Shown here: positions 1 to 55,185 of the stretch, one piece after another | Position numbering within the stretch: the first letter of the stretch is position 1 | How the letters are laid out: every line of letters begins with the position of its first letter | DNA from: Patescibacteria group bacterium | GTDB lineage: Bacteria; Patescibacteriota; WWE3; JAMCXX01 | Assembly (NCBI GenBank): GCA_023474425.1 | Contig: JAMCXX010000004.1 | Span: 1 to 55,185 of the forward strand | Length of the DNA: 55,185 bases | Direction: 5' to 3' | Position numbers and translations under genes: made by a program | The notes under the pieces: model-generated | Databases searched by the model: none | What the model saw: the letters and a program-made list of their open reading frames with translations, nothing else | Told to the model about the DNA's origin: nothing

Positions 1-213
1 CGAGGCAGAACCTTTTTCAATTTCGCCAAGCATTTCATTAAAAATTTCTCGTCCTGGCTCTTTAGCAGTTTTGCTCTCGTAAAATTCCTTTACCACAAAA
101 AGATTATTTTGCTTGGCGAATTCCCGAAGCTCAGTTAATTGAGCCTCAATAGACAAAACTTGGCGTTCCTCATCCTCTGATGATTTTCTACAATAAATAT
201 AATATTTGATCAT
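1..213 (-). CDS. Serine recombinase (resolvase/large serine recombinase family), N-terminal part; runs off the window edge
   Basis: Not in the ORF track. Manual translation from the ATG at 213 gives MIKYYIYCRKSSEDEERQVLSIEAQLTELREFAKQNNLFVVKEFYESKTAKEPGREIFNEMLGEIEKG, which has the YxRxS catalytic motif, the Q..S...Q motif and the S/TAK..GR..F..ML motif. Confidence 0.92.
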   Translation of the reverse strand, partial: MIKYYIYCRKSSEDEERQVLSIEAQLTELREFAKQNNLFVVKEFYESKTAKEPGREIFNEMLGEIEKGSAS

Positions 214-315
214 AGCTTCGGGAATTAAATTGATAAAAGGTTTTGTATTACACCGACAATTTCTAAATCTCCACTCATCGGCTCTTGTGCCTTTGGCACA
301 ATCCAAACTTTGTTT

Positions 316-492
316 GGGAACCGCCGAATTTCGGCGGGAATTCTTTTGGCGGAATTCAAAACCCCTTGGAATTTCTTGGCGGAAACCAATGCCGAGGGGC
401 GAAGCCCCGAGGCAATTTCTTCGGCAAATTCGAAATGGTGGTGTTTGTTTGAAAAAGTCAGAACCCATTTTGCGGAAAATCCCAATGAATGA
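316..492 (+). pseudogene. Orphan coding fragment, probably the C-terminal tail of a CPR-type large serine recombinase
   Basis: Reads GNRRISAGILLAEFKTPWNFLAETNAE...KWWCLFEKVRTHFAENPNE* with no convincing start or RBS. It resembles recombinase C-termini as I recall them (inference). Confidence 0.5.
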
Positions 493-641
493 AATGGAAA
501 CAATGCGGACTCGGCGGGGCAAACTATTTTTCTGGGGGAATGGAATTGCCCCGCCTCGGCTTCCTTCCCGCCCGCAGGAGGGGTCTGGGGAGGAATGCGG
601 GCGGGTTTTTGAACCTTTCCTTTTTCGCTTCCAAATTTCGT
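436..641 (+). repeat. 206-bp inverted repeat, left copy
   Basis: TGGTGGTGTTTG...CCAAATTTCGT is the reverse complement of 2828-3033. Shadow-ORF translations across the two copies are identical. Confidence 0.97.
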
Positions 642-664
642 ATTTTGCAAAGCAAAATGCGCCA
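493..664 (+). other. GC-rich multi-hairpin structured element (candidate ncRNA or ssDNA recombination site)
   Basis: Stems at 513-522/546-555 and 567-576/596-605, then 639-648/652-661 with a 3-nt loop followed by CCA. Mirrored at 2805-2976. Confidence 0.6.
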
Positions 665-799
665 CCAAAAGAGATGTTGCCCTTGACCTACCCAACCCAT
701 TCGCGGGCAACGCTAAGGAACTCCCTTTGTCTGTTATATAATTGCTCTCCATAGACCAATCATATAACATTTGATACAATCAATGCAAGTGGATAAAAT

Positions 800-1003
800 A
801 TGAAAAACGAGATTACAAATTTTGGGAAGCGTCTCCGCGAAGCCCGCTTAAAAAAGAAGATGTCGCAGGGCGATATCGCCGAGAAATTAGGTGTTCACAG
901 GAGTTATATCAGCGGTCTTGAACGCGGGAAACGCAACCCGTCTTTATTAACCATTAATAAAATGGCGAAAGCCATCGGCGTTGAGCCGAAAGAATTACTA
1001 TGA
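800..1003 (+). CDS. XRE-family helix-turn-helix regulator
   Basis: FGKRLREARLKKKMSQGDIAEKLGVHRSYISGLERGKRNPSL is a classic HTH_3 pattern. Confidence 0.93.
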   Translation: MKNEITNFGKRLREARLKKKMSQGDIAEKLGVHRSYISGLERGKRNPSLLTINKMAKAIGVEPKELL

Positions 1004-1398
1004 ATAATTACAACGGCACTATTATTGAGGAATCTTTAGCAAATAAAGATGTTCTCAAAAAAGTAAAAATTATTTCTACAAAAGTTGAACCGATAACTGA
1101 CGAGCACAAAACGCCGTGGCTTTCGCAATGGACTTTACACGCTGTTGAAATTCCTGAAAATGAAGCGCAAAGCGTAGCCGAAGAAATAAGTAAATCCCTT
1201 GATTACTCGCATAATAGTTCTTGGTATGCGGATTATAAAAACAATGCTCATCATTACATAATTTTCCGTGATAAAATTTTCTATATAGACCGAAAAAGCA
1301 AAGAGCAATATGACGAAGCGAAACGCTACGGTATTTCGCTTGGCATACCGGAATATCAAGTGGATTTCCACCCCGAGGTCGAGGAGTGGGAAAGATAA
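1000..1398 (+). CDS. Hypothetical protein
   Basis: 132-aa ORF with an ATGA overlap with the XRE gene (translational coupling). Confidence 0.8.
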   Translation: MNNYNGTIIEESLANKDVLKKVKIISTKVEPITDEHKTPWLSQWTLHAVEIPENEAQSVAEEISKSLDYSHNSSWYADYKNNAHHYIIFRDKIFYIDRKSKEQYDEAKRYGISLGIPEYQVDFHPEVEEWER

Positions 1399-1418
1399 TA
1401 ATTGGAGGTGATAAAAAT

Positions 1419-1787
1419 ATGCTTAAAAAATTATTTGCAAACTGTTTGTTGGTAAATGACTTCGAAAAATCACTTGCCTTTTACCGAGACATTTTAGGGT
1501 TAGAGGTAAATTCAACTGAAGGCAAATTTGCCGATTTCAAGCTTGAAGGCACTTCTTTGGCTATCTTTGAGAAAGAAGCGGCAACGGCTATGTTCCCTAA
1601 AAAATTTATGGGAAATGGCGGCGGAGTGATTTTGGCTTTCCAAGTTGATGATGTCAAAAAGACTTGCGACGATCTAAAAACAAAAGGTATTGAGATTTTT
1701 GAAGGACCAAAAACCACGCCGTGGGGTCAAACTGTTGCTTATTTCAACGATCCAGACGGAAACATTTGGGAAGTTTCGGCAAAATAA
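1419..1787 (+). CDS. VOC/glyoxalase/bleomycin-resistance family protein
   Basis: V.DFEKSLAFYRDILGL...PWGQTVAYFNDPDGNIWEV motifs. An RBS (GGAGGTGA) precedes the ATG at 1419. Confidence 0.92.
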   Translation: MLKKLFANCLLVNDFEKSLAFYRDILGLEVNSTEGKFADFKLEGTSLAIFEKEAATAMFPKKFMGNGGGVILAFQVDDVKKTCDDLKTKGIEIFEGPKTTPWGQTVAYFNDPDGNIWEVSAK

Positions 1788-1795
1788 ATTAGAAT

Positions 1796-2767
1796 ATGAA
1801 GTCATTAGTTTTGAAAAACAAAAAGGAATTTTTTGTATTTCCAAGCTCGCCATTTCATTTTGACGGGACTTTTCATAAACCCTCGCATTATCCCGATAAA
1901 TTGACTGATTGGGAAGCTGGAAAGTATTGGCAAGCAATTAGAATTGGCAAGCGACTTTTTGGCTTGAAAATTGAAAACAAAGGCGCAACACAAAAGCCAA
2001 AAATCAAAGTTTCAATTTTCTATGACACAAACATTTCCGAAAGCGAACTTGGAAAAATCAAGGAAGAAATTATTTGGCGGTTTGATCTGAACGCTGATTT
2101 GAAAGAATTTAACAAGCTCGCCAAAAGCGATAAACGCTTTTATCCAATTTTCAAAAAATGGTTGGGTATGCGCAACTCAAGCGCGCATAATTTGTATGAA
2201 CTTCTCATAATCGCTGTGCTTCTTCAAAACGCGACTGTTCGACGAACTGTGCAAATGACGGACGCCTTGCTTAATAACTACGGAACAAAACTTAAATTTG
2301 ACGGCAAAGAAATTTTTGCGATTTGGTTGCCGGAAAAACTTAACAATGTATCCGAACAAGAACTACGAGATTTGAAAATTGGATATAGAGCAAAATTCAT
2401 AAAGCGTTTATCGCAAAATTTTGCCGAAGGCAAAATTGACGAGCTTAAATTAAGAGAACTTGATCAAGAGGATGCTAAAAAAGAATTAACGAAATTGTAT
2501 GGAGTTGGACCGGAAACCGCTCGCATTTTGCTTTTTGAAGTTTGCCACCAATACAATACTTTTGACCATATTGCCCCGTGGCAACAAAAAATATATTCCC
2601 AACTTTTTTACAAAAAACCGCTTGTCCCGACAAACAAAATCCGAGACGACATTAAAAAACAATATGGCGATTATTCAATGCTCGCGGTTCACTACATTTG
2701 GGAAGATATTTTTTGGAAAAGGAAACATAAAAAAATTGATTGGTTAGAAAAAGAAATCCGACTTTGA
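1796..2767 (+). CDS. AlkA/OGG1-like HhH-GPD DNA glycosylase
   Basis: LR.LKIGYRAKFI and the helix-hairpin-helix LTKLYGVGPETA. Confidence 0.85.
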   Translation: MKSLVLKNKKEFFVFPSSPFHFDGTFHKPSHYPDKLTDWEAGKYWQAIRIGKRLFGLKIENKGATQKPKIKVSIFYDTNISESELGKIKEEIIWRFDLNADLKEFNKLAKSDKRFYPIFKKWLGMRNSSAHNLYELLIIAVLLQNATVRRTVQMTDALLNNYGTKLKFDGKEIFAIWLPEKLNNVSEQELRDLKIGYRAKFIKRLSQNFAEGKIDELKLRELDQEDAKKELTKLYGVGPETARILLFEVCHQYNTFDHIAPWQQKIYSQLFYKKPLVPTNKIRDDIKKQYGDYSMLAVHYIWEDIFWKRKHKKIDWLEKEIRL

Positions 2768-2827
2768 TTTTTTCCGTTTTCTGGTAAATTAAAGATATAA
2801 AAGTTGGCGTGCCAGTTTTCAACTGGC

Positions 2828-3033
2828 ACGAAATTTGGAAGCGAAAAAGGAAAGGTTCAAAAACCCGCCCGCATTCCTCCCCAGACCCCTCCTGCGGGCG
2901 GGAAGGAAGCCGAGGCGGGGCAATTCCATTCCCCCAGAAAAATAGTTTGCCCCGCCGAGTCCGCATTGTTTCCATTTCATTCATTGGGATTTTCCGCAAA
3001 ATGGGTTCTGACTTTTTCAAACAAACACCACCA
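2828..3033 (-). repeat. 206-bp inverted repeat, right copy (its covarying terminal hairpin extends to 2805)
   Basis: Reverse complement of 436-641. Its outer end lies 9 bp from the pgk stop codon. Confidence 0.97.
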
Positions 3034-3042
3034 GTGAAATCT

Positions 3043-4086
3043 TCAGGAAACAGTCAGTGGAACAAGCGCCGGCAGGGGTTGGCCGGATAAAAATTCTAAC
3101 ATGGCGCCCCCGCCCACGGAAATAAAAGAAATATCTGTATCAAGACTATTCTTACGCAAATAAGCCTCGGTATCGCCGCCGCCAACAATAGAACAGGCCC
3201 CTTTCTTGGTTGCCTCAACAATACTCATAGCAATTAAATCGGTGCCGACCAGCTGATTTTTGGAAATGTCGCCCATGGGCCCGTTCCAAACAATCATTTT
3301 AGCTTCCAAAATCTGTGTCGCCCATTCTTTAGCTTTGTTAAAAGATAAATCCGGATCGCCGCAGGAAATCTCAATCTTTGGTCCTAAATTCTTTAACTCA
3401 TCGTGGCAACCCACCAATCCCCCAACCAAAATTTTGTCGGCAATATTCACAAAATTCTTAACTGCCAAAACCTTGGTTTCCACCTTGGCCCCGCCAATTA
3501 CTACATACAAAGGCCTGGCCGGAGTCTTGAGCACCAAGGATAACTCCCGCACCTCGTCCTGTAAATGAAAGCCGGCAAATGAGGGCAGAAATTTAGTAAC
3601 GGCCACCATCGAGGTGTCGGTACGGTGGGAATTGGCAAACGAGTCGTTCACATAATAATCGGCCAAAGCCGCATAACCGCGGGCTAAGTCCTCGCTTCCC
3701 TTCTGCTCGTCGGCTAAAAATCTCAAATTCTCCAAAACCAGTATTTGGCCGGAGGCCAGCGCGGAGATTTCGGCTTCCACCCGCGGTCCCACACAGTATT
3801 GGCTGAGGGTAACGGCCGGATAAATTGATTTTAAATAATCAGCAACCGGTCTGGAACTCTTACTTGGGTCCGGCACCCCACCCGGACGGTCAAGATGCCC
3901 GCCAATAACTACCCTGGCTTTATTCCGAACCAGGAAATCCAGAGTCTTTGAAAAGGATTTTAAACGGGTAGGGTCGCTAACGCTCCATACTCCGCCCGAC
4001 TCAACTAACGGCACATCCAAATCGGCCCGTAAAAAGACCCTCTTACCGTCCAAATCTTTTAGCTCTTCGACGCTTCTCAAATTCAT
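3043..4086 (-). CDS. pgk: Phosphoglycerate kinase
   Basis: RADLDVP, LENLRF, YVNDSFANSHR, GGAKVETK, WNGPMG, GGGDT, SVGGGAMLEFL motifs. Confidence 0.97.
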   Translation of the reverse strand: MNLRSVEELKDLDGKRVFLRADLDVPLVESGGVWSVSDPTRLKSFSKTLDFLVRNKARVVIGGHLDRPGGVPDPSKSSRPVADYLKSIYPAVTLSQYCVGPRVEAEISALASGQILVLENLRFLADEQKGSEDLARGYAALADYYVNDSFANSHRTDTSMVAVTKFLPSFAGFHLQDEVRELSLVLKTPARPLYVVIGGAKVETKVLAVKNFVNIADKILVGGLVGCHDELKNLGPKIEISCGDPDLSFNKAKEWATQILEAKMIVWNGPMGDISKNQLVGTDLIAMSIVEATKKGACSIVGGGDTEAYLRKNSLDTDISFISVGGGAMLEFLSGQPLPALVPLTVS

Positions 4087-4442
4087 GACTCCGTATAAAC
4101 ACTCTTAAAGTATTCTATCTCCGGCGGCTCTGTTAAAACAATGGAAACAACATCAATTCTTAAAGGCAAGGAGGAATTGGCGCCGGTCATTCGATAATTG
4201 TTAGCCGTGCGCACGAGTGATTTTAACTTGTAGTAGTTGACGGCTTCGAAAGGTTTACCCAAAGAACCGACCGAACGGGTTTTAACCTCAATAAAAACTA
4301 GGTCTTCGTGATCCTTGGCGACGATGTCCAACTCTCCCCAACGTTTACTCTTCCAATTCCGGGCCAGGATTTTATAGCCCCGCTTAGAAACATAATCGGC
4401 CGCGATTTCCTCGCCCCTTTGGCCGACACTTAAACCCTCCAT
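4083..4442 (-). CDS. yraN: YraN family (UPF0102) nuclease-like protein
   Basis: G..GE..A..Y....GY.IL.RN, GELDIVA, LVFIEVKTR. Confidence 0.93.
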   Translation of the reverse strand: MEGLSVGQRGEEIAADYVSKRGYKILARNWKSKRWGELDIVAKDHEDLVFIEVKTRSVGSLGKPFEAVNYYKLKSLVRTANNYRMTGANSSLPLRIDVVSIVLTEPPEIEYFKSVYTES

Positions 4443-4741
4443 TACGACAACTTTTTCCTAACTTCTTTGGGAGACAAATTCCTCACAAAATAAACTTTGG
4501 CGCGCCTTACACGACCTTGGCGAAGAAGCTCAACCTTCTCTAAATTAGGGCTGCTTAAGGGAAAAATCCTTTCCACCCCTACATTATCGGCACCTATATG
4601 CCGAACCGTAAAAGTCTTATCGCCGGCCTGGCCCTTTACTGCCAAGACGACACCTTCAAAAGCCTGTGTCCGCGTTTGTTCGCCTTCTTTAATTTTATAA
4701 TAAACTTTTATCGTGTCGCCGGCCTTAAAATTCAAATCCAT
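4442..4741 (-). CDS. rplS: 50S ribosomal protein L19
   Basis: FKAGDTIKV...QAFEGVV...TFTVR..GVERIFPL.SP...GRVRRAK. The ATG at 4741 was chosen as start. Confidence 0.97.
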   Translation of the reverse strand: MDLNFKAGDTIKVYYKIKEGEQTRTQAFEGVVLAVKGQAGDKTFTVRHIGADNVGVERIFPLSSPNLEKVELLRQGRVRRAKVYFVRNLSPKEVRKKLS

Positions 4742-4786
4742 AGACAAAAGATACTATCATTACCAGTCCTTTCTGACAAACACTAC

Positions 4787-6877
4787 TTACTTAGAAAGAA
4801 CGGACAGTTGCAAACCTTTCTTACCGGCATCCACCAAAATTTTTTTGCCGGGGCCAATCTCCTGGGTAAGCATTTTCGAGGAAATTAAGTTTTCCACCTC
4901 TTTCTGAATCAGGCGTCGCAGCGGACGGGCGCCAAAATCCGGGTCAAAACCCTCCTTAACCAGGTAATCTTTAGCCTTTTCGGAAACGGTTAATATTATT
5001 CCTTTTTGGCTTAAAAGATTGGCCGTTTGTTCTAAAATTCTCTCGGCAATTTGCCGAACTTCCTTTCTGCCGAGAGGATGAAAAACGACAATCTCATCAA
5101 TCCGGTTAAGAAATTCCGGTCTAAAAGTTTGCTTGAGGGCAGCCATTACTTTGTCTTTGAGCTTTTGGTAGGAATCGTTTTCAGGGTTACGGACCTCTCC
5201 TCCGCCCGAAGAAAACCCGATTGATTCTTTAGATAAAAGTTCGCTGCCCACATTGGAGGTCATTATAATAATCACGTTCTTAAAATCCACCGTGCGCCCG
5301 TGTCCGTCGGTGAGCCGCCCATCTTCCATTATTTGCAAAAGGACATTAAACACCTCGGGGTGGGCTTTTTCTATTTCATCCAAAAGAATCACCGAAAAAG
5401 GCTTGCGTCGCACGATTTCGGTTAGCTGGCCACCGCGCTCAAACCCAATGTAACCCGGAGGCGCTCCAATTAAACGGCTCACCGTGTGGCGCTCCATGTA
5501 TTCGCTCATGTCAAGCCTCACCATTAAGTCCTCACTACCATAAAGTACCTCGGCCAAAGCTTTGGTAAGCTCGGTTTTGCCGACTCCCGTGGGACCTAGG
5601 AAAAGAAAACTGCCGATCGGACGACGCGGGTCTTTAAGACCCACTCGGGAGCGCCTAATTGCCTCGGCTACCACCTTAACGGCCTCGTTCTGGTCCACAA
5701 TCCGCTCGTGCAACCTCTCCTCAAGTTTTAAGAGCTTGTGCATCTCTTCTTCGGAAAGATCGGAAAGAGGAATCCCGGTCATTCCCGAAACGATCTCGGC
5801 AATGTTCTCCTTGCGGACCACCGGCACTTCTTCCATTTTGGTTTTAAGCCATAAATCGGTCAGCTCGGCCCGCACCTTCTCCAACTCGTCAATTCGCCTC
5901 TGCAACTTATCTTTCTCCGCCGTTTTTTGGGTCCTCACCTGGGATGCCTTGGTTTGCTGTAATTCTTCCTCGACTCTTTTCAAATTTTCCGGCTCCTTTA
6001 CCGCTGCCAGCCTTACCTTGGCACAGGCCTCATCAATTAAGTCAATGGCCTTATCCGGCAGAAATCGGTCGGCAATGTAGCGGTCGGAAAGCTCCACTGC
6101 GGCCACAACGGCCCCATCATCAATTTTTACCTGGTGATGCTTTTCATACTTAGGACGCAGGCCCTTAAGAATTTCGATGGTGTCATTAAGCGTCGGCTCG
6201 GCAATCAAAACCGGTTGGAACCGCCTTTCCAAAGCGGCATCGCGCTCCACATGTTGGCGATATTCATCCAAAGTTGTGGCCCCAATGGCCTGAAGCTCCC
6301 CGCGGGCCAAGGCAGGTTTAAGCATATTGGCGGCGTCAATAGCTCCCTCGGCCGCGCCGGCACCAATAACCGTATGAAGCTCGTCGATAAAAAGGATAAT
6401 CTGGCCCTTGGCGTTAATAACTTCCTCAATGGTCTTTTTAAGACGCTGTTCGAACTCACCACGGTGGGAAGCACCGGCGAGCATGAGAGGCAAATCTATT
6501 GATACAACCCGTTTACCCTTGAGCGTTTCGGGCACGGCTCCCTGCACTATTTTTTGAGCCAGGCCCTCCACAATGGCCGTCTTGCCCACACCGGGGTCGC
6601 CAATGAGCACGGGATTGTTTTTGGTCCGGCGCGATAAAATGTGAACAACGCGCTCAATTTCGCTTTTGCGCCCGATTACCGGGTCCAGGCGGTCCTCACG
6701 GGCCAGAGCGGTTAAATCGCGTCCGTATTTGTCTAGAAAAGACGTCTTAGAAGCTTCTTCGCGGATTTCCTGAAAACAGACTTCGCAAAGATTAACAAAG
6801 ATAGGCCGCCCGTCGGGCCCAATTTGTTGTGATTGAATAACTGCGGGACGCCGCCCACAACGCTGACAAACAACCAT
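4787..6877 (-). CDS. ATP-dependent Clp protease ATPase (ClpC/ClpE type) with N-terminal CxxC...CxxC zinc finger
   Basis: Two AAA+ modules (GDPGVGKT, GPTGVGKT), RRTKNNPVL and DAALERRFQP. The N-terminus carries CQRC...CEVC. Confidence 0.93.
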   Translation of the reverse strand: MVVCQRCGRRPAVIQSQQIGPDGRPIFVNLCEVCFQEIREEASKTSFLDKYGRDLTALAREDRLDPVIGRKSEIERVVHILSRRTKNNPVLIGDPGVGKTAIVEGLAQKIVQGAVPETLKGKRVVSIDLPLMLAGASHRGEFEQRLKKTIEEVINAKGQIILFIDELHTVIGAGAAEGAIDAANMLKPALARGELQAIGATTLDEYRQHVERDAALERRFQPVLIAEPTLNDTIEILKGLRPKYEKHHQVKIDDGAVVAAVELSDRYIADRFLPDKAIDLIDEACAKVRLAAVKEPENLKRVEEELQQTKASQVRTQKTAEKDKLQRRIDELEKVRAELTDLWLKTKMEEVPVVRKENIAEIVSGMTGIPLSDLSEEEMHKLLKLEERLHERIVDQNEAVKVVAEAIRRSRVGLKDPRRPIGSFLFLGPTGVGKTELTKALAEVLYGSEDLMVRLDMSEYMERHTVSRLIGAPPGYIGFERGGQLTEIVRRKPFSVILLDEIEKAHPEVFNVLLQIMEDGRLTDGHGRTVDFKNVIIIMTSNVGSELLSKESIGFSSGGGEVRNPENDSYQKLKDKVMAALKQTFRPEFLNRIDEIVVFHPLGRKEVRQIAERILEQTANLLSQKGIILTVSEKAKDYLVKEGFDPDFGARPLRRLIQKEVENLISSKMLTQEIGPGKKILVDAGKKGLQLSVLSK

Positions 6878-6964
6878 ACTCCACTATGTGAAATTTAACC
6901 AATTACCAATTTACAAAAAAAATAAAAATTGAAAATTGACCATTCCTCGCCTCGCGTCGCGAGG

Positions 6965-8752
6965 CTAGTGTTCCCAAAAATCTGACGCCTTAACATCCAC
7001 CTCCACCTTAACCTTCTTTAAAAGTTGTCGGCCGGCATTAACCATTTCTTCACTAATCACTTTGGTCATGGCCGCAACATCGCTTTCCTTTGCTTCGGTC
7101 ACGATTTCGTCGTGCACCGTGTGGGTAATATAGGCATCCAAACCTTCTTTTTTAATTCTATCATAGATGTTAATAAGGGCATATTTAGTTATATCGGCAC
7201 TGCTACCCTGAATCGGCGTATTCTTACCCTGGCGTTCGATGTTGGCCAAAAGTCTTTCGTAATTGGGGTCGCCTTTATCGGGCATAATATACCAACGTTT
7301 GCGGCCGCTTAGAGTCTGGCTGTATCCGTCCTTAACCGCCTGCTTGCCGGCTTTATCTAACCAAGCTTTAACCCCCTCATAAGCTTTAAAATACTTATCC
7401 AGAAGAACCCGTGCTTCGTCCGGGCCCACACCAATCTGGGCGCCTATAGAGGCGGCTCCCCGCCCGTACATAAGACCAAAATTTATGGTCTTGGCTGCCG
7501 TTCTCATTTTTTTATCCACCTGTTCTTCCTTAACGTTGTACATGTTAACGGCAGTTTTCATATGCAAATCCTCACCTTTATCGAACGCGCCCAAAAAGAC
7601 TTTGTCGCCGGAAAGCTCGGCCATAATCCGCAGTTCAATTTGAGAGTAGTCGGCCACCACAAGTTTGTAGCCCTCGGCCGGAATAAAGCAGCCGCGAAAC
7701 GACGAGTCCTGGGGAATCTGCTGCAAATTGGGGTTGCTGCAGGCGAAACGGCCGGTGTCAGCACCGATCTGCATAAAATCCGGGTGAATCCGCTTGGTCT
7801 TTTTGTGAATTTTTTCCAAAAAATTTTCCCCGAAGGCGGTAATCAATTTTTCCGCTTCCCGGTATTGCAGCATAAGCTGGGCTACTGGGTGGTTAACTTT
7901 GCGTAAAACGGCCTCTCCGGTGGAGGGCAGGTCGATACCCAGTTTTCTAAAGGCTTCAACGATTTGAATTGGCGAATTTAGATTAAGGACTTTGTCGCTT
8001 GAGCCAAAAAGATCAACCTGCTGAATTTTATAGTAAGGTTTAAGTTCGCGCTGAATCTGTACCACAATTTCGTCGCGCCGCGCCTTTAGGGCTTCAATAT
8101 TTTGATGCCATTTTTTAACGTCAATGCGCGTGCCCCGAAGCTCCATTTCGGCTACCACCGGCAGAAGCCTAAATTCCAGCTTGGAAACCTCAATGAGTTT
8201 CTGTTTTTTTATTTCCTCGAACTGTTTTTTAAAAATCGGAAAAAGAACCAAAACATCCAAGGCCGCATACTTAAGATGCTTTTGGGTTATACGGCCGGTT
8301 AAACCCACCTCCTGCCAGTTATAATTTTCGTAGTCTTTATCGAGGGTTATGTTTAAATATTTTTTGGCAATAGCCCCTAAGGAATTCTCGCGAATGAGAC
8401 CCGTGGTCAAAATTCTTTCGGCCAACATTGTGTCATAGATGTTGTTAATGCTAAAACCTTTCGAAGCTTTAAGGGCCTCATAATCAAATTTACCGTTTTG
8501 CAGAAGTTTAAGAATTCTTTCGTCGAGCAGTATTTCTTTAAGCGGCGTAAGGTCGAGTTTTCCGTTAAAAACATAGGCCTTGTCCTCGGTGCCGATCTGA
8601 AGTAAAAGTACCTTTAAGGTGTAGGGATCCAGTGCGTCGGCTTCCAAATCCACGGCCAAAACTGCCTCGCGGGAAAGAACTGCCGCGGTCTTGTTAAGCT
8701 CTTCCTGCGTTTCGATGTATTCAAAATTTGGGTTCTTTATATCAATGGGCAT
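6965..8752 (-). CDS. polA: Family A DNA polymerase (3'-5' exonuclease plus polymerase; no 5'-3' nuclease domain)
   Basis: Exo motifs DLE, NGKFD and YAALD. Pol motifs DYSQIELR, KTINFGLMYG and HDE. Confidence 0.9.
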   Translation of the reverse strand: MPIDIKNPNFEYIETQEELNKTAAVLSREAVLAVDLEADALDPYTLKVLLLQIGTEDKAYVFNGKLDLTPLKEILLDERILKLLQNGKFDYEALKASKGFSINNIYDTMLAERILTTGLIRENSLGAIAKKYLNITLDKDYENYNWQEVGLTGRITQKHLKYAALDVLVLFPIFKKQFEEIKKQKLIEVSKLEFRLLPVVAEMELRGTRIDVKKWHQNIEALKARRDEIVVQIQRELKPYYKIQQVDLFGSSDKVLNLNSPIQIVEAFRKLGIDLPSTGEAVLRKVNHPVAQLMLQYREAEKLITAFGENFLEKIHKKTKRIHPDFMQIGADTGRFACSNPNLQQIPQDSSFRGCFIPAEGYKLVVADYSQIELRIMAELSGDKVFLGAFDKGEDLHMKTAVNMYNVKEEQVDKKMRTAAKTINFGLMYGRGAASIGAQIGVGPDEARVLLDKYFKAYEGVKAWLDKAGKQAVKDGYSQTLSGRKRWYIMPDKGDPNYERLLANIERQGKNTPIQGSSADITKYALINIYDRIKKEGLDAYITHTVHDEIVTEAKESDVAAMTKVISEEMVNAGRQLLKKVKVEVDVKASDFWEH

Positions 8753-8820
8753 AAGAAACTTATACGGAACTTAATAGAGAATAGACCCTCCTTAAAAAAA
8801 TTTAAAGGGAAAAATCTATT

Positions 8821-10395
8821 TTACTTGAGGAGGTCTTTAAGGACGGAAGCGGCTAACTGCGGTTCGGCCCGGCCGCGCGAGATTTTCATTACCTGACCTA
8901 CCAAAAACTGCAGACTTTCCTTCTTGCCGTTTTGGTACTCCGAAACTGCCCGCTCGTTTTGTTCGACAGCTTCCCGGCAAACCTCGGCCAACTCCTCATG
9001 TTTCAGCGTTTCCTGCTCCTTTTCTTGAACCAGTTTTTGAACCAGATCTTTAGGATTTAAGTTCGCGAAGTCAAGCCTTTTGTTAACCAGGACACCGGAC
9101 AGTTTAGACACGGGATAATCTTTCTGCAGAGCTTCCGCAGCGGCCGTCTCAAAATAAGCGGCCAAGTTTTTATTCTCTACAATTATTACGGCCTCCGTCT
9201 CCTTAATCGACCAGTCTCTAATGTATCTCACAACTTTTGCCTCAGGCAATTCGGGGATTTGAGATTTGAGATTTGAGATTTGAGATTTCGTAAAGTGCAT
9301 TGGGGGAACGTCAGGCTCGGGAAAATAGCGGTAGTCGTGGGCTTCTTCTTTGCTCCTTTGAAGCACCGTCATTTTTTTGGCTTCGTTATACCCCATCGTG
9401 GCCTTATTACCGGCCTTTTTCTGCTCGCGCGTCTTTAGGAATTCTTCGGACTGTCTTTTTATTTCGTATTCCAAAGCCTGCTTAACAAATTTGAAAGAAT
9501 TAATGTTCTTAATTTCAACTAACGGGGTATAAGAAACTTCCTTCCTCTTCCAATAATTCTGCCCTTCGTCCGTCATTCTGGCTTGGGCGCTCAGCACCCC
9601 TTGTCCAGAATCGATGCTGGACCTGCCTGCCGGCAAGGCAGGATCCCCCGGCATGACACCCTCTGAGGTTATCTCACTCCGACTCAACGAAACAGATTCC
9701 GTGACCTTCAAATTAATGGTTGGCTCCAGTCTCATTGACCCCTTTTCCATGTCCGCATCAGAAATACCCAGGTATCTCACAATCAACTGAAGTTTCTTAA
9801 GATAATCAACAACTTCTTCGGTTGACTTAAAGTCCGGTTCGGTCACAATTTCCACCAGCGGCACCCCACTGCGGTTAAAATCCACTAAAGATACGTCTTT
9901 AGGGCCTTGGTAATTGGGTATTTGGTCGGAGTGCAAAAGTTTCCCTGTATCCTCCTCCATATGCACGCGGTTAATTCGAATAGTTTTACCTCTACCCTGC
10001 CCTTCGTCATGCTGGGCGACTCCAGCATCTGCCCCTTTAGATTCTGGAGTCCTTGCCCTGCTCGTCCCTAGAATGACGATTGAGCCATTCACGCAGAATG
10101 GTTTGGCATACTGACTAATCTGGTACCCTTTTGGTAAATCCGGGTAAAAGTAGTTCTTCCTCTCAAAGTACGAATCTTCGTTTACCCGGCAGTTGAGGGC
10201 TAATCCTAACATTATGCACCATTCAACCGCCTTTTTATTGGGCACTGGCAGGGCTCCCGGCAACCCTAAACAGACCGGGCAGGTGTTGGAATTAGGTTCT
10301 CTGCCAAAGTGGTCGGCCGGGCAGCCGCAAAACATTTTGCTTTTTGTTTTTAGTTCCACGTGGACTTCCAGTCCGATAATCGGTTCAAACTGCAT
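8821..10395 (-). CDS. gatB: Asp/Glu-tRNA amidotransferase subunit B, with in-frame repeat insertions
   Basis: IGLEVHVEL, RKNYFYPDLPKGYQISQ, MEEDTGK, DFNRSGVPLVEIV, DYRYFPEPD. Start set at MQFEP. Confidence 0.97.
   Translation of the reverse strand: MQFEPIIGLEVHVELKTKSKMFCGCPADHFGREPNSNTCPVCLGLPGALPVPNKKAVEWCIMLGLALNCRVNEDSYFERKNYFYPDLPKGYQISQYAKPFCVNGSIVILGTSRARTPESKGADAGVAQHDEGQGRGKTIRINRVHMEEDTGKLLHSDQIPNYQGPKDVSLVDFNRSGVPLVEIVTEPDFKSTEEVVDYLKKLQLIVRYLGISDADMEKGSMRLEPTINLKVTESVSLSRSEITSEGVMPGDPALPAGRSSIDSGQGVLSAQARMTDEGQNYWKRKEVSYTPLVEIKNINSFKFVKQALEYEIKRQSEEFLKTREQKKAGNKATMGYNEAKKMTVLQRSKEEAHDYRYFPEPDVPPMHFTKSQISNLKSQIPELPEAKVVRYIRDWSIKETEAVIIVENKNLAAYFETAAAEALQKDYPVSKLSGVLVNKRLDFANLNPKDLVQKLVQEKEQETLKHEELAEVCREAVEQNERAVSEYQNGKKESLQFLVGQVMKISRGRAEPQLAASVLKDLLK
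9254..9288. repeat. Heptamer tandem repeat (GAGATTT)x4 plus one variant copy, inside gatB
   Basis: Read directly from the sequence; encodes KSQISNLKSQIP. Confidence 0.9.
9572..9657. repeat. GTCAT...ATGAC palindromic element in frame in gatB, with a nested CCTGCCTGCCGGCAAGGCAGG palindrome (9622-9642)
   Basis: Terminal inverted repeats and internal stems. It translates as part of the non-GatB peptide VMPGDPALPAGRSSIDSGQGVLSAQARMT. Confidence 0.85.
10004..10079. repeat. TCGTCAT...ATGACGA palindromic element in frame in gatB
   Basis: 7-bp terminal inverted repeat and an internal GACTCCAG/CTGGAGTC stem. Encodes IVILGTSRARTPESKGADAGVAQHDE. Confidence 0.85.
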
Positions 10396-10417
10396 AATTT
10401 TAACTGACTCCAACTAA

Positions 10418-10450
10418 CGTCATCCTGAGGTCTACGACCCGAAGGATCTA
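10418..10450. repeat. Truncated CGTCATCCTGAG...GAAGGATCT REP-like element
   Basis: Same signature as 39622 and 40634; overlaps the gatA stop codon. Confidence 0.7.
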
Positions 10451-11836
10451 ACCATTCGGCCTTTCCTTATGCCACTCAGTTGATTGTTCATAATGGTAAG
10501 CCACCCGCAAAACCAATTCCTCCGAAAGCTTGGGACCTATTAGGTCTAAACCCACCGGCATTCCTTCACTAAAACCACACGGGACGGAAATACCTGCCAG
10601 ACCGGCAATGGAACTCGGCTCCACCAAAACGTCCGCCATTTCCCCAAACATTGACTGCCCCCGGCTTACTCCCACCGGCAACGCTATCGTCGGCGAAACC
10701 GGGCCAGCTATGAGGTCGACTTCGGAAAAAGCCCGGTTAAAATCATTAATAATTAAAGTCCTTACTTTTTCCGCCGTTTTGTAGTAGGCGTCATAGTATC
10801 CGGCCGAAAGGGCGTAAGTTCCTAGCATAATCCGCCTTTTGGCCTCCGGACCAAACGCTTCGCGCCCTTCTCCATACCGTATTCCGTCATATCTGGCCAA
10901 GTTACTGGAAACCTCACTACGTTGAATAATAGTGTAAACGGCAATGGAATATTTGGGATCCAGTAGGGAAATCTCTTTAACCAAGCAACCCAGCGTCTCC
11001 AGTTGCTTTACAGCCTCCATAACCTTTTGGGAAACTCCGTTTTCTACCCCTTCAAAATATTCCTTCGGCACTCCAATTTTTAATCCGCCGACGGAATCAT
11101 TGAGCCGGGCGGTATAATCGGGAACTTCGTCCGGCAAAGACGTGGCGTCATAAACATCGTGGCCGGCTAAAATGCTTAAGAGAAATGCCGCATCCCAAAC
11201 TGTTTTGGTAATCGGGCCGGGGCTGTCGGTGGACGAAGCCATAGCCACAATTCCGTAGCGCGAAACACGCCCGTAACTGGGCTTAAACCCAACCACCCCG
11301 CACCAGCCGGCAGGCTGGCGAATGGAACCGGCCGTTTCCGTGCCCACCGCCGCCAAGCACAAGTCGGCGGCTACGGCCGCCGCCGACCCGCCGGAGGATC
11401 CGCCCGGCAAACGCGTCAAATCCCAGGGATTTAAGGTCGGACCAAAGTCCGATGTTTCCGTGGACGAGCCGTGGGCCCAGGCGTCCATATTAGTTTTCCC
11501 CAACAAAAACGCCCCGGCTCTAATTAGCTTTTCCGCGATCGTGGCGTTGTATTGAGGTTTATAATCCTTCAAAACGCTGGAAGATGCGGTTGTTTTAAAA
11601 TCTTTGGTGAGAATGTTGTCCTTTAGAGCTAGAGGTAAGTCCTTTAATACCGAGTCACTACGCGGTTCAATACTGTTAATTTCGTCTAAGCTTACTGAAC
11701 TTAAATAAGCACGAACTTTAGAATCTCTTTGCGAAATGGCCGCAAGGCAGTCCACCACAACATCTCGGCCGCTAAATTCTCCATTGGTTATTCCTTCCAA
11801 TGCCTCTTTTAGTGTAAGATTATTAAGACCCGTCAT
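10448..11836 (-). CDS. gatA: Asp/Glu-tRNA amidotransferase subunit A
   Basis: Amidase signature GGSSGGSAAAVAA, TETAGSIRQPA and RRIMLGTY.LSAGYYDAYY. Confidence 0.97.
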   Translation of the reverse strand: MTGLNNLTLKEALEGITNGEFSGRDVVVDCLAAISQRDSKVRAYLSSVSLDEINSIEPRSDSVLKDLPLALKDNILTKDFKTTASSSVLKDYKPQYNATIAEKLIRAGAFLLGKTNMDAWAHGSSTETSDFGPTLNPWDLTRLPGGSSGGSAAAVAADLCLAAVGTETAGSIRQPAGWCGVVGFKPSYGRVSRYGIVAMASSTDSPGPITKTVWDAAFLLSILAGHDVYDATSLPDEVPDYTARLNDSVGGLKIGVPKEYFEGVENGVSQKVMEAVKQLETLGCLVKEISLLDPKYSIAVYTIIQRSEVSSNLARYDGIRYGEGREAFGPEAKRRIMLGTYALSAGYYDAYYKTAEKVRTLIINDFNRAFSEVDLIAGPVSPTIALPVGVSRGQSMFGEMADVLVEPSSIAGLAGISVPCGFSEGMPVGLDLIGPKLSEELVLRVAYHYEQSTEWHKERPNG

Positions 11837-12135
11837 CCCAGTATCCTTTTAACCACAAAATATCCGCCATGCGTATTCTTGCAATTAGAAAGCGCCTCTT
11901 TTTGAGGAAGTATTCTTTTTGAATCAATCACATCCTCCCTAAAAATATCTCTTAACCCCGAAATCTGACTCGTTTCGCTCAAGTTTTTTATTTTTAAATT
12001 AAGCTTTGACAAAATATTAATATGGGAAATTGTGTCGGAAAGTTCCACGGCAAGTTTCCCTGTCTCTTCATCCGACAAAGGGAGTTTTGCCAAATCGGCG
12101 ATGTGTTTTACTTCTTCTTTGGAAATTTCAGTCAT
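11833..12135 (-). CDS. gatC: Asp/Glu-tRNA amidotransferase subunit C
   Basis: ISKEEVKHIADLAKL...FREDV...GYFVV; lies directly upstream of gatA. Confidence 0.92.
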   Translation of the reverse strand: MTEISKEEVKHIADLAKLPLSDEETGKLAVELSDTISHINILSKLNLKIKNLSETSQISGLRDIFREDVIDSKRILPQKEALSNCKNTHGGYFVVKRILG

Positions 12136-12518
12136 AATCTTATTCCCAAATCCCTAAATCCCTCTTTAAAATTTTCCACAGCTTCGGTTGTTATAAAATG
12201 CGGCGGGTCGTAGTCAATCTCATGAACCAGGCTGTTGCGTACTTTGTGCGCCTGCCATACTCTGTCGTAAACAGGCCGGCTAAAACGATCGGATGCATTC
12301 TTTAGGCGCTCACCCATGGTCTGCCCGTCAACAATTTTAGACAAAGCAAAATCCATGAGCTTATCGCCGCGGCTTACGGCTTCTTTAAGAGAACTGGGTT
12401 TGGCCAGCTTAACCAAAGACTCAATCTGCACCCACTCATCGGTAACTTTCCTTTCGTCCAACGAAGAGAGCTGTCTTCTAGCAATCCGTCCGGGTTTTAA
12501 AAAATCAAAAAATCCCAT
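12132..12518 (-). CDS. Hypothetical protein (HEPN/DUF4145-like, RNxLVH motif)
   Basis: TMGERLK...WQAHKVRNSLVHE; overlaps the gatC start. Confidence 0.7.
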   Translation of the reverse strand: MGFFDFLKPGRIARRQLSSLDERKVTDEWVQIESLVKLAKPSSLKEAVSRGDKLMDFALSKIVDGQTMGERLKNASDRFSRPVYDRVWQAHKVRNSLVHEIDYDPPHFITTEAVENFKEGFRDLGIRL

Positions 12519-12530
12519 GTTTTACTTAAT

Positions 12531-12636
12531 GTTAGGGCGCAGTGTTGGTTTTGCAGCGAGCGTTGAGGGGGAGCCGTCAGTCCGCAGACTGAGGGAGGAC
12601 TCCTTGAGCGAGTCGCAAAACTGACACGAGCCCGAC
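12531..12636. repeat. Intergenic copy of a ~100-bp hairpin element
   Basis: Long imperfect stem-loop whose core is nearly identical to the in-frame element in dinB (37979-38081). Confidence 0.9.
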
Positions 12637-12637
12637 T

Positions 12638-13540
12638 TTACATTGATCTAAGTATCTTTATTCTCTCCTCCAGCGGCGGGTGAGTGTCAAAAAGCCCGGC
12701 AAACCATCCGCTCAAATTCTTGCCCTTAAAGGGATTAACAATGTAGAGGTGGGCCGTGGCTTTGTTGGCCACGGAAAGCGGGCGGCTGTCACCTTTAAGC
12801 TTTTCTAATGCCGAGGCTAAACCTTCGGGAAACCTGGTTACCAAAACCCCGTCGGCGTCGGCCAAAAGCTCCCTTTTGCGGGAAACGGCCAACTGGATTA
12901 GTGTAGCAAAAAGCGGTGAAAGCAGGGCTAAAACCACGGCAATTAAAAAGATGACTGCGCCCGCCTGACCCTCCTCGCGGTCATCGCGCCTTCGACCGCC
13001 CCACCAAAGCGACTGCAGAAACCAATCCGAAAGCAGAGTAATCATACCCGCTAACACCGCCACCAAAGCCATATACCGTACATCGTAATTTTTAATGTGG
13101 GAAAGCTCGTGCGCCGTTACACCCTCAAGTTCAACCCGATCTAGCCTTTCCACAATACCCGAAGTGTAGCAAACCACGGCGTGCTGCGGGTCGCGGCCGG
13201 TAGCAAAGGCATTCATAGCCGGGTCGTTAATCATAAAAACACGGGGCTTGGGCAGACCGGCGCCAATGGCTACCGCCTCCACCAAATTATGTAAAGTGGG
13301 ATTCTCCAGTGGCAAAACCTCCCGCGCGCCCGACACTGCCAGCACAATCTTATCGCTGTAATAAAAGCTTCCCAGCGAGGCCAAAACCGAGAAAACAAAG
13401 GCAAAGATTATTAAACCCTGGCCGTAGCCGAAAACATAACCAAAAACGTAACCCAAAGCGGTAATCAAAAAAATAAAAACTGCTACGAGCAAAATACTTT
13501 TCCGCTTATTTTCGGCAATTTCTCTATAAATTGTTGGCAT
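12638..13540 (-). CDS. htpX: HtpX-family M48 zinc metalloprotease
   Basis: NAFATGR, HELSH, SRKRELLAD, THPPLEERI. Start set at MPTIY. Confidence 0.95.
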   Translation of the reverse strand: MPTIYREIAENKRKSILLVAVFIFLITALGYVFGYVFGYGQGLIIFAFVFSVLASLGSFYYSDKIVLAVSGAREVLPLENPTLHNLVEAVAIGAGLPKPRVFMINDPAMNAFATGRDPQHAVVCYTSGIVERLDRVELEGVTAHELSHIKNYDVRYMALVAVLAGMITLLSDWFLQSLWWGGRRRDDREEGQAGAVIFLIAVVLALLSPLFATLIQLAVSRKRELLADADGVLVTRFPEGLASALEKLKGDSRPLSVANKATAHLYIVNPFKGKNLSGWFAGLFDTHPPLEERIKILRSM

Positions 13541-13598
13541 ACTTAAATTGAATTTCCACCACGAACACCACCCACAAATTATCACGAAACCTGAAGTC

Positions 13599-13688
13599 TG
13601 TCATTGCGAAGCGTTCGGCCTGAAGCAATCTTTCCCAAACGACATCCTAGTCTGCATCAGAGATCGCCACACTACGCTCGCGATGACA
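13599..13688. repeat. TGTCATTGCGA...TCGCGATGACA REP-like palindromic element
   Basis: 11-bp near-perfect terminal inverted repeat between lemA and htpX. Confidence 0.85.
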
Positions 13689-13742
13689 ATATCGATCCAC
13701 GCTGATTCCGCAAAGGAGTTCGTGGAAAAAGCCTGCCTTAAA

Positions 13743-14306
13743 CTAAAACTGCACCTTAACGTCAGCTTTTTCTTCCTCCGGAGCGGCAAAATACTCCGCC
13801 TCCTTAAAGCCCAAACTTGAAGCCAAAACCACCGCCGGAAAAAGTTTAATCTTCGTGTTATAGTCGGCTGCATTGCTGTTATAGAACTGGCGGGCATAGG
13901 CGATTTTTTCCTCAATACCGGTAACCGATTCCATAAGAGATGAGAGCTCGCCGTGGGACTTAATATCCGGGTAGGCTTCCACACTTACTTTAATATCTCT
14001 CATCATTGAAGAAAGCTGATTCTCCAACTGGGATCGGCTGGCCACATTGGCGCCGGAATTTTGGGCCTCAATCGCCTGCGAACGCAAGCGAGCAACCTCG
14101 GTAAACACCTTTTCATCTAAATTAGTGGCTTTCCTAGCCGTTTCCACTAAATCTGGCAAAAGGTCGTAACGCTTTTTTAGCTGTACGTCAATGTCTTTTA
14201 AACTCTGGTCAACCCGGACTCTAGCCGTCACCAAATCGTTGTAGAGGAAAAAAACATATAAGACAGCCGCCGCCAAAATAATCAAAACAATTAATTCGAT
14301 TGACAT
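13743..14306 (-). CDS. lemA: LemA family protein
   Basis: N-terminal TM segment, IDVQLKKRYDLLPDLV, EAYPDIKS, EEKIAYARQFYN. Forms the usual lemA-htpX pair. Confidence 0.95.
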   Translation of the reverse strand: MSIELIVLIILAAAVLYVFFLYNDLVTARVRVDQSLKDIDVQLKKRYDLLPDLVETARKATNLDEKVFTEVARLRSQAIEAQNSGANVASRSQLENQLSSMMRDIKVSVEAYPDIKSHGELSSLMESVTGIEEKIAYARQFYNSNAADYNTKIKLFPAVVLASSLGFKEAEYFAAPEEEKADVKVQF

Positions 14307-14311
14307 TTTTA

Positions 14312-16060
14312 TCACCAGCCTTTCAGATTCAACGCTTCTTTAAGTTTAGCAAACGGCAGGGAGTTTAACACGTCGTTTTTAGTTAGCCAACCGCGCCGTG
14401 CCACGCTGACACCGTATTCCATGAACCCCATGTGGGAAACATGGTGGGCATCGGTATCAATCAAGAATTTTAAACCTAACTCTTTGGCTTCCCTCACCAA
14501 AAGGTCAGGTAAATCAAGCCTTTCGGGCAAAGCGTCTATCTCCAAATACTTCTTATTTCTTAAACAGGCATTAAAGACTGCGCTCCAGTCAGCCTCGACT
14601 CCTTTGCGCTTATCCAGAAGGCGGCCGGTGGGGTGGGCAATAAAAGTAATATAGGGATTTTCGATTGCTTTAATAAGACGGCGGGTAACACTTTCCTTGT
14701 TCTGCTCAAAGCCACTATGAATCGCCCCAATTACGTAGTCAAATTCTTTGAGTAACCCATCCGGATAAGATAGTTCTCCATCGGCCCGAATAAGTAATTC
14801 GATACCATTAAGTACTCTTATATTTTTATTTGAGTAATTTATTTTATCAATAAGATTTTTACGCTTTCTTATCTCGTTTCTAACTACTATCTCACCTCTT
14901 GTCTCGATGCTTAACTGGTGGTCGGTTATACCTACGTATTCGTAACCTTTTTTAACTGCCGCCCTAACCATTTCCTCCGCAGTGTTATTTCCGTCGCTCC
15001 AAACCGTATGCATCTGTAAATCCCCACGGATGTCTTTAAGTTCTACAAGGTCCGGCAAATTATGGCCTGCCGCCGCCTCAATCTCTCCGCCATCCTCCCT
15101 TAATTCCGGTTGTATATAATCCAAACCAATACGGCCGTAAAAACTCTCCTCATCGGCAAATTCCTCTACACGACCCCTCCTCCCTTTTACGCCATATTCG
15201 GAGAGGGATAATCCCTTACTCTTAGCCAATTCCCGTAAATGTATATTATGGCTTTTACTGCCGGTAAAATGCTGCAAAAGCGCCCCAAAGGCTTGCGGCT
15301 TTTGGGTCATTAAATCTACCTGGCGTCCGTTCAAAAGAATAATTCGCCCTTTAACCCCACCCTCGTTAAGTACCTCTACCGCCTCGGGATAGGCGACAAA
15401 ATGCTTAACTACCGCTGCCGGATCGTTGGTGGCCACGGCAATATCTACGTCCCCCACGGTTGAAACGCGGCGCCGTAAAGAACCCAACGGTTCCGCCCGC
15501 AAAACTTTGGGCTCTTTAAGCAAATAGTCAATGAGGCGGCGCGAGAGGTCTAAAGCTTGGGAGAGCAACATTCTGTTTTCGCTTTTGCGCTCTTTCTCAA
15601 GGCCTTTTAAAATGTCTTCTTCGGAAGTTTCGCCAAAACCCTCAAGGCTCCTTATTTTGCCTGATTTTGCCGCTAAATAAAGCTGGTTAACGGCGTCTTT
15701 TTCCTTAAGCTTAAGATCCTTTGCCAACCGCAAGGCCGTCCTGGCGCCGATTCCGGGAATACCCAAAAGAGCAAACATGGCCGGCGGCAAACCTTTTTTA
15801 ACTGCTTCAAAGTGGGATGCCTTACCCTTAAGAAAAAGCTCATTTAAATGGGAAGCGAGGGATTCTCCAATCCCGGCAACTTCTTTAATCCTTCCTTCCT
15901 GCCAGAGGCTGTGAAGGTCTTCGCTCATGTGTTCCACCGAAGCCGCGGCGTTTTGATAGGCGCGGATGCGAAAACGGTCTTCGCCTTTAACTTCGTAGGC
16001 GGCCTCGACTTCTTTGAGAAGCTTAACAATCTGTTCGTTGGAAAATTTACCATTTTCCAT
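14312..16060 (-). CDS. polX: DNA polymerase X / PHP domain protein
   Basis: GSLRR, GDVDI, HFTGSKSHN, PELRED and the PHP motifs HTVWSDG, TDH and DTDAH. Confidence 0.95.
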   Translation of the reverse strand: MENGKFSNEQIVKLLKEVEAAYEVKGEDRFRIRAYQNAAASVEHMSEDLHSLWQEGRIKEVAGIGESLASHLNELFLKGKASHFEAVKKGLPPAMFALLGIPGIGARTALRLAKDLKLKEKDAVNQLYLAAKSGKIRSLEGFGETSEEDILKGLEKERKSENRMLLSQALDLSRRLIDYLLKEPKVLRAEPLGSLRRRVSTVGDVDIAVATNDPAAVVKHFVAYPEAVEVLNEGGVKGRIILLNGRQVDLMTQKPQAFGALLQHFTGSKSHNIHLRELAKSKGLSLSEYGVKGRRGRVEEFADEESFYGRIGLDYIQPELREDGGEIEAAAGHNLPDLVELKDIRGDLQMHTVWSDGNNTAEEMVRAAVKKGYEYVGITDHQLSIETRGEIVVRNEIRKRKNLIDKINYSNKNIRVLNGIELLIRADGELSYPDGLLKEFDYVIGAIHSGFEQNKESVTRRLIKAIENPYITFIAHPTGRLLDKRKGVEADWSAVFNACLRNKKYLEIDALPERLDLPDLLVREAKELGLKFLIDTDAHHVSHMGFMEYGVSVARRGWLTKNDVLNSLPFAKLKEALNLKGW

Positions 16061-16176
16061 ACTTAAACCAGTATATCATTCACAATGCTGTCCTTGACGG
16101 TTTTGGCTGGAGAGGTTAACTTATAAATGACAAACAATCGTTTTGATTTCTGATTTCTGAGATCTGAATTGTTCTT

Positions 16177-16253
16177 GGAGCTGTAGCTCAGTCGGTTAGA
16201 GCATTCGCTTGTCAAGCGAAGGGTCGCCGGTTCAAGTCCGGTCAGCTCCGCCA
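16177..16253 (+). tRNA. tRNA-Asp (GTC)
   Basis: GGAGCTG/CAGCTCC acceptor stem, TTCGC-TTGTCAA-GCGAA anticodon arm, GGTTCAAGTCC T arm and encoded CCA. Confidence 0.95.
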
Positions 16254-16350
16254 CCCTACGCTCTGCGAGCTTCGGGCGGTCTACAACCACGCGAGGCGAG
16301 GTAGAGCTAGGAGTTGTCCCTCGAAGCCTTGCGCGAAGTGGGACAACATC
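16254..16350. repeat. GC-rich multi-hairpin element directly after tRNA-Asp
   Basis: Several short stems, including GTTGTCCC...GGGACAAC. Confidence 0.55.
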
Positions 16351-16408
16351 CAATTAAAAATTACCTGCCCACTAACCTTTTTTGCGTGATGGGAGGTGAA
16401 CTCTAAAA

Positions 16409-16930
16409 TTGCCGAGTATAAACTACGAAGAATTTAAAAAAAGCTTAAATAACCTTCTTTCCGGCCGCGACCCGAGGTTGAGTGTTCTTTTGGTGGGAAT
16501 TCTTCTGATTGTTGCCGGATTTTTTGCCTATTCGAATTTTTACCGCAGCGAGCAGAATCCAAAAAACGCGGAAACACTAAAGATTGAGTCGGGGCAGTCA
16601 AGCGAAGGCAGCATTTCCGGGGGCGCTATTGGCCCTCAAGGAAACGTCCAAACCACCGGCTCCATAGCCGGCGCCGAAACCCAAACCGGTAACAAAACCC
16701 AAATTAAAGAAAATACTACCTGGCAGGCACGCCTGATTGAACGCAACAGTATTAAGGAAAGCACTTACACCGTGCAAAAGGGCGACACGCTTTGGGAAAT
16801 CGCCAAAGGCAAATACGGCAGCGGCTTTGAGTGGCACAAGATTCTTAAGGCTAATAAAGACAAGGTTGGCTTTCTACCCAACGGTAGTCAGGCTTTAATT
16901 GAAGTGGGACAGGAACTTGCCCTGCCTTAG
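16409..16930 (+). CDS. Membrane-anchored LysM domain protein
   Basis: N-terminal TM segment and YTVQKGDTLWEIA...YG.G..W..I..AN. GGGAGGTGA RBS before a TTG start. Confidence 0.9.
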   Translation: MPSINYEEFKKSLNNLLSGRDPRLSVLLVGILLIVAGFFAYSNFYRSEQNPKNAETLKIESGQSSEGSISGGAIGPQGNVQTTGSIAGAETQTGNKTQIKENTTWQARLIERNSIKESTYTVQKGDTLWEIAKGKYGSGFEWHKILKANKDKVGFLPNGSQALIEVGQELALP

Positions 16931-16977
16931 TCTGCCGGGAGTCACCGTGTATAATTATTCTTGTAGCTTAAGCGCAG

Positions 16978-17051
16978 GCGGGATTAGTTGAGTGGCTCAA
17001 TGCTGCCTTCCCAAGGCAGAGAGACGGGTCCGATTCCCGTATCCCGCTCCA
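16978..17051 (+). tRNA. tRNA-Gly (CCC)
   Basis: GCGGGAT/ATCCCGC acceptor stem, CTGCC-TTCCCAA-GGCAG anticodon arm and CCA. The T-loop is TCCGATT. Confidence 0.92.
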
Positions 17052-17113
17052 TAGGACAATTGCGTAAATAAAAGTACACAAAGCTGCTTGATAAATACAT
17101 AATATAACAATAA

Positions 17114-17707
17114 ATGAAAAGAATTATCCTTTTTTCCACACCAACATCTGGCAATCTGGATAAGATTTTGAGTCTCGTCTTTCCAAAAGAAATGGAGCAT
17201 AAGGCATTTGCATACATGCCTAGTGATGGAGCGAATTGTCCACAAAAATATAGAGACGAATGGAAAAGTTATGCTGAAAAATATGATGCTGAGTTTAAAT
17301 ATATAGATAATTCCAAGGAAATCGCCGTTGATGAGGTTAACAAATTACTTGGAGCCAATATCTTAATTATTACCGGTGGAAATACCTTTAAACTCCTCGA
17401 TAATCTTCGAAAATCTGGACTAGATAAAGCAATAAAAGAATTTGCCAACAGAAATGAGTTTGTGTTAGCCGGGTTTAGTGCTGGTGCGTTGGTATTAACT
17501 CCTACTATTGAGGTTTGTAATTTACCTAATTACGACAAAAACGACGTTGGGTTGAAGGATTTAACTGGTCTTAACATTGTTAATTTTGAAGTATTTCCTC
17601 ACTACTCTGAACAGGAGCATAAAGATTTGTTAAGTGAATACAAGACTCATGCTAAAAATGAAGTTAAAGAGATTACAAACGAGGATTGTATAGTCTTAGA
17701 TCCTTAA
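17114..17707 (+). CDS. Peptidase S51 (peptidase E / class I glutamine amidotransferase-like)
   Basis: ITGGNTFKLL, GFSAGA nucleophile motif and PHY. Confidence 0.9.
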   Translation: MKRIILFSTPTSGNLDKILSLVFPKEMEHKAFAYMPSDGANCPQKYRDEWKSYAEKYDAEFKYIDNSKEIAVDEVNKLLGANILIITGGNTFKLLDNLRKSGLDKAIKEFANRNEFVLAGFSAGALVLTPTIEVCNLPNYDKNDVGLKDLTGLNIVNFEVFPHYSEQEHKDLLSEYKTHAKNEVKEITNEDCIVLDP

Positions 17708-17741
17708 AACTCGGGATACCTAGATGGTCTTTGAGCATCTG

Positions 17742-17890
17742 AAGTTGTAAAATCAAATCGGCTGTAATGTAATGGCGGAGACCAATTTTAACAGCAGTAA
17801 TAAGCGGGATGTGGGGGTCGAGTAGATACTGTTTGATATACTCGCCCTGGCTAAATAGGTCCGAGCCAATTACGTTATCCGGCTCCATAT
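17742..17890 (-). pseudogene. Orphan gene tail, copy 1 (…GSDLFSQGEYIKQYLLDP…KIGLRHYIT…LILQL)
   Basis: Direct repeat of 19197-19350. The 43-bp core at 17818-17860 differs from 19279-19321 at one base. Confidence 0.65.
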
Positions 17891-18019
17891 GAGAACGGTT
17901 TTGGCGCGGTTCAAAATCTCCCCTTAAAATCAAGTTTTCCCCGAGTTCGAGCCAAATTTTTTAGCAAAATTGTCTTAGCCTGGAAAAATTAGTTACTGGT
18001 GACGAGAGTCGGACCTATT

Positions 18020-19006
18020 TCAAGCGACTGCAGCTTCATTAAATTCCAATGAGAGTTGATCAGCGTCCATGGCTACATTCAAACCAATTGGCATAGGAAT
18101 ATCCACCGTTTTATGGCCAAAATCAACTGCTCCGATAATCGGGAATTTAAAATCTTTCAATACTTCCATAGCTATTTCTTTTGGTGAAGGTTCTTCGAGT
18201 CCTTCCCAAGACGTTCTTTTTACATCTGGTAATTTTCCGATTAACATTCCAGAAATTACCCCTAATATTCCAGAATACTTTAATTGATATAACCCTTTTT
18301 CAATTCTGTAAGATGATGTATTGTCAATTTCCCAAAACAAAATCCTTCCTTTTAATTCTTCTGGTTGTGGGAAATATTCTGTTCCAACCAGAGAAGATAA
18401 TATGCTTAAATTTCCACCGAATAATCTGCCACTAGCTTTTCCTACTCGCCAACACTCCCATTTGGTTAATGGTTGTATTTGACCCAAAGGAGTAGTTGAG
18501 GTGAGGATATTGAATAACAATCTTTTACCTTCTTCTTTTTTTTCTGGCAAAAACTGCTCCCAAACTCTTCCTAAGCTATAAGTTAAGAGTGGCCCGTGAA
18601 AACCAATAAGACCAGTTTTGGTGTGTAAGGCACAATGAATATTAGTAATATCGCTAAATCCGATAAACGGTTTCGGATTTGCTTTTACAGCTTCATAATC
18701 TATGTGTTCCAACGTGGCGATAGCTGATTGGCCTCCTTCATGAACAATGATTGCTTTCACCTCAGGGTCAATGAACATTGTGTTGATGTCACTTGCTCTT
18801 TCTTCTGGAGTTCCTGCAAACCACCACTTAGTTCGCTTGAGATTTTTTGCCTCTTTTGTTTTAAATCCGAGACTTTCAAGCTCGTTTACGCCCTTACGAT
18901 ACTGGTTAAAATAATCACTGTTTTGATCGGTGGGAAAGGGAAAAGAAGTTGCGACGACTCCAATTGTGTCACCACTAATAAGCCGGTTTGGTTTAAGTAT
19001 ATTCAT
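18020..19006 (-). CDS. S66 family LD-carboxypeptidase / MccF-like protein
   Basis: AGTPEERASD, NPKPFIGFSDIT, GRLFGGNLS, DFGH...PIG. Confidence 0.93.
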   Translation of the reverse strand: MNILKPNRLISGDTIGVVATSFPFPTDQNSDYFNQYRKGVNELESLGFKTKEAKNLKRTKWWFAGTPEERASDINTMFIDPEVKAIIVHEGGQSAIATLEHIDYEAVKANPKPFIGFSDITNIHCALHTKTGLIGFHGPLLTYSLGRVWEQFLPEKKEEGKRLLFNILTSTTPLGQIQPLTKWECWRVGKASGRLFGGNLSILSSLVGTEYFPQPEELKGRILFWEIDNTSSYRIEKGLYQLKYSGILGVISGMLIGKLPDVKRTSWEGLEEPSPKEIAMEVLKDFKFPIIGAVDFGHKTVDIPMPIGLNVAMDADQLSLEFNEAAVA

Positions 19007-19106
19007 ATCAAATTTCGGTCTCTGCGGCTAAGGTGTATCACGATTGTGCCATCAGTTCCCTAAAAGTAAGGTACGTTCGTCGTAGAGGTCATTCGGTACC
19101 CAAATA

Positions 19107-19350
19107 TTACCACTTTTTGCCGTCTTTTCTATATTTGCCGAAAACTTCAAAAAATAGAAATGGGTTAACTTTCTCCAAGTAGCCTTTAAAAACAGTAAGT
19201 TGTAAAATCAACTCAGACTGATCTGTAATGTAATATCGAAGACCGATTTTAATTTTAGAGATTAGAGATAAATCGGGATCGAGTAGATACTGTTTGATAT
19301 ACTCGTCCTGGCTAAATAGGTTTGAGCTGAGTACCGTCCCAAGCTCTAAT
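19107..19350 (-). pseudogene. Orphan gene tail, copy 2 (…SSNLFSQDEYIKQYLLDP…KIGLRYYIT…LILQL…KKW*)
   Basis: Manual translation gives an open frame of about 80 aa with no ATG, paralogous to 17742-17890. Confidence 0.65.
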
Positions 19351-19366
19351 TGAATGAAAAGTTGTT

Positions 19367-19915
19367 ATGAAAAACTTGCCGCCGTTTCCCCGAGGTTATT
19401 TCCAAAAATTCAGCACTAAGCCCGTTATCCTTAAGCCGTACGATCCAAAGTCTAAACAGATCTCCGATAAAATAATTAATAACCTGCAAGAAATTCTTAA
19501 AAATTACTCCGTAAAAATCATTCACCGCGGCTCAACCGCTTTTGGCATTGCCGGCAAAGGCGATATTGAAATCGGCGTTTATCCGTCGGCGGATGACTGG
19601 AAGGCAACCGTTGAAGCGGTCAGAGTGCATTTTGGGAACCCGCAAAACGTTGAATCTGACTATGTCCGATTCAACACGCGAAGCGGCGGTTTTGAGGTGG
19701 AAATCATATTACAGAACGGGGATTCAGCGAAAGTTGACTTGGCCCTTACCAATTACCTAAAAACGCATCCGCAGGCTTTAAAAGAGTACGGGAATATCAA
19801 GAAGAAGTTCGCCTACTCCAAACGGGAATATCAGATTCAGAAAGATAAGTTCTTAAGGGCAGTAGTCCGTTCCCTTCCCGAACCCGAACAAAGAACCGTC
19901 TTAAAAAATACCTAG
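19367..19915 (+). CDS. GrpB/UPF0157 family nucleotidyltransferase-like protein
   Basis: PYDP, HRGSTA.GIAGKGDIEI, YLKTHP....EY..IK, Y...K..F. Confidence 0.85.
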   Translation: MKNLPPFPRGYFQKFSTKPVILKPYDPKSKQISDKIINNLQEILKNYSVKIIHRGSTAFGIAGKGDIEIGVYPSADDWKATVEAVRVHFGNPQNVESDYVRFNTRSGGFEVEIILQNGDSAKVDLALTNYLKTHPQALKEYGNIKKKFAYSKREYQIQKDKFLRAVVRSLPEPEQRTVLKNT

Positions 19916-20054
19916 TTCTTCCTGCTCCCGACCAAATACCAAACCAATTGCTACAATGATAAGTATTAAAGCAAAGCATCAACCGGTCCGGAGTCAATCG
20001 AATCTATTCTGTTGACCGTTGTTAGTACACAACCATTTATATAATAACCTAGAT

Positions 20055-20708
20055 ATGAATAAATCTTTCAATAATCACTGGGTCGGTGTGTACCTAAAAG
20101 AATTCCTCAACTCTTTGCCAGTAAACTATGAATATTCGGTTATTGGCTCCGTGGCCCTCCTCTCATACACCCAAAAAATAGGCTACGAGCGCGAAATTCA
20201 CGATATTGACGTTATTTGCCAAGCGGAAGGATTTTCCCAAATTGCCAATAAACTTATCTCCCTCGGTTACGGGCAAGGAACTTTCGTCGACAAACGTATG
20301 CCTTTTTACAAAACCTTAATGCGCTTGGCCAAAAGCAAGTACTACCGATTCCAAAAGGAGGGACACGCCCTGGAACTCTTGACCACGCCGTTTAACAAAT
20401 TTGGAGATAAAATCTGTATTGAACTTTACCCCGGACTTAGGTTCCGGGTTCCGGAATCCTTTATCAGCGAAACCGCTTTTCAGGGTTTAAGTTTTAAAGC
20501 CGCCACTCCCGAAGCCCTATATTGTATTTGCAGCATCGGCTTTACCACCTGGGGCAAAGTTGTAAAAGTAAAGAACAACCAGGTGCTTGAAGATCTTAAA
20601 AATCTAAAAAAAGTTGTCGACACGAATTTACTTAAGGAAATGGCAAGTAAAGTAAGGGTTGAGATAGGCAAACTAAGTTTTAAACTCCCGCTAATGTTAA
20701 TCAGCTAA
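20055..20708 (+). CDS. Nucleotidyltransferase-fold hypothetical protein
   Basis: VIGSVAL...REIHDIDV (GS...DxD motif). Confidence 0.65.
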   Translation: MNKSFNNHWVGVYLKEFLNSLPVNYEYSVIGSVALLSYTQKIGYEREIHDIDVICQAEGFSQIANKLISLGYGQGTFVDKRMPFYKTLMRLAKSKYYRFQKEGHALELLTTPFNKFGDKICIELYPGLRFRVPESFISETAFQGLSFKAATPEALYCICSIGFTTWGKVVKVKNNQVLEDLKNLKKVVDTNLLKEMASKVRVEIGKLSFKLPLMLIS

Positions 20709-20737
20709 CTCTGATAAAATTAGTTGAGTATTGGTAT

Positions 20738-20795
20738 CTCCGAACACCTGTTCGGGATCCGGGACTACAGATTCCGGGTCAGGCCCGGAATGACG
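20738..20795. repeat. REP-like element ending TTCCGGG-TCAGG-CCCGGAATGACG
   Basis: Two hairpins and the ATGACG terminus shared by the family. Confidence 0.7.
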
Positions 20796-20804
20796 ATTGA
20801 ATAA

Positions 20805-21989
20805 ATGACCGAATATAAATTCGCGGACCGAGACACAAATGTTCCCGTTTCCGGCATTGGTGCCATGATGAATTACGGCGCCAAATACGCCGATGTTCTG
20901 TCTTTGGGCCAGGGCACGCCCATCTTTCCTACGCCCCAATTTATTTACGACTATGTTCATGAAAGAGCCAAATCCGACCCTTCCGTTGGTATGTACAGTA
21001 GCCCCAAAATAGAAAACGGGCTCAAGGAACTGATTATAAAAGAGATGGAACAGCTCTATGGTTTTAAGCCGATGTTAGACAACCTGACCCTGACGACTGG
21101 CGGTATTGGTGCGCTCTACTCCGCCATGATGGCCCTTGTGCAAAAAGGCGACGAGGTTATTTATTTTGACCCAAGCTACCCTTTGCACCTTTCCCAAATT
21201 CATCTGACGGAAGCCAAACCCGTCTTTGTTTCCTATAAAGAGGAATCCGGCTGGGCGTTGGATCTTGAAAGACTCAAGAATAGTGTCACTAAGAACACTA
21301 AAGCAATTATACTAACAAATCCCAATAACCCTACAGGTACGGTACTTTCCAAAGAAGAGGTTGAAGAAATTGCAAAAATAATTCTGGAAAATAATCTTAT
21401 TTTGATTCTTGACGAGGCCTACGACTTTTTAACTTATGGTAAGGAGCTCTATAGTCCCATGAAAATGCAGGAGATTAGAAATAATGTAATCCTTTGTAAA
21501 AGTTTTTCCAAAGAATTTGCCATGACTGGCTGGAGAATTGGCTACGCTTATGCAAATCCGGAAATAATTAAGAAGCTAAACGATGTACACACCTACTTTA
21601 GTATTAGCCCGGCTACGCCATCTATCGTTGCCGCCATTGCTGCCCTCTCCAACCCGCGCGGCCTCGAGGCCAAGGCCGGTTTTATTAAAGAATTTAGAGA
21701 AAGCCGGGAAACTATCTGCCAAAGGCTCGACCGGCTGCCCAAGCTTTTTTCGTACCAAAAACCTGCCGGCGCCTATTACGTTTTTCCTAAATATCTTAAT
21801 TTTGACCTTACCGCTTTGGAGTTTGCCAGGCACCTTGTTGACGAAGTCCGCGTTATTACCATCCCCGGAACGGCCATGGGACCGGCCGGAGTCAATCACT
21901 TAAGAATGTCTTTTGCGGCCAAATCCGACTACATTAACCGCTGTTTCGACCGGCTTGATCAATTTGCCAAAATCCATAATCTGAATTAA
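20805..21989 (+). CDS. PLP-dependent aminotransferase, class I/II
   Basis: NPNNPTG, DEAY, SFSKEFAMTGWRIG. Confidence 0.95.
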   Translation: MTEYKFADRDTNVPVSGIGAMMNYGAKYADVLSLGQGTPIFPTPQFIYDYVHERAKSDPSVGMYSSPKIENGLKELIIKEMEQLYGFKPMLDNLTLTTGGIGALYSAMMALVQKGDEVIYFDPSYPLHLSQIHLTEAKPVFVSYKEESGWALDLERLKNSVTKNTKAIILTNPNNPTGTVLSKEEVEEIAKIILENNLILILDEAYDFLTYGKELYSPMKMQEIRNNVILCKSFSKEFAMTGWRIGYAYANPEIIKKLNDVHTYFSISPATPSIVAAIAALSNPRGLEAKAGFIKEFRESRETICQRLDRLPKLFSYQKPAGAYYVFPKYLNFDLTALEFARHLVDEVRVITIPGTAMGPAGVNHLRMSFAAKSDYINRCFDRLDQFAKIHNLN

Positions 21990-21999
21990 AAATTAATCC

Positions 22000-22470
22000 G
22001 TGCCTCAATCAAACTTTCCCGGACTTTTCTATCTTGGACAAAAAATGGCGGTGCGAATCGTTGGCCCACAATACCCGCCACTACAATTAATTGACAACAG
22101 TTTTTACCTTTCCAGAACCCACGTTTATAAGTTGCGGGTTTTAATTACCGGCTGGTACCGCAGCGAATCCAAAAAAGTAATTTTGGAGAGATTAAAAGCC
22201 GTTTCGTCTAAATTTGGATTATCCTATCGCTCTGTGAAAATTACCGGCGCCAAAACTCGCTGGGGCTCCTGCGGCCGCAAAGGCAACCTAAACTTTAGCT
22301 GGAGGCTCGTTGCCGCGCCGCCCGAGGTTATTGACTATGTGATTATTCACGAACTGGCCCACACTCTTGAGCCAAACCATTCCCGTAAGTTTTGGCAAAC
22401 GGTCGCCCGTTTCTGCCCGGATTACAAAGAAAAAAGAGTGCGTCTAAAAACGGTTATTCCCTTGGCGTGA
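22000..22470 (+). CDS. YgjP/DUF45 family zinc metallohydrolase
   Basis: KTRWGSC, IDYVIIHELAH, NHSRKFW. Start position uncertain. Confidence 0.88.
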   Translation: MPQSNFPGLFYLGQKMAVRIVGPQYPPLQLIDNSFYLSRTHVYKLRVLITGWYRSESKKVILERLKAVSSKFGLSYRSVKITGAKTRWGSCGRKGNLNFSWRLVAAPPEVIDYVIIHELAHTLEPNHSRKFWQTVARFCPDYKEKRVRLKTVIPLA

Positions 22471-23167
22471 CGCCGTAAATGGTTAGAGGCGTGCCGAGAT
22501 TATTATCCGCGGCGTAAGTTACGTTGCCGGCAGTTGGCGGGTCGGCCCAATTGTAAAGCTTCTCGGCGTTAGGAATGCTTATATTAATACAGCCGTGGCT
22601 CATGGGATGACCAAAATTATTGTGCCAGTAGGCCCCGTGCAAGCCGAATCCGCGCCACTTGGAAATTTCGTCATTGTAAAAATACATGGTAAAAGGCACA
22701 TTGGGCAGGTCGTAATAGGTGTGAATGGCCGGATTGCCTCCGGTCATCCGCGTGTAGCGCAGTTTAATCCAAATTCTAAAATCGCCGGTGGGTGTTGGGT
22801 ACCACTTGCCCGAAGAAATAGGAAAAGAAAAAACTTCCCTGTCCCCCTCCTTGGCATAAAGCATTTGGTGGGTTAAATCCACATAAATATGTTTGTTAGG
22901 CGCCGAACTTTCCCCCAAAACCGGCGGCGGTTTGACGGCGGCTATTTCTTTAGGCACGTCCACCTCGATGCCTTCAAAAACTCCCTCTTTCGGTGACGCT
23001 TCATACTTGCCCGTAAGGTTCCCTAAACAGCTTAGGGAATTGGCGCAAACGGTGCCGGCATTTTTCTTTGAAAGACGATTGAGACCGGGTAAAATAGCAA
23101 AAACCGAAAGTGAAAAAACGCTTAACAGGAAAATAGCTAAAAGAATCTTATTGGAACCGTTTCTCAT
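22454..23167 (-). CDS. L,D-transpeptidase (YkuD family)
   Basis: TPTG.F and the catalytic motif HGAYWHNNFGHPMSHGC; N-terminal anchor. Confidence 0.93.
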   Translation of the reverse strand: MRNGSNKILLAIFLLSVFSLSVFAILPGLNRLSKKNAGTVCANSLSCLGNLTGKYEASPKEGVFEGIEVDVPKEIAAVKPPPVLGESSAPNKHIYVDLTHQMLYAKEGDREVFSFPISSGKWYPTPTGDFRIWIKLRYTRMTGGNPAIHTYYDLPNVPFTMYFYNDEISKWRGFGLHGAYWHNNFGHPMSHGCINISIPNAEKLYNWADPPTAGNVTYAADNNLGTPLTIYGVTPRE

Positions 23168-23266
23168 ACCTAATTCGACCTAAAAATTAAAATCTTAAAA
23201 ACAATTATAGTTCGAGTTCCCTCCAGAAACAATCCTCAAACCAAATTATCCTGTACCGTCCACCGT

Positions 23267-23295
23267 TTGACAAAATTGTCCCATTGACCTATAAT
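23267..23295 (+). promoter_or_regulatory. Sigma70-type promoter for the VanW gene
   Basis: Perfect TTGACA-17 bp-TATAAT. Confidence 0.8.
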
Positions 23296-23337
23296 ATAAT
23301 TATGTCTAGATAGCCCAAGGGGCTATTTTTTGTTGTT

Positions 23338-24009
23338 ATGACAATATATTCTTTTTCCAGCCAAGCTATAGCTTCCCTACTCTTAATACCGGGTTTGCTG
23401 GGCTTCAATGCCACACCGGAAAAAATTCTGGCCGGTCATAAAATGGACCTTAATAACCGTTATTCGGTATCCTCGGTCAATCTCGTTTTTAAAGACAACA
23501 TTCTTTTAACTCTTAATAATTTGGAGGGCGGCACCGAAAGCCGGGCGGAAAAAGTCGTCTGGAATGAAGTCATACAGTCCAAAGATTTTAGTTTCACGCT
23601 AAACCCCGGCCAAGTATTTGCTTTCCACGACTCAATCCTGCCGGAGTTTAAAAACAGGGTGGTTAAAACTACCGAGTCTCATTTTAGCGGTGAAGAAGGT
23701 TTTAAAAGCGACGGCTACCTTTTTGGCGACGGGGTTTGCCATCTGGCTTCGCTTATTTACTGGACTGCCAAAGATGCCGGTCTTGAAACCGTAGCTCCAA
23801 CCAACCATAACTTTGCAAGAATCAACGGCATACCGCGGGATTACGGTGTTTCTATTTACTCTAACCCTCTTTTACCAAACATTAGCGCCAACCAAAATCT
23901 TTATGTGGCCAATAATTTTTCCCTACCCGTTAGTTTTAACTTCCAATACCAGGACGGCATTCTTTACTTCTCTATCTCAATTCCCAACCCAACCGGAAAG
24001 TCTGTCTGA
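23338..24009 (+). CDS. VanW family protein
   Basis: GDGVCHLASLIY..A..AGL, NH, and a NLY..NN...P pattern. Confidence 0.75.
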   Translation: MTIYSFSSQAIASLLLIPGLLGFNATPEKILAGHKMDLNNRYSVSSVNLVFKDNILLTLNNLEGGTESRAEKVVWNEVIQSKDFSFTLNPGQVFAFHDSILPEFKNRVVKTTESHFSGEEGFKSDGYLFGDGVCHLASLIYWTAKDAGLETVAPTNHNFARINGIPRDYGVSIYSNPLLPNISANQNLYVANNFSLPVSFNFQYQDGILYFSISIPNPTGKSV

Positions 24010-24195
24010 CATCGGAAAATAACATCCATAAAAACTTGAGAATGTTGGTATAAAAAGCGAAAAGAAAAATAATTCTTGACCTCCAATAATTTCCCCAAAA
24101 ATTCTTTGCCAGAATTTACACAAATTCTACCTTGGTAAAAAAATCTTCTTGACAGACTTTGGGGGTGTGCTACAACTCCATATCATAAAGATTTT

Positions 24196-25344
24196 ATGGA
24201 ACCGGAAAGAGACAAACCCCACACTATCGTTGAAACAACTATAACCCCGTCGCAAAGGGCGGAAAAAATTATTCCCCGCGGCGTTAGGGCCATGCTTCCC
24301 CACGGCGGACTGCCCGAATCCGTCTCCCTTTACCTTTTGGAATTAATTGAAAAAACCGGCGGCCGAAAAGGACCTTTGGGGCTTCAATTCCTTGCCCAGC
24401 CGGAACTGGAAAAAAAATATTATCAAATTAAGGCGCTGGACCCATTAATCGAAGACGAGCACGAGGTGGCCCCGGGCCTTGTTTACAAATACCGCGGCAA
24501 GCTTAACAAAAACAAACATGTTGTTACTCACGGACGCGTTTTGTGGACAATCACCCGTTTTTGCTCAACATACTGCCGTTTTTGCACCCGCGGCCGAGAG
24601 GTTGGCATTCCGCCAAACGTAAAGGGCTACAACCACTCTACCATTTCCCGCAAACCGTATTTGGATGATAACGAAATCGAACAGGTTTTCAATTTTCTTC
24701 GTGATCGTAAAGAGATTAATGAGGTGATTTTATCGGGCGGAGACCCTTTGACCTGCCCCCAAAACTACCTTACTAAGGTTTTTGAGGGACTCTCCAAACT
24801 CCAGAAAGAGGGTCACATAGACATTATTCGTCTGGGCACCCGCCTGCCGGTTCACAACCCCCCGGCCGTCCAAAACTGGCATTATGAACTTTTAAGGCTA
24901 ATTCAAAACCCTTATTTAATGGTTCACATTAATCACCCGTTTGAACTCACCCCTCAAACTTTAAACGTGCTTAATAATTTTAGAAGAATTGCCCAAGCTG
25001 TGGTGATGAGCCAATCGGTTCTTTTAAAAGGGATCAACGACAATGTGCAAACTCTCCACGACCTTTTTGTGAAAATGGCGGCGGAGGGAATCAGACCATA
25101 CTATATCTATCAGAATGACCCCGTTTACTGGGCGTCCCACTTTACCGTGCCTCCCAAAAGAGCCATAAAAATTTGGCAAAGCCTAAGACCAAAACTTTCC
25201 GGTGTGGCCGCCACGGCGCGGCTGGTGATTGACACGCCTTTTGGCTTTGGCAAGGTGGCCGTACCCGAAGGCAACGCATGGGAAGTAAACTTTAAATCCT
25301 ACAAAGACTTCAAGGGCCAAAGGCATGAGTTAGCCCGGAAATGA
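24196..25344 (+). CDS. KamA family radical SAM protein (lysine 2,3-aminomutase/EpmB-like)
   Basis: CSTYCRFCTR, LSGGDPL, IRLGTR.PV, HINHP.E, QSVLLKGIND, DTPFGFGK. Confidence 0.92.
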   Translation: MEPERDKPHTIVETTITPSQRAEKIIPRGVRAMLPHGGLPESVSLYLLELIEKTGGRKGPLGLQFLAQPELEKKYYQIKALDPLIEDEHEVAPGLVYKYRGKLNKNKHVVTHGRVLWTITRFCSTYCRFCTRGREVGIPPNVKGYNHSTISRKPYLDDNEIEQVFNFLRDRKEINEVILSGGDPLTCPQNYLTKVFEGLSKLQKEGHIDIIRLGTRLPVHNPPAVQNWHYELLRLIQNPYLMVHINHPFELTPQTLNVLNNFRRIAQAVVMSQSVLLKGINDNVQTLHDLFVKMAAEGIRPYYIYQNDPVYWASHFTVPPKRAIKIWQSLRPKLSGVAATARLVIDTPFGFGKVAVPEGNAWEVNFKSYKDFKGQRHELARK

Positions 25345-25391
25345 CATTGGGCCGACTAAAAACCTAGCTACTTTGTACCTTCTGACCTAAT

Positions 25392-25853
25392 CTAGTGAGT
25401 GAGACCGGGGCTTAAATAAAGAAGGGAGATTAAAAGAACAATCTGCAATGTTACCAAAACCGAAAGAATGACCACAAATTTGCCCAACCTGGCCGGGCTC
25501 GATACTGCCGGTTCGAGCTTCTTTGTCTCCCGCTCCTCCAACTTTTTAGGCGGTGTTGCCGACTTAGATGTTTTTGCATATTTTGAAGGCTTAGAGGGCG
25601 CCGCCGGAATTTCCGGCGCAGCATAGTTCTTAACAAATTCCTGTACGGCCGGTCTGCCCGACGCTTCCGAAACCGCCACGGCTGCCTTTGCCCGAGAAAC
25701 TCCCGAATTCTCCGCTTGAGCTTTTAATTTCGGTAAAACATTTTTCTTATTTTCGGCCGGGTCGGGTGTAACCGTAGCCAAAGGCACGACAGGCGGCACG
25801 TACTCCGAAATCTTTTGGGTATTCTTAAACTTGGTCATAATTTCTGCGGACAA
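25392..25853 (-). CDS. Hypothetical Pro/Ala/Lys-rich protein with a C-terminal TM helix
   Basis: ORF fills the gap between genes and has a hydrophobic C-terminus. Confidence 0.65.
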   Translation of the reverse strand: MSAEIMTKFKNTQKISEYVPPVVPLATVTPDPAENKKNVLPKLKAQAENSGVSRAKAAVAVSEASGRPAVQEFVKNYAAPEIPAAPSKPSKYAKTSKSATPPKKLEERETKKLEPAVSSPARLGKFVVILSVLVTLQIVLLISLLYLSPGLTH

Positions 25854-25886
25854 ATATATTACCGCAATTGTAGCAGATTGTTAACT

Positions 25887-26564
25887 TTAAGAGACTTTAA
25901 AAATAATCCCGACCAAATAGCCGGCCAGAGCCGAGACCGTACCAATAACCGCCATCTCTAAACCGCTCTTCAAAGGTTTTCCGACCGTTTGCCGCGCTTT
26001 ATAGGCGCCGACCAAGAGTAAAGTGAGCGCCGCCAAAAAAACGGAGACAAAAAGAGAAAGACGGAGAGGCAGAAAAATAAACGGCAGAAGGGGAATTAAA
26101 GAACCGACCACTGCCGAAGCTCCGACCAGCACGGAAGAGGCCAAAAGAGTGCTTTTAGCCACCGGTTCCAGTTTTAGCTCCTCTCTCATCATAACCTCCA
26201 ACCAGACTTTTGGATTACTCACAATTTTTGCCACCACTTCCTCCAAAAGCGGTCCGTCAAAACCGCGTTCGCGATAAATCTGACGAATTTCTTCTACCTC
26301 CTGTGAGGGTACGTCCTTCATTTCACGCGTCTCGCGATTTACCTCCGATTCGTAGAAATCTGCCCGAGCCCTTTTACTGGTATAGGCCACGGCGGCCATG
26401 GAAATACTTTCGGCAAAAGTAGCGGACAACCCGGCGGCGATTACCAGACGCGGCGACTGCGAGGCGGCGGCAACCCCCAAAATCACACCCAAAACGTTAA
26501 CCAATCCGTCCTGACCCCCCAAAATAATATCAGTTAGGCGAAACTCCGTGCGGTGCTGTTCCAT
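25887..26564 (-). CDS. VIT1/CCC1 family iron/manganese transporter
   Basis: DIILGGQDGLV, AESISMAAVAY, MMREEL. Start set at MEQH. Confidence 0.93.
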   Translation of the reverse strand: MEQHRTEFRLTDIILGGQDGLVNVLGVILGVAAASQSPRLVIAAGLSATFAESISMAAVAYTSKRARADFYESEVNRETREMKDVPSQEVEEIRQIYRERGFDGPLLEEVVAKIVSNPKVWLEVMMREELKLEPVAKSTLLASSVLVGASAVVGSLIPLLPFIFLPLRLSLFVSVFLAALTLLLVGAYKARQTVGKPLKSGLEMAVIGTVSALAGYLVGIIFKVS

Positions 26565-26648
26565 ATAACCCTTTAAGACTAGCTTAAAACGAGGTCTTCT
26601 GACAAGAACTTTACTAATGAGACCCAAACATCTACCATTTAAATAATT

Positions 26649-27356
26649 ATGAAACCAGGAGAACTCTTCTTAAAACTGATACCAAAAATCGGCCTGATTA
26701 TTGCTATCCCTCTTATTATTTACTTTTGGGGGGCGGCTATCGTCTACAACATCGCTAACTTCTGGAAGATCTTTACGCCATCAAATACCGTAACCTTGAG
26801 CCAAAGCACCGATAATCCTGTTCTTCCGCCCCATATTCAACCGCTGCCGCCGGCCGTTAAGGACCCTAAAATAGCCGTTTCCGGCTACGCCCAAGAGGGG
26901 GTGGAGGTAAGGATTTATGTAAACGGCAGTCTTGAGGCAAGCGTTCGAGCCGACAAAGGCGGGCAGTTTTCCTTTGATAGCATTAATCTTAAAGAAGGCG
27001 ACAACCAAATCTACGCCAAGGCGGTTGACTCTCAACGTAACGAAAGTTCTCCATCTCAAACCATCACGGTGAGCTACATTAAGAAACCGCCGTTTTTGGA
27101 CGTGAATAATCTTGGTTCGGACGTTAACGACGTTAAACAGGCCTCCAACGTTTTTAATCTGGTAGGCAAAAGCGACCCTCAAGCCACCATCACCGTTAAC
27201 GGCTTCCAGGTTTTCGTGGACCCTGACGGCAATTTTAGCTACCCCTTAACTCTTAATAAAGGCCAAAACCAAATCACTATCCAGGCCACGGACACCGCCG
27301 GCAACACGACTACCATTAAGAAAATCATTAACTTTACCCAACAACAGCAGTCTTAA
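26649..27356 (+). CDS. Membrane-anchored protein with two Ig-like domains
   Basis: Repeated L.EG.N.I...A.D..GN beta-sandwich motifs. Confidence 0.8.
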   Translation: MKPGELFLKLIPKIGLIIAIPLIIYFWGAAIVYNIANFWKIFTPSNTVTLSQSTDNPVLPPHIQPLPPAVKDPKIAVSGYAQEGVEVRIYVNGSLEASVRADKGGQFSFDSINLKEGDNQIYAKAVDSQRNESSPSQTITVSYIKKPPFLDVNNLGSDVNDVKQASNVFNLVGKSDPQATITVNGFQVFVDPDGNFSYPLTLNKGQNQITIQATDTAGNTTTIKKIINFTQQQQS

Positions 27357-28561
27357 AGAAGGCCCAAAAGAATCCACAACCAAAGCATAATCTGGGGAAA
27401 AAAAAGCGAGTTTATAAACTGACTCTCAAACAGTAATCCGAAGAGAGAAAGGGTTATGGCCAGGCCGGCGGGCGCCCGAATGTTGCTTGTGGAAAGAAAA
27501 AGTATTCTTAACGCCAACAAAAGAAACAGAATTAAACCAACAACCCCGGTGGTTGCCAGAACCAGAAGCAGGCTGGAATCGGAGCCGGCGCCGGCGTGGC
27601 CGCCAACAACAAGCGTTGAATTAAGCCGGGGACCAAAAAAACCAAAATCCTCTTGTGACGTCCGATAAAGATTAAAACCCACCCCGGCAATCGGCGACGA
27701 ACGCCAGACAGCCAGGGCGTGAGACCAGGAAACAAGACGCAATTGGGCGCTGTCGTTAGGATCGGTGATTCCGGCCAGGCGGGTCTGAACCCGCGGCACG
27801 GCAAAGTAGGCCAGAAATCCTATAATACCCGCCAGAAAGATTAAACGGGGTGACCTTAAAAGACTGTAGAGAAATAAAACCGCCGCCAGCAGTAACCAGC
27901 CCGAGCGCGAAAAGGTTAAAAAAATAGCCAAGACCAAAACCGTACCAAGAAAAGCTCTTACTACGTTACTATGTAGTAACGTAGTGAAGCGGTCGGAAAC
28001 CCTTTCACTCATACACAAGAGTAGCGTCAAACTCAAAACCAAATAGGCGGCAGTAAAATTCGGGTCAAGAAAAGTGGAAACCAGTCGGTTCTTGTGAGGG
28101 TCATAGCCAAACTCCGCCGCCAACCGAGCCAAATCTGGATAAACAATCAACTGAACGAAACCGGCCACGGCGAGAACCAACCCGCTTATAATAAGAGCCC
28201 ACAAAACACGCCCAAAGAATTTTGGTGAGCTTCTCTTGAGGTCGAATACGACCAACGCCAGAAAGGCGTAAGCGGCAAAACGGATAAGATAGGCGGCCCC
28301 GTCAATAAAATCGGAGGGAGGCAAGTCTCGGGCGCCGTGAATCAGTGAAATAAGAGCCCAAAAACAGAAAAAGAATAGAAACGGCCAAAAACCGGGCAAA
28401 TCAATTTTTTTATCATTGGACAAAAGCCTGTCAAAAACAAAAACAACTCCAACGATAATAACCAGAATATCCTGCGGGTAAAAATTACCCGAGCCAAAGG
28501 GCAGTTTAATCAACTGACCAAAAAGCCCGGAAAAAATTGTAAGATAAATTAGATATTCCAC
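27353..28561 (-). CDS. O-antigen ligase/Wzy family membrane protein
   Basis: RLVSTFLDPNF, LTFSRSG, R...W..AL...SPIAGVG; multiple TM segments. Confidence 0.88.
   Translation of the reverse strand: MEYLIYLTIFSGLFGQLIKLPFGSGNFYPQDILVIIVGVVFVFDRLLSNDKKIDLPGFWPFLFFFCFWALISLIHGARDLPPSDFIDGAAYLIRFAAYAFLALVVFDLKRSSPKFFGRVLWALIISGLVLAVAGFVQLIVYPDLARLAAEFGYDPHKNRLVSTFLDPNFTAAYLVLSLTLLLCMSERVSDRFTTLLHSNVVRAFLGTVLVLAIFLTFSRSGWLLLAAVLFLYSLLRSPRLIFLAGIIGFLAYFAVPRVQTRLAGITDPNDSAQLRLVSWSHALAVWRSSPIAGVGFNLYRTSQEDFGFFGPRLNSTLVVGGHAGAGSDSSLLLVLATTGVVGLILFLLLALRILFLSTSNIRAPAGLAITLSLFGLLFESQFINSLFFPQIMLWLWILLGLL
27960..27985. repeat. Perfect 12-bp palindrome ACTACGTTACTA-TG-TAGTAACGTAGT inside the ligase gene
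   Basis: Read directly from the sequence; encodes TTLLHSNVV in a loop between TM helices. Confidence 0.8.
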
Positions 28562-30646
28562 TTAAACGGACGAATAAATTTCCATAAGCTCTCCGGTTAT
28601 TTTTTCTTCCCCAAAAGAATTTAAGGCTTTTTTTAAAGCATTTTTACCTAATCTTTCTCTAAGGGATTCATTATTAGCAAGCTTTTCTAAGGCGTTTGTC
28701 AGAGAGTCAGCTGAAGGTGTTACCAAGAGCCCCGTCACCCCATCTTCCACAAACTCTTTAGTACCGCCGGTATTGGTTGCCGCTATCGGCAGACCGGCCA
28801 ACCCTGCCTCAATTACGGCCGTGGCAAAAGGCTCCGGCTCAATCGAGGCCTGAACAAAAATATCAAAAATCTTATACCAAACAGCCGGCTCTTCGCAAAA
28901 GCCGGTAAAAAAAACGCGGTCGGAAAGTCCGCTCTGGCTTACCTTTGCTGCAAGCCTTTCCCGCTCCACCCCCTCGCCAACAAAAACCAGACGGGCCTCC
29001 CTTCCCTCCTTGACCAAAGAGGTAAAGGCGTCTAATAGCAAAAAAGGTCCTTTCCAAAAGACCAGACGGCCCACAAAGCCGATGGTCAAAATTCCTCTGG
29101 TATTCGGCAAACCCAACGACACGGCGGCTATGTCGATGTCTAAATCGCTGACTTGGGATAATCTCTTCTCGAAATCTGAACCTACGTAAACCACTGTGGC
29201 GCGTTTTTCGAGACCGTAGAAATCTTGAACACTTTTCGAAACGCAAACATACCGGCCGACCTTAAAAGCGGTCAGCCGCAAAAGAATTCGGGAATACTCA
29301 AAGTCCCTCAAAATAAGAATAAGTTTTTTTCTCAAGACTAACGAAACCAGAAAACACAGGTAATAAGCCCGTTCGGTATTGGCCGTGAGTATTTCTATGC
29401 CTTCGCGGTTAACCAAGCTAATAAGGTCTAAAAAATCCGCCAGAAAATAAAGAGAAGCTTGCGGCTGCAGAGATTTTAAGCGCGGAAACCGAAGAATTTT
29501 TACTGTCAGACCAAAAACCTCCTCAAAGCGCCGCGTCAGATCTGGGGTGCTGCCTGACAAAACCATAACCGGCCAAAACTTTTGCCTATCCAAAAATTTT
29601 AAGTGACGCAGAAGTGCCAACTGGGCCCCGCCAACGAACGGGGTATGGTCGGCAAAAAGTATCCTAATCCGTCTGGTCTTACTTTCCATTTGACTCGAAA
29701 AACACTCTATAACTTGAGCTCGATATTTAATTTTCCCCAACTGTCTAAAAAAATTGGCCAAGCCGTCAAGGAAAGCAACCCTGCCTCGCTCGCGGCCGCG
29801 GGCAAGATTTAAAAGAAAAATAACCGGCGAGGTTAAAAGTCCTGCGGTGAGCCAAATATAACCCGGCGAAGTTTGGCCGTGATTCAGCTTGAACTGCAAA
29901 ATACTGCCGCCGAGGCTTAAATTTTGAGCCAGGAAACGGCGAAAATTATAACTCGAGAGATGGCGGTTAATTATCGGCAGAAAAACGAGAAAGTAACCCC
30001 GGCTGACCACCCGCTCCTTAAGATCGGCGTCCTCACCGTAGATTGAGGGGACAAACCTTTCATCAAAACCGCCGACCTCGTTAAGAATATCGCGGCGATA
30101 AGCGATGTTGCCGCCAAAAACCGGGTGCTCGTTTATTGAAAACGAGCACCGCTGCGCCTTGGGATAATTCTCATAAACAGATCTCTCGTAAGCGGCAAAG
30201 ATATTTTTAGAGACCAAATCCGGCGGCGGCAAAGTTAAGCCGCCGGCCCCAACCGCGTCCGGATTATCTTTAAAAGCCCGGTCAAATTCGATCAGCCAAT
30301 TTGGCGGCACTGCCACATCGTCATCGGTAAAAACCAGAACGGAACTCAATATTTTTGTTTGACCTCTGTTAACCGCTCTAAGACCAAAGTTGCGCCCTCG
30401 GGCTGCGCCCAAATTACCGAGGTTCGGCTTAAGAAGTGTAAAATTTGCGTCGCTTTGCGAGGCCAAACGTGAAAGATGGTCTATATCCCCGTTGTTAAGC
30501 CCGGAACCGCTGTCTACAATAACGATTTCAAAATTCTCTTTGGGGAAATCCTGACGGCAGAGCGTGGCAAAACATTCAGCAAAAACCGCTCTTCTATCTT
30601 TGTTTTCAACCCCACGGGAAACGACAACTATAATGGAGAAGGTCAT
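28562..30646 (-). CDS. Fused GT2 + GT4 glycosyltransferase
   Basis: N-half has VDSGS, ARGRN.G, FTDDD and GEDADL. C-half has GGAQ, VGRL..WKG and EPFATAVIEA. Confidence 0.88.
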   Translation of the reverse strand: MTFSIIVVVSRGVENKDRRAVFAECFATLCRQDFPKENFEIVIVDSGSGLNNGDIDHLSRLASQSDANFTLLKPNLGNLGAARGRNFGLRAVNRGQTKILSSVLVFTDDDVAVPPNWLIEFDRAFKDNPDAVGAGGLTLPPPDLVSKNIFAAYERSVYENYPKAQRCSFSINEHPVFGGNIAYRRDILNEVGGFDERFVPSIYGEDADLKERVVSRGYFLVFLPIINRHLSSYNFRRFLAQNLSLGGSILQFKLNHGQTSPGYIWLTAGLLTSPVIFLLNLARGRERGRVAFLDGLANFFRQLGKIKYRAQVIECFSSQMESKTRRIRILFADHTPFVGGAQLALLRHLKFLDRQKFWPVMVLSGSTPDLTRRFEEVFGLTVKILRFPRLKSLQPQASLYFLADFLDLISLVNREGIEILTANTERAYYLCFLVSLVLRKKLILILRDFEYSRILLRLTAFKVGRYVCVSKSVQDFYGLEKRATVVYVGSDFEKRLSQVSDLDIDIAAVSLGLPNTRGILTIGFVGRLVFWKGPFLLLDAFTSLVKEGREARLVFVGEGVERERLAAKVSQSGLSDRVFFTGFCEEPAVWYKIFDIFVQASIEPEPFATAVIEAGLAGLPIAATNTGGTKEFVEDGVTGLLVTPSADSLTNALEKLANNESLRERLGKNALKKALNSFGEEKITGELMEIYSSV

Positions 30647-30753
30647 ATCCGCGAATTTAAAATTTGAACTTTGAAATTTTCAATGAATTTTAATTGATTT
30701 AAAGTTTCAAACATTTAAAATTGGGGTTCTGTTATTTCATTTCAAATTGAAAA

Positions 30754-32037
30754 TTACGATTCAGATGATCGAAAACCTTTTAACCCGAAATAAGCCACTA
30801 AAACGAGAATAAGCAACTCCGTGGCGCCGGTCAGCCAAGCACTGGCCATAAAACCGAACTTTGGAATTAAAAGATAATTGGAACAGAAATTAAAAACGGC
30901 CGCGATTAGATAAATAAAGGGAATAATTTTTTGCTGATTTTGAGTAATCATTAAAAAAAGAAAAAGAGCCGAACTAAAAAAAAATGGCAGACCAAAAAGC
31001 AGAACCCTTAGTGCTGTTGGCGCCAAAACAAAACCGCGGCCGCCAATAATTTCGATTATCAGCGGCGAAAAATAAATACCCAGAGCGCCAACCGCAATGG
31101 ACGCGCCAACCATAAAAACCAGTGATGACCAGAAAATCCTACGAAATTTGGGCGCATCAACAGCGTAATTTTTAACCATAAGGGGGTAAACGGCATTCAC
31201 AAAATAGGTGGGGAAAACCAGAATGTTTTCAAAAACCTTATAGGCCAAACCGTAGTTGCCCAAAGCCACATCATTAGTCATCTCAAGGGAGGGAGAAAGT
31301 CTAAGAACCGAAAGCAAAAATTGATCCGATTTGGCCACGACCACTGTTAAAACAATGCCGGCGCCAAGCGGTAATGAAGTCGTGATTATTTTCTTCCAAA
31401 AAGCAAAATCGAAATCCAGAGAAACTTGCCCCGTCACCTGTCCGGCCAAATAAAGAGAAACCGCCGCCACAATGATCGCGCCAAAAGTGTTAGCCGCCAC
31501 AAGAGGCAAAAGGCCAAAACCTTTTTCCACGAGCCACAAAACCAAGGCCAGAAAAGTGAGATTGCCGATAATCGAAGAAACCACTAACTTCTCATAAGAA
31601 AGCGTTGTCTGAAAAATAATGGTGGCGCAGTTATAGACGCTTTGGGAAAAAATGGTCAAGAGCCCAATTAGGATTCCAAAACGGATAACATTGGGATCGG
31701 CCAGCCTAAAGGGAATAAGCGGCACCAGAAAAAAAAGGACCAAAAAAATTACGAGCGCTTCCAAAAGCCGCAGGGTTAAAAGATTGTTAAAATATTTTTG
31801 CGCTTTGGAAAAATCGGCCGATAAATCCCTGGTGGCAATGGCGTTAATCCCAAAATCGGTTAACAGGTAGAAATAGGTGGCAAACCCGGTCATTAAGAAA
31901 AAAGCGCCAAACTCGGCCGCGCCGAAGCGGCGGGCAATAATGGCCGTAGTAATTACCGTGGTGCCGGCAGAAAAAGCTTTGCCCAAAAGCTGGGCGGCGG
32001 TATTGGTAGTAATTTTTCCAACTTCCCGATTTATCAT
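30754..32037 (-). CDS. Polysaccharide flippase (Wzx/MOP family)
   Basis: About 12 TM segments; DFGIN....R, GNYGLAYK, LLIPKFG..ASAW. Confidence 0.9.
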   Translation of the reverse strand: MINREVGKITTNTAAQLLGKAFSAGTTVITTAIIARRFGAAEFGAFFLMTGFATYFYLLTDFGINAIATRDLSADFSKAQKYFNNLLTLRLLEALVIFLVLFFLVPLIPFRLADPNVIRFGILIGLLTIFSQSVYNCATIIFQTTLSYEKLVVSSIIGNLTFLALVLWLVEKGFGLLPLVAANTFGAIIVAAVSLYLAGQVTGQVSLDFDFAFWKKIITTSLPLGAGIVLTVVVAKSDQFLLSVLRLSPSLEMTNDVALGNYGLAYKVFENILVFPTYFVNAVYPLMVKNYAVDAPKFRRIFWSSLVFMVGASIAVGALGIYFSPLIIEIIGGRGFVLAPTALRVLLFGLPFFFSSALFLFLMITQNQQKIIPFIYLIAAVFNFCSNYLLIPKFGFMASAWLTGATELLILVLVAYFGLKGFRSSES

Positions 32038-32090
32038 CGTTAATCTATTATAACTGTTATAATAGTTATATTCCCAAGCCTTTCGAATAC

Positions 32091-32166
32091 GGCCGCTTAG
32101 CTCAGTTGGTAGAGCGCTGCATTCACATTGCAGAGGTCGCTGGTTCGAGACCAGCAGCGGCTACCA
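32091..32166 (+). tRNA. tRNA-Val (CAC)
   Basis: GGCCGCT/AGCGGCT acceptor stem, CTGCA-TTCACAT-TGCAG anticodon arm, GGTTCGAGACC and CCA. Confidence 0.95.
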
Positions 32167-32179
32167 TTTTCTTATTTTT

Positions 32180-32755
32180 ATGATTAAATCGATTGCCTCA
32201 CAACTTTTGGATTTTCTGGAAACAATCGTCCTCGCATTTATTATTTTTATTCTCGTGGACACATTTGTGATGCAGCCGCACGTTATCCGCGGCGACTCCA
32301 TGCTGCCAAACTTTCATACCGGAGAAAGGATTTTTACCGAAAAAATCAGCTATCGATTTCACGATCCGCAACGGGGCGATGTGGTGGTCTTTCGCTACCC
32401 TTTAGCCCCAATTAACGACTACATAAAAAGAATTATTGGCCTGCCCGGCGAAGAACTGGAAATAAAGGACGGAAAAATTACGGTCTTTAACTCCCAACAC
32501 CCGCAGGGCTTTCTTCTGAATGAGCCGTACTTGGCCGCAGGAACCGTCACCCAAGGCAAGGCGGCTATACCGGACGGGGTTAAATTTAAAGTTCCCGAAG
32601 GCCAATACTTGGTTATGGGGGATAATCGTTCGGAAAGTTCGGACTCTAGAGAATGGGGACCTGTACCCAAGGCCAACCTGGTGGGTCGGGTTTTCTTAAG
32701 ATATTGGCCGCCTTCGGCCCTTTCAATTATTTCGGGGTTTACCTACCAAGAATAA
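32180..32755 (+). CDS. lepB: Signal peptidase I
   Basis: GDSMLPN, YIKRIIGLPG, GDNR..SSDSR.WG. Confidence 0.96.
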   Translation: MIKSIASQLLDFLETIVLAFIIFILVDTFVMQPHVIRGDSMLPNFHTGERIFTEKISYRFHDPQRGDVVVFRYPLAPINDYIKRIIGLPGEELEIKDGKITVFNSQHPQGFLLNEPYLAAGTVTQGKAAIPDGVKFKVPEGQYLVMGDNRSESSDSREWGPVPKANLVGRVFLRYWPPSALSIISGFTYQE

Positions 32756-32759
32756 AAGT

Positions 32760-33374
32760 TTAGCGCCTCAAAATCACAAAGCCGGCTATTCCCAGAAAAA
32801 GAAAAAATCCGCCCAATACAAAATATTTTGTCGGACCGGAAAAGGACGACAGCCGGCTTATTAGCAAAGATGCCGCATTAGTCTGGCCGGATGCAGGAAT
32901 CGAAGGCGTTATGGTCCCCGGCGAAACTTTCTGCGTTTCTTCGGACCCGGCCGGTGCCCGGGTTTCAAATTTAATCGTCTGGATTATTTGCGGGTCAAAA
33001 CTCTTGTCGTCGTTGCCTACGAGTTCTACGATTAAGGTGTGCTTGCCGGAGGGTACATCGGCAAAAACATAGGGGTCGGTTTTAGCATATTTAATGGCGT
33101 TGTCATGAGTAGGATTGTCTGCATCCAACCAGAGGTCTAGGTGGCCCTGATTTGGATTGTTACCAAGAAATTGACGGTAATCTTTAAGAGTAAAGTTCTT
33201 TAAGCTGAAATTAAGAGTCACTACATAAGAATTTATCACCTGGCCGTCGGTGGGGCTTTGAATATTGATAAGGGGAACAGGCGCGCCAAAGGCTAGCCTT
33301 TGCGTAGCGAGCAAGATAACACAAAAGGTGGCCAACAAACCCAAAGGCTTAAAATATCTGAGGGAGAGGTACAT
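32760..33374 (-). CDS. Secreted/surface protein with a C-terminal membrane anchor
   Basis: Signal peptide, GHLDLWLD...G.HTL.VELVGND beta domain, and a C-terminal TM helix followed by RR. Confidence 0.75.
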   Translation of the reverse strand: MYLSLRYFKPLGLLATFCVILLATQRLAFGAPVPLINIQSPTDGQVINSYVVTLNFSLKNFTLKDYRQFLGNNPNQGHLDLWLDADNPTHDNAIKYAKTDPYVFADVPSGKHTLIVELVGNDDKSFDPQIIQTIKFETRAPAGSEETQKVSPGTITPSIPASGQTNAASLLISRLSSFSGPTKYFVLGGFFLFLGIAGFVILRR

Positions 33375-33618
33375 TACCTAAATTCTAAAACCCTTTCTTG
33401 CCTAATTGCAAATCTCTGCGATTAAGCTTGAGCCTTTGTAAAAATTTGTTTTCTTATTCCACTATTCGTTCGAATTAGAGAATATAGATTTACATGTTTA
33501 CGCTCAAGCACCAACCGGAGTTGAAAAGAGCGTAATTAACTCGAACTATAAAAGTATATCGCTTCCGGTTTGATTTTTCAGTTAAATACCTTGAAAAATT
33601 ACCTTAATGTTCAAAGTT

Positions 33619-34260
33619 TCAGAGTGATAAACCCAGTAAAGCCTTCTTAATTGTAACGGTGTTGTCATTAATTTCACTAACGTGGATATTAATATTTCGC
33701 TGTAACTGTTCTTCTATTTTACGACACGCACGAACTAAGTTTTCAAAATCAGGTCTACCAGAATATTTAGGCATCCTGTCTTTAACGTCATTAATTCTTT
33801 CCTCTAACGTCCCAATGCCGAAAGGGAGAGTTCTTAAATCAGCATAGTACAAAATTTTCAGCGGCCAGTTATTTGAATTTTTTGTTTCAATCGAACTACC
33901 GAAACTTTTTTGAAGAATTGCCTTTATCATCTCGTCTTCTACACCAATCTCCAGGAGCATTTGTTTTGTAGCTTCGTGATCATCCGACCCGTATCTTTTA
34001 ACAATTTTCCCCTGGACCTTTTTCCAATGCTGTACATTTGATTCCTCCTCTCCAAGAAATTCCGGATGTTTGTCTAAATCAAATTTCACCGTATTTCCCA
34101 AATCGTGAAGTAATGCCATTTTTTTAGTGAAATTCCAATCAATAATTTCTTTTCCCCGCCAATGTTTTTGGAAAAACTCAACGATACCGCAAACTCTTAA
34201 CATGTGGTCTTGAAGATTGGGGGTTATTCCGTATTCTTCGTAGATTTCACTGATCTTCAT
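33619..34260 (-). CDS. HD-domain protein
   Basis: H..RV, ALLHDLGN, YADLR. The gene is AT-rich. Confidence 0.85.
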   Translation of the reverse strand: MKISEIYEEYGITPNLQDHMLRVCGIVEFFQKHWRGKEIIDWNFTKKMALLHDLGNTVKFDLDKHPEFLGEEESNVQHWKKVQGKIVKRYGSDDHEATKQMLLEIGVEDEMIKAILQKSFGSSIETKNSNNWPLKILYYADLRTLPFGIGTLEERINDVKDRMPKYSGRPDFENLVRACRKIEEQLQRNINIHVSEINDNTVTIKKALLGLSL

Positions 34261-34313
34261 GTTAATTTATGTATGTAATTTATTAGTAACTTTATACCCA
34301 TTCCTGTCACTTC

Positions 34314-34356
34314 TGGAACCGGAGAGAGAAATCGAACCTCCAACCTAGTGTTTACG
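34314..34356 (-). pseudogene. Degenerate 3'-half tRNA-Thr-like fragment (att-site-like)
   Basis: The minus strand reads CGTAAACACTAGGTTGGAGGTTCGATTTCTCTCTCCGGTTCCA (anticodon, T-loop, CCA), 13 bp downstream of tRNA-Thr. Confidence 0.7.
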
Positions 34357-34369
34357 CATAAACCACTAC

Positions 34370-34445
34370 TGGAGCCGCCTCTCGGGATCGGACCGAGGAC
34401 CTACTGTTTACGAAACAGTCGCTCTACCAACTGAGCTAAGGCGGC
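34370..34445 (-). tRNA. tRNA-Thr (CGT)
   Basis: GCCGCCT/AGGCGGC acceptor stem, ACTGT-TTCGTAA-ACAGT anticodon arm and CCA. The T-loop is TCCGATC. Confidence 0.95.
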
Positions 34446-34511
34446 TTACTGTCACCATTCTACTAAATTTGTACCTAAACTTTAACTCTTGCTGCTGACA
34501 TACTCGCATAA

Positions 34512-34601
34512 CGTCATTCCGAGTCCGGCTCAGCCGGAGTCCCGAAGAATCTCTACTGTTGAGATCCTTCTCCCGACGTAGAGGTCGAGATCAAGATGAC
34601 G
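34512..34601. repeat. CGTCAT...ATGACG REP-like palindromic element
   Basis: Terminal inverted repeat; shares TCCGGCTCAGCCG with the 39622 element. Confidence 0.85.
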
Positions 34602-34675
34602 GGTGAGGTCCATACCTGTTCGTGGAGAAAGTTCGTGGAAAGCCTCCATTATGAATATGTTAAGATTAAAATGTT

Positions 34676-37234
34676 ATGCCCGTTCAAGGACTGACGAGCA
34701 GTGAGGCCTTAAGCAAGCTTAAAGATTTAGGACCCAACGAAATCGCCGAGAAAAAAAGAAACGGACCTCTTTCCATTTTCCTTGGCCAATTTGCCAACTT
34801 TTTGGTAATACTCCTTATTATTGCCGCCGCGCTTTCCTTCTTCCTTGGCGACGCCACCGACGGAATTTTTATTCTTCTTATCGTAATTCTTAACGGCGCC
34901 TTGGGTTTTGCCCAGGAGGTCAAGGCCGAAAAAGCCATTGAGGCCTTAAAAAAAATTACCATTTCCCGAATCCGGGTGTTGCGTGACGGTGTGGAGACGG
35001 AAGTTGACAGCCGTATGCTTGTCCCCGGAGACGTTTTCTTTGTGGAAGAGGGCGTCAAAATTCCCGCCGACGGCAAAGTTCTTAACGCCTACAATCTTGA
35101 GGTCAACGAGTCAAGCCTTACCGGAGAGTCGCTGCCGGTTGCAAAAAGCGTATCGGCGGAAAATTCGGGTAAGGTTGTTTTTTCCGGCACGGTTGTAGCC
35201 GGCGGGCGCGGCCAAATACTGGTTGTGGCAACCGGTATGCGCACACGTTTCGGCAAAATTGCCGAAAGCCTCCAGAATATTCCCAGCGAACCCACTCCCC
35301 TGCAGAGAAAAATTAACTCTCTCGGACGGCAGCTTGGAATACTGGGCGTGGCCGCAAGCCTGCTGGTCTTAATTCTGGCCATTGTTCGGAGCACGCCGAT
35401 TTTTGACTCAATTCTTACGGCTATCTCCCTCTCGGTGGCGGCCATTCCCGAAGGACTGCCGGCGGTTATTACCATTACCCTGGCCGTGGGGGTGCAGCGA
35501 ATGTCCAAGGCCAAAGCCGTGGTACGCAAAATGACGGCCGTGGAAGCTTTGGGCTCTACCTCCACCATTGCCACCGACAAAACCGGAACTCTAACCGAAA
35601 ACCAAATGCGGGTTCGCGAAGTCTGGTTTGACGGTGCCTCTCACTCATCCGACAATTTAGAACCCAAAGAATCGCTCGAAAAAATTATTCATATCTCCTC
35701 TATCTGCAACAACTCCAGCCTGGTTTATAAAAAGGATGGCGGTATTAGTATCTTGGGTGACACCACCGAAGGCTCCCTCCTGCTATTTGTCCACAATTTA
35801 GGACTGAACCCTCAACAAATAAAGGAGGCCGAGACGATGGTTGCCGAACTCCCATTTAATACCGTCTCCAAAACTATGACCTCCGTCTACACTCACGCCG
35901 GACAGACCGAAATTCTAACCAAGGGCGCTCCGGAATCAATTCTTAAAATATCTTCGCAAATTTTGTGGATGGGAAAACCGGAGAGTCTTACCGAATCCAA
36001 AAGGCAACTTGTAACAAAAGCTTTTGAACAATCGGCGGCCACCGGCTTGCGCATGATTGCCTTCTCGTTCAAAAATCCGGAGGTGGGAAACCCGGTTGAA
36101 ATAAAAAGGGACGAAGCCGAATCACAAATGGTTTTTGCCGGATTCGTAGGCATCGCCGACCCGCCTAGGGAAGAGGCAAAGGCAGCCGTTCGTCAGTGCA
36201 AAGACGCCGGAATTCGGATCATCATGGTAACGGGAGACAACGAGCTCACCGCCAACGCCATAGGCAGCGAACTGGGAATAATCGAGGAAGGTGAAGATAT
36301 CGTCACAGGGTCCCAGCTGGACAGTTACTCCGACGACGACCTTATTAAAATTCTTCCCAAGGTTAAAATATTTGCACGCACTACCCCGGAACACAAGTTT
36401 AGAATCGTTAAATCCCTGCAAAAGCTCGGCGAAGTGGTGGCCGTTACCGGCGATGGGGTTAACGATGCTCTGGCCTTAAAACAGGCCGACGTGGGCGTGG
36501 CCATGGGAAGGACCGGCACCGATGTAGCTAAAGAGGCGGCCGACTTAGTAATCACCGACGATAATTTTGCCTCCATTGTACGGGCGGTGGAGGAAGGCCG
36601 CGTGATTTTCGAAAATGTTAAAAGCGCCGTCAAGTATCTAATCGGCTGCAACAGCGGCGAAGTCCTGGCCGTACTTTTGGGAATTATTTTTGGCTGGCCG
36701 CTAATTCTAACCCCTATTCAAATTCTTTACGTCAACCTGATTACCGACGGACTGCCGGCAATTGCCCTGGCTCTAACGCCAAAACATACCGACACTATGC
36801 AAAGAAAGCCGCGCAAGGGTGAAGAGATTATAACCGGCCGGGACCTTCCATGGTTCGCGGAAGTTACCTCCCTGACCACTGCCGTAACTCTTATGGCCTT
36901 CTATTTAGGACTACAATTAAATATATCGGCGGCCCGAACCCTGGCGCTGACCGTCATCGTTTTTGCCCAGCATTTCGTTCTTTTGGACGTTTGGAGCCGC
37001 AACAAATCCGGGATTAACGTTTATCTTCTTAAAAATCCAGTCTTTCTTCTGGCCTTCGCCTTTCCCTTCCTACTCCAACCGATACTTACTTACCTGCCGC
37101 TCTCCGCTAAAATTCTAGAACTCACCCCCATTAGTCCTGCCGATTTGGGTCTGGTCTTTCTTCTTTCCCTAGCCGTTTTTATTGTTTCGGAACTGCGAAA
37201 GCTAGTCCTCAAAAAAAATATTATTCGTTCCTGA
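34676..37234 (+). CDS. P-type cation-transporting ATPase (type IIA, Ca2+-like)
   Basis: TGES, PEGLP, DKTGTLT, KGAPE, TGDN, GDGVND. Confidence 0.96.
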   Translation: MPVQGLTSSEALSKLKDLGPNEIAEKKRNGPLSIFLGQFANFLVILLIIAAALSFFLGDATDGIFILLIVILNGALGFAQEVKAEKAIEALKKITISRIRVLRDGVETEVDSRMLVPGDVFFVEEGVKIPADGKVLNAYNLEVNESSLTGESLPVAKSVSAENSGKVVFSGTVVAGGRGQILVVATGMRTRFGKIAESLQNIPSEPTPLQRKINSLGRQLGILGVAASLLVLILAIVRSTPIFDSILTAISLSVAAIPEGLPAVITITLAVGVQRMSKAKAVVRKMTAVEALGSTSTIATDKTGTLTENQMRVREVWFDGASHSSDNLEPKESLEKIIHISSICNNSSLVYKKDGGISILGDTTEGSLLLFVHNLGLNPQQIKEAETMVAELPFNTVSKTMTSVYTHAGQTEILTKGAPESILKISSQILWMGKPESLTESKRQLVTKAFEQSAATGLRMIAFSFKNPEVGNPVEIKRDEAESQMVFAGFVGIADPPREEAKAAVRQCKDAGIRIIMVTGDNELTANAIGSELGIIEEGEDIVTGSQLDSYSDDDLIKILPKVKIFARTTPEHKFRIVKSLQKLGEVVAVTGDGVNDALALKQADVGVAMGRTGTDVAKEAADLVITDDNFASIVRAVEEGRVIFENVKSAVKYLIGCNSGEVLAVLLGIIFGWPLILTPIQILYVNLITDGLPAIALALTPKHTDTMQRKPRKGEEIITGRDLPWFAEVTSLTTAVTLMAFYLGLQLNISAARTLALTVIVFAQHFVLLDVWSRNKSGINVYLLKNPVFLLAFAFPFLLQPILTYLPLSAKILELTPISPADLGLVFLLSLAVFIVSELRKLVLKKNIIRS

Positions 37235-37235
37235 C

Positions 37236-37269
37236 TTGACAACCCCACTTATATTCGGTATATTTTCGG
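37236..37269 (+). promoter_or_regulatory. Sigma70 promoter overlapped by a TTCGG-N6-TTCGG direct repeat (candidate SOS operator)
   Basis: TTGACA at 37236-37241, a 17-bp spacer, and TATATT at 37259-37264 flanked by TTCGG at 37254 and 37265. Confidence 0.7.
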
Positions 37270-37375
37270 TAATATAAATGGGTCGGAAGGCAGAAGGCAA
37301 TAGGTCCTAGGTAAATAAATCTAGGTGCTCCAAGGACTTCTGACTTTCTAACTTCAGACCTCCTGACCTCATTGT

Positions 37376-37621
37376 ATGTACGAAGATATTAACGAGCCCA
37401 TAGAAGTTGCCACACATTTCAAGGGTGGTCGGGCAAGTCCTCTTGCCTTCCGCTGGCAGCACCTATTCTTTAAGGTCAGCCGAGTCAACCTTTATCATAA
37501 ATTCCGCATCGGCCGGGATGTTATTCACGCTTACTCGGTTTCCACTGACCAAGGAGGAACGTTCAAGATTTCTTTTGATCCTAATCTGCTCACATGGCGA
37601 CTGAACCAAATTTACAACTGA
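37376..37621 (+). CDS. Small protein (DUF6504-like) upstream of dinB
   Basis: EPIEV...P.AFRW....KV.RV...YSV......F...FD...W.L pattern; overlaps the dinB ORF. Confidence 0.75.
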   Translation: MYEDINEPIEVATHFKGGRASPLAFRWQHLFFKVSRVNLYHKFRIGRDVIHAYSVSTDQGGTFKISFDPNLLTWRLNQIYN

Positions 37622-38928
37622 AGTCCCACGAATTTAATTGTTCCCCTTCAAACGTCATGCACATTGATTTGAATAGCTGCTTTGCTTCAATAGAGCAGCA
37701 GGCCAATCCAACGCTTCGCGGCATTCCTACCGTCGTGGCCGCCTACCCCACCGGCGGTGGCTGTGTGCTGGCGGCCAGCATTGAAGCCAAAAAACTGGGT
37801 ATAAAAACAGGCTGGCGTGTCAGGGACGCACAAAAAGTCTGCCCGCAAGTAGCCGTTCTTATCCCAGACCCGGCCAAATACCGCCACGTCCACAAAGAAA
37901 TGATGAAAATATTCGAAGCCTACTGCGGCAATGTTACCCCCAAAAGCATTGACGAGGCTGTTCTCACATTTGGAAAGCCCGAGCGGAGGGCATGGTTTGC
38001 AGCGAACGTTGAGGGGGAGCCGTCAGTATTCGGTCTGACGGAGGACTCCTTGAGTGAGTCGCAAACTATGCCCGAGCTCGGAAACATAGGAAAACAAATC
38101 AAAAAAGACATTAAGGAAAAAATTGGGGAATGGCTTACTGTTAGCATCGGCATAGGACCAAACAGGTTTATGGCCAAAACGGCCGCCGGACTTCAAAAAC
38201 CCGACGGTCTCGAAGAAATAAACTTTATGAACGTGGATAGAATATTTAGCGGCCTGAAGGTTGAGGACCTTTGTGGCATTAATGTTGCCCTTAAGTCCCG
38301 CCTCAATGCTGCCGGAATTTATTCGGCTTTAGAATTCCTCAACGCTAACCGCTACACGCTAAACGCTGTTTTTCGCTCCATCTCTTCCTACCACTGGTAC
38401 ATGCGTTTAAGAGGGTTCGAAGTTGACAACTGGTCTACGGAGAGAAAAAGCATTGGGCATTCCTATGCTTTGCCCAAAGCCACAAACGACGAAAGAGAGC
38501 TCGGTAAAATACTTTTTAGGCTTTGCGAAAAGGTCGGTCTGCGCTTACGCAATAATAACCTGGAAGCCCAAGGAGTTTACCTTTTCTGCTCCTACAAGGG
38601 TAGAACCTGTTTTCACAAAAGTCATAAACTTCACCAGAAGATATTTACCACCCCGGAAATCTACCAACAGGGTTTGCGGATTTTGAGCGAGAGTCTCAAG
38701 ATGGTTAACTCTATTGGAACCCTCGCCGTCGGGGTTTTTGACCTATCTCAATCCCTATACCAACAACAAACCTTCTTCGAAGACCAAGACAAAAAAAGGC
38801 ACCTAGCCCAAACGCTAGACAAGATTAATAACAAGTACGGTAATTTTTCTGTGTCTTTCGGCACCACTTTTGGCCTGTCCAAGAAAATCCTGGACCGCAT
38901 TGCCTTCGGCGGAATTAGAGATATGTAA
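37594..38928 (+). CDS. dinB: Y-family DNA polymerase IV with an in-frame hairpin insertion
   Basis: HIDLNSCFASIEQ, AASIEAKKLG, SIDEA, SIGIGPNRFMAKTA...KPDG. Confidence 0.94.
   Translation: MATEPNLQLKSHEFNCSPSNVMHIDLNSCFASIEQQANPTLRGIPTVVAAYPTGGGCVLAASIEAKKLGIKTGWRVRDAQKVCPQVAVLIPDPAKYRHVHKEMMKIFEAYCGNVTPKSIDEAVLTFGKPERRAWFAANVEGEPSVFGLTEDSLSESQTMPELGNIGKQIKKDIKEKIGEWLTVSIGIGPNRFMAKTAAGLQKPDGLEEINFMNVDRIFSGLKVEDLCGINVALKSRLNAAGIYSALEFLNANRYTLNAVFRSISSYHWYMRLRGFEVDNWSTERKSIGHSYALPKATNDERELGKILFRLCEKVGLRLRNNNLEAQGVYLFCSYKGRTCFHKSHKLHQKIFTTPEIYQQGLRILSESLKMVNSIGTLAVGVFDLSQSLYQQQTFFEDQDKKRHLAQTLDKINNKYGNFSVSFGTTFGLSKKILDRIAFGGIRDM
37979..38081. repeat. ~100-bp hairpin element inserted in frame in dinB
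   Basis: CCGAGC..GGGCATGGTTTGC...GCAAACTATGCCC..GCTCGG stem; the core is shared with 12531-12636. Confidence 0.9.
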
Positions 38929-38940
38929 AAAATCTTACGG

Positions 38941-39609
38941 CTACTTACCGGCGATAATTAGAGTAACTTCACCCTTAACTTGCCGGCCTTTAAACTTTTC
39001 CAAAACTTCCGACACCGCGCCCCGCACGAAATCTTCGTGAATTTTTGTCAGTTCGCGGGCCACGCAGATTTGCCGGTTCCCTAAAACTTCCAAAATGTCC
39101 TTGAGGGTAAAAAGCAGACGGTGGGGAGATTCATAAACGACAATTGTCCCTTCTTCCAACTTTAACGATTCCAAAAAGTTGCGCCTTTTTCCCGGTTTCT
39201 GCGGCAAAAAACCAACAAAGACAAACCGGTCGGTGGGCAGACCGGAAGCGGCTAAGGCGGCAACGGCGGCCGATGGACCGGGAATAGGAACCACCTTTAC
39301 GCCCTGGGCAATCGCCGCCCTGACTAACGAGTAACCGGGGTCGGAGACCGCCGGCATACCGGCATCGGTAACTAAAGCCACATTGGCCCCGGATAAAATC
39401 TGGCTGACTATTTTAGCCGTCTTCGACAATTCATTATGTTCAAAAAAACTTTCCAGAGGCTTGGAAATTTCGTAATGAGAAAGCAGTTTACCTGTCACCC
39501 GAGTGTCCTCGCAAACCACCAAATCTGATGACTTTAAAACTTTAAGGCCTCTAAAGGTGACATCTTCCAAATTCCCAATCGGCGTGGCTACTAAATATAA
39601 AATTCCCAT
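38941..39609 (-). CDS. rsmI: 16S rRNA C1402 2'-O-methyltransferase
   Basis: LYLVATPIGNLED, EDTR, DAG.P.VSDPG, YESPHR, RELTK.HE. Confidence 0.96.
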   Translation of the reverse strand: MGILYLVATPIGNLEDVTFRGLKVLKSSDLVVCEDTRVTGKLLSHYEISKPLESFFEHNELSKTAKIVSQILSGANVALVTDAGMPAVSDPGYSLVRAAIAQGVKVVPIPGPSAAVAALAASGLPTDRFVFVGFLPQKPGKRRNFLESLKLEEGTIVVYESPHRLLFTLKDILEVLGNRQICVARELTKIHEDFVRGAVSEVLEKFKGRQVKGEVTLIIAGK

Positions 39610-39621
39610 AATCAGCCTATA

Positions 39622-39676
39622 CGTCATCCTGATCCGGCTCAGCCGAAGAAGGATCTAAACAGCCAGACGGGGATGA
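39622..39676. repeat. CGTCATCCTGA...GAAGGATCT REP-like element
   Basis: Carries the family signature; intergenic. Confidence 0.75.
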
Positions 39677-39742
39677 TATAACTCAGAATAACAACCGTAT
39701 ATGTTATTTTATCATTATTGAACTTGTGTCTATAATGTAGCT

Positions 39743-40048
39743 ATGGCAACAAGTATTAATAAACTGACAAAAGGCGCCTTAAAGATGCAGCTGGAAACCA
39801 CCAAACAGATGATTGTTCTGGCCACCAACGGCTTTGGGCTGGTGGCCGCTCTGGCTTGGAACAATGTGGTTCAGGACGCGGTTAATACCTATATTAAACC
39901 CTTTTTGCCAAACGGCTCCGGTTTGGTTTCGCTTCTTATTTACGCTCTCCTGGTTACCGTTCTGGCCGTAGGCATTACCGTTCAGCTAACTGCGCTTAAA
40001 GACCGTTTGGAGAAGTCGATGCTCGAAAAAGAAGGCAATGAAACTTAA
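39743..40048 (+). CDS. DUF5654-like small membrane protein
   Basis: FGLVAALAWN motif; two TM segments. Confidence 0.8.
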   Translation: MATSINKLTKGALKMQLETTKQMIVLATNGFGLVAALAWNNVVQDAVNTYIKPFLPNGSGLVSLLIYALLVTVLAVGITVQLTALKDRLEKSMLEKEGNET

Positions 40049-40625
40049 AACTGTCTTCTCTATATTGATATTATTAATTATAACAGCGTCCGTTTCATTT
40101 TCTCTGGGTTATACTCTTAACAACGCAAACTTAATTGCCCGGTATGCCGGCCAAATTATTCAAAGCATTAAAGGTATGAATTCCACCCAAGTGGTTATTA
40201 AAGAGTCGCCGGCTCCGGTGCAGGTTTCCATTAAACCTTCTGCGACTTCGCCCAAACCCAATTGGAGCGGCCCGGATTTCTGGAACGCGATCTCCGATAA
40301 ACGCCGCGAGGGAGGCTTAAGCCCAATACCGGTGGTAGATATTCTTTGCACCCTGGCGGCCATAAGGCTTAACGACCTTAGAACCCTGGGACGCTTGGAC
40401 GACCACAACGGGTTCAAGCCCCTCGTTGATAAATATCATGACGATTTAGTGAAGGCAGATCAGCTTAACCTTTACGAATTTCTCACCTATGGCGCCCCCA
40501 CGGCCAAAGATGCTGTTGACGGTCTTTTTAATACCCTTGGTCACAAGGCTTTATTCACCGATATTTACAAGGGTGGCTGCGCCTACGCCGCCGACACCTT
40601 TGGCGTTGTGATAACATCTAAATGA
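40038..40625 (+). CDS. Membrane-anchored CAP/SCP-like domain protein
   Basis: N-terminal TM segment; R...GL......LC.LA..R, H.GF and GH pattern. Confidence 0.6.
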   Translation: MKLKTVFSILILLIITASVSFSLGYTLNNANLIARYAGQIIQSIKGMNSTQVVIKESPAPVQVSIKPSATSPKPNWSGPDFWNAISDKRREGGLSPIPVVDILCTLAAIRLNDLRTLGRLDDHNGFKPLVDKYHDDLVKADQLNLYEFLTYGAPTAKDAVDGLFNTLGHKALFTDIYKGGCAYAADTFGVVITSK

Positions 40626-40633
40626 CGCGGACT

Positions 40634-40670
40634 CGTCATCCTGAGCGGAGTGAAGGATCTAAACTATGAC
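40634..40670. repeat. CGTCATCCTGAGCGGAGTGAAGGATCT...ATGAC REP-like element
   Basis: Carries the family signature; its ATGAC end coincides with the NUDIX start codon. Confidence 0.75.
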
Positions 40671-41091
40671 TTTCGAATTAGGAAACCGAGTCATCCGAAA
40701 AGCGGCCGGAATAATTGTTAAGGACAGAAAACTCCTTTTGTTTAAAGGAGGCGGTAAGGATACCTTTGTTGCACCCGGAGGTAAACCAGAAGGTAACGAG
40801 ACAATAACGGAAGCACTTGCCCGTGAACTTAAAGAAGAGGTTGGAATAGTAATTGACGGTAATGATTTGGAAGAATTTGGAACATTTTCTGCCGAGGCGG
40901 CCACCAAACCCGGTTATGTTGTTAAGATGGAAACCTTTATTGTTAAGTCCTGGCAGGGAGAAATTAAAGCCTGCGAAGAAGGCTCAGAGATACTCTGGAT
41001 AAACTCTCAAATTCCAAAGGATATAAAAGTAGGCTCAATATTCGCTCATGAAGTAACTCCCAGATTAAAGGAAAGAAACTTAATCGATTAA
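40666..41091 (+). CDS. NUDIX hydrolase
   Basis: Nudix box GGKPEGNETITEALARELKEEVG. Confidence 0.93.
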   Translation: MTFELGNRVIRKAAGIIVKDRKLLLFKGGGKDTFVAPGGKPEGNETITEALARELKEEVGIVIDGNDLEEFGTFSAEAATKPGYVVKMETFIVKSWQGEIKACEEGSEILWINSQIPKDIKVGSIFAHEVTPRLKERNLID

Positions 41092-41141
41092 TACTAAAGA
41101 GCTGTATAATATTTAAGTTATCGACCGCTCATAAACAAGTC

Positions 41142-41540
41142 TTACAAAATGGGCACCATAATAATCAACTCTTTTTGCGACCGGTAAAATTCAATCCGTG
41201 GGCGGGAAATATCTTCTGGGTATTTGCTGGCCAATGACTTAAAAGTTGGATAAAGCTGGTCAATCTTACCACCCCAATCCCAGATCTTGGTTTTAACATA
41301 TTTTCCTTCGGGAATTGATGTTTCCCCGAATCCTAGAGCCCGAGGATCCTCCCCAGCTACAACCGCCACAGCGGCAAGGTAGGTTTTCCCTTCGTCAGAA
41401 ATAATCCCATAGAATCTCCTCCCCTTTAAGGTGGAAAGTTTTCCCTCCAGCGTACTAAACGCCGCCGCCGCCCCTTGGGGTCCATCTTCCGACTTAACAT
41501 ACATTACCTTTATCTCATCTAACAAAATTTCAGATTCCAT
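41142..41540 (-). CDS. GyrI-like small-molecule-binding protein
   Basis: FYG, Y.AAV, IPEGKY, RP.IEFY pattern. Confidence 0.7.
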   Translation of the reverse strand: MESEILLDEIKVMYVKSEDGPQGAAAAFSTLEGKLSTLKGRRFYGIISDEGKTYLAAVAVVAGEDPRALGFGETSIPEGKYVKTKIWDWGGKIDQLYPTFKSLASKYPEDISRPRIEFYRSQKELIIMVPIL

Positions 41541-41542
41541 AA

Positions 41543-42730
41543 TTAACAGTTAGCTCCTTTATGAATTTTAGTAAAATAAGTGTGGTTCCTTATTACATCC
41601 GGCAAAAAACTTTCCCTAGTATATTTTTCGTAACCTTTGCTGTAACCCAAGTCCCTCATAAGTCTCGTGGGAGCGTTTCTAATTTTAAGAGGAATAGGAA
41701 GGTTCCCATATTCTTTGACATCTGCCAGGGCTTTCATGTAGGCATCGTACGCCGAGCGGTCTTTGGGGGCTTTAGACAGATAAACCGCTCCGTGGGCCAA
41801 ATTTTCCTGGCATTCAGGCAAGCCGATTGTTTCACAGGCGCGAAAGACCTCATTGGCCACAACCAGCGCCGTTGACTGAGCCATACCCACATCCTCCGAA
41901 GCAAAAACAACCAAACGCCTTGCAATAAACAGCGGGTCTTCGCCGGCGGCTACCATGCGGGCCAAATAATAAAGAGCCGCATCCGCGTTGGAAGCTCTCA
42001 TTGATTTAATAAAGGCACTAATCGTATCGTAGTGTTCGTCGCCCACCCGGTCATACCTTAAAAACTTGCTCTGCAGTGCCTGCGCCAAAGTTTTCTGACT
42101 CACTTCTTTGTACAAACGGGCGGTCTCTTCCATAAGGTTTAAGGCCTTACGGGCGTCGCCGTTGGCAAAAGCAACCAAAAAATCCTCGGCTTCGCACTCG
42201 AGTTCCACCGAAATTTCCTTGGCTCCCCTCTTTAAAATTCGGGAAAGGTCGCCCGCTGAAAGCGGCTCCAAAACAAAGACGCGGGCACGGGACAAAAGCG
42301 GGCTAATTATCTCAAAACTGGGATTTTCGGTCGTGGCGCCAAATAGAACAATAGTTCCGTCTTCAACAAAAGGCAGAAAAGCGTCCTGCTGGGCTTTAGT
42401 GAACCGATGTATTTCGTCTATGAACAGAATCGTTCTCCGACCGGAAGTTTTAAGACGTTCCCGGGCTTCCCCAACCACCGCCATCACATCGGCTTTTCTG
42501 GCCGCTACGGCCGAGTACTCAACAAAATGCGCGCCCGTTTGGGAAGAAATAATCCTGGCCAAAGTGGTCTTGCCGATTCCCGGAGGCCCCCAAAAAATAA
42601 TGGAGAAAAGATTGCCGGTTTCAACAATTTTGGAAAGCGGTTTATCTACACCAATTAAATGGCTCTGTCCGACCACCTCTCCAAGCGTTGAGGGCCTGAT
42701 TCTATCTGCCAAGGGAGCCGCTGTGTTCAT
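41543..42730 (-). CDS. rarA: Replication-associated recombination protein A (MgsA/RarA)
   Basis: PLADRIRP, GPPGIGKTT, DEIHRF.KAQQD, ATTENPSF, ISAFIKSMR.S. Confidence 0.96.
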   Translation of the reverse strand: MNTAAPLADRIRPSTLGEVVGQSHLIGVDKPLSKIVETGNLFSIIFWGPPGIGKTTLARIISSQTGAHFVEYSAVAARKADVMAVVGEARERLKTSGRRTILFIDEIHRFTKAQQDAFLPFVEDGTIVLFGATTENPSFEIISPLLSRARVFVLEPLSAGDLSRILKRGAKEISVELECEAEDFLVAFANGDARKALNLMEETARLYKEVSQKTLAQALQSKFLRYDRVGDEHYDTISAFIKSMRASNADAALYYLARMVAAGEDPLFIARRLVVFASEDVGMAQSTALVVANEVFRACETIGLPECQENLAHGAVYLSKAPKDRSAYDAYMKALADVKEYGNLPIPLKIRNAPTRLMRDLGYSKGYEKYTRESFLPDVIRNHTYFTKIHKGANC

Positions 42731-42740
42731 ACTTTCCGGT

Positions 42741-42756
42741 TTCGGTAAACTTTCGG
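42741..42756. promoter_or_regulatory. TTCGG-N6-TTCGG direct repeat 10 bp upstream of rarA (candidate SOS operator)
   Basis: TTCGG TAAACT TTCGG; same geometry as the site at the dinB promoter. Confidence 0.6.
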
Positions 42757-42807
42757 TTAATCACAGTATGGGCTATTAAGTTCGTGGTGTCAATTAGAAA
42801 AAACGGG

Positions 42808-43077
42808 TTATTTTTGAGGTTTGGCGGGAATTACGGAGACTTTTTTCTTGCCTTTTTTTAGAAAGGAATAGTCGACAACGCCTTCAATCATAGAAAAAAT
42901 AGTATAATCGCGGCCCATACCCACGTTGAGACCTGGGTGAATCACCGTTCCCAACTGTTTAACCAAAACGGTCCCGACCTTAACTTTTTGACCGCCGTAA
43001 ACTTTTATTCCCCGCGATTTACCGCGGATATTTCCTCCCTGGCGGGCTTTGCTGCCCCCGGCTTTTTTATGCGCCAT
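42808..43077 (-). CDS. rpmA: 50S ribosomal protein L27
   Basis: MAHKKAGG...HPGLNVGMGRDYTIF. Confidence 0.97.
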   Translation of the reverse strand: MAHKKAGGSKARQGGNIRGKSRGIKVYGGQKVKVGTVLVKQLGTVIHPGLNVGMGRDYTIFSMIEGVVDYSFLKKGKKKVSVIPAKPQK

Positions 43078-43088
43078 ACCTTATAAAA

Positions 43089-43463
43089 TTACGAACTTAT
43101 AGAAATAACTCTTACTTTAGTCAAACTTGATCTGTAGCCAATGTGCTTCCGGTACCGCGATTTGGCTTTATACTTATAAACATCAATCTTAGGCCCTTTC
43201 AAGTTCTCCACTATCTCCAGCTTAACCCCAGCTCCTTCCAAATAAGGCCGGCCGAATTTCGCCTGACCGTCTTTCGACAAAAGTAAAACCTGTTTAATCT
43301 CAAAACTCTCGCCGGTTTCCAGGCCGCGGCGGTCAATTGTAAAAACCTCCCCTTCCTTAACCAGGTATTGATGTCCGGACAGTTCAACGACAGCCAAAAC
43401 ACTACCCGTCCTTGCCGTGTTGTCAGGGTTTTCTTTAATTTTCGCAATCTTTTTCGTGACCAT
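43089..43463 (-). CDS. rplU: 50S ribosomal protein L21 (with N-terminal extension)
   Basis: AVVELSGHQY.V.EG, G.PYL, KYKAKSRYRK..GYR; upstream of rpmA. Confidence 0.95.
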   Translation of the reverse strand: MVTKKIAKIKENPDNTARTGSVLAVVELSGHQYLVKEGEVFTIDRRGLETGESFEIKQVLLLSKDGQAKFGRPYLEGAGVKLEIVENLKGPKIDVYKYKAKSRYRKHIGYRSSLTKVRVISISS

Positions 43464-43482
43464 AAGAAAGCATTTTAATTTA

Positions 43483-44547
43483 TTATGTCTCTTTGTGCAA
43501 GACGGTTGACTGGACCACGCCCAGGCAAAGGACGGTCGTTACCAGAGAGCTGCCGCCGGATGAAATGAGAGGCAGAGGAATGCCCGTAACCGGAGCCAAA
43601 CCAAGATTCATTCCGATATTAATGGCGAATTGCGAAAAAATCATGGAGAAAACCCCCAAACACAGAAGTTTGCTAAAAGGTTGGACGGCTCGGTCATATA
43701 GAATCAAAATCCGAAAAAGCATAAATGTAAAAATAATTAGAATAAGAAAATCGCCTACAAGACCCCATTCTTCGGATAAAGCGGCAAAAATAAAATCGTT
43801 ATGGTACTCGGGCAAAAAACGCAGACGGCTTTGTGTTCCCTGCCCAAAGCCCCGACCAAAAATTTGTCCGCTACCAATGGCGATGCGGGACTGGAGAATA
43901 TGGTAACCGGCGCCCAAAGGGTCCGCAGAGGGACTTAAGAATGTGGTTAATCTTTGACGTTGGTATGCTTTTAGCGAATGCCAGAGAATTGGGGAAACAA
44001 GAATTGCCGCCAAACCAAAGATAATCAGATATTTAACTTTAAAACCGCTGCCAACAAGCATCAGCATCCAAATAGAAAAAATAACCAGGGTGGTGCCTAA
44101 ATCCGGCTGCCAAAAGACAAGCAAAATCGGCGGTGTAATAATAAACAGACAAATAAGAAAGCTTCTTATATTACCCCGCCAGAAACGCGAAGAAAAGAAA
44201 GCCGCCAAAACTACAATCAAGAGAAACTTGGCGAGTTCCGAGGTTTGCAGGGTAACTCCACCTAAGAAAAGGGGGATCCAACGCACGGCTCCATGCGAGA
44301 GAATACCGATAAATAAGGTGGCCGTAAGAAGAGTAAGGGCTAAAAAATAAAAAAAAGGCGAAAAAATTTTAAAATAGTCCGTTTGCGTAAAGGCTACAAA
44401 AAAATAGAGAATTAACCCAAACAGCCCAAAAACAGCCTGCTCGGCAGCCAAACCCGGGTCGGTGGAGTAAATCACCAAAACACCAAATGAGATTAAAAAA
44501 ATCATGGGAATAAAAATTCCCCAGTCAAATTTTCTTAGGTTCTCCAT
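43483..44547 (-). CDS. rodA: SEDS family rod-shape-determining protein RodA
   Basis: GAVRWI, Q.SE.AK, QPDLGT, GYH..QS.IAIGSG, LPE.H.DFIF, PVTGIPLPLIS.GGSS. Confidence 0.92.
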   Translation of the reverse strand: MENLRKFDWGIFIPMIFLISFGVLVIYSTDPGLAAEQAVFGLFGLILYFFVAFTQTDYFKIFSPFFYFLALTLLTATLFIGILSHGAVRWIPLFLGGVTLQTSELAKFLLIVVLAAFFSSRFWRGNIRSFLICLFIITPPILLVFWQPDLGTTLVIFSIWMLMLVGSGFKVKYLIIFGLAAILVSPILWHSLKAYQRQRLTTFLSPSADPLGAGYHILQSRIAIGSGQIFGRGFGQGTQSRLRFLPEYHNDFIFAALSEEWGLVGDFLILIIFTFMLFRILILYDRAVQPFSKLLCLGVFSMIFSQFAINIGMNLGLAPVTGIPLPLISSGGSSLVTTVLCLGVVQSTVLHKET

Positions 44548-44626
44548 AACTAAGACGTTTTAATTATAATCCCTTTTAGGAAAAAATTAGGGAAGTGAAC
44601 GGTTTTGGTCCACTCCCCCATAAGTC

Positions 44627-45082
44627 TTACTCCCGAGATTTGAGACTAAGATACAATATTTGTTGACCTGGCCTAAGACGCTCGCTGAAGCCAAATCTTC
44701 CGAAGACTTCCGGTTTACGGGTAACGGTCATAACTGTTTCAATCCCTTGACGGCGCGCAAACTGCACTCCGGAGCCAATCAGGTCGGAACCTACTCCCAT
44801 ACGACGAAACTCTGGCAGAACATAGAAAGTGCGAATCTCGCACCAGCGTCCGCCGTTATCGACCACCCGACCGTTAAGCACCGAGGCATAAATGCGGACA
44901 AACAGACAGCCAATCACCTTTTCTTCATGGACGGCAACAAAACCGCAGCCAATCAAGGCCCTAATCTCGTCTTCCTTGCAGAGCAGTAAATCTCCCTCCT
45001 CGTATCCCAAGCGGTTCAACTCCAATATTGAAGGTACATCCGGCGGTATCGCACCCCTAACCAGAGCTTTTAAGCCGTTCAT
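44627..45082 (-). CDS. GNAT acetyltransferase (ArgA-like)
   Basis: EIRTFYVLPEFRRMGVGS acetyl-CoA binding motif. Confidence 0.88.
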   Translation of the reverse strand: MNGLKALVRGAIPPDVPSILELNRLGYEEGDLLLCKEDEIRALIGCGFVAVHEEKVIGCLFVRIYASVLNGRVVDNGGRWCEIRTFYVLPEFRRMGVGSDLIGSGVQFARRQGIETVMTVTRKPEVFGRFGFSERLRPGQQILYLSLKSRE

Positions 45083-45108
45083 TGATCCCTCCCTCTAGTT
45101 TTACGCGG

Positions 45109-47958
45109 CTAGATCAATTCTATCCTAAAATCTTTTGCTGAAGCGACACTCTCGGCTAATGTCTCTTTTTTAATATAGTCCTCAAACTCTTTTGGCCAGG
45201 AGGGCGCAAAAATTCTAATTCTGTCTGTGACTTTGCAACCGGCTTCCTTGCGCAAATCCTGAATCTGTCTAACAAGATCTCGCGCTTCGCCTTCAGCTTT
45301 GAGTTCCGGTGTGATAACAGTATCCAAAGTCACCTGTGGCTCGGAAGCAGTAGTATCTTTTTTCCACTCCACCATTTTTATATTAACTTCGTCCAGAATT
45401 AATTGTTCTAAGTCTTTTCCGACCGCACTACCACTATAATTAACTATAACTTTGGCCAAAGGCTGACGGACCTTGATGGACTTTTCTTTTCTTTGAGCGT
45501 GCCCCAGCTCACAAATCTTCCTCACCAAAACCATATCATCCATCAGGGATGCCGAGGCTCCCGAAGTCTGCCCAGCTTCGCTGCCCCGACTCCGGGGGGC
45601 GGGCCAATTCGCCAAATGCACCGATTCTTCCCCGGTTAAGTCTTTGTAAACATACTCGGTGATAAACGGAATAATAGGCGCCGCTACTTTAGAAAAGCGG
45701 ATAAGCGCTGTTGCCAAAACTTGGAGTGAATCGGTTCTACTGTCCTTAATAACGTCCCGGCTGCGCCGCAGGTACCAGGTGGACAAATCGGAAACATATT
45801 CGCGCATTAACTTGCAGGAACTAACCGTATCATAATCATCCATAAAACCGGTCGCTTCCCTAACTAGCCAGTCCGTTCTGATAATCAGCCACTCGTCCAA
45901 AACCGTCATCTTTCCTTTTGGCCACTCGTCCTTGAATTGATCCTGCGAATACAACCGCAAAAACCTAAAACAGTTGAAGTAAAGATTTATAAACTGGTTG
46001 CGGGCTTCCTCCACACCAGACTCTGAAAAAATAACATCCTCGGCCTTCATTACGGAAGAGCCCATCATATAAAACCTCAAAGAGTCCACGCCGTACTTGT
46101 TGATCACGATCATGGGATCGGGGAAATTACCGCGCGATTTACTCATTTTTTTACCATCGGTGCCAAGATAAGTACCCGTCACCGAAACATTTTTAAAGCT
46201 GGGCTTACCAAACACCGCCACGGAAATTCTGTGCAAAACATTAAACCAGGCCCGCACCTGCGCCACATATTCACCAATAAAGTCGGCCGGGTAGTTTTTT
46301 TCGAACCACTCTTTGTTTTCAAAAGGATAATGCTTGGCGGCAAAAGACATAGAGCCGCTTTCCACCCAGCAGTCAAAAACATCGGGAATCCGCATCATCT
46401 CGCCCCCGCATTCACATTTGAGTCTGATTCCGTCTATGTAAGGTCTGTGCAGATCAAAGTCATTGGTCAACGGTTGACTATTTTTAGCTAACGACTTCAA
46501 TTCTTCAACCGAACCAATAATCTGCTTCGTCTGACAGGATTCACACACCCAAATTGGCATTGGATTTCCCCAATAACGGCTGCGGCTAATATTCCAGTCC
46601 GGAGAATTCTCAAGGATGTCCTTAAATTGTCCGTGCTTAAAATGCTGCGGGTGCCAAGAAATCTGTTCGTTGGCGGCTACCAGTTCTTTTTTGATTTTTT
46701 GAATATTAATAAACCAGGCCGGTACGGCATTGTAAAAAAGCGGGGTGTCGCAACGGTAACAAAACGGATAGGGGTGAACTATTTTTTCTTCGCGGTAAAG
46801 TAAATCCCGCGACTTAAGATCGTCTATGACCAAAGGGTTAGCCTGTTTAAAAAACTTTCCGGCCAGAAAACCGGTGAAGGGCAAGAATTTTCCTTCGTCC
46901 GAAAGCATGGGCACAGCCGGAAGACCCAATTCCATTCCCAGACGATAATCGTCTTCTCCATACATTACCGCTGTGTGAACGACGCCGGTACCTTCTTCCA
47001 TACTCACAAAATCCGCCCCCGCAACATAAAAAGCCTTCCTGTCACCTATGGGAAGAAACCCATACAAAGGTTCATATTCTAATCCGACCAGATCTTTGCC
47101 CTTGATTTCTTCAACGACTTCATAAGGTTCCTTAATAACCTTTTCTGCTAGAGATTTAGCCAAAATCAATAGTTCTTCGTCCTTACTTCTTAATTCTTTC
47201 TTCTTAATTCTGATTTTGACGTAATCAGCTTTTTCATCCACAGCTAAAGCCACATTTCCCGGTAATGTCCAAGGAGTCGTCGTCCATGCGAGTATATATC
47301 CCTCATCCTTGATTCTTGATTCTTTATTCTTGATTCTAAACTTCACATAGACCGACTCGTCCTCCACATCCCGGTAACTTTTGTCCATGGCGATTTCAAA
47401 ATCGGAAAGGGGCGTAGCGCAACGCGGGCAATAAAGAATCACGCGGCGGCCTTCGTAAACCAAACCTTTTTCCCAAAGTTTCTTGAACCCCCACCACACC
47501 GACTCCATAAAGGTGTTGTCCATGGTTTTGTAGGAGTGCTCCATGTCAACAAATCTTCCGATGCGGGTAATAAATTTTTTCCACTCTTTATCGAACCTTA
47601 AAACGGCTAAGCGGCAGGCTTCGTTGAATTTATCTATCCCCAAGGCTTCAATACCTTTTTTGCCCCCGGTAATTGCCAATTCTTTTTCCACAATATTTTC
47701 AATGGGCAGGCCGTGGCAATCCCAACCCCAAACCCGCTCCACCCGGAAGCCCCGCATCGTCCAGTAACGCGGCATAACGTCTTTAAGAGTAGAACCTAGA
47801 AGATGGCCGTAGTGAGGCAGACCCGTGGCAAAGGGCGGGCCGTCATAAAATACGTAATGACGATCTTGCGGTCGGTTTTCCACCGACTTTTCAAAAATCC
47901 TGTTTTTTTGCCAAAAATCGATTACCTTTTCTTCTACCTCCGGAAGCGTTTGGGCCAT
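45109..47958 (-). CDS. ileS: Isoleucyl-tRNA synthetase, type 2
   Basis: DGPPFATGLPHYGH, WTTTPWTLP, DWNISRSRYWG, KMSKS and the IleRS2-type C-terminal EG.AR..VR.IQ..RK. Confidence 0.96.
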   Translation of the reverse strand: MAQTLPEVEEKVIDFWQKNRIFEKSVENRPQDRHYVFYDGPPFATGLPHYGHLLGSTLKDVMPRYWTMRGFRVERVWGWDCHGLPIENIVEKELAITGGKKGIEALGIDKFNEACRLAVLRFDKEWKKFITRIGRFVDMEHSYKTMDNTFMESVWWGFKKLWEKGLVYEGRRVILYCPRCATPLSDFEIAMDKSYRDVEDESVYVKFRIKNKESRIKDEGYILAWTTTPWTLPGNVALAVDEKADYVKIRIKKKELRSKDEELLILAKSLAEKVIKEPYEVVEEIKGKDLVGLEYEPLYGFLPIGDRKAFYVAGADFVSMEEGTGVVHTAVMYGEDDYRLGMELGLPAVPMLSDEGKFLPFTGFLAGKFFKQANPLVIDDLKSRDLLYREEKIVHPYPFCYRCDTPLFYNAVPAWFINIQKIKKELVAANEQISWHPQHFKHGQFKDILENSPDWNISRSRYWGNPMPIWVCESCQTKQIIGSVEELKSLAKNSQPLTNDFDLHRPYIDGIRLKCECGGEMMRIPDVFDCWVESGSMSFAAKHYPFENKEWFEKNYPADFIGEYVAQVRAWFNVLHRISVAVFGKPSFKNVSVTGTYLGTDGKKMSKSRGNFPDPMIVINKYGVDSLRFYMMGSSVMKAEDVIFSESGVEEARNQFINLYFNCFRFLRLYSQDQFKDEWPKGKMTVLDEWLIIRTDWLVREATGFMDDYDTVSSCKLMREYVSDLSTWYLRRSRDVIKDSRTDSLQVLATALIRFSKVAAPIIPFITEYVYKDLTGEESVHLANWPAPRSRGSEAGQTSGASASLMDDMVLVRKICELGHAQRKEKSIKVRQPLAKVIVNYSGSAVGKDLEQLILDEVNIKMVEWKKDTTASEPQVTLDTVITPELKAEGEARDLVRQIQDLRKEAGCKVTDRIRIFAPSWPKEFEDYIKKETLAESVASAKDFRIELI
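45551..45600. repeat. Hairpin element in frame in ileS
   Basis: GCTCCCGAAGTC...CAGCTTCGCTG...GACTCCGGGGGGC; encodes APRSRGSEAGQTSGAS. Confidence 0.65.
47180..47340. repeat. Two degenerate TTCTT(G/A)A heptamer tracts inside ileS (47180-47214 and 47306-47340)
   Basis: They encode IRIKKKELRSKD and FRIKNKESRIKD. Confidence 0.75.
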
Positions 47959-47965
47959 AACTTGA

Positions 47966-48160
47966 TTATTTTATCACGAAGGATGGGGAAGAGGGGCTTG
48001 CCTCTTTAATAATGGACGATGAGGTTGACAGTCTCTCGCTACCGGAAGGATTATAGATCGCCGGCAGTTTTGATGCTTTGTAAACAAGAAAAGTTGTTAG
48101 AACAATGCCTGCCAAGGCAACTACCGCCAAAACTGCGTAAAAAGACTGCTCCCGTTTCAT
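47966..48160 (-). CDS. Small single-TM hypothetical protein
   Basis: Hydrophobic N-terminal helix; co-oriented with ileS. Confidence 0.6.
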   Translation of the reverse strand: MKREQSFYAVLAVVALAGIVLTTFLVYKASKLPAIYNPSGSERLSTSSSIIKEASPSSPSFVIK

Positions 48161-48225
48161 TTGGCTAAATTATGGTCAAATTAGGTTTAATTGTCAAAAA
48201 CTATACAAGCTGATAAGTTTGGGTA

Positions 48226-48774
48226 GTGGCCATATACACACGAACCGGAGATATCGGAACAACCTCGGTAGGCAGTTTTAAGCGACGGTCAAAAGCTGAC
48301 GGACTGGTTAAAATTTTGGGCGATTTGGACGAGCTTAACTCGAGTCTTGGCTTGGTTCTCTCTTACTCCAAAACGACGCGGACGGCAAAAATCCTTAAAA
48401 CGGTTCAAAACTCCATTTTTAATCTGGGCGCCAAACTTACCGGGCACCAAAAAAACTTCCGGAAACTTGAACATCCCGATGTAGGATTTCTGGAGAGAGA
48501 AATTGACAAAATCGAACGGGAACTTAAACCTCTAAGAAATTTTATTCTGCCCGGCGGTAGTAAAGGTTCGGCGCATCTGCATTTAGCCCGATCCGTCTGC
48601 CGAAGAGCCGAAAGAACCGTGGCGGAAAATCGTAAACTGGTAACAGAGGATAATAGAATCCTCTTACCCTACCTAAATCGTTTGGCCGACCTCCTATTTG
48701 TTTTAGCCCGATTCGAAAATCAAAGAGCGGGCCTTAAAGACCGGCTTTGGAACAAAGAATTTAAAACCCCTTGA
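48226..48774 (+). CDS. PduO-type ATP:cob(I)alamin adenosyltransferase
   Basis: IYTRTGD.GTT, GDLDELNS, FILPGG, ARSVCRRAER, YLNRLAD.LF..AR. Confidence 0.94.
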   Translation: MAIYTRTGDIGTTSVGSFKRRSKADGLVKILGDLDELNSSLGLVLSYSKTTRTAKILKTVQNSIFNLGAKLTGHQKNFRKLEHPDVGFLEREIDKIERELKPLRNFILPGGSKGSAHLHLARSVCRRAERTVAENRKLVTEDNRILLPYLNRLADLLFVLARFENQRAGLKDRLWNKEFKTP

Positions 48775-48775
48775 C

Positions 48776-48823
48776 AGCAGTCATTTTGTGTATCAGGATT
48801 TCCCATAACACAAGAAGTTGTGT
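48776..48823 (+). promoter_or_regulatory. Tandem NrdR boxes (48776-48791 and 48808-48823) overlapping a TTGACA promoter
   Basis: ACACAAGAAGTTGTGT palindrome plus the weaker AGCAGTCATTTTGTGT exactly 32 bp upstream. TTGACA is at 48771. Confidence 0.75.
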
Positions 48824-48833
48824 TTTTGCTTTT

Positions 48834-51104
48834 ATGGGGGACACTGCCTTAAACAATCAAAAGACCGCCTTACAACAACCGGTTTTAAATTATCCCTCAG
48901 TCATTGTAAAACGCGACGGGCGGGTGGTCCCCTTTGACATTAAAAGAATAGAAAATGCTCTCAATAAGTGTTTCTTAAGTTTAGAAAAGACTCCCAACAC
49001 ACCAGTGGAGGAATTGTCCCGTCAGGCCGTGAACATTGTGGTTGCCAAGGGAGAGACAGCCACTGTGGAAGCCGTGCAGGACGCAGTGGAAATTATTCTT
49101 CAGGCGGTAGGTGAATTTGAAGCCGCCAAACACTATATCCTCTACCGCGCCGAGCACGCTAGAAAACGACAGGAACGTCCCATACCCGAAGAGGTACGCC
49201 GGGCCTTTGCCCAGTCGGATCGTTACTTTCCCACTCCCATTCAAAAATTTCAATTTTATGACAAATATTCGAGATTTAATTACGAATTAGGACGGCGGGA
49301 AACCTGGGTGGAAACGGTTGACCGCTCGGTAAGCTTTCTCCACGACCTAGCCGGTTCGAGGCTGCGTACGGAAACTTACGAAAAGATCCGCCAAAATATT
49401 TTGGAAATGAGATCAATGCCCTCCATGAGACTTTTGGCCATGGCCGGAGCGGCGGCTAAACGCAGCAATATTGCCATCTATAATTGTTCTTATCTTCCCG
49501 TAAAAGATGAGGACAGCTTTGTGGAGGCTCTAATAATTTCCATGAACGGATGCGGGGTGGGTTTTTCGGTGGAGCGGCGTTACGTAGAGAACTTTCCCCG
49601 AATTAAAAGGCAAAAAGGCAAAGCGCCGGCCAGATTCACCGTGGCCGATACAACCGAAGGCTGGGCCGATTCGTTAAGATTCGGTCTTAAAACCTGGTTC
49701 GACGGCGAAGATGTGGAGTTTGACTTAACACATCTGCGGCCGGCCGGGGCACCCCTAAAAACTAAAGGCGGGAGGGCTTCGGGACCGGAACCGCTGCGCA
49801 AGATGTTCGACTTTATGAGAGGGCGGATACTCGCCCGGCAAGGCAGTTTCCTGCGCCCGATTGACGCACACGACCTAATGTGCGCCGTGGGCAGCGCCGC
49901 CGTTTCCGGAGGTGTCAGGCGCACGGCCATGATTTCCCTCTTTGACTTTGATGACACGGAGATGCGTCTCTCCAAATCCGGCGATTTTGAGCGCAGCAAC
50001 AATCAGCGCTGGAACGCCAACAATTCCGCCGTTTGGCCGGAAAGACCCTTAACCCAAACTGAAGTAGCCCACTTTATTATGGACATGGTGGACTCGGGCC
50101 GCGGCGAGCCGGGAATATTCAGCCGGCAGGCGGCTCTTAATTCCATTCCAGAACGACGCAAGCCGGCCGAGTTCGGCACTAACCCCTGCGGGGAAATTGT
50201 GTTGCGCCCATATGAGTTTTGCAACCTTTCCATTGCCGTAGCCCGCGCCGAAGACGACTTTGAAAGTCTTAAAGACAAGGTGGAAGTAGCCGCCATAATC
50301 GGCACTATTCAATCTTTGGCCACAAACTTCCCGGGACTGCGCGACGATTGGAAAAGAAACTGTGAGGAGGAGAGACTATTGGGTGTCGATATTAACGGAC
50401 AGATGGACAGCCCGGTTTCACAAAATGCGGAAGTTCAAGCCAAATTAAAAGGGTTGGTGCGCGAGGTGAACCGCCGAGTCAGCCGTGACTTAGGCATTAA
50501 CGAATCGGCCTCTCTTACCTGTGTTAAGCCTTCGGGTAACTCCTCACAACTTTTAAACTGTTCGTCCGGCGTCCACGCCCGCTGGTCCCCCTATTACATT
50601 CGCAACGCTAGGGTGGGCACCCACACGCCGATTTATAAAGTCTTAAGTGACGCCGGCGTGCCCATGGACCCCGAAAACGGCCAAAGCCGCAAAGATGCCA
50701 ATGCCTGGGTGGTTCACTTCCCTATTAAATCACCCGATGGGGCCGCCACCCGGCAAGACCGGGCACTTCATAATCAGCTTGACTACTGGCTTCAGGTCAA
50801 AAAGCAGTGGACGGAGCACAACCCCAGCGCCACCATTACCTACCGCAACGATGAAGTTATTGAAATTATTAAATGGGTCTGGGAGCATCAGGATATTATT
50901 GGCGGCATTACCTTTTTGCCCTCTACCGACGCCCAATACGACCAAATGCCTTATGAAGAGATTGAGCGTGGGGAGTATGAGAAAAGACTCGCCGCTTTTC
51001 CCGAAATCGATTTTTCCAAGATTTACCGCTACGAAGAAGAAGATTTAACCACCGCCGCCCAGGAAATTGCCTGCCTTGGTGCCGCCTGCGACCTAACCCT
51101 CTAA
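48834..51104 (+). CDS. nrdJ: Class II (adenosylcobalamin-dependent) ribonucleotide reductase with an N-terminal ATP cone
   Basis: VKRDG ATP cone, NC, GGVRR.A.I, TNPCGE, TCVKPSG and C-terminal CLGAAC. The ATG at 48834 follows the NrdR boxes. Confidence 0.93.
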   Translation: MGDTALNNQKTALQQPVLNYPSVIVKRDGRVVPFDIKRIENALNKCFLSLEKTPNTPVEELSRQAVNIVVAKGETATVEAVQDAVEIILQAVGEFEAAKHYILYRAEHARKRQERPIPEEVRRAFAQSDRYFPTPIQKFQFYDKYSRFNYELGRRETWVETVDRSVSFLHDLAGSRLRTETYEKIRQNILEMRSMPSMRLLAMAGAAAKRSNIAIYNCSYLPVKDEDSFVEALIISMNGCGVGFSVERRYVENFPRIKRQKGKAPARFTVADTTEGWADSLRFGLKTWFDGEDVEFDLTHLRPAGAPLKTKGGRASGPEPLRKMFDFMRGRILARQGSFLRPIDAHDLMCAVGSAAVSGGVRRTAMISLFDFDDTEMRLSKSGDFERSNNQRWNANNSAVWPERPLTQTEVAHFIMDMVDSGRGEPGIFSRQAALNSIPERRKPAEFGTNPCGEIVLRPYEFCNLSIAVARAEDDFESLKDKVEVAAIIGTIQSLATNFPGLRDDWKRNCEEERLLGVDINGQMDSPVSQNAEVQAKLKGLVREVNRRVSRDLGINESASLTCVKPSGNSSQLLNCSSGVHARWSPYYIRNARVGTHTPIYKVLSDAGVPMDPENGQSRKDANAWVVHFPIKSPDGAATRQDRALHNQLDYWLQVKKQWTEHNPSATITYRNDEVIEIIKWVWEHQDIIGGITFLPSTDAQYDQMPYEEIERGEYEKRLAAFPEIDFSKIYRYEEEDLTTAAQEIACLGAACDLTL

Positions 51105-51209
51105 TTCATTAACCAGATGTAAATACTCCAGAAGGTCTACAAACTCTGTGCGAACGAGGTGATTTGATAAAGAGGAATAAAAAAACTATAAAAAAGGTTA
51201 TAATTATGC

Positions 51210-52220
51210 GTGATGGAAACCAAAGATTATCAAGAACTTCATAACCTAATCAAAATTTCAGTCGAGCCGAATTTTGTAATCAGGTTAGTTGGCCCAAACC
51301 CGTCAATAAAATCTTTCTGGGTAATGCTTAAATCTAAAACAAGCGTGGTTGAGGGCAAATTATTCTTACAAAACAGCAGAACAAAATTAGTGATTTTCGA
51401 ACCGGGATTTCCTGGAGGCGGCTCAACTCAATTCGAGAAGCTGTGGTTGAGAAAAACGCTTGAAAAAGGTTATTCCGTATTTTTAGCTCGGCACGGAGGA
51501 ACAATAATCAATGGTAAATTTTCGAGCCGCTATCTAAATTGCCCAGAAAGGCAAGAATTAGAAATAGCTAACAGAGTTAATGGTTTGAGCGTCCTTGGGA
51601 ATAAAAAAGAATATAACATTGCTGACTGGCTTATTGAACCACTAACCGCAATGAAAATACTAGTTCCGCATTTCTCCGACGTTGTCCTCTGCGGTCATTC
51701 GTTTGGACCACTAGCATTAATCTATTCTCTAATAAGATTTGTCGAAGAAGAACCCAGGTTATCAAGAAAAATATACCGCGTGGTATCGCTCTCGGGGTCC
51801 ATTGGAAAAATAAGAAGCTATGACAACTCCATACTGAAAGTTTGGCAGGACCATCTAAATACGGAATGGGCAAGAGAACGGGTTCAGGTGGGCGACCATA
51901 AAAGAAACACTGATATTTTCGAAGAGGCGCATAAAGCTGTCAACGATAACGTCTCAATTATTCCAAAAGACGTAACCCTTATAGCCGTTGTCCCTTACGG
52001 CGATACCGAAAATTCTATTGATGAAATAGTAAACCCCATGGAGTCGATAGATTTTATAAACTCTCTTGGAAGAGGTTATTTTATTGTTGACAAAACAGAG
52101 TGGGGAGATAAGAAAACCGGCCGGATGACGCATGATATGGAAGCCTTAACTTCGGATACTCTTGTCAAGTTGCTGTCAAAAGATTGGATACCCGAAAGCC
52201 GGATTACAACAATTGAATAG
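51210..52220 (+). CDS. Putative alpha/beta hydrolase
   Basis: PGFPGG oxyanion region, GHSFG nucleophile elbow and a C-terminal H. The gene is AT-rich. Confidence 0.65.
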   Translation: MMETKDYQELHNLIKISVEPNFVIRLVGPNPSIKSFWVMLKSKTSVVEGKLFLQNSRTKLVIFEPGFPGGGSTQFEKLWLRKTLEKGYSVFLARHGGTIINGKFSSRYLNCPERQELEIANRVNGLSVLGNKKEYNIADWLIEPLTAMKILVPHFSDVVLCGHSFGPLALIYSLIRFVEEEPRLSRKIYRVVSLSGSIGKIRSYDNSILKVWQDHLNTEWARERVQVGDHKRNTDIFEEAHKAVNDNVSIIPKDVTLIAVVPYGDTENSIDEIVNPMESIDFINSLGRGYFIVDKTEWGDKKTGRMTHDMEALTSDTLVKLLSKDWIPESRITTIE

Positions 52221-52336
52221 TTTTATCTTTCCGGACCAGAGCAGACGTGTCACAAGAAGCGGGAACGAGCTAACACATCGAAGTTAAATATTTCTTGTGA
52301 GCGGCCGGAGGGAGTCGGCCCTTGAAGTTTACGCTT

Positions 52337-52786
52337 ATGAAATGTCCGTATTGCCAAAGTGCGGAAACCAAGGTTATTGATAAAAGAGATTTGAGCGAAG
52401 AGGCCTCAACTAGGCGGCGGCGCGAATGCCTTAAATGCGGCAAGCGTTTTACCACTTATGAAAAAGTCGAGCGGATTGATTTGAAAGTCGTAAAGAAAGA
52501 CGGCCGGGTGGAAGACTACGTGCGGGAAAAGCTTAAAGCCGGGCTTGTGAAAGCCGTGGAAAAAAGACCGGTAACGGAAGAGCAGATTGAGGAAGTAATC
52601 GACGACATTGAACAAAGGATTCTTAAACGTCAGTCAAAACAGATTTCGGCTTCGGATATTGGGCAGATGGTTTTAACGAGGCTCAAAAAGATTGACCGCG
52701 TGGCTTACTTAAGGTTCGCCAGCGTTTTTCTGGAATTCGAAAGCCTTAAAGACTTCGCCAAACAGATTAAGGATTTTAGCAAATAA
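52337..52786 (+). CDS. nrdR: Transcriptional repressor NrdR
   Basis: MKCPYC...RRRRECLKCGKRFTTYE, an ATP cone and VAYLRFASV. Confidence 0.97.
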   Translation: MKCPYCQSAETKVIDKRDLSEEASTRRRRECLKCGKRFTTYEKVERIDLKVVKKDGRVEDYVREKLKAGLVKAVEKRPVTEEQIEEVIDDIEQRILKRQSKQISASDIGQMVLTRLKKIDRVAYLRFASVFLEFESLKDFAKQIKDFSK

Positions 52787-52848
52787 TTTGTTGGCGTCAT
52801 AATGTTTTACTTTCAAAGAACCCAAAGATAATCTATTATGAGAAAATT

Positions 52849-53850
52849 ATGAAAATCGGAATAATTGGCACTGGCTTTGGCAAAATGATTGGTCTGAACT
52901 TTAAAGCTGTGGATCCCTTGTGTCAGATTTATTTCTTCTCACGGGACAAAGAAAAGGCCAAAACAGCTTGTCGAGAGACCGGATGCCAAGGAACTTTTGA
53001 CACTTGGCAGGAACTGGTCCAAAGTCCAGGAATCGACCTAGTTGTTATTGCCAGCCCCAGCTATCTGCATAAGGAAATGTTTGAATTCGTGGCCAAAAAC
53101 AAAAAAGCAGCCCTGATTGAAAAACCGGCTGCCGTTACTACTAAAGACATGGCCGCGATGATGAGATGTGAGACCGGAGAATTAGCCGTGGTTAACCACG
53201 AAGGCCGTTTCCATCCAGTGGTTTCTTACATCAAAGATCTGGTCGCCCAGGGCAGGCTGGGAGAGATTTTAACTGCGAGAATTGGAGCCTATTTAAACTG
53301 GTATACCAATCCAGAATACAAAGGAACTTGGAATGATCTGAAGAAATTCGGTGGCGGACAGCTATTATCATTGGGTACTCATCAAATTGATCTGGCCAGA
53401 TTCGTCTTAGGAATGCCCAAGATTAAATCCGGGTCGGTACAAACCAGGATTTTCAGCGGGCCGCGCATTCACCCACCAGCCGAAACGGAAACCCAATTTT
53501 CCGCACATTTCCTGACTGAAAATAAAACCAGTATCCAACTTTTCAACGATACTTATTGCTTCGGGTATAAAAACTTCACAATTGATGTGATTGGCAGCAA
53601 TGGTACCGTGATTTACAGCGACCTTACCGGGCTCAAAATTACTTATTCTAACAATGAACCGTTGCAGACAGTTGAGTGGGTGGACCCGTTACCAGAAATT
53701 AAATTGGGCAACTCGATTTTGACAAAATCTATGAAATATATGGCTAAGGCCCTAATTGAATCGATTTCGGATAATAAACCGAACCCTAACTTCTGCACAC
53801 TAGAACAGGCTCGTGACAATCTGGAAATACTCGAACGTTTTAAACAATAA
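52849..53850 (+). CDS. Gfo/Idh/MocA family oxidoreductase
   Basis: GIIGTGFG, DLVVIASP..LH, EKP, GGG.L...GTH.ID. Confidence 0.93.
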   Translation: MKIGIIGTGFGKMIGLNFKAVDPLCQIYFFSRDKEKAKTACRETGCQGTFDTWQELVQSPGIDLVVIASPSYLHKEMFEFVAKNKKAALIEKPAAVTTKDMAAMMRCETGELAVVNHEGRFHPVVSYIKDLVAQGRLGEILTARIGAYLNWYTNPEYKGTWNDLKKFGGGQLLSLGTHQIDLARFVLGMPKIKSGSVQTRIFSGPRIHPPAETETQFSAHFLTENKTSIQLFNDTYCFGYKNFTIDVIGSNGTVIYSDLTGLKITYSNNEPLQTVEWVDPLPEIKLGNSILTKSMKYMAKALIESISDNKPNPNFCTLEQARDNLEILERFKQ

Positions 53851-53857
53851 GGTAACG

Positions 53858-54169
53858 TTAAATTCCCTTCCCCACCCGCAGAAAATCCGTCTAAAAATTA
53901 TTACTTCGGGCGTGGATTTTTTAGGCTGGGTTCATTTCCACAGCCACCGCATCCTGCGGACAGCTACTAAAAAACGGATGTACAAAAGGATTGCCGAGAA
54001 CCCCAAGGAATCAACCCGACAATCTTACTTAGGGCTTCTAAAGCACGGCAACGCCTACAAAATTAAAAAGAGGCTCGATTGTCTTTATGCTAGAGAAAAA
54101 AATAAGCTCCCAGACGGAAAGAACCGGCCTGAGAGCTTAAGGACAGAAGAACCAAGGGCAAAGAGCTAA
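53858..54169 (+). pseudogene. C-terminal fragment of a DGR-type reverse transcriptase
   Basis: HPQK...SGVDFLGWVHF..HRILRTATKKRM...QSYLGLLKHGN (RT7/thumb region). RT1-6 and the YxDD motif are absent. Confidence 0.8.
54104..54138 (-). terminator. Hairpin plus T-tract downstream of the DGR target-like gene
   Basis: Minus strand reads AAGCTCTCAGGCCGG-TTCTTT-CCGTCTGGGAGCTT followed by ATTTTTT. Confidence 0.65.
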
Positions 54170-54188
54170 GTGGCCAAGGGTCAAAGCG

Positions 54189-54632
54189 CTACTTGCGGAA
54201 GGCCAAGAAGCGATAGCCCTGATGCCATCTGTCGTCAAACCACGGGAGGTAGAGGCCCCGGTGAGAACTGTGGCCCCACAGGTACGGAACGCTGCGATTG
54301 CCAACAGAAGCACGCCAAACCGAGCCAAGAGCCACGATAGGATATTCGCGCTGTTGATTGGGATGTTGGGCACCCAAAGCGAGAAGTTCTGCCAAAGTCC
54401 CAGCCCGCATTCCCATCTTGTCGAGTTCGGCGAGGACTTCATCTGACTCCATGTAGCGATCGAATTGGACGAGGACTGCTTCGAGGTTCGCCTGTCCCTT
54501 CCGCTGGGACGGAAAATTCTTGGAAGTGACATCGCTGTTGGCGTAGTCAAACTTCCCCGCCTTGACCACCACCTCGACCGATTGGTCGTAATCAACTCTT
54601 AACTTGAGCGTTGTCTGCGTCAAAGTGCTCAC
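54189..54632 (-). CDS. DGR target-like protein with a C-terminal variable region
   Basis: C-terminus is ALGSVW...GNRSVPYL......RGLYLPWFDDRWHQGYRFLAFRK. Strong AGGAGG RBS before a GTG start. Confidence 0.75.
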   Translation of the reverse strand: MSTLTQTTLKLRVDYDQSVEVVVKAGKFDYANSDVTSKNFPSQRKGQANLEAVLVQFDRYMESDEVLAELDKMGMRAGTLAELLALGAQHPNQQREYPIVALGSVWRASVGNRSVPYLWGHSSHRGLYLPWFDDRWHQGYRFLAFRK

Positions 54633-54791
54633 TCTCTCCTCCTTTCTGGGAGACTTACAGTTTGTCCTACGGGAATCCCAATTTGGCCAGGGTGTGTTTT
54701 GCCCGTAGGACAGGGTTTTTAATGTTAGGGATATATTAACACAAACAACCTATAATTGTCGAGGGGGTGTAAGAGCCAGTGAGATTAGCGG

Positions 54792-55185
54792 TTAAATCCC
54801 CTTACCGGCCCGAAGGTAGGCGGGGATGTCGAAGCGGTCGCCAGAAGCGGAATCGGGAAATGTTTCCGGAACACTCTCATCTTTAATGCGGCCGGTTTGA
54901 CGACGTCGGGAGTCAAAGCCGGTGGCCACCACCGTAATCTTAATACTGTCCGAAAGCGACTCGTCAATGGCCGCGCCAAAAATAATATTGGCTTCGCTAT
55001 CCGCCGCGTCGCTGACCACTCTGGCCGCTTCGTCCACCTCGTTCATGGTCAAATCTTTGCCGCCGGTCACATTAAAAAGAATCCCTTTGGCGCCGTCAAT
55101 AGTAACTTCCAAAAGCGGAGAAGAAATAGCCTGCTTGGCCGCGACCAGTGCCCGGTCCTCCCCCGAAGCCGTCCCCACACCCATT
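54792..55185 (-). CDS. ftsZ: Cell division protein FtsZ, C-terminal part (runs off the window edge)
   Basis: AISSPLLE..I.GAKGIL.N.TGG, NIIFGA.ID, ITVVATGF and the C-terminal FDIPAYLR. Confidence 0.97.
   Translation of the reverse strand, partial: MGVGTASGEDRALVAAKQAISSPLLEVTIDGAKGILFNVTGGKDLTMNEVDEAARVVSDAADSEANIIFGAAIDESLSDSIKITVVATGFDSRRRQTGRIKDESVPETFPDSASGDRFDIPAYLRAGKGI

Follow-up and report, generated by a model that had tools for sequence, protein, structure and literature searches.

Perfect inverted repeats beside a serine recombinase gene in a Patescibacteria genome are probably attachment-site arms of a small tRNA-targeting integrase island

Why should four genes next to a serine recombinase be enclosed by a long and perfect inverted repeat? 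The question is raised by the start of contig JAMCXX010000004.1 (C4) of a Patescibacteria group bacterium, whose first 55,185 nt make up the window, the whole stretch of DNA analyzed here. A preliminary description had proposed an invertible or recombinase-mobilized cassette, possibly integron-like. We think it likely that each repeat copy is an arm of an attachment site for a large serine recombinase (LSR), and that the locus is a tRNA-targeting serine-integrase island of ~4.3 kb that keeps an inverted attP.

Positions 436-641 and 2828-3033 form arms of 206 nt that are 100% complementary and separated by a spacer of 2186 nt. Whole-genome blastn finds full repeat copies only at these two places in the 681-kb assembly; with the arm comparison and the Logan unitigs described below, this bears out the perfect repeat around four genes. 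Position 213 is the start of the recombinase gene (minus strand), which leaves 223 nt between it and the repeat to its right, close to the ~220 bp first given. The enclosed genes also match the original call of XRE, hypothetical, VOC and AlkA-like. By Pfam, an HTH_3 XRE-type regulator of 67 aa (800-1003, plus strand) is followed by the variable cargo genes (1000-2767, plus strand), which comprise a 132-aa ORF without a Pfam match (1000-1398), a Glyoxalase/Ble protein of the bleomycin-resistance fold (1419-1787) and a weak match to an HhH-GPD glycosylase-like protein (1796-2767). The region 1-3033 contains no transposase ORF. The cargo starts with a conserved leader or promoter of the HTH gene (642-799, plus strand). 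Its first part (642-726) is 80-83% identical in six related loci and lies on the other side and strand in L094, and the best promoter-like match in the window segment lies at 771-799.

The window begins inside the recombinase gene. There, C4 and a second contig, C5, share 32 nt at their ends, window 1-32 being the reverse complement of C5 1-32, and can be joined; the ORF runs unbroken across the join. The 5' part of the gene, the first 71 codons with a Resolvase match, occupies 1-213 on the minus strand, and the rest lies on C5 33-1358, giving an enzyme of 512 aa. The join brings a second repeat pair into view: by blastn, window 318-441 equals C5 1199-1322 over 124 nt at 100%. The copy in the window provides the A arm (318-435, plus strand), an inverted duplicate of the recombinase 3' end that codes for about the last 40 residues before the crossover. 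Between the A arm and the gene lies a conserved 104-nt upstream region, U (214-317), presumably a promoter/operator, which has matches in 60 related loci and 89-97% nucleotide identity in the best-matching ones; its sole promoter-like match is weak. Beyond the second A copy on C5 is a tRNA-Lys(UUU; ttt) gene (L001 1317-1394, minus strand) that overlaps the end of the recombinase ORF. The second repeat pair, the contig join and the tRNA had all been missed in the preliminary description.

In the direction of pgk, the joined locus reads pgk, core, B, cargo, inverted B, inverted core, inverted A, U, recombinase (ending in A), core and tRNA-Lys(UUU), with the tRNA convergent. It thus consists of two adjoining segments, each between perfect inverted repeats, and spans ~4.32 kb from outer core to outer core. 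The core is TGGTGG (436-441, plus strand), the reverse complement of the CCACCA end of the tRNA, and it is the only sequence common to the three junctions pgk|B, A|tRNA-Lys and the inner, inverted A|B. In relatives the core is typically GTGG, and it is TGG in L101. The left copy of the 206-nt repeat comprises the core and the B arm (442-641, plus strand), and the right copy (2828-3033, minus strand) is the B arm with the core at pgk. Divergence from the A arm falls exactly at 3033/3034, where host sequence begins with 9 nt and then pgk (flank 3034-4086, gene 3043-4086, minus strand, PGK Pfam match). The outer ends of the element, an A arm and a B arm, are unrelated to each other. Judged by composition, pgk|B is attL, A|tRNA-Lys is attR and the complete inner A|B is an inverted attP. 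By this three-junction integrase logic, the B arms bracket the four-gene cargo and the A arms bracket the 512-aa recombinase.

The domain architecture of the enzyme fits this role. PF00239 (Resolvase), PF07508 (Recombinase) and PF13408 (Zn_ribbon_recom) all score above cut-offs on the two contig pieces. Residues 191-417 of the full-length relative L116 align with the C-terminal domain of A118 integrase (4KIS), and the AlphaFold model of L116 shows long helices at 340-387 and 393-420 (block pLDDT 72-92), further helices, and a β-hairpin at 460-471 where the A arm begins (mean pLDDT 67.6, moderate). The alignment and the model place a coiled-coil insertion within the zinc-ribbon domain. The C-terminal helix of the model (496-515) has a pLDDT of only ~47-59. 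Judged from these domains, the enzyme is an integrase-type LSR and not a Hin/Gin-type invertase. A phage or plasmid origin was considered and rejected: the closest LSR in the phage and plasmid collections searched has less than 30% identity, and IMG/VR yielded only two partial matches, both at contig ends.

The B arm completes this gene. Positions 442-492 code for the native 16-residue C-terminal tail of the recombinase and its stop codon, with a coding signature (codon-position entropy of 0.66/0.30/1.10 over 40 distinct arms) and a conserved tail peptide. The coding tail noticed earlier in the repeat is therefore real, and it is the conserved C-terminus of the recombinase, which the reading frame includes only where B follows the gene. 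Beyond it, the B arm has two G+C-rich hairpins and then a T run. An RNA gene in 436-641 or its copy was rejected as a candidate, with no Rfam match at the gathering threshold or at E values up to 10 and an ordinary fold (z -1.5).

The arms also differ in the way expected of serine integrase sites. A T-loop-like GAAC motif begins 5 nt further from the core in the B arm, at +19 (35/38 matches have the equivalent offset), than in the tRNA arm, at +14. The tRNA-arm value comes from 34 first matches; 18 others match first at +9, where the sequence is a GAAT upstream of the motif. According to the site model of Rutherford et al. 2013 (PMC3783163), as far as that account goes, the zinc-ribbon domain is shifted 5 bp inward on attB half-sites. 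The spacing is P-type in the B arm and B-type in the tRNA arm, which matches this model. The same source, within its account of serine-integrase rules, gives attP as unreactive with attL, attR or another attP, so the inner attP has no obvious partner in cis.

An empty attB was not found when pgk was sought in 20 relatives and nine loci were examined. The only genome of the same family (G001) has a tRNA-Lys(ttt) 42 nt after pgk that is co-directional, not convergent, and the eight other relatives have no tRNA beside pgk; the attB is thus unconfirmed.

We surveyed 160 related loci (64-93% aa identity); each of two collections holds at least 550 relatives. Of the 121 loci with enough downstream sequence, 109 have a convergent tRNA gene where the recombinase gene ends (Ala 97, Val 6, Ser 3, Ile 1, Glu 1, Arg 1). 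The remaining 12 comprise five that abut a tmRNA gene, four that are tRNA-like but uncalled and three that read into a B arm. A-arm repeats occur in 105/117 loci (46 at 100%, 87 at ≥95% and 18 below 95%; absent in 12), and B-arm repeats surround 1.5-8 kb of unrelated cargo in 35/49 (absent in 14). Hybrid attL and attR with a short common core are present in the window and in 14 related loci. In 14 of the 15 pairings listed, the inner left arm equals the left arm of attR and the inner right arm equals the right arm of attL; the exception, L028, falsely pairs tRNA paralogues. The attL arm of L068 begins where its contig ends. At tRNA-Pro, Gln, Arg and Tyr, more distant relatives (40-55% aa identity) likewise have repeats on both sides of the recombinase gene in 6/11 loci, as does a second element in the present genome, one of these distant relatives.

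The cargo changes while the backbone persists. The backbone is 83-97% identical between loci whose cargo has no match, and the variable genes of the window have no nucleotide homolog in the 160 related loci. Twenty related cargo segments encode restriction-modification systems, OLD-family nucleases, Vsr, an Erm-like methylase with APH, a two-component system, transporters and peptidases. An HTH_3 ORF of 65-79 aa occurs in 13 of these 20, and the 67-aa HTH_3 gene is the only backbone gene besides the recombinase. Related copies of the repeat flank variable cargo next to homologous recombinases across many CPR/Patescibacteria assemblies. The original idea that the neighboring recombinase moves an element with this cassette as its cargo is supported. 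Near-identical copies of the window's element are present in mine-tailings, wastewater and bioreactor contigs (three studies), with cargo 98.3-99.3% identical in runs of two other studies, and a further six studies, sludge and farm included, have runs that contain part of its sequence words. In runs X3 and X6, pgk is almost uncovered, which says nothing about the host.

We propose that integration would proceed by recombination of attP with attB within the last TGG of the core, equivalent to C71-A73 of the tRNA, and that the integrated element would resupply the tRNA 3' end. Since the crossover lies inside the recombinase ORF, integration would also swap the native C-terminal tail of the enzyme for antisense-tRNA codons. 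Excision by attL x attR would make the gene full-length again and yield a circle of ~4.3 kb, in which two inverted attP copies would part the cargo segment from the recombinase segment. The arms may be kept near-identical by gene conversion or by inversion between them. The predicted pair of attP sites is seen in L180, whose recombinase gene is flanked by two A|B units in inverted orientation (287 nt, 86.8% identical). Counting against this scheme, L116 seemingly has just one A|B site. If the two attP copies of the circle were equivalent, the recombinase should point away from the tRNA in about half of the insertions, but at most 3/121 loci read into B and three more (L043, L087, L097) carry the tRNA upstream. 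No recombination directionality factor candidate was identified, and terminal overlaps, as a sign of a circular form, were found in 0/162 loci.

The retained inverted attP could also be a working part of a new kind of CPR mobile element, a tentative idea that we consider rather unlikely. Integration at the 3' end of the gene would cut off the conserved tail and lock the island, and the 3' end that the gene has lost would be kept, with an armed attP, in the spare copy upstream. A full-length enzyme would be rebuilt if the recombinase segment inverted between its 124-nt arms, and this enzyme could mobilize the island again or recombine other tRNA genes with the inner attP. If this were true, chromosomal inversions and split or reshuffled cargo and recombinase modules would follow, and the free element would resemble the 2-micron plasmid, as a circle that has two attP sites. 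The yeast 2-micron plasmid is a replicating circle that is not known to integrate, with two long inverted repeats that contain the target sites of FLP, a tyrosine recombinase, and two unique segments, one of which encodes the recombinase. The likeness lies in the predicted free circle of the present element.

The recombinase might instead flip the cargo, and perhaps its own gene, as a phase-variable segment with inversion as the main function, which we regard as improbable. In the C segment of phage P1, long inverted repeats carry the crossover sites at their outer ends. Here, too, the common core is at the outer end of each repeat pair, a serine recombinase adjoins a segment between inverted repeats as in the Hin/Gin/Cin/Pin systems (Mu G and P1 C segments), and a flip of the recombinase segment would reconnect the gene with its conserved native tail. 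Three loci (L043, L087, L097) have a tRNA upstream of the recombinase, and the cargo has the opposite orientation in L080 and L094, two of the 13 segments with an identified HTH gene. These 13 Pfam-identified genes are the whole basis for cargo orientation because tblastn with the XRE protein of the window was too insensitive (no match in 48/67 loci). However, short-read assemblers cannot orient segments between repeats longer than the reads, here of 124-400 nt, so the orientation of the flipped relatives is unreliable; L102, a perfect fold-back contig of 2163 nt, was produced by the same repeat graph. The invertases are also small (~190 aa), have a C-terminal HTH, use an enhancer and, by inversion, switch alternative tail-fiber or flagellin genes, whereas the present enzyme is a 512-aa integrase-type LSR. 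The cargo is flanked on both sides by the same 206 nt and has its own leader, so its inversion would exchange no promoter or gene end; only the recombinase tail would change if that segment flipped. Junctions are of the integration type, the outer flanks are host DNA and a tRNA, near-identical backbones occur at varied tRNAs and in varied hosts, and published LSRs, within the account cited above (PMC3783163), do not recombine attP with attL or attR. Of the earlier suggestion of an invertible cassette, it stands that inversion is possible, but the view of the repeat as a pair of dedicated inversion sites is not supported.

Still less probable is that the inner attP serves as an integron-like landing pad, which captures circles with a tRNA-like attB, or that elements exchange cargo with one another via the B arms. 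The inner site is intact and P-type, backbone pieces are 83-97% identical between elements of unrelated cargo, cargo size varies from 1.5 to 8 kb, and a 3751-nt contig of run X6 shares only window 2798-2849 before other sequence follows. Yet every locus examined has a single cargo segment per element, with no array and no internal attL/attR pairs, standard loci have no tRNA-like arm at the inner site, free cassette circles were not seen in the same 162 loci, and ordinary homologous recombination in the arms could equally exchange cargo. Integrons likewise combine a conserved platform of recombinase and site with variable cargo. They differ in using a tyrosine recombinase (IntI) and folded single-strand attC sites captured at attI in direct-order arrays, all of which are absent here. 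With neither an array nor attC-like sites found, the label integron-like, given at first, is apt only loosely, for swappable cargo on a conserved backbone.

The junctions were also followed through Logan assemblies. In the probable source run X1, a single unitig of 2246 nt holds the cargo (612-2857), and it begins and ends with the same 30 nt, inversely oriented. A separate unitig carries the A|B junction (412-465), a contig of 2384 nt that spans window 3004-4500 includes the pgk|B junction, and a 482-nt unitig covers window 1-347 plus 135 nt past the window start. Run X6, from another study, has a 522-nt unitig that reads from the recombinase 5' end through U, A and core into B (15-536) with 22 differences. 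Per-contig depth in X1 is 48-59 for repeat pieces and 23-29 for unique pieces, which fits two repeat copies, although depth is not copy number, and it is 27 at the A|B junction, not above the unique flanks. CPR contigs often break at these recombinase genes because of the repeats. That a chimeric or fold-back join made the inverted copies is very unlikely, even though the window begins at a contig end inside the recombinase gene, many related contigs stop in the A arm and fold-backs such as L102 occur: every junction stands in separate, independent Logan unitigs from two runs of the source study, the U-A-core-B order recurs in another study, the layout is found in well over 100 contigs from different assemblers, including the record CP055308.1 (L082), titled a complete genome, and we reason that all observed junctions cannot be walked in the graph without both repeat pairs, so the repeat is not collapsed or misassembled.

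The integrase island that we favor most resembles the serine integrases of phages and integrative elements (A118/LI, phiC31, Bxb1, SPbeta). It shares their resolvase, recombinase and zinc-ribbon domains with the coiled-coil insertion, a short core, the 5-bp-shifted motif of attP and attB, and hybrid attL and attR after integration. In contrast to these, it targets the 3' end of a tRNA or tmRNA gene, crosses over inside the recombinase ORF, keeps a second complete inverted attP after integration, and has no phage or transfer genes in an element of only ~4-10 kb. Tycheposons and other tRNA/tmRNA islands (Hackl et al., bioRxiv 10.1101/2020.12.28.424599) are, as described there in part, also small elements that bring cargo into tRNA genes by means of a site-specific recombinase, shuttling genes for niche or defense functions. 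Within that account, an LSR occurs in 27 of 937 tycheposons and cryptic elements reported alongside; tyrosine integrases prevail, a tRNA segment is directly repeated at the flanks, replication genes are present in many, and the parts of the account that bear on this make no mention of an internal inverted attP or a double inverted-repeat layout. The present element further departs from a classical tRNA island in its serine-type enzyme and in having only 3-6 nt common to its ends, and from a transposon or IS in that these ends do not match each other and a transposase ORF is lacking.

We found no published account of this layout (supplements and subscription journals lay outside the search) and no literature on large serine recombinases in the Candidate Phyla Radiation; a search for Patescibacteria with serine recombinase returned nothing related. 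The enzymes represent a new clade of large serine integrases whose attP and attB (tRNA 3' ends) are readable, which makes them of interest for genome engineering. They also pose a mechanistic puzzle: an intact attP and a spare integrase 3' end are kept, and conserved down to 40-55% protein identity, and current serine-integrase directionality rules do not predict a retained attP. CPR/Patescibacteria have tiny genomes for which few mobile elements are described. This family of recombinase islands looks like a common vehicle among them, one that moves restriction-modification, nuclease defense, resistance-like and repair genes between lineages.

The 206-nt inverted repeat described in the preliminary description is exact: positions 436-641 and 2828-3033 are complementary over their full length, and a search of the five-contig, 681-kb assembly finds just these two full copies. 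Its arms (B) enclose the four genes originally listed. Pfam domains mark an HTH_3 regulator (800-1003), a Glyoxalase/Ble-fold protein (1419-1787) and, by a weak match, an HhH-GPD protein (1796-2767); a 132-aa ORF between the arms has no Pfam match. The serine recombinase was also correctly placed left of the repeat. It is read on the minus strand from position 213 and leaves the window at the start of contig C4.

Window positions 1-32 are the reverse complement of positions 1-32 of contig C5, an end overlap found nowhere else in the assembly, which makes these contigs neighbours. The recombinase ORF carries on into C5, for a total of 512 aa, and a unitig from the probable source run (X1) extends 135 nt beyond the window start. 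Positions 318-441 (arm A) are identical to C5 1199-1322, the recombinase's own 3' coding end, which on C5 directly abuts the 3' end of a convergent tRNA-Lys(ttt). A overlaps B by TGGTGG, the reverse complement of the CCACCA end of the tRNA, and the right B copy terminates in TGGTGG 9 nt from the stop codon of the phosphoglycerate kinase gene (pgk). Three junctions therefore exist: A-B (window 318-641), A-tRNA (on C5) and pgk-B (3045-2828, read on the minus strand), which in the terms used for large serine recombinases (LSRs) are attP, attR and attL. Along the region lie, in turn, pgk, attL, cargo, inverted attP, the region upstream of the recombinase gene (U), recombinase, attR and tRNA-Lys. 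The outer cores lie ~4.32 kb apart, with B arms flanking the cargo and A arms flanking the recombinase gene. Elsewhere in the window, ARAGORN calls an 89-nt tRNA-Thr(tgt) at 11306-11394, where the Rfam tRNA model is silent at its gathering threshold; the remaining four window tRNAs are called by both.

Queries with the C5 part of the recombinase returned more than 550 relatives in genome_contigs and more than 550 in metagenome_contigs, both lower bounds. We analysed the best 80 from each (160 loci, 64-93% identity); almost all of their records name CPR/Patescibacteria lineages in the title. Among these best matches, 121 loci have 100 nt or more of downstream sequence, and in 109 of them a convergent tRNA adjoins the recombinase end (Ala 97, Val 6, Ser 3, and Ile, Glu and Arg 1 each). 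The other 12 adjoin a tmRNA gene (five), have an uncalled tRNA-like end (four) or run into a B arm (L116, L130, L180). In L034, L039, L048, L088 and L129 it is the 3' end of the tmRNA that adjoins the recombinase; such targets fit the alanine-tRNA-like acceptor end of tmRNA. Where upstream sequence is long enough (117 loci), A-arm repeats surround the recombinase in 105, with modal lengths of 124 and 133 nt; the pairs are 100% identical in 46, at least 95% in 87 and below 95% in 18. Of the 49 loci whose flank reaches 3 kb or more, 35 have B-arm repeats of 65-397 nt around 1.5-8 kb. In 14 loci with both repeat pairs, arms are swapped at three junctions as in the window.

More distant homologues (40-55% identity) occur at tRNA-Pro, Gln and Arg, and 55-158-nt repeats bracket the recombinase gene in 6 of 11 loci examined. 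The window's own genome encodes a second LSR on contig C3 (~93696-95686; 43% identical, 576-aa frame). Its 3' end lies against tRNA-Tyr(gta), and a 60-nt, 98% inverted repeat brackets it, with the contig end ~470 nt beyond; the arrangement seen in the window is repeated here at a different tRNA. In L015 (1501-1557, genome G018), L016, L017 and L020, lone stretches of 34-57 nt match the core-proximal portion of the site at 77-89% and lie remote from recombinase hits. The L015 flank resembles an A-arm end and is possibly a decayed element.

In the 14 loci with this arm swapping, the core shared by the three junctions is usually GTGG and shrinks to TGG in L101; this narrows the crossover dinucleotide to TG or GG, within C71-A73 of the tRNA. 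A T-loop-like GAAC begins 19 nt from the core in B arms and 14 nt from it in tRNA arms (T-arm TCGAAC). Rutherford et al. 2013 (PMC3783163) describe a 5-nt difference in where the zinc-ribbon domain sits on attP versus attB half-sites, and under that model B corresponds to a P-type arm, with the tRNA supplying the B-type arm. On the host side, attL arms are unrelated A+T-rich sequences.

The proposed coding tail in the repeat is genuine, as indicated by three features of its first ~16 codons in the recombinase frame: all 40 distinct arms keep the frame open over 14 codons or more, the encoded peptide is conserved (pattern K-V-R-T-H-F-x-x-N-P-D), and entropies by codon position are 0.66, 0.30 and 1.10. 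This tail forms the native C-terminus of the enzyme and is encoded only where the gene continues into B; after integration, codons read antisense from the tRNA take its place. Relative L116 is naturally full-length, and its AlphaFold model (built from 64 aligned sequences; mean pLDDT 67.6) predicts that A begins at the last beta-hairpin, beyond the coiled coil, and that the crossover falls within a low-confidence C-terminal helix. At window 392-410, and at the corresponding position of related A arms, lies a small hairpin with a GAA loop, both sides of which differ between elements (GGGGC/GCCCC, GGCGC/GCGCC, ACGC/GCGT). This pattern hints at a structural role besides coding.

That the inverted layout is an assembly artefact is very improbable. 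In the X1 Logan assembly, A is its own 124-nt unitig, a 54-nt unitig represents the A-B junction, the cargo lies in a single 2246-nt unitig that carries one 30-nt sequence at both ends, in opposite orientations, and a 2384-nt contig contains pgk-B; the recombinase-A and A-tRNA joins correspond to loose ends at 318 and 441. Walks using all junctions yield only the assembled arrangement and its flips, and in X6, a run from another study, U, A, core and B lie within one unitig with 22 differences. The cargo recurs at 99.3% identity in X3 and 98.3% in X6. Per-contig depth is 48-59 for repeat pieces versus 23-29 for unique pieces, which fits two copies, although depth does not equal copy number. 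Within the B arm, the G+C-rich hairpin stretch (2851-3000, equivalent to 469-618) reaches a summed contig depth of 354-540 in X6 and X2 versus 9-50 elsewhere, and recurs in numerous other sequences that are more abundant in those communities. The whole 7017-nt contig of L102 carries a perfect 2163-nt terminal fold-back (tRNA-recombinase-cargo-recombinase-tRNA), which is the assembler walking back through repeats and a caution for binning and for orientation calls in this element family.

Integration would proceed via attP x attB, and excision would restore the gene and release a circle with two inverted attP copies, alike in form to the 2-micron plasmid. Gene conversion or inversion would keep the repeats identical. 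The two-attP form is supported by L180, where the recombinase lies between two inverted A-B units that are unambiguous to the assembler because they are just 86.8% identical. Several results count against this model. Terminal overlaps indicative of circular forms occur in 0 of 162 loci, and no candidate directionality factor was identified for this island. We found no empty site; pgk and tRNA-Lys are neighbours in G001, a genome of the same family, but co-directional. There (L185, 2572-2688), no element is present and tRNA-Lys(ttt) follows pgk on the same strand after 42 nt. The neighbourhood also occurs in the window's genome, but the tRNA is oriented opposite to that of the reconstructed empty site. 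Also counting against a serine-integrase island, published LSRs, as described in PMC3783163, do not pair attP with attL, attR or attP. One orientation also strongly dominates among loci, which equal use of both attP copies would not predict. Flipped cargo (L080, L094) and tRNAs upstream of the recombinase (L043, L087, L097) are not trustworthy as natural inversions, since short-read assemblers orient such loops arbitrarily and the L102 fold-back arises from the same graph.

Serine-integrase islands share the working principle seen here, and the testable features of the LSR family are present. The defining features of Hin/Gin switches, integrons and transposons were each looked for and do not describe this locus, which belongs to none of the three classes. 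Tycheposons, tRNA-targeting cargo islands, are among the closest functional neighbours; a small minority carry an LSR, according to Hackl et al. (bioRxiv 10.1101/2020.12.28.424599). A full-text literature search, with subscription journals and supplements outside its coverage, returned no description of this layout or of LSR elements in CPR.

The window's backbone (recombinase 5' end, U, A and B) is 83-97% identical to the best-matching other loci, and matches of its 2.2-kb cargo to the 160 loci are confined to its initial ~85 nt and to a weak signal in the HTH gene. A 65-79-aa HTH_3 gene adjoins one arm in 13 of 20 related cargo segments, which also encode restriction-modification systems, OLD-family nucleases, Vsr, a two-component system, transporters, peptidases, NUDIX proteins and others. 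In L040 (4139-6056), an Erm-like rRNA adenine dimethylase adjoins an APH-family phosphotransferase; these are resistance-like genes carried by an element of this type in an environmental CPR genome. The evidence establishes a system that combines an LSR, three site types, tRNA/tmRNA targeting, variable cargo and tail swapping, and its overall identity is likely that of a serine-integrase island.

What the first reader, a model, noticed from the sequence alone, without database searches (positions are those of the whole stretch)
9540..10080. Two palindromic repeat elements translated in frame inside GatB, one of them nested
Seen: GTCAT...ATGAC elements at 9572-9657 and 10004-10079 sit in an uninterrupted gatB frame and add non-GatB peptides. 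The first contains a second palindrome (CCTGCCTGCCGGCAAGGCAGG, 'PALPAGR'). Both share the flank CTGCCCTTCGTC (9559-9570 and 9997-10008, 'DEGQ'). Related elements are intergenic elsewhere in the window. Known: Rickettsia palindromic elements insert in frame into surface loops of proteins. Inference: an analogous route to new peptide segments operates in this lineage.
Basis: partly seen in the sequence, partly recalled or inferred. Interest (0 to 1): 0.72.

Follow-up and report, generated by a model that had tools for sequence, protein, structure and literature searches.

The report
Hairpin repeats translated inside GatB
Two small hairpin-forming DNA repeats of a known selfish kind (the family that includes some Rickettsia palindromic elements and the Neisseria NTS repeats) sit in frame in two floppy loops of the essential GatB enzyme of a tiny-genome Microgenomates bacterium, so this is a real but not new kind of event, seen here in a new phylum and a new host gene.

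Summary
gatB (8821-10395, minus strand, 524 aa) carries two extra segments that 17 of 17 aligned relatives lack. Each holds a pair of inverted hairpin units of the form CGTC-AT-stem-loop-stem-AT-C.

The units belong to a dispersed family: 28 strict matches in this 681-kb genome against 0 for the reversed pattern, found in 12 of 41 related genomes. By their features they are CGTC-tagged REPs (Di Nocera 2013; this class includes Rickettsia RPE-4/-6 and Neisseria dRS3). These are also called Ssn-related motifs, the hairpins that flank small Ssn GIY-YIG single-strand nucleases (Chenal 2025).

This genome has two such nuclease genes, each bracketed by the hairpins. One bracket has the same outer scaffold as a gatB unit.

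Both inserts lie between beta strands and are the only low-confidence parts of an AlphaFold model. uvrB (twice), a clpB-like gene and lspA carry in-frame copies too.

Among 120 GatB homologues, 38 show peptide signatures of such units in the same two loops.

Translation is inferred, not shown. The verdict is a new member of a known kind. The scan had already noted the same elements in other genes of this genome.

The parts
8821..10395 (-). gatB coding sequence (524 aa from the ATG at 10395); gatA lies upstream at 10448-11836 and gatC at 11833-12135
   Evidence: ORF list; Pfam GatB_N and GatB_Yqey; solved GatB chains, E 2e-103
9544..9693 (-). Extra segment at loop site 2: residues 235-284 (50 aa, VSLSR...NYWKR). 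It is absent from the closest homologues, which have 14 aa where this protein has 64.
   Evidence: Alignments; AlphaFold pLDDT below 50 for residues 238-284, between strands 221-231 and 292-296
9571..9658 (.). Element 1: an inverted pair of tagged hairpin units with the tags outward. Unit A is 9571-9612 (+) and unit B is 9614-9658 (-, tag variant TGTC). It encodes residues 247-275 (VMPGD...ARMT).
   Evidence: Pattern matches C4:9572-9611(+) and 9614-9657(-). Unit A is 95% identical over 42 nt to C2:219857-219898. Its outer scaffold is identical to the hairpin downstream of the GIY-YIG gene at C1:2537-2577.
9622..9642 (.). Nested 21-nt palindrome in the loop of unit B. It belongs to a second mini-repeat family.
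   Evidence: Three more copies with at most 2 substitutions, at C1:52056, C3:62835 and C4:203315. Each lies inside a long open frame (1003, 701 and 877 aa) and is read as LPAGK.
10005..10078 (.). Element 2 at loop site 1: unit A at 10005-10029 (+) and a degenerate unit B at 10041-10078 (-). GTCAT...ATGAC spans 72 nt and encodes residues 107-130 (VILGTS...AQHD).
   Evidence: Pattern match C4:10006-10028; fold z -6.2; pLDDT below 50 for residues 112-133, between strands 101-108 and 137-149; 33 aa here against 11 in homologue P0002
9559..9570 (.). 12-mer CTGCCCTTCGTC next to the tag of element 1. The same 12-mer is at 9997-10008, where it overlaps the tag of element 2. In element 1 it creates a doubled tag (CGTC-CGTC).
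   Evidence: Exact 12-nt match; sequence. The TTCGTC part recurs at other copies; the CTGCCC part is shared only by these two.
10418..10448 (+). Single tagged unit (CGTC-ATCCT...AGGAT-C) in the 52-nt gatA-gatB spacer
   Evidence: Sequence; not caught by the strict pattern because its stem differs
20771..20795 (-). Single tagged unit between two co-directional ORFs
   Evidence: Pattern match; ORF list

Best explanation
The two gatB inserts are gene-less pairs of CGTC-tagged hairpin repeats. This class is called CGTC REPs, and also Ssn-related motifs; it includes Rickettsia RPE-4/-6 and Neisseria dRS3/NTS. Each unit has an unpaired CGTC (or TGTC) tag, a stem that starts with AT, a variable loop that may hold a further small hairpin, and a C after the stem. 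In the same genome the same kind of hairpin brackets two small GIY-YIG nuclease genes of the Ssn type. For that enzyme family, cutting of single-stranded DNA a few bases upstream of the hairpin has been shown in vitro in other species. The pairs in gatB therefore look like non-autonomous relatives of a hairpin-nuclease-hairpin unit. They landed in, or were copied into, two loops between beta strands of the GatB cradle domain. They stayed because they keep the frame, carry no stop codon and lie where extra residues are tolerated. They are most likely translated as disordered surface loops of 24 and about 50 extra residues. Shown here: the anatomy of the elements, family membership by features, empty sites in relatives, loop location in a model, the link to the nuclease genes, and in-frame copies in other genes. 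Inferred: translation, tolerance by the enzyme, and that the nuclease or any other enzyme spreads the repeats.
For: Family and copy number. There are 28 strict matches in G000 against 0 for the reversed pattern. 12 of 41 related genomes have matches, up to 127 in G009. The matches fall in 19 loci in G000.

Features of CGTC REPs as printed in PMC3733652: a CGTC or TGTC tag, a stem starting with AT, and dimers. All are seen in the sequence.

Empty sites. All 40 relatives have gatB, mostly with open frames of 380-480 aa against 530 here. None of the 17 aligned relatives has these segments. Homologue P0002 (67% identity in the alignment) is empty at both sites.

Independent hit. G009 gatB holds one unit of that genome's own type at another codon of loop 1, at L003:1827-1850.

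Recurrence. 34 of 120 homologues at site 1, 11 of 120 at site 2 and 38 of 120 at either site show start-and-end peptide signatures of translated units. Only 4 of 1289 control windows elsewhere in the same proteins do (alignment, one search counts).

Structure. Mean pLDDT is 79.8, and the only segments below 50 are residues 112-133 and 238-284.

Nuclease link. Of 14 Ssn-like GIY-YIG ORFs collected, 12 have at least one outward-tagged hairpin within 130 nt and 8 have one on both sides. Of 63 other GIY-YIG ORFs, 1 has one. Across many phyla, 67 of 80 loci have at least one and 35 of 80 have both, against 0 and 2 in the reversed controls. This matches the published 71% and 42% (PMC11893778).

Other in-frame hosts. 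uvrB has two extra segments relative to solved UvrB. A clpB-like gene has 40 residues where T. thermophilus ClpB has 12. lspA carries units too.

The gene is probably needed. There is one gatB match in the genome, no GlnRS-type domain was found, and asnS scores below its cut-off (the genome is 83.6% complete).

Not an assembly artefact. Contigs from two runs cover 9300-10300 with 0 differences, and a third covers 9467-9661. These runs may be the source samples.
Against: No RNA or protein data exist, so translation is an inference. Element 1 is not more stable than shuffles (z -1.4), and its recognisable pair (88 nt) explains only part of the 150-nt extra segment. The 36 and 27 nt beside it have no assigned origin. 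No clean target-site duplication was found. The published degenerate SRM search sequence does not match either gatB element: it matches 2 places in G000, and the reversed control also gives 2. Membership in the SRM class therefore rests on features and on the nuclease link, not on the published pattern. Loops in this family are much more variable (5 to 26 nt) than the 4-5 nt given for CGTC REPs. Mobility of Ssn-hairpin units has not been shown by anyone; the paper offers it as a hypothesis. The relatives in my counts are kin and not independent.
Confidence: 0.85

Rival explanations
1. The inserts are not translated. They would be removed from the RNA like an intron, or skipped by the ribosome as in translational bypassing, so GatB protein would lack them.
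For: GC-rich hairpin inserts in coding sequence are bypassed in some systems (recalled, not from a call). No expression data are available here: no RNA run holds the stretch.
Against: Both inserts keep the frame and have no stop codon in the gatB frame, which bypass or splicing would not require. No Rfam family, intron or other, matches 8700-10500 at E up to 1. The same holds for the in-frame copies in uvrB, clpB-like and lspA. In 38 of 120 homologues the corresponding segments are open in frame too. The 2013 paper cites in vivo expression of RPE-1-decorated Rickettsia proteins.
Confidence: 0.05
2. The segments are ordinary lineage-specific loop extensions of GatB, and their palindromy is incidental. 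They are not derived from mobile repeats.
For: The two loops vary in length in many GatBs: 3-44 aa at site 1 and 10-70 aa at site 2 among 120 homologues. Some relatives have long inserts with no recognisable unit, for example L008 and L009.
Against: Unit A of element 1 is 95% identical over 42 nt to an intergenic copy on another contig. The strict pattern occurs 28 times in the genome against 0 for its control. Element 2 folds at z -6.2. The nested 21-mer recurs three more times.
Confidence: 0.03
3. The elements are REPINs spread by a RAYT (Y1/HUH) transposase, as for GTAG-tagged REPs.
For: The architecture is the same in general: two inverted hairpin units with a short unpaired tag. Y1_Tnp matches occur in 27 of 41 related genomes.
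Against: The tag is CGTC, not GTAG. There is no PF01797 match in G000. G012 has 44 units and no Y1 match, while G003, G006, G008 and G018 have several Y1 matches and 0-1 units. The 2013 paper found no RAYT flanked by CGTC units. The hairpins flank GIY-YIG genes instead.
Confidence: 0.03
4. This gatB is a decaying or non-functional copy, or the inserts are an assembly artefact caused by repeats.
For: The genome is a metagenome-assembled draft (5 contigs, 83.6% complete), and repeats can mislead assemblers.
Against: The 524-aa frame is intact and all catalytic-domain blocks align to solved GatB. The gene sits in a gatC-gatA-gatB operon. It is the only gatB match in the genome. Identical contigs come from two runs and a partial one from a third, and no variant allele was seen.
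Confidence: 0.03

Closest known systems
CGTC-tagged REPs (Di Nocera, De Gregorio, Rocco 2013, BMC Genomics 14:522, PMC3733652; abstract, sections 6, 14, 15 and found passages read). The class includes Rickettsia conorii RPE-4/RPE-6 and Neisseria dRS3.
   Same: Both have an unpaired CGTC/TGTC tag, a stem beginning with AT, a short tail, frequent inverted dimers and dispersed multi-copy distribution. In both, copies occur inside genes, where dimers encode 20-30 aa. uvrB is hit twice in R. conorii and twice here.
   Different: The paper lists 5 phyla and none is a candidate-phyla-radiation lineage. gatB and amidotransferase do not occur in its main text; its supplementary list of host genes was not seen. 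Here the stems are 7-8 bp, and the loops are highly variable and often hold a second small hairpin.
Ssn-related motifs (SRM) / Neisseria NTS with Ssn GIY-YIG single-strand nucleases (Chenal et al. 2025, Nat Commun 16:2388, PMC11893778; abstract, section 8 and found passages read)
   Same: The hairpin has GTC upstream and C downstream. The same hairpins bracket about 95-aa single-domain GIY-YIG genes (2 in this genome), and gene-less copies are scattered through the genome.
   Different: The published degenerate search sequence misses these units. In-frame copies in genes do not appear in the passages I read. Nuclease activity of this genome's enzymes is untested, and assignment to cd10448 could not be checked.
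Rickettsia palindromic element RPE-1 (Ogata et al. 2000; known to me from memory and as cited in PMC3733652)
   Same: It is palindromic repeat DNA inserted in frame into essential genes and translated as extra surface segments.
   Different: RPE-1 is longer (over 100 bp) and is a different sequence family. It is treated apart from the CGTC units in the 2013 paper.
REPIN/RAYT systems (Bertels and Rainey 2011, PMC3116915; search listing and abstract only)
   Same: Inverted doublets of a tagged hairpin act as the repeated unit, with a single-copy enzyme gene flanked by the same hairpins.
   Different: There the tag is GTAG and the enzyme is a Y1/HUH transposase. Here the tag is CGTC and the enzyme is a GIY-YIG nuclease.

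Membership tests
CGTC-tagged REP superfamily | Unpaired CGTC (or TGTC/CCTC) tag at one end of the hairpin | tested here: met
   Element 1 has CGTC at 9571-9574 and GACA (the TGTC variant) at 9655-9658. Element 2 has CGTC at 10005-10008 and GACG at 10075-10078. Most of the 19 genomic loci show cGTC or tGTC.
CGTC-tagged REP superfamily | Stem of 8-9 bp whose first two pairs are A-T and T-A; loop of 4-5 nt | tested here: inconclusive
   The AT start is met in all units. Stems are 7-8 bp. Loops run from 5 nt (GTCATTCTGGCTTGTCCAGAAT) to about 26 nt with inner hairpins, so the loop criterion is not met by most copies.
CGTC-tagged REP superfamily | Dispersed, multi-copy, often as inverted dimers | tested here: met
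   28 strict matches against 0 for the control. 7 of 19 loci hold two units in inverted orientation.
Ssn-related motif (SRM) with Ssn nuclease | Match to the published degenerate SRM search sequence | tested here: not met
   Neither gatB element matches. There are 2 matches in G000 and 2 in the reversed control.
Ssn-related motif (SRM) with Ssn nuclease | GTC just upstream and C just downstream of the palindrome (the bases found critical for cutting and binding by SsnA) | tested here: met
   GTC-ATTCTGG...CCAGAAT-C at 9572-9612 and GTC-ATGCTGG...CCAGCAT-C at 10006-10029; criteria from PMC11893778 section 8
Ssn-related motif (SRM) with Ssn nuclease | The same hairpins flank a small single-domain GIY-YIG (Ssn-type) gene | tested here: met
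   G000 C1:2578-2868(-) and C2:165669-165956(+) are 96 and 95 aa, match PF01541, and each is bracketed by outward-tagged units. The unit at C1:2537-2577 shares its outer 14+12 nt with gatB unit A.
Ssn-related motif (SRM) with Ssn nuclease | The protein belongs to CDD cd10448 and cuts single-stranded DNA next to its hairpin | not testable with these tools
   No CDD library is on hand. NCBIfam gives only weak sub-threshold hits. There is no biochemistry.
In-frame palindromic elements of the Rickettsia kind | Inserted in frame in a conserved protein, at a surface loop, with insert-free orthologues | tested here: met
   empty sites; the loops between strands are the only low-confidence segments. 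This rests on a model, not a solved structure.
In-frame palindromic elements of the Rickettsia kind | The insert is present in mRNA and protein | not testable with these tools
   No RNA run holds the stretch.
REPIN/RAYT | GTAG tag and an associated Y1 (RAYT) transposase | tested here: not met
   The tag is CGTC. There are 0 PF01797 matches in G000.

The most novel reading that the evidence does not exclude
The same two GatB loops are occupied in many Microgenomates by different hairpin variants, and the 5' boundary falls within one or two codons (the tag GTC-ATT supplies the V-I that ends the beta strand). This could mean that the units insert at a preferred target and are not merely filtered by selection. 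An alternative is that one ancient insert is continually overwritten by each genome's own unit type through gene conversion. Either reading would be natural evidence that Ssn-hairpin units are active, targeted genome editors in candidate-phyla-radiation bacteria, and that they act as a steady source of new loop peptides in essential enzymes.
Probability: 0.15. Interest if true: 0.65.

Novelty: new member of a known kind. Interest (0 to 1): 0.38.

Why it matters
The finding extends a known class of selfish hairpin repeats to the candidate phyla radiation and to a new essential host gene. It shows that even 0.7-Mb genomes tolerate such DNA inside core enzymes: gatB, uvrB, a clpB-like gene and lspA. 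It also shows that the published search pattern for these motifs misses whole variants. The repeated use of the same two GatB loops offers a natural test set for two questions: whether these repeats have target preference, and how much extra peptide an essential enzyme can carry. For annotation, it explains odd low-complexity peptides such as VILG...ARMT and VIPS...QND in CPR proteins.

Tried and rejected
1. RNA evidence: no RNA holder was listed for 9300-10300.

2. Empty-site alleles in reads: the three joints (9531>9833, 9864>10118, 9867>10107) come from contigs 85-90% alike on short sides of 35-39 nt. They are other organisms' gatB genes, not excision products.

3. Rfam: no match at E up to 1.

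4. RAYT/Y1 transposase: none in G000, and no relation to repeat counts in 41 genomes.

5. Published SRM regular expression: no better than its control in this genome.

6. NCBIfam naming of the small GIY-YIG proteins: only sub-threshold hits to a group I intron endonuclease model.

7. Before reading Chenal 2025 I treated the link between the GIY-YIG genes and the hairpins as possibly new. It is a rediscovery.

8. Target-site duplication: none is convincing. The doubled CGTC at element 1 and the shared 12-mer are noted but not explained.

9. Frame-neutral length of the elements: this cannot be stated, because the element boundaries are ambiguous. GTCAT..ATGAC is 72 nt in element 2 and 86 nt in element 1, and the whole extra segment at site 2 is 150 nt.

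10. First try of the search for related loci with the 11-sequence alignment failed for lack of a conserved stretch. A 4-sequence alignment worked.

11. Papers on CPR or Patescibacteria with in-frame palindromic repeats: searches listed none. This shows only that none was listed there.
Full report
**What is there**

The window is the first 55 kb of contig C4 of a 681-kb, five-contig genome of about 46% G+C. On the minus strand lies a gatC-gatA-gatB operon. gatB runs from 10395 to 8821 and encodes 524 aa. It matches Pfam GatB_N (E 9e-104) and GatB_Yqey, and solved GatB chains (3al0_B, E 2e-103). The alignments to solved GatBs break twice, at about residues 111-131 and 235-291. Names attached to the best protein homologues place the organism in the Microgenomates group of the candidate phyla radiation: Gottesman-, Levy- and Shapirobacteria.

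**The observation**

- The 21-nt palindrome is at 9622-9642.
- The 12-mer CTGCCCTTCGTC occurs at 9559-9570 and 9997-10008.
- Further copies lie in the gatA-gatB spacer (10418-10448) and between two ORFs at 20771-20795.

**Anatomy**

Each element is a pair of inverted hairpin units with the tags outward. A unit reads CGTC (or TGTC), then AT-NCYGG, a loop, CCRG-N-AT, then C.

- Element 1 has unit A at 9571-9612 (+) and unit B at 9614-9658 (-).
- Element 2 has unit A at 10005-10029 (+) and a degenerate unit B at 10041-10078 (-).
- As single strands, element 2 folds far better than shuffles (z -6.2 and -5.7; 0 of 200 shuffles as good), mostly as one long hairpin.
- Element 1 does not fold better than shuffles (z -1.4 and -0.8). 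Two gatB control stretches give z +1.5 and +0.4. Element 1 is therefore a decayed copy.
- Unit A of element 1 is 95% identical over 42 nt to an intergenic copy at C2:219857-219898. In that copy the inner stem is perfect.

**A real repeat family**

- The strict pattern GTCATNCYGG-N(3-33)-CCRGNAT matches 28 times in this genome, and its reversed control matches 0 times.
- Among 41 genomes of the class (this one included), 12 have matches. Counts reach 127 (G009), 45 (G002), 44 (G012) and 31 (G001). Controls are 0 everywhere except 1 each in two genomes.
- In G000 the tagged units fall in 19 loci.
- A looser detector gives 50 hits against 6 in reversed sequence.
- Loops are modular. The same outer scaffold (GTCATTCTGGCTTG ... 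CTTGTCCAGAAT) occurs bare and with different 15-nt inner hairpins.
- The loop of unit B in element 1 holds the 21-nt palindrome, which is a family of its own. Three more copies (at most 2 substitutions) lie at C1:52056, C3:62835 and C4:203315. Each sits inside a long open frame (1003, 701 and 877 aa) and is read LPAGK in the same frame as in GatB.

**Empty sites**

- All 40 relatives have gatB, mostly with open frames of 380-480 aa against 530 here.
- None of the 17 relatives I could align has the two segments.
- In the protein database the best hit is 59% identical by BLASTP.
- P0002 (67% in the MAFFT alignment) is empty at both sites.
- Among 120 homologues, loop 1 is 3-44 aa long (median 18; 33 here) and loop 2 is 10-70 aa (median 18.5; 64 here). 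The commonest empty forms are 7-12 and 14 aa.
- At site 2 the extra segment is exactly 50 residues (235-284; nt 9544-9693). The recognisable pair encodes residues 247-275. The 36 and 27 nt on either side have no assigned origin.
- At site 1 the element encodes residues 107-130.

**Recurrence in GatB**

Translated units leave recognisable ends: V-I/M-x, R-H-S or S-F-x at the tag, and x-N/H/D-D or x-M-T at the inverted tag.

- A start-then-end signature occurs in loop 1 of 34 of 120 homologues, in loop 2 of 11 of 120, and in either loop of 38 of 120.
- Only 4 of 1289 control windows of 33 aa elsewhere in the same proteins show it (alignment, one search counts).
- The peptides imply several different stem types in different lineages. 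Their 5' ends fall within one or two codons of each other.
- At DNA level, G009 gatB holds a single unit of that genome's own dominant type at a different codon of loop 1 and in the other orientation (L003:1827-1850, peptide FRVKPGMT). That is an independent event.
- Whether the recurrence reflects permissive loops, a preferred target, or overwriting of an old insert is open.

**Structure**

An AlphaFold2 model built with a 23-sequence alignment has mean pLDDT 79.8 and pTM 0.73. Its only segments below pLDDT 50 are residues 112-133 and 238-284. Each lies between two strands (101-108/137-149 and 221-231/292-296). I did not place the loops relative to GatA or the tRNA.

**Other host genes**

- uvrB (C5:16024-18243) has two extra segments (query residues 160-204 and 441-478) relative to solved UvrB, at the positions of units.
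- A clpB-like gene has 40 residues where T. thermophilus ClpB has 12. These include VMLGALSINSDSGQARMT.
- An lspA frame (PF01252) holds three units.
- By the strict census, 5 of 19 loci are in frame inside recognised genes. A sixth, the second uvrB insert, is found only by the looser detector.

**What it belongs to**

The features match the CGTC-tagged REP superfamily of Di Nocera et al. 2013. That class has a CGTC/TGTC tag, stems that almost always begin with AT, dimers, and copies inside genes where dimers encode 20-30 aa. Hosts are often repair genes, with uvrB hit twice in R. conorii. The class includes RPE-4, RPE-6 and dRS3. The paper stated that these repeats seem to lack a dedicated transposase.

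I found that small GIY-YIG genes of one clade are bracketed by these hairpins.

- In G000 there are two, at C1:2578-2868 and C2:165669-165956.
- Among 77 distinct GIY-YIG ORFs from G000 and the related genomes sampled, 12 of 14 in that clade have an outward-tagged hairpin within 130 nt and 8 of 14 have one on both sides. Only 1 of 63 in other clades has one.
- The two clade members scored as misses show degenerate units by eye.
- In 80 loci from many phyla, 67 have at least one outward-tagged hairpin and 35 have both. Reversed controls give 0 and 2.

This association is published as the Ssn nuclease family and its Ssn-related motifs, with 71% and 42% of homologues flanked on one and both sides. 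SsnA binds the hairpin only as single-stranded DNA and cuts a few bases upstream. The GTC before the palindrome and the C after it are the critical bases, and both are present in the gatB units. My result is therefore a rediscovery that agrees with the paper. The published degenerate search sequence, however, does not find the units of this genome (2 matches against 2 in the control).

**Mechanism and its limits**

Shown: the elements are members of a dispersed hairpin family, they are absent from orthologues, they lie in predicted loops, and they share their scaffold with the hairpins that bracket an Ssn-like gene in the same genome.

Inferred:
- That they are translated. They are in frame and free of stops, like the copies in other genes. 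No Rfam family matches. gatB is single-copy. No GlnRS-type domain was found and asnS scores below its cut-off, in a genome that is 83.6% complete.
- That the loops are tolerated by the enzyme.
- That the Ssn-like nucleases, or some other route such as recombination between copies, spread them.

No Y1 transposase is present in G000, and Y1 counts do not follow repeat counts. The assembly is sound. Contigs of two runs match 9300-10300 without a difference, and a third matches 9467-9661. All are from one study and may be the source.

**Verdict**

The kind is known: in-frame CGTC REPs since 2000-2013, and their nuclease partner since 2025. This scan has already noted the same elements in lspA and gyrB of this genome.

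New here are:
- the phylum;
- the host gene;
- the hairpin variant missed by the published pattern;
- the nesting of a second mini-palindrome;
- the repeated occupation of the same two GatB loops across Microgenomates.

Noticed in passing
window 9260-9295: A seven-base tandem repeat (GATTTGA, about 4.7 copies) lies in frame inside gatB and encodes KSQISNLKSQI. Several homologues have nearly the same peptide there, with no length change. Many GatB homologues also carry K/N/Q-rich, heptamer-like peptides in the two variable loops.
   Followed up: partly
G000 C1:52056-52076, C3:62835-62855, C4:203315-203335: Three further copies of the 21-nt palindrome nested in gatB. Each lies inside a long open frame (1003, 701 and 877 aa), is read as LPAGK, and is flanked by seven-base tandem repeats.
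   Followed up: partly
G000 C5:16024-18243; C2:260918-263158; C3:45604-46191: uvrB carries two in-frame hairpin inserts, a clpB-like gene carries one, and lspA carries a cluster of three units.
   Followed up: partly
G000 C2:97339-97722 and loci L030, L032, L033, L040, L052, L053, L055, L056: Small GIY-YIG genes of other clades sit next to or inside tRNA genes, with a duplicated 5' part of the tRNA. They are flanked by different short palindromes, not by CGTC-tagged hairpins.
   Followed up: partly
window 436-641 and 2828-3033: A perfect 206-nt inverted repeat with 2186 nt between the arms. It could be an invertible or mobile segment, or an assembly feature near the contig end.
   Followed up: no
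window 12537-12634 and 37983-38080: Two copies (79% alike) of a 98-nt GC-rich repeat with internal complementarity. This is a different family from the gatB elements.
   Followed up: no
window 17762-17892 and 19223-19353: A 131-nt direct repeat, 75% alike, 1461 nt apart.
   Followed up: no
L046 (G009:C8) 1440-1830: In the genome richest in repeats (127 units), the Ssn-like gene is bracketed by the very two unit types that make up that genome's repeats. The inverted similarity extends about 40 nt beyond the hairpins.
   Followed up: partly

What the first reader, a model, noticed from the sequence alone, without database searches (positions are those of the whole stretch)
12531..12636. The same ~100-bp hairpin element occurs intergenically and in frame within DinB
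Seen: the core TTTGCAGCGA.CGTTGAGGGGGAGCCGTCAGT...CTGA.GGAGGACTCCTTGAG.GAGTCGCAAA occurs here and at 37979-38081. The outer stems differ but still pair (GTGTTGG/CTGACAC versus GGGCATGG/CTATGCCC). In DinB it adds roughly 33 aa shortly after the catalytic SIDEA motif, a loop known to vary in Y-family polymerases. This is direct internal evidence that a dispersed structured element entered a gene without breaking its frame.
Basis: seen in the sequence. Interest (0 to 1): 0.72.

Follow-up and report, generated by a model that had tools for sequence, protein, structure and literature searches.

The report
Hairpin DNA repeat translated inside DinB
A roughly 105-base hairpin-forming repeat scattered through this tiny bacterial genome has also landed, in frame, in a floppy loop of the DinB repair polymerase, much like the palindromic repeats known from Rickettsia, and all its copies point the same way relative to DNA replication.

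Summary
Window 12534-12637 (intergenic) and 37980-38083 (in frame in dinB) are two copies of one ~105-nt structured repeat.

- **Copies:** a covariance model finds 6 in this 0.68-Mb genome, 4 in the only other genome of its family, and 8 in metagenome contigs. It finds none in 132 other genomes of the class.
- **Structure:** a conserved core, with two facing CGAG motifs and fixed G-U pairs, sits between an outer stem and an apical stem that vary but stay paired (23 of 36 pairs changed on both sides).
- **In genes:** 7 of 18 copies lie in frame in unrelated genes, in either orientation and in several frames.
- **DinB:** 16 of 18 orthologues have no residues at the insert. Two others carry different hairpin repeats in the same loop. 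AlphaFold2 models the insert as disordered.
- **New here:** copy orientation follows GC skew (the replication strand), not transcription, at 15 of 15 copies with a decisive flank.

My best reading is a selfish palindromic DNA repeat of the RPE/REP kind, handled at the DNA level. No mobilising enzyme or target duplication was found.

The scan has already reported similar in-frame hairpin repeats elsewhere in this genome, so this is a new member of a known kind.

The parts
12534..12637 (+). Copy 1 of the repeat ('family A'), intergenic. It fills the spacer between the htpX stop and the start of the next ORF, and its G-rich strand is antisense to both.
   Evidence: Model R1 scores it 101.7 bits, E = 8.4e-28. 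The fold is -56.3 kcal/mol, z = -5.9.
12556..12573 (+). Copy 1, conserved 5' core (GCGAGCG-TTGAGG...), holding the inner CGAG motif.
   Evidence: Motif positions are. These columns are invariant in 17 copies.
12598..12614 (+). Copy 1, conserved 3' core (...CCTTGAG-CGAGTC), which pairs with the 5' core through fixed U-G and G-U pairs and a facing CGAG/CGAG.
37980..38083 (+). Copy 2 of the repeat, in frame and on the sense strand of dinB. It encodes about residues 129-164.
   Evidence: Model R1 scores it 104.7 bits, E = 1.0e-28. The fold is -63.2 kcal/mol, z = -7.3.
38002..38019 (+). Copy 2, conserved 5' core. Its G-to-A change (GCGAACG) is matched by a C-to-T change in the 3' core, keeping the pair.
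   Evidence: Pair 27/92 is G-C in 11 copies and A-U in 6.
38020..38041 (+). Copy 2, apical variable hairpin (CCGTC...GACGG).
   Evidence: Helix 3 has 7 of 9 pairs with changes on both sides.
38042..38060 (+). Copy 2, conserved 3' core.
37594..38928 (+). dinB (Y-family DNA polymerase IV), the host gene of copy 2. It is intact and lies on the strand with negative GC skew.
   Evidence: Pfam IMS E = 2.2e-34 and IMS_C E = 5.1e-13. D25, D120 and E121 are invariant across 19 sequences. AlphaFold2 mean pLDDT is 81.8, with residues 139-160 below 50.
12638..13585 (-). htpX-like M48 protease gene, whose stop codon abuts copy 1.
   Evidence: Pfam Peptidase_M48 E = 2.7e-29.
12132..12518 (-). 128-aa ORF of no known family. 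Its start lies 15 nt from copy 1.
   Evidence: ORF. No Pfam family at E <= 0.001.

Best explanation
The two stretches are copies of a lineage-restricted, non-coding, ~105-nt palindromic dispersed repeat ('family A'). It behaves as selfish or mobile DNA of the RPE/REP kind.

Shown:
- It is multi-copy and sits at unrelated loci.
- It lands in short operon spacers and, in frame, in permissive loops of proteins, where it is read through as a disordered peptide. DinB is the case in this window.
- The DinB copy arose within this lineage.
- Every copy with a decisive flank has its G-rich, better-folding strand on the strand with negative GC skew.

Inferred:
- The element is inserted, or survives, in a way coupled to replication and single-stranded DNA. 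That would be either a transposition of the kind done by HUH (Y1) enzymes, or selection on which hairpin strand faces the lagging-strand template.
- The conserved asymmetric core (two CGAG/CGAG motifs and fixed G-T/G-U pairs) is the part recognised by whatever acts on it. The stems need only pair.
- The enzyme and the exact ends are unknown.
For: Repeat family:
- 6 hits in the own genome and 4 in G001.
- 8 strong hits in metagenome contigs (54.7-87.9 bits).
- The core also appears with other flanks in contigs of a mine-tailings run and three groundwater runs.

Restricted range:
- 2 of 134 genomes of the class have it, and 2 of 61 relatives.
- A pattern scan of one genome for each of 185,579 species gave 5 stretches. 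Three lie in G001's record. The other two do not score with the model.

Structure:
- 93.3% of cells are paired and 23 of 36 pairs changed on both sides. 0 of 500 shuffles reach this, and slid controls reach at most 46.2% paired.

Not a protein module:
- 7 of 18 copies are in ORFs: DinB, a 653-aa protein (two copies), its orthologue, MnmA, a GT4/GT1 glycosyltransferase and Lgt.
- 4 are sense and 3 antisense, in different frames.

Insertion in DinB:
- 16 of 18 orthologues are empty at the site.
- Against PDB 7yll, 38 residues face 9.
- The insert has pLDDT 40-52 in an otherwise confident model.

Mobility:
- No locus is shared between G000 and G001.
- Two copies in one metagenome (L044, L049) share the outer arms but have different flanks.

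DNA-level handling:
- Flank skew relative to the G-rich strand is negative in 18 of 18 copies, with |z| >= 2.9 in 15 of 18.
- Contig-scale skew agrees for 6 of 6 own copies and persists out to 10-30 kb.
- Orientation relative to flanking genes is mixed.

Precedents:
- RPEs inserted in frame (PMC10969869, passages read).
- REPs inserted in frame in genes, and the orientation bias of IS200/IS605 elements toward the lagging-strand template (PMC6006769 and PMC5027513, passages read).
Against: - No mobilising enzyme is linked to it. Y1_Tnp has 0 hits in G000 (84% complete). G001 has 8, but the 7 I inspected are each flanked by their own short hairpins, which by eye are unrelated to family A, and none shares a contig with a family A copy.
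- RVT_1 was found in 0 of 2 genomes.
- I saw no target-site duplication or conserved target at 18 junctions, and no empty-site allele at nucleotide level.
- The outer ends vary, unlike the ends of classical MITEs.
- At the one orthologous pair (G001 and L046), the flanks are 74% identical but the core is identical and some stem pairs changed on both sides. That hints at constraint after insertion and not junk.
- In the variable stems, G-U/U-G outnumber A-C/C-A by 21 to 8. This suggests the G-rich strand is the one that folds. That strand is not the one on the lagging-strand template, which does not fit a simple IS608-type model.
- No RNA data could be obtained.
Confidence: 0.7

Rival explanations
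1. A functional structured RNA. Each copy would be transcribed from the G-rich strand as a stable hairpin RNA, or act in cis on mRNA stability or processing. The coding copies would be incidental.
For: - The G-rich strand folds much better as RNA: -56.3 against -37.9, and -63.2 against -45.3 kcal/mol.
- Three wobble pairs are fixed or nearly fixed (U-G 17/17, G-U 17/17, G-U 12/17), and covariation is strong.
- G-U exceeds A-C by 21 to 8 in the variable stems.
- The core is identical at an orthologous site whose flanks are 74% identical.
Against: - Orientation relative to flanking or host genes is mixed. It is sense in DinB, the 653-aa protein and C2:10850, and antisense in MnmA, the glycosyltransferase, Lgt and the htpX, ftsA/ftsZ and dnaX/recR spacers.
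- Orientation relative to GC skew is uniform.
- No Rfam family matches at E <= 1.
- Copies sit inside coding sequence of unrelated genes.
- A DNA hairpin shows the same covariation, and with DNA parameters the G-rich strand is also the more stable one in 17 of 17 copies.
- Template-switch correction of quasipalindromes could produce paired changes without RNA selection (recalled, from no call).
Confidence: 0.12
2. A host-beneficial single-stranded-DNA signal tied to replication, such as a strand-specific structure used during fork passage. It would be kept in place by selection and only occasionally duplicated.
For: - Orientation is uniform relative to skew (15 of 15 copies with a decisive flank).
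- The asymmetric core is conserved.
- There are paired changes at an orthologous site.
- Two other hairpin families in the genome are also co-oriented with skew, at 4 of 4 loci each.
- Skew within 1 kb of the six own copies is -0.122, against -0.060 +/- 0.022 for random sets of six.
Against: - Copy number is small and the loci are not shared between the two genera.
- Copies inside genes are hard to explain as a designed signal.
- The element is absent from 132 other genomes of the class.
- The better-folding strand lies on the leading-strand template, which is the less exposed of the two.
Confidence: 0.1
3. An intervening sequence removed from the dinB transcript, so that the protein never contains the peptide.
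For: The hairpin brings its two ends together, and candidate-phyla bacteria are known for excised insertions in rRNA (recalled, from no call).
Against: - All 7 copies in coding sequence are stop-free and keep the frame. Excision would not require that.
- Three of them are antisense to the host gene.
- No ribozyme or intron family matches.
- No known bacterial mechanism religates mRNA at such a hairpin (established knowledge).
Confidence: 0.03
4. A native, ancestral DinB loop, or a shared peptide module that happens to resemble intergenic DNA.
Against: - 16 of 18 orthologues have no residues there.
- The same DNA is intergenic elsewhere and is read in other frames and on the other strand in other genes.
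- The modelled insert is disordered.
Confidence: 0.01

Closest known systems
Rickettsia palindromic elements (RPE; Ogata et al. 2000, as summarised in PMC10969869, passages read)
   Same: - A 100-150-bp palindromic dispersed repeat in a small genome.
- A large share of copies are inserted in frame in unrelated housekeeping genes and read through as extra peptide.
- The insertions appear compatible with the protein fold.
   Different: - The host phylum is unrelated, and no sequence relation was tested.
- Here several frames and both orientations are used, not one conserved peptide.
- The ends vary while the interior core is conserved.
- Orientation is locked to GC skew. I did not see this stated for RPEs in the passages I read.
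REP / REPIN elements with RAYT (TnpA-REP) genes (PMC6006769, passages read)
   Same: - Hairpin repeats in intergenic spacers of operons.
- Several families can coexist in one genome.
- In-frame REP insertions in genes are reported.
- They are thought to be processed as single-stranded DNA by Y1 HUH enzymes.
   Different: - REPs are 20-40 nt with a GTAG or CGTC foot, whereas this element is ~105 nt with an internal conserved core.
- No cognate Y1 gene flanked by it was found: 0 in G000, and G001's Y1 genes carry other hairpins.
IS200/IS605-family elements and their non-autonomous derivatives (PMC5027513, passages read)
   Same: Orientation is tied to the direction of replication, and the nucleic-acid structure is strand-specific and imperfect.
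   Different: - No transposase, no distinct left and right ends and no target tetranucleotide were identified.
- The better-folding strand lies opposite to the lagging-strand template, whereas the active strand of IS608 lies on it.
ERIC / IRU and other transcribed imperfect palindromes of enterobacteria (mentioned in PMC10969869; details recalled)
   Same: An imperfect palindrome of about 100-130 bp in transcribed spacers, found in either orientation relative to genes and occasionally inside genes.
   Different: A different sequence and host. A replication-linked orientation was not checked for ERIC here.

Membership tests
RPE-like translated palindromic repeats (functional kind) | Dispersed palindromic repeat of about 100-150 bp present in several copies | tested here: met
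   6 copies in G000, 4 in G001 and 8 in metagenome contigs. Hairpin folds have z = -5.9 and -7.3.
RPE-like translated palindromic repeats (functional kind) | Copies inserted in frame, without stops, in unrelated protein-coding genes | tested here: met
   7 of 18 copies are in ORFs of DinB, MnmA, a glycosyltransferase, Lgt and a 653-aa protein with its orthologue. Translation itself was not tested.
RPE families of Rickettsia (homology) | Sequence relation to one of the described RPE families | not tested
Rfam gave no match at all.
REP/REPIN-RAYT system | Short (20-40 nt) hairpin with a GTAG or CGTC tetranucleotide at its foot | tested here: not met
   The element is ~105 nt. Its foot is GGC-GAG.../...CGAG-CC and varies between copies.
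REP/REPIN-RAYT system | A cognate Y1 (RAYT) gene flanked by copies of the repeat | tested here: not met
   PF01797 has 0 hits in G000 and 8 in G001. The 7 I inspected are flanked by their own short hairpins, none on a contig with a family A copy. G000 is only 84% complete.
IS200/IS605-type single-strand transposition | Copy orientation biased with respect to the replication strand | tested here: met
   Flank skew has the same sign in 18 of 18 copies and is decisive in 15 of 18. Contig-scale skew agrees for 6 of 6 own copies.
IS200/IS605-type single-strand transposition | Distinct subterminal hairpins at the left and right ends, a fixed target or cleavage tetranucleotide, and a parent element encoding TnpA | tested here: inconclusive
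   I saw no conserved flanking word at 18 junctions and found no parent element. The exact ends are undefined because no empty site was available.
Classical MITE (DDE transposase-dependent) | Conserved terminal inverted repeats and a target-site duplication | tested here: not met
   The outer arms differ between copies while the interior is conserved. No duplication is evident (by eye).
Any curated RNA family (Rfam 15) | Match to a covariance model | tested here: not met
   0 matches at E <= 1 over four loci, both strands.
DinB / DNA polymerase IV (host gene) | IMS and IMS_C domains with the catalytic acidic residues | tested here: met
   PF00817 E = 2.2e-34 and PF11799 E = 5.1e-13. D25, D120 and E121 are invariant in 19 sequences.

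The most novel reading that the evidence does not exclude
Family A, and with it the other ~105-nt hairpin families of this genome, would be a new class of replication-coupled single-stranded-DNA element.

- It would be recognised through an asymmetric core of tandem G-A (CGAG/CGAG) and G-T pairs.
- It would be inserted or kept only with one strand on one replication template.
- It would be held under structural constraint even inside coding sequence.
- It would be moved either by an enzyme that is not a recognisable Y1 transposase or reverse transcriptase, or it would serve the host at the replication fork.
Probability: 0.15. Interest if true: 0.75.

Novelty: new member of a known kind. Interest (0 to 1): 0.45.

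Why it matters
- **Protein evolution.** Even a 0.7-Mb genome of a candidate-phyla-type bacterium carries active-looking palindromic repeats that remodel the loops of housekeeping and repair proteins. The same DinB loop holds three different hairpin repeats in three lineages, so permissive protein sites can be mapped from such insertions.
- **A handle on mechanism.** The strict link between copy orientation and GC skew gives a concrete way to ask how these orphan repeats move or are tolerated. For RPE-type elements that question is still open.
- **Annotation.** Extra peptides of this kind in metagenome-assembled genomes should be read as repeat insertions and not as new domains.

Tried and rejected
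- **Rfam.** A scan of four loci at E <= 1 found nothing.
- **RNA runs.** No RNA holder was listed for the dinB stretch, so expression and possible excision could not be examined.
- **Reads laid on dinB.** No joint skipping the element and no empty-site allele appeared. Parts without cover say nothing.
- **Reverse transcriptase.** None was found in G000 or G001.
- **Y1 transposases.** G001's Y1 genes have their own flanking hairpins and show no link to family A.
- **Model R1 on relatives' dinB.** A filters-off search over the dinB loci of G001, G011 and G024 gave only chance-level hits (E >= 1.5). G001's insert is therefore not a diverged family A copy. It proved to be a second family.
- **Empty-site comparison in G000.** tblastn of G001's 653-aa protein, MnmA and the Lgt of L043 against G000 found no orthologues, so no such comparison could be made for those genes there.
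- **Weak hits dropped.** L047 and L051 (19.5 bits) and the two non-family pattern hits L038 and L039 were left out as probable non-members.
- **Group II intron domain V.** I considered this for the GAGCCGU word. I rejected it because the word is not conserved among copies and Rfam does not match.
- **Integron attC.** Considered and rejected. The facing boxes are not reverse complements of the GTTRRRY type (read from the sequence; the consensus is recalled).
- **Literature.** Searches for such repeats in Patescibacteria or Saccharibacteria returned nothing relevant (listings only).

Full report
**1. What is in the sequence**

The two stretches are real. The covariance model places them at window 12534-12637 and 37980-38083. 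They share 89% identity over 70 nt, with E = 2.1e-20 against the whole genome. The core is identical and the outer arms differ.

As RNA, the + strand folds into one long hairpin:
- + strand: -56.3 and -63.2 kcal/mol, z = -5.9 and -7.3, with 0 of 200 shuffles as stable.
- - strand: -37.9 and -45.3 kcal/mol.

Copy 1 fills the spacer between the stop of an htpX-like M48 protease gene (12638) and the start of a 128-aa ORF (12518). Both genes are on the - strand.

Copy 2 lies in frame in a 444-aa DinB ORF, 37594-38928 on the + strand. That ORF matches Pfam IMS and IMS_C. The copy covers about residues 129-164, just after the S-I-D-E-A motif.

**2. It is a repeat family**

The window is part of a 681-kb, 5-contig genome that is 84% complete. 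nhmmer found further copies. I then built model R1 from five full copies.

| Source | Copies |
|---|---|
| Own genome (G000) | 6 |
| G001, the only other genome of the family | 4 |
| Metagenome contigs | 8 strong (54.7-87.9 bits), plus 2 weak hits dropped |

The four own copies outside the window's two are:
- C4:55928-56033, between ftsZ and ftsA.
- C2:10850-10954, after a histidine-kinase-like gene (named by eye, not tested).
- C3:13273-13386, between dnaX and recR.
- C2:265372-265454, a degraded copy (for contexts).

The range is narrow:
- 2 of 61 relatives have it.
- 2 of 134 genomes of the class have it.
- An exact-pattern scan of one genome for each of 185,579 species returned 5 stretches. 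Three lie in G001's record, whose title calls it an uncultured Candidatus Saccharibacteria MAG. The other two do not score with R1.
- Contigs of the mine-tailings run and of three groundwater runs also hold the core with other flanks. Two short groundwater contigs cover the 3' part of the element from 38043 and run into downstream dinB.

**3. Anatomy**

I aligned 17 copies to the model. The alignment is fitted to the model's structure, so it leans toward that structure.

- 93.3% of cells are paired.
- 23 of 36 pairs have changes on both sides, in 121 cells.
- 0 of 500 shuffles reach these values, and slid controls pair at most 46.2%.

The outer stem (about 13 bp) and the apical stem vary freely. 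The core is invariant: GCGAGCG-TTGAGG on the 5' side and CCTTGAG-CGAGTC on the 3' side.

- The core holds fixed U-G and G-U pairs (17 of 17 each).
- One core pair switches between G-C (11 copies) and A-U (6 copies).
- A CGAG word faces a CGAG word twice, once in the core and once at the foot.
- From established knowledge of pyrimidine-GA-purine contexts, I read these as tandem sheared G-A pairs. This is an inference and was not probed.

These features make the fold strand-specific.
- With DNA parameters the G-rich strand is more stable in 17 of 17 copies, mean -22.8 against -19.3 kcal/mol.
- In the variable stems, G-U/U-G outnumber A-C/C-A by 21 to 8. The other cells are 303 Watson-Crick pairs and 28 other mismatches.

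**4. Coding copies**

One search examined 20 hits. I dropped the two weak ones, leaving 18. Seven of these lie in long open frames without a stop.

| Host gene | Source | Orientation |
|---|---|---|
| DinB | G000 | sense |
| 653-aa protein, no Pfam family above cut-off (two copies) | G001 | sense |
| Orthologue of that protein, copy at the second site | L046 | sense |
| MnmA, near the C-terminus | G001 | antisense |
| GT4/GT1 glycosyltransferase | L049 | antisense |
| Lgt | L043 | antisense |

The encoded peptides differ with frame and strand. The unit is therefore DNA or RNA, not a protein module.

**5. DinB**

28 of 41 related genomes had a DinB match. I aligned the 18 orthologues for which a single full frame was in the loci. 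G009 was left out because its match was in pieces.

- 16 of 18 have no residue in the insert columns.
- G001 has about 60 aa there, encoded by a ~170-nt palindrome. R1 does not recognise it. It belongs to a second dispersed family with copies in both genomes.
- G011 has 16 extra residues containing a 9-bp-stem hairpin.

So three lineages carry three different hairpin repeats in the same loop.

The protein looks intact:
- Against PDB 7yll, 38 residues face 9.
- AlphaFold2 on the 19-sequence alignment gives mean pLDDT 81.8. Residues 131-160 score 52, 40 and 41 per block of ten, and residues 139-160 are below 50. The neighbouring strand and helix score about 90.
- D25, D120 and E121 are invariant.

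**6. Orientation rule (new here)**

10-kb GC skew in G000 is negative over all of C4. On C2 it is negative up to about 180 kb and positive beyond. On C3 it is positive.

All six own copies have their G-rich strand on the strand with negative skew. For all 18 copies, the 1-4 kb of flank (element excluded) has negative skew relative to the G-rich strand.

- |z| >= 2.9 in 15 of 18 copies.
- The three indecisive copies are the two in the 653-aa gene and its orthologue, which is a single locus.

The sign persists out to 10-30 kb in G000, where the pooled value is -0.056. It is therefore the chromosome-wide skew and not only a local effect.

Orientation relative to genes is mixed. The replication strand predicts orientation and transcription does not.

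By the usual reading of skew, the G-rich strand of the element lies on the leading-strand template and its complement lies on the lagging-strand template.

Families B and C of the same genome are also co-oriented with local skew, at 4 of 4 loci each.

**7. Mechanism**

My best reading is a selfish palindromic repeat handled at the DNA level in a replication-coupled way. It is tolerated in operon spacers and in disordered protein loops.

Signs of mobility:
- No locus is shared between the two genera.
- L044 and L049 share outer arms at different loci.
- Some copies share apical hairpins while having different outer arms.

What is missing:
- No linked enzyme. Y1_Tnp has 0 hits in G000. G001 has 8, but the 7 I inspected have their own short flanking hairpins.
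- No reverse transcriptase in either genome.
- No target duplication that I could see.

Points that pull toward a function:
- The core is identical, and some stem pairs changed on both sides, at the one orthologous site, whose flanks are 74% identical.
- G-U exceeds A-C on the strand that is not on the lagging-strand template.

Template-switch correction of quasipalindromes could produce paired changes without selection. This is recalled and comes from no call.

**8. Comparison with what is known, and novelty**

In behaviour the element matches Rickettsia palindromic elements and REP-type repeats that insert in frame (PMC10969869 and PMC6006769, passages read). Its orientation bias recalls IS200/IS605 elements (PMC5027513, passages read).

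It fails the defining features of three families:
- REP/RAYT: wrong size and foot, and no cognate Y1 gene.
- Classical MITEs: the ends are not conserved and there is no target duplication.
- Rfam: no family matches.

Searches for such repeats in Patescibacteria or Saccharibacteria gave nothing relevant (listings only).

Earlier notes of this scan describe sister cases in the same genome: family B, family C, and in-frame repeats in gyrB, lspA and LysRS. They also describe a skew-linked orientation for other repeats in other genomes.

I rate this a new member of a known kind. The orientation rule and the triple hit on one DinB loop are the parts worth following up.

Noticed in passing
G000 C4:59466-59574, C4:183064-183189, C4:209984-210098, C2:187012-187124, C2:241551-241626 (all outside the window); G001 dinB, L019 about 1866-2040: A second ~110-nt hairpin repeat family ('B'). 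One copy sits in frame in G001's DinB, in the same loop that holds family A in this genome. Four loci in G000 share one orientation relative to local GC skew.
   Followed up: partly
G000 C2:12388-12495, 14438-14602, 38807-38945, 239201-239303: A third GC-rich hairpin repeat family ('C'). It folds at -59 to -66 kcal/mol and is also co-oriented with skew at 4 of 4 loci.
   Followed up: partly
window 9571-9612 (also C2:219857-219898; related C1:2535-2578, 10499-10604, C2:212200-212244): Small ~42-nt hairpins that start with CGTC (CGTCATTCTGG...CCAGAATC). They look like the CGTC-tagged REP class named in the title of PMC3733652 (listing only). The two near-identical copies have opposite orientation relative to skew.
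   Followed up: no
window 16246-16338 and C2:214422-214513: A 93-nt repeat present in inverted orientation at two loci. It folds at -36 and -39 kcal/mol.
   Followed up: no
window 17742-17866 and 19197-19327: Two copies of a ~125-nt repeat 1.4 kb apart in the window. Context was not examined.
   Followed up: no
window 30654-30755 (with C3:14112-14209, C3:39467-39583, C2:212291-212341): AT-rich repeats built on AATTTGAAA-type words.
   Followed up: no
window 318-641 and 2828-3033, with C5:1199-1322; window 1-32 with the starts or ends of C5 and C3: Repeats shared with other contigs, including at contig ends. These are likely places where the assembly broke.
   Followed up: no
flanks (10-1000 nt) of the six family A copies of G000: GC skew within 1 kb of the copies is about twice the genome background: -0.122 against -0.060 +/- 0.022 for 5000 random sets of six, of which 0.24% were as low. 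This could be a local mutation halo or a preference for high-skew regions. The test was post hoc with n = 6.
   Followed up: partly
G001 C80, C6 (two), C3, C8, C74, C22, C30: Eight Y1_Tnp (IS200/RAYT-like) ORFs of 159-254 aa in a 0.9-Mb genome. Each of the seven inspected is bracketed by its own short inverted repeat upstream and downstream. G000 has none.
   Followed up: partly
G011 dinB, L020 (loop after SVDEAVLDF): A 9-bp-stem, 3-nt-loop perfect hairpin encoded within a 16-aa extra segment of the same DinB loop.
   Followed up: partly
G000 C2:24358-24368, C2:38812-38835, C2:264372-264395, C3:13390-13400: Clusters of two or three CACAGAT words just after stop codons. Two of them lie directly upstream of a family A or family C copy. 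The word itself is under-represented genome-wide (38 sites against about 83 expected).
   Followed up: no
L044 against L049; G001 C5:7923-8024 against C96:1033-1133; L043 against L052: Copies share one module (outer arms or apical hairpin) while differing in the other. This suggests recombination or conversion between copies.
   Followed up: no
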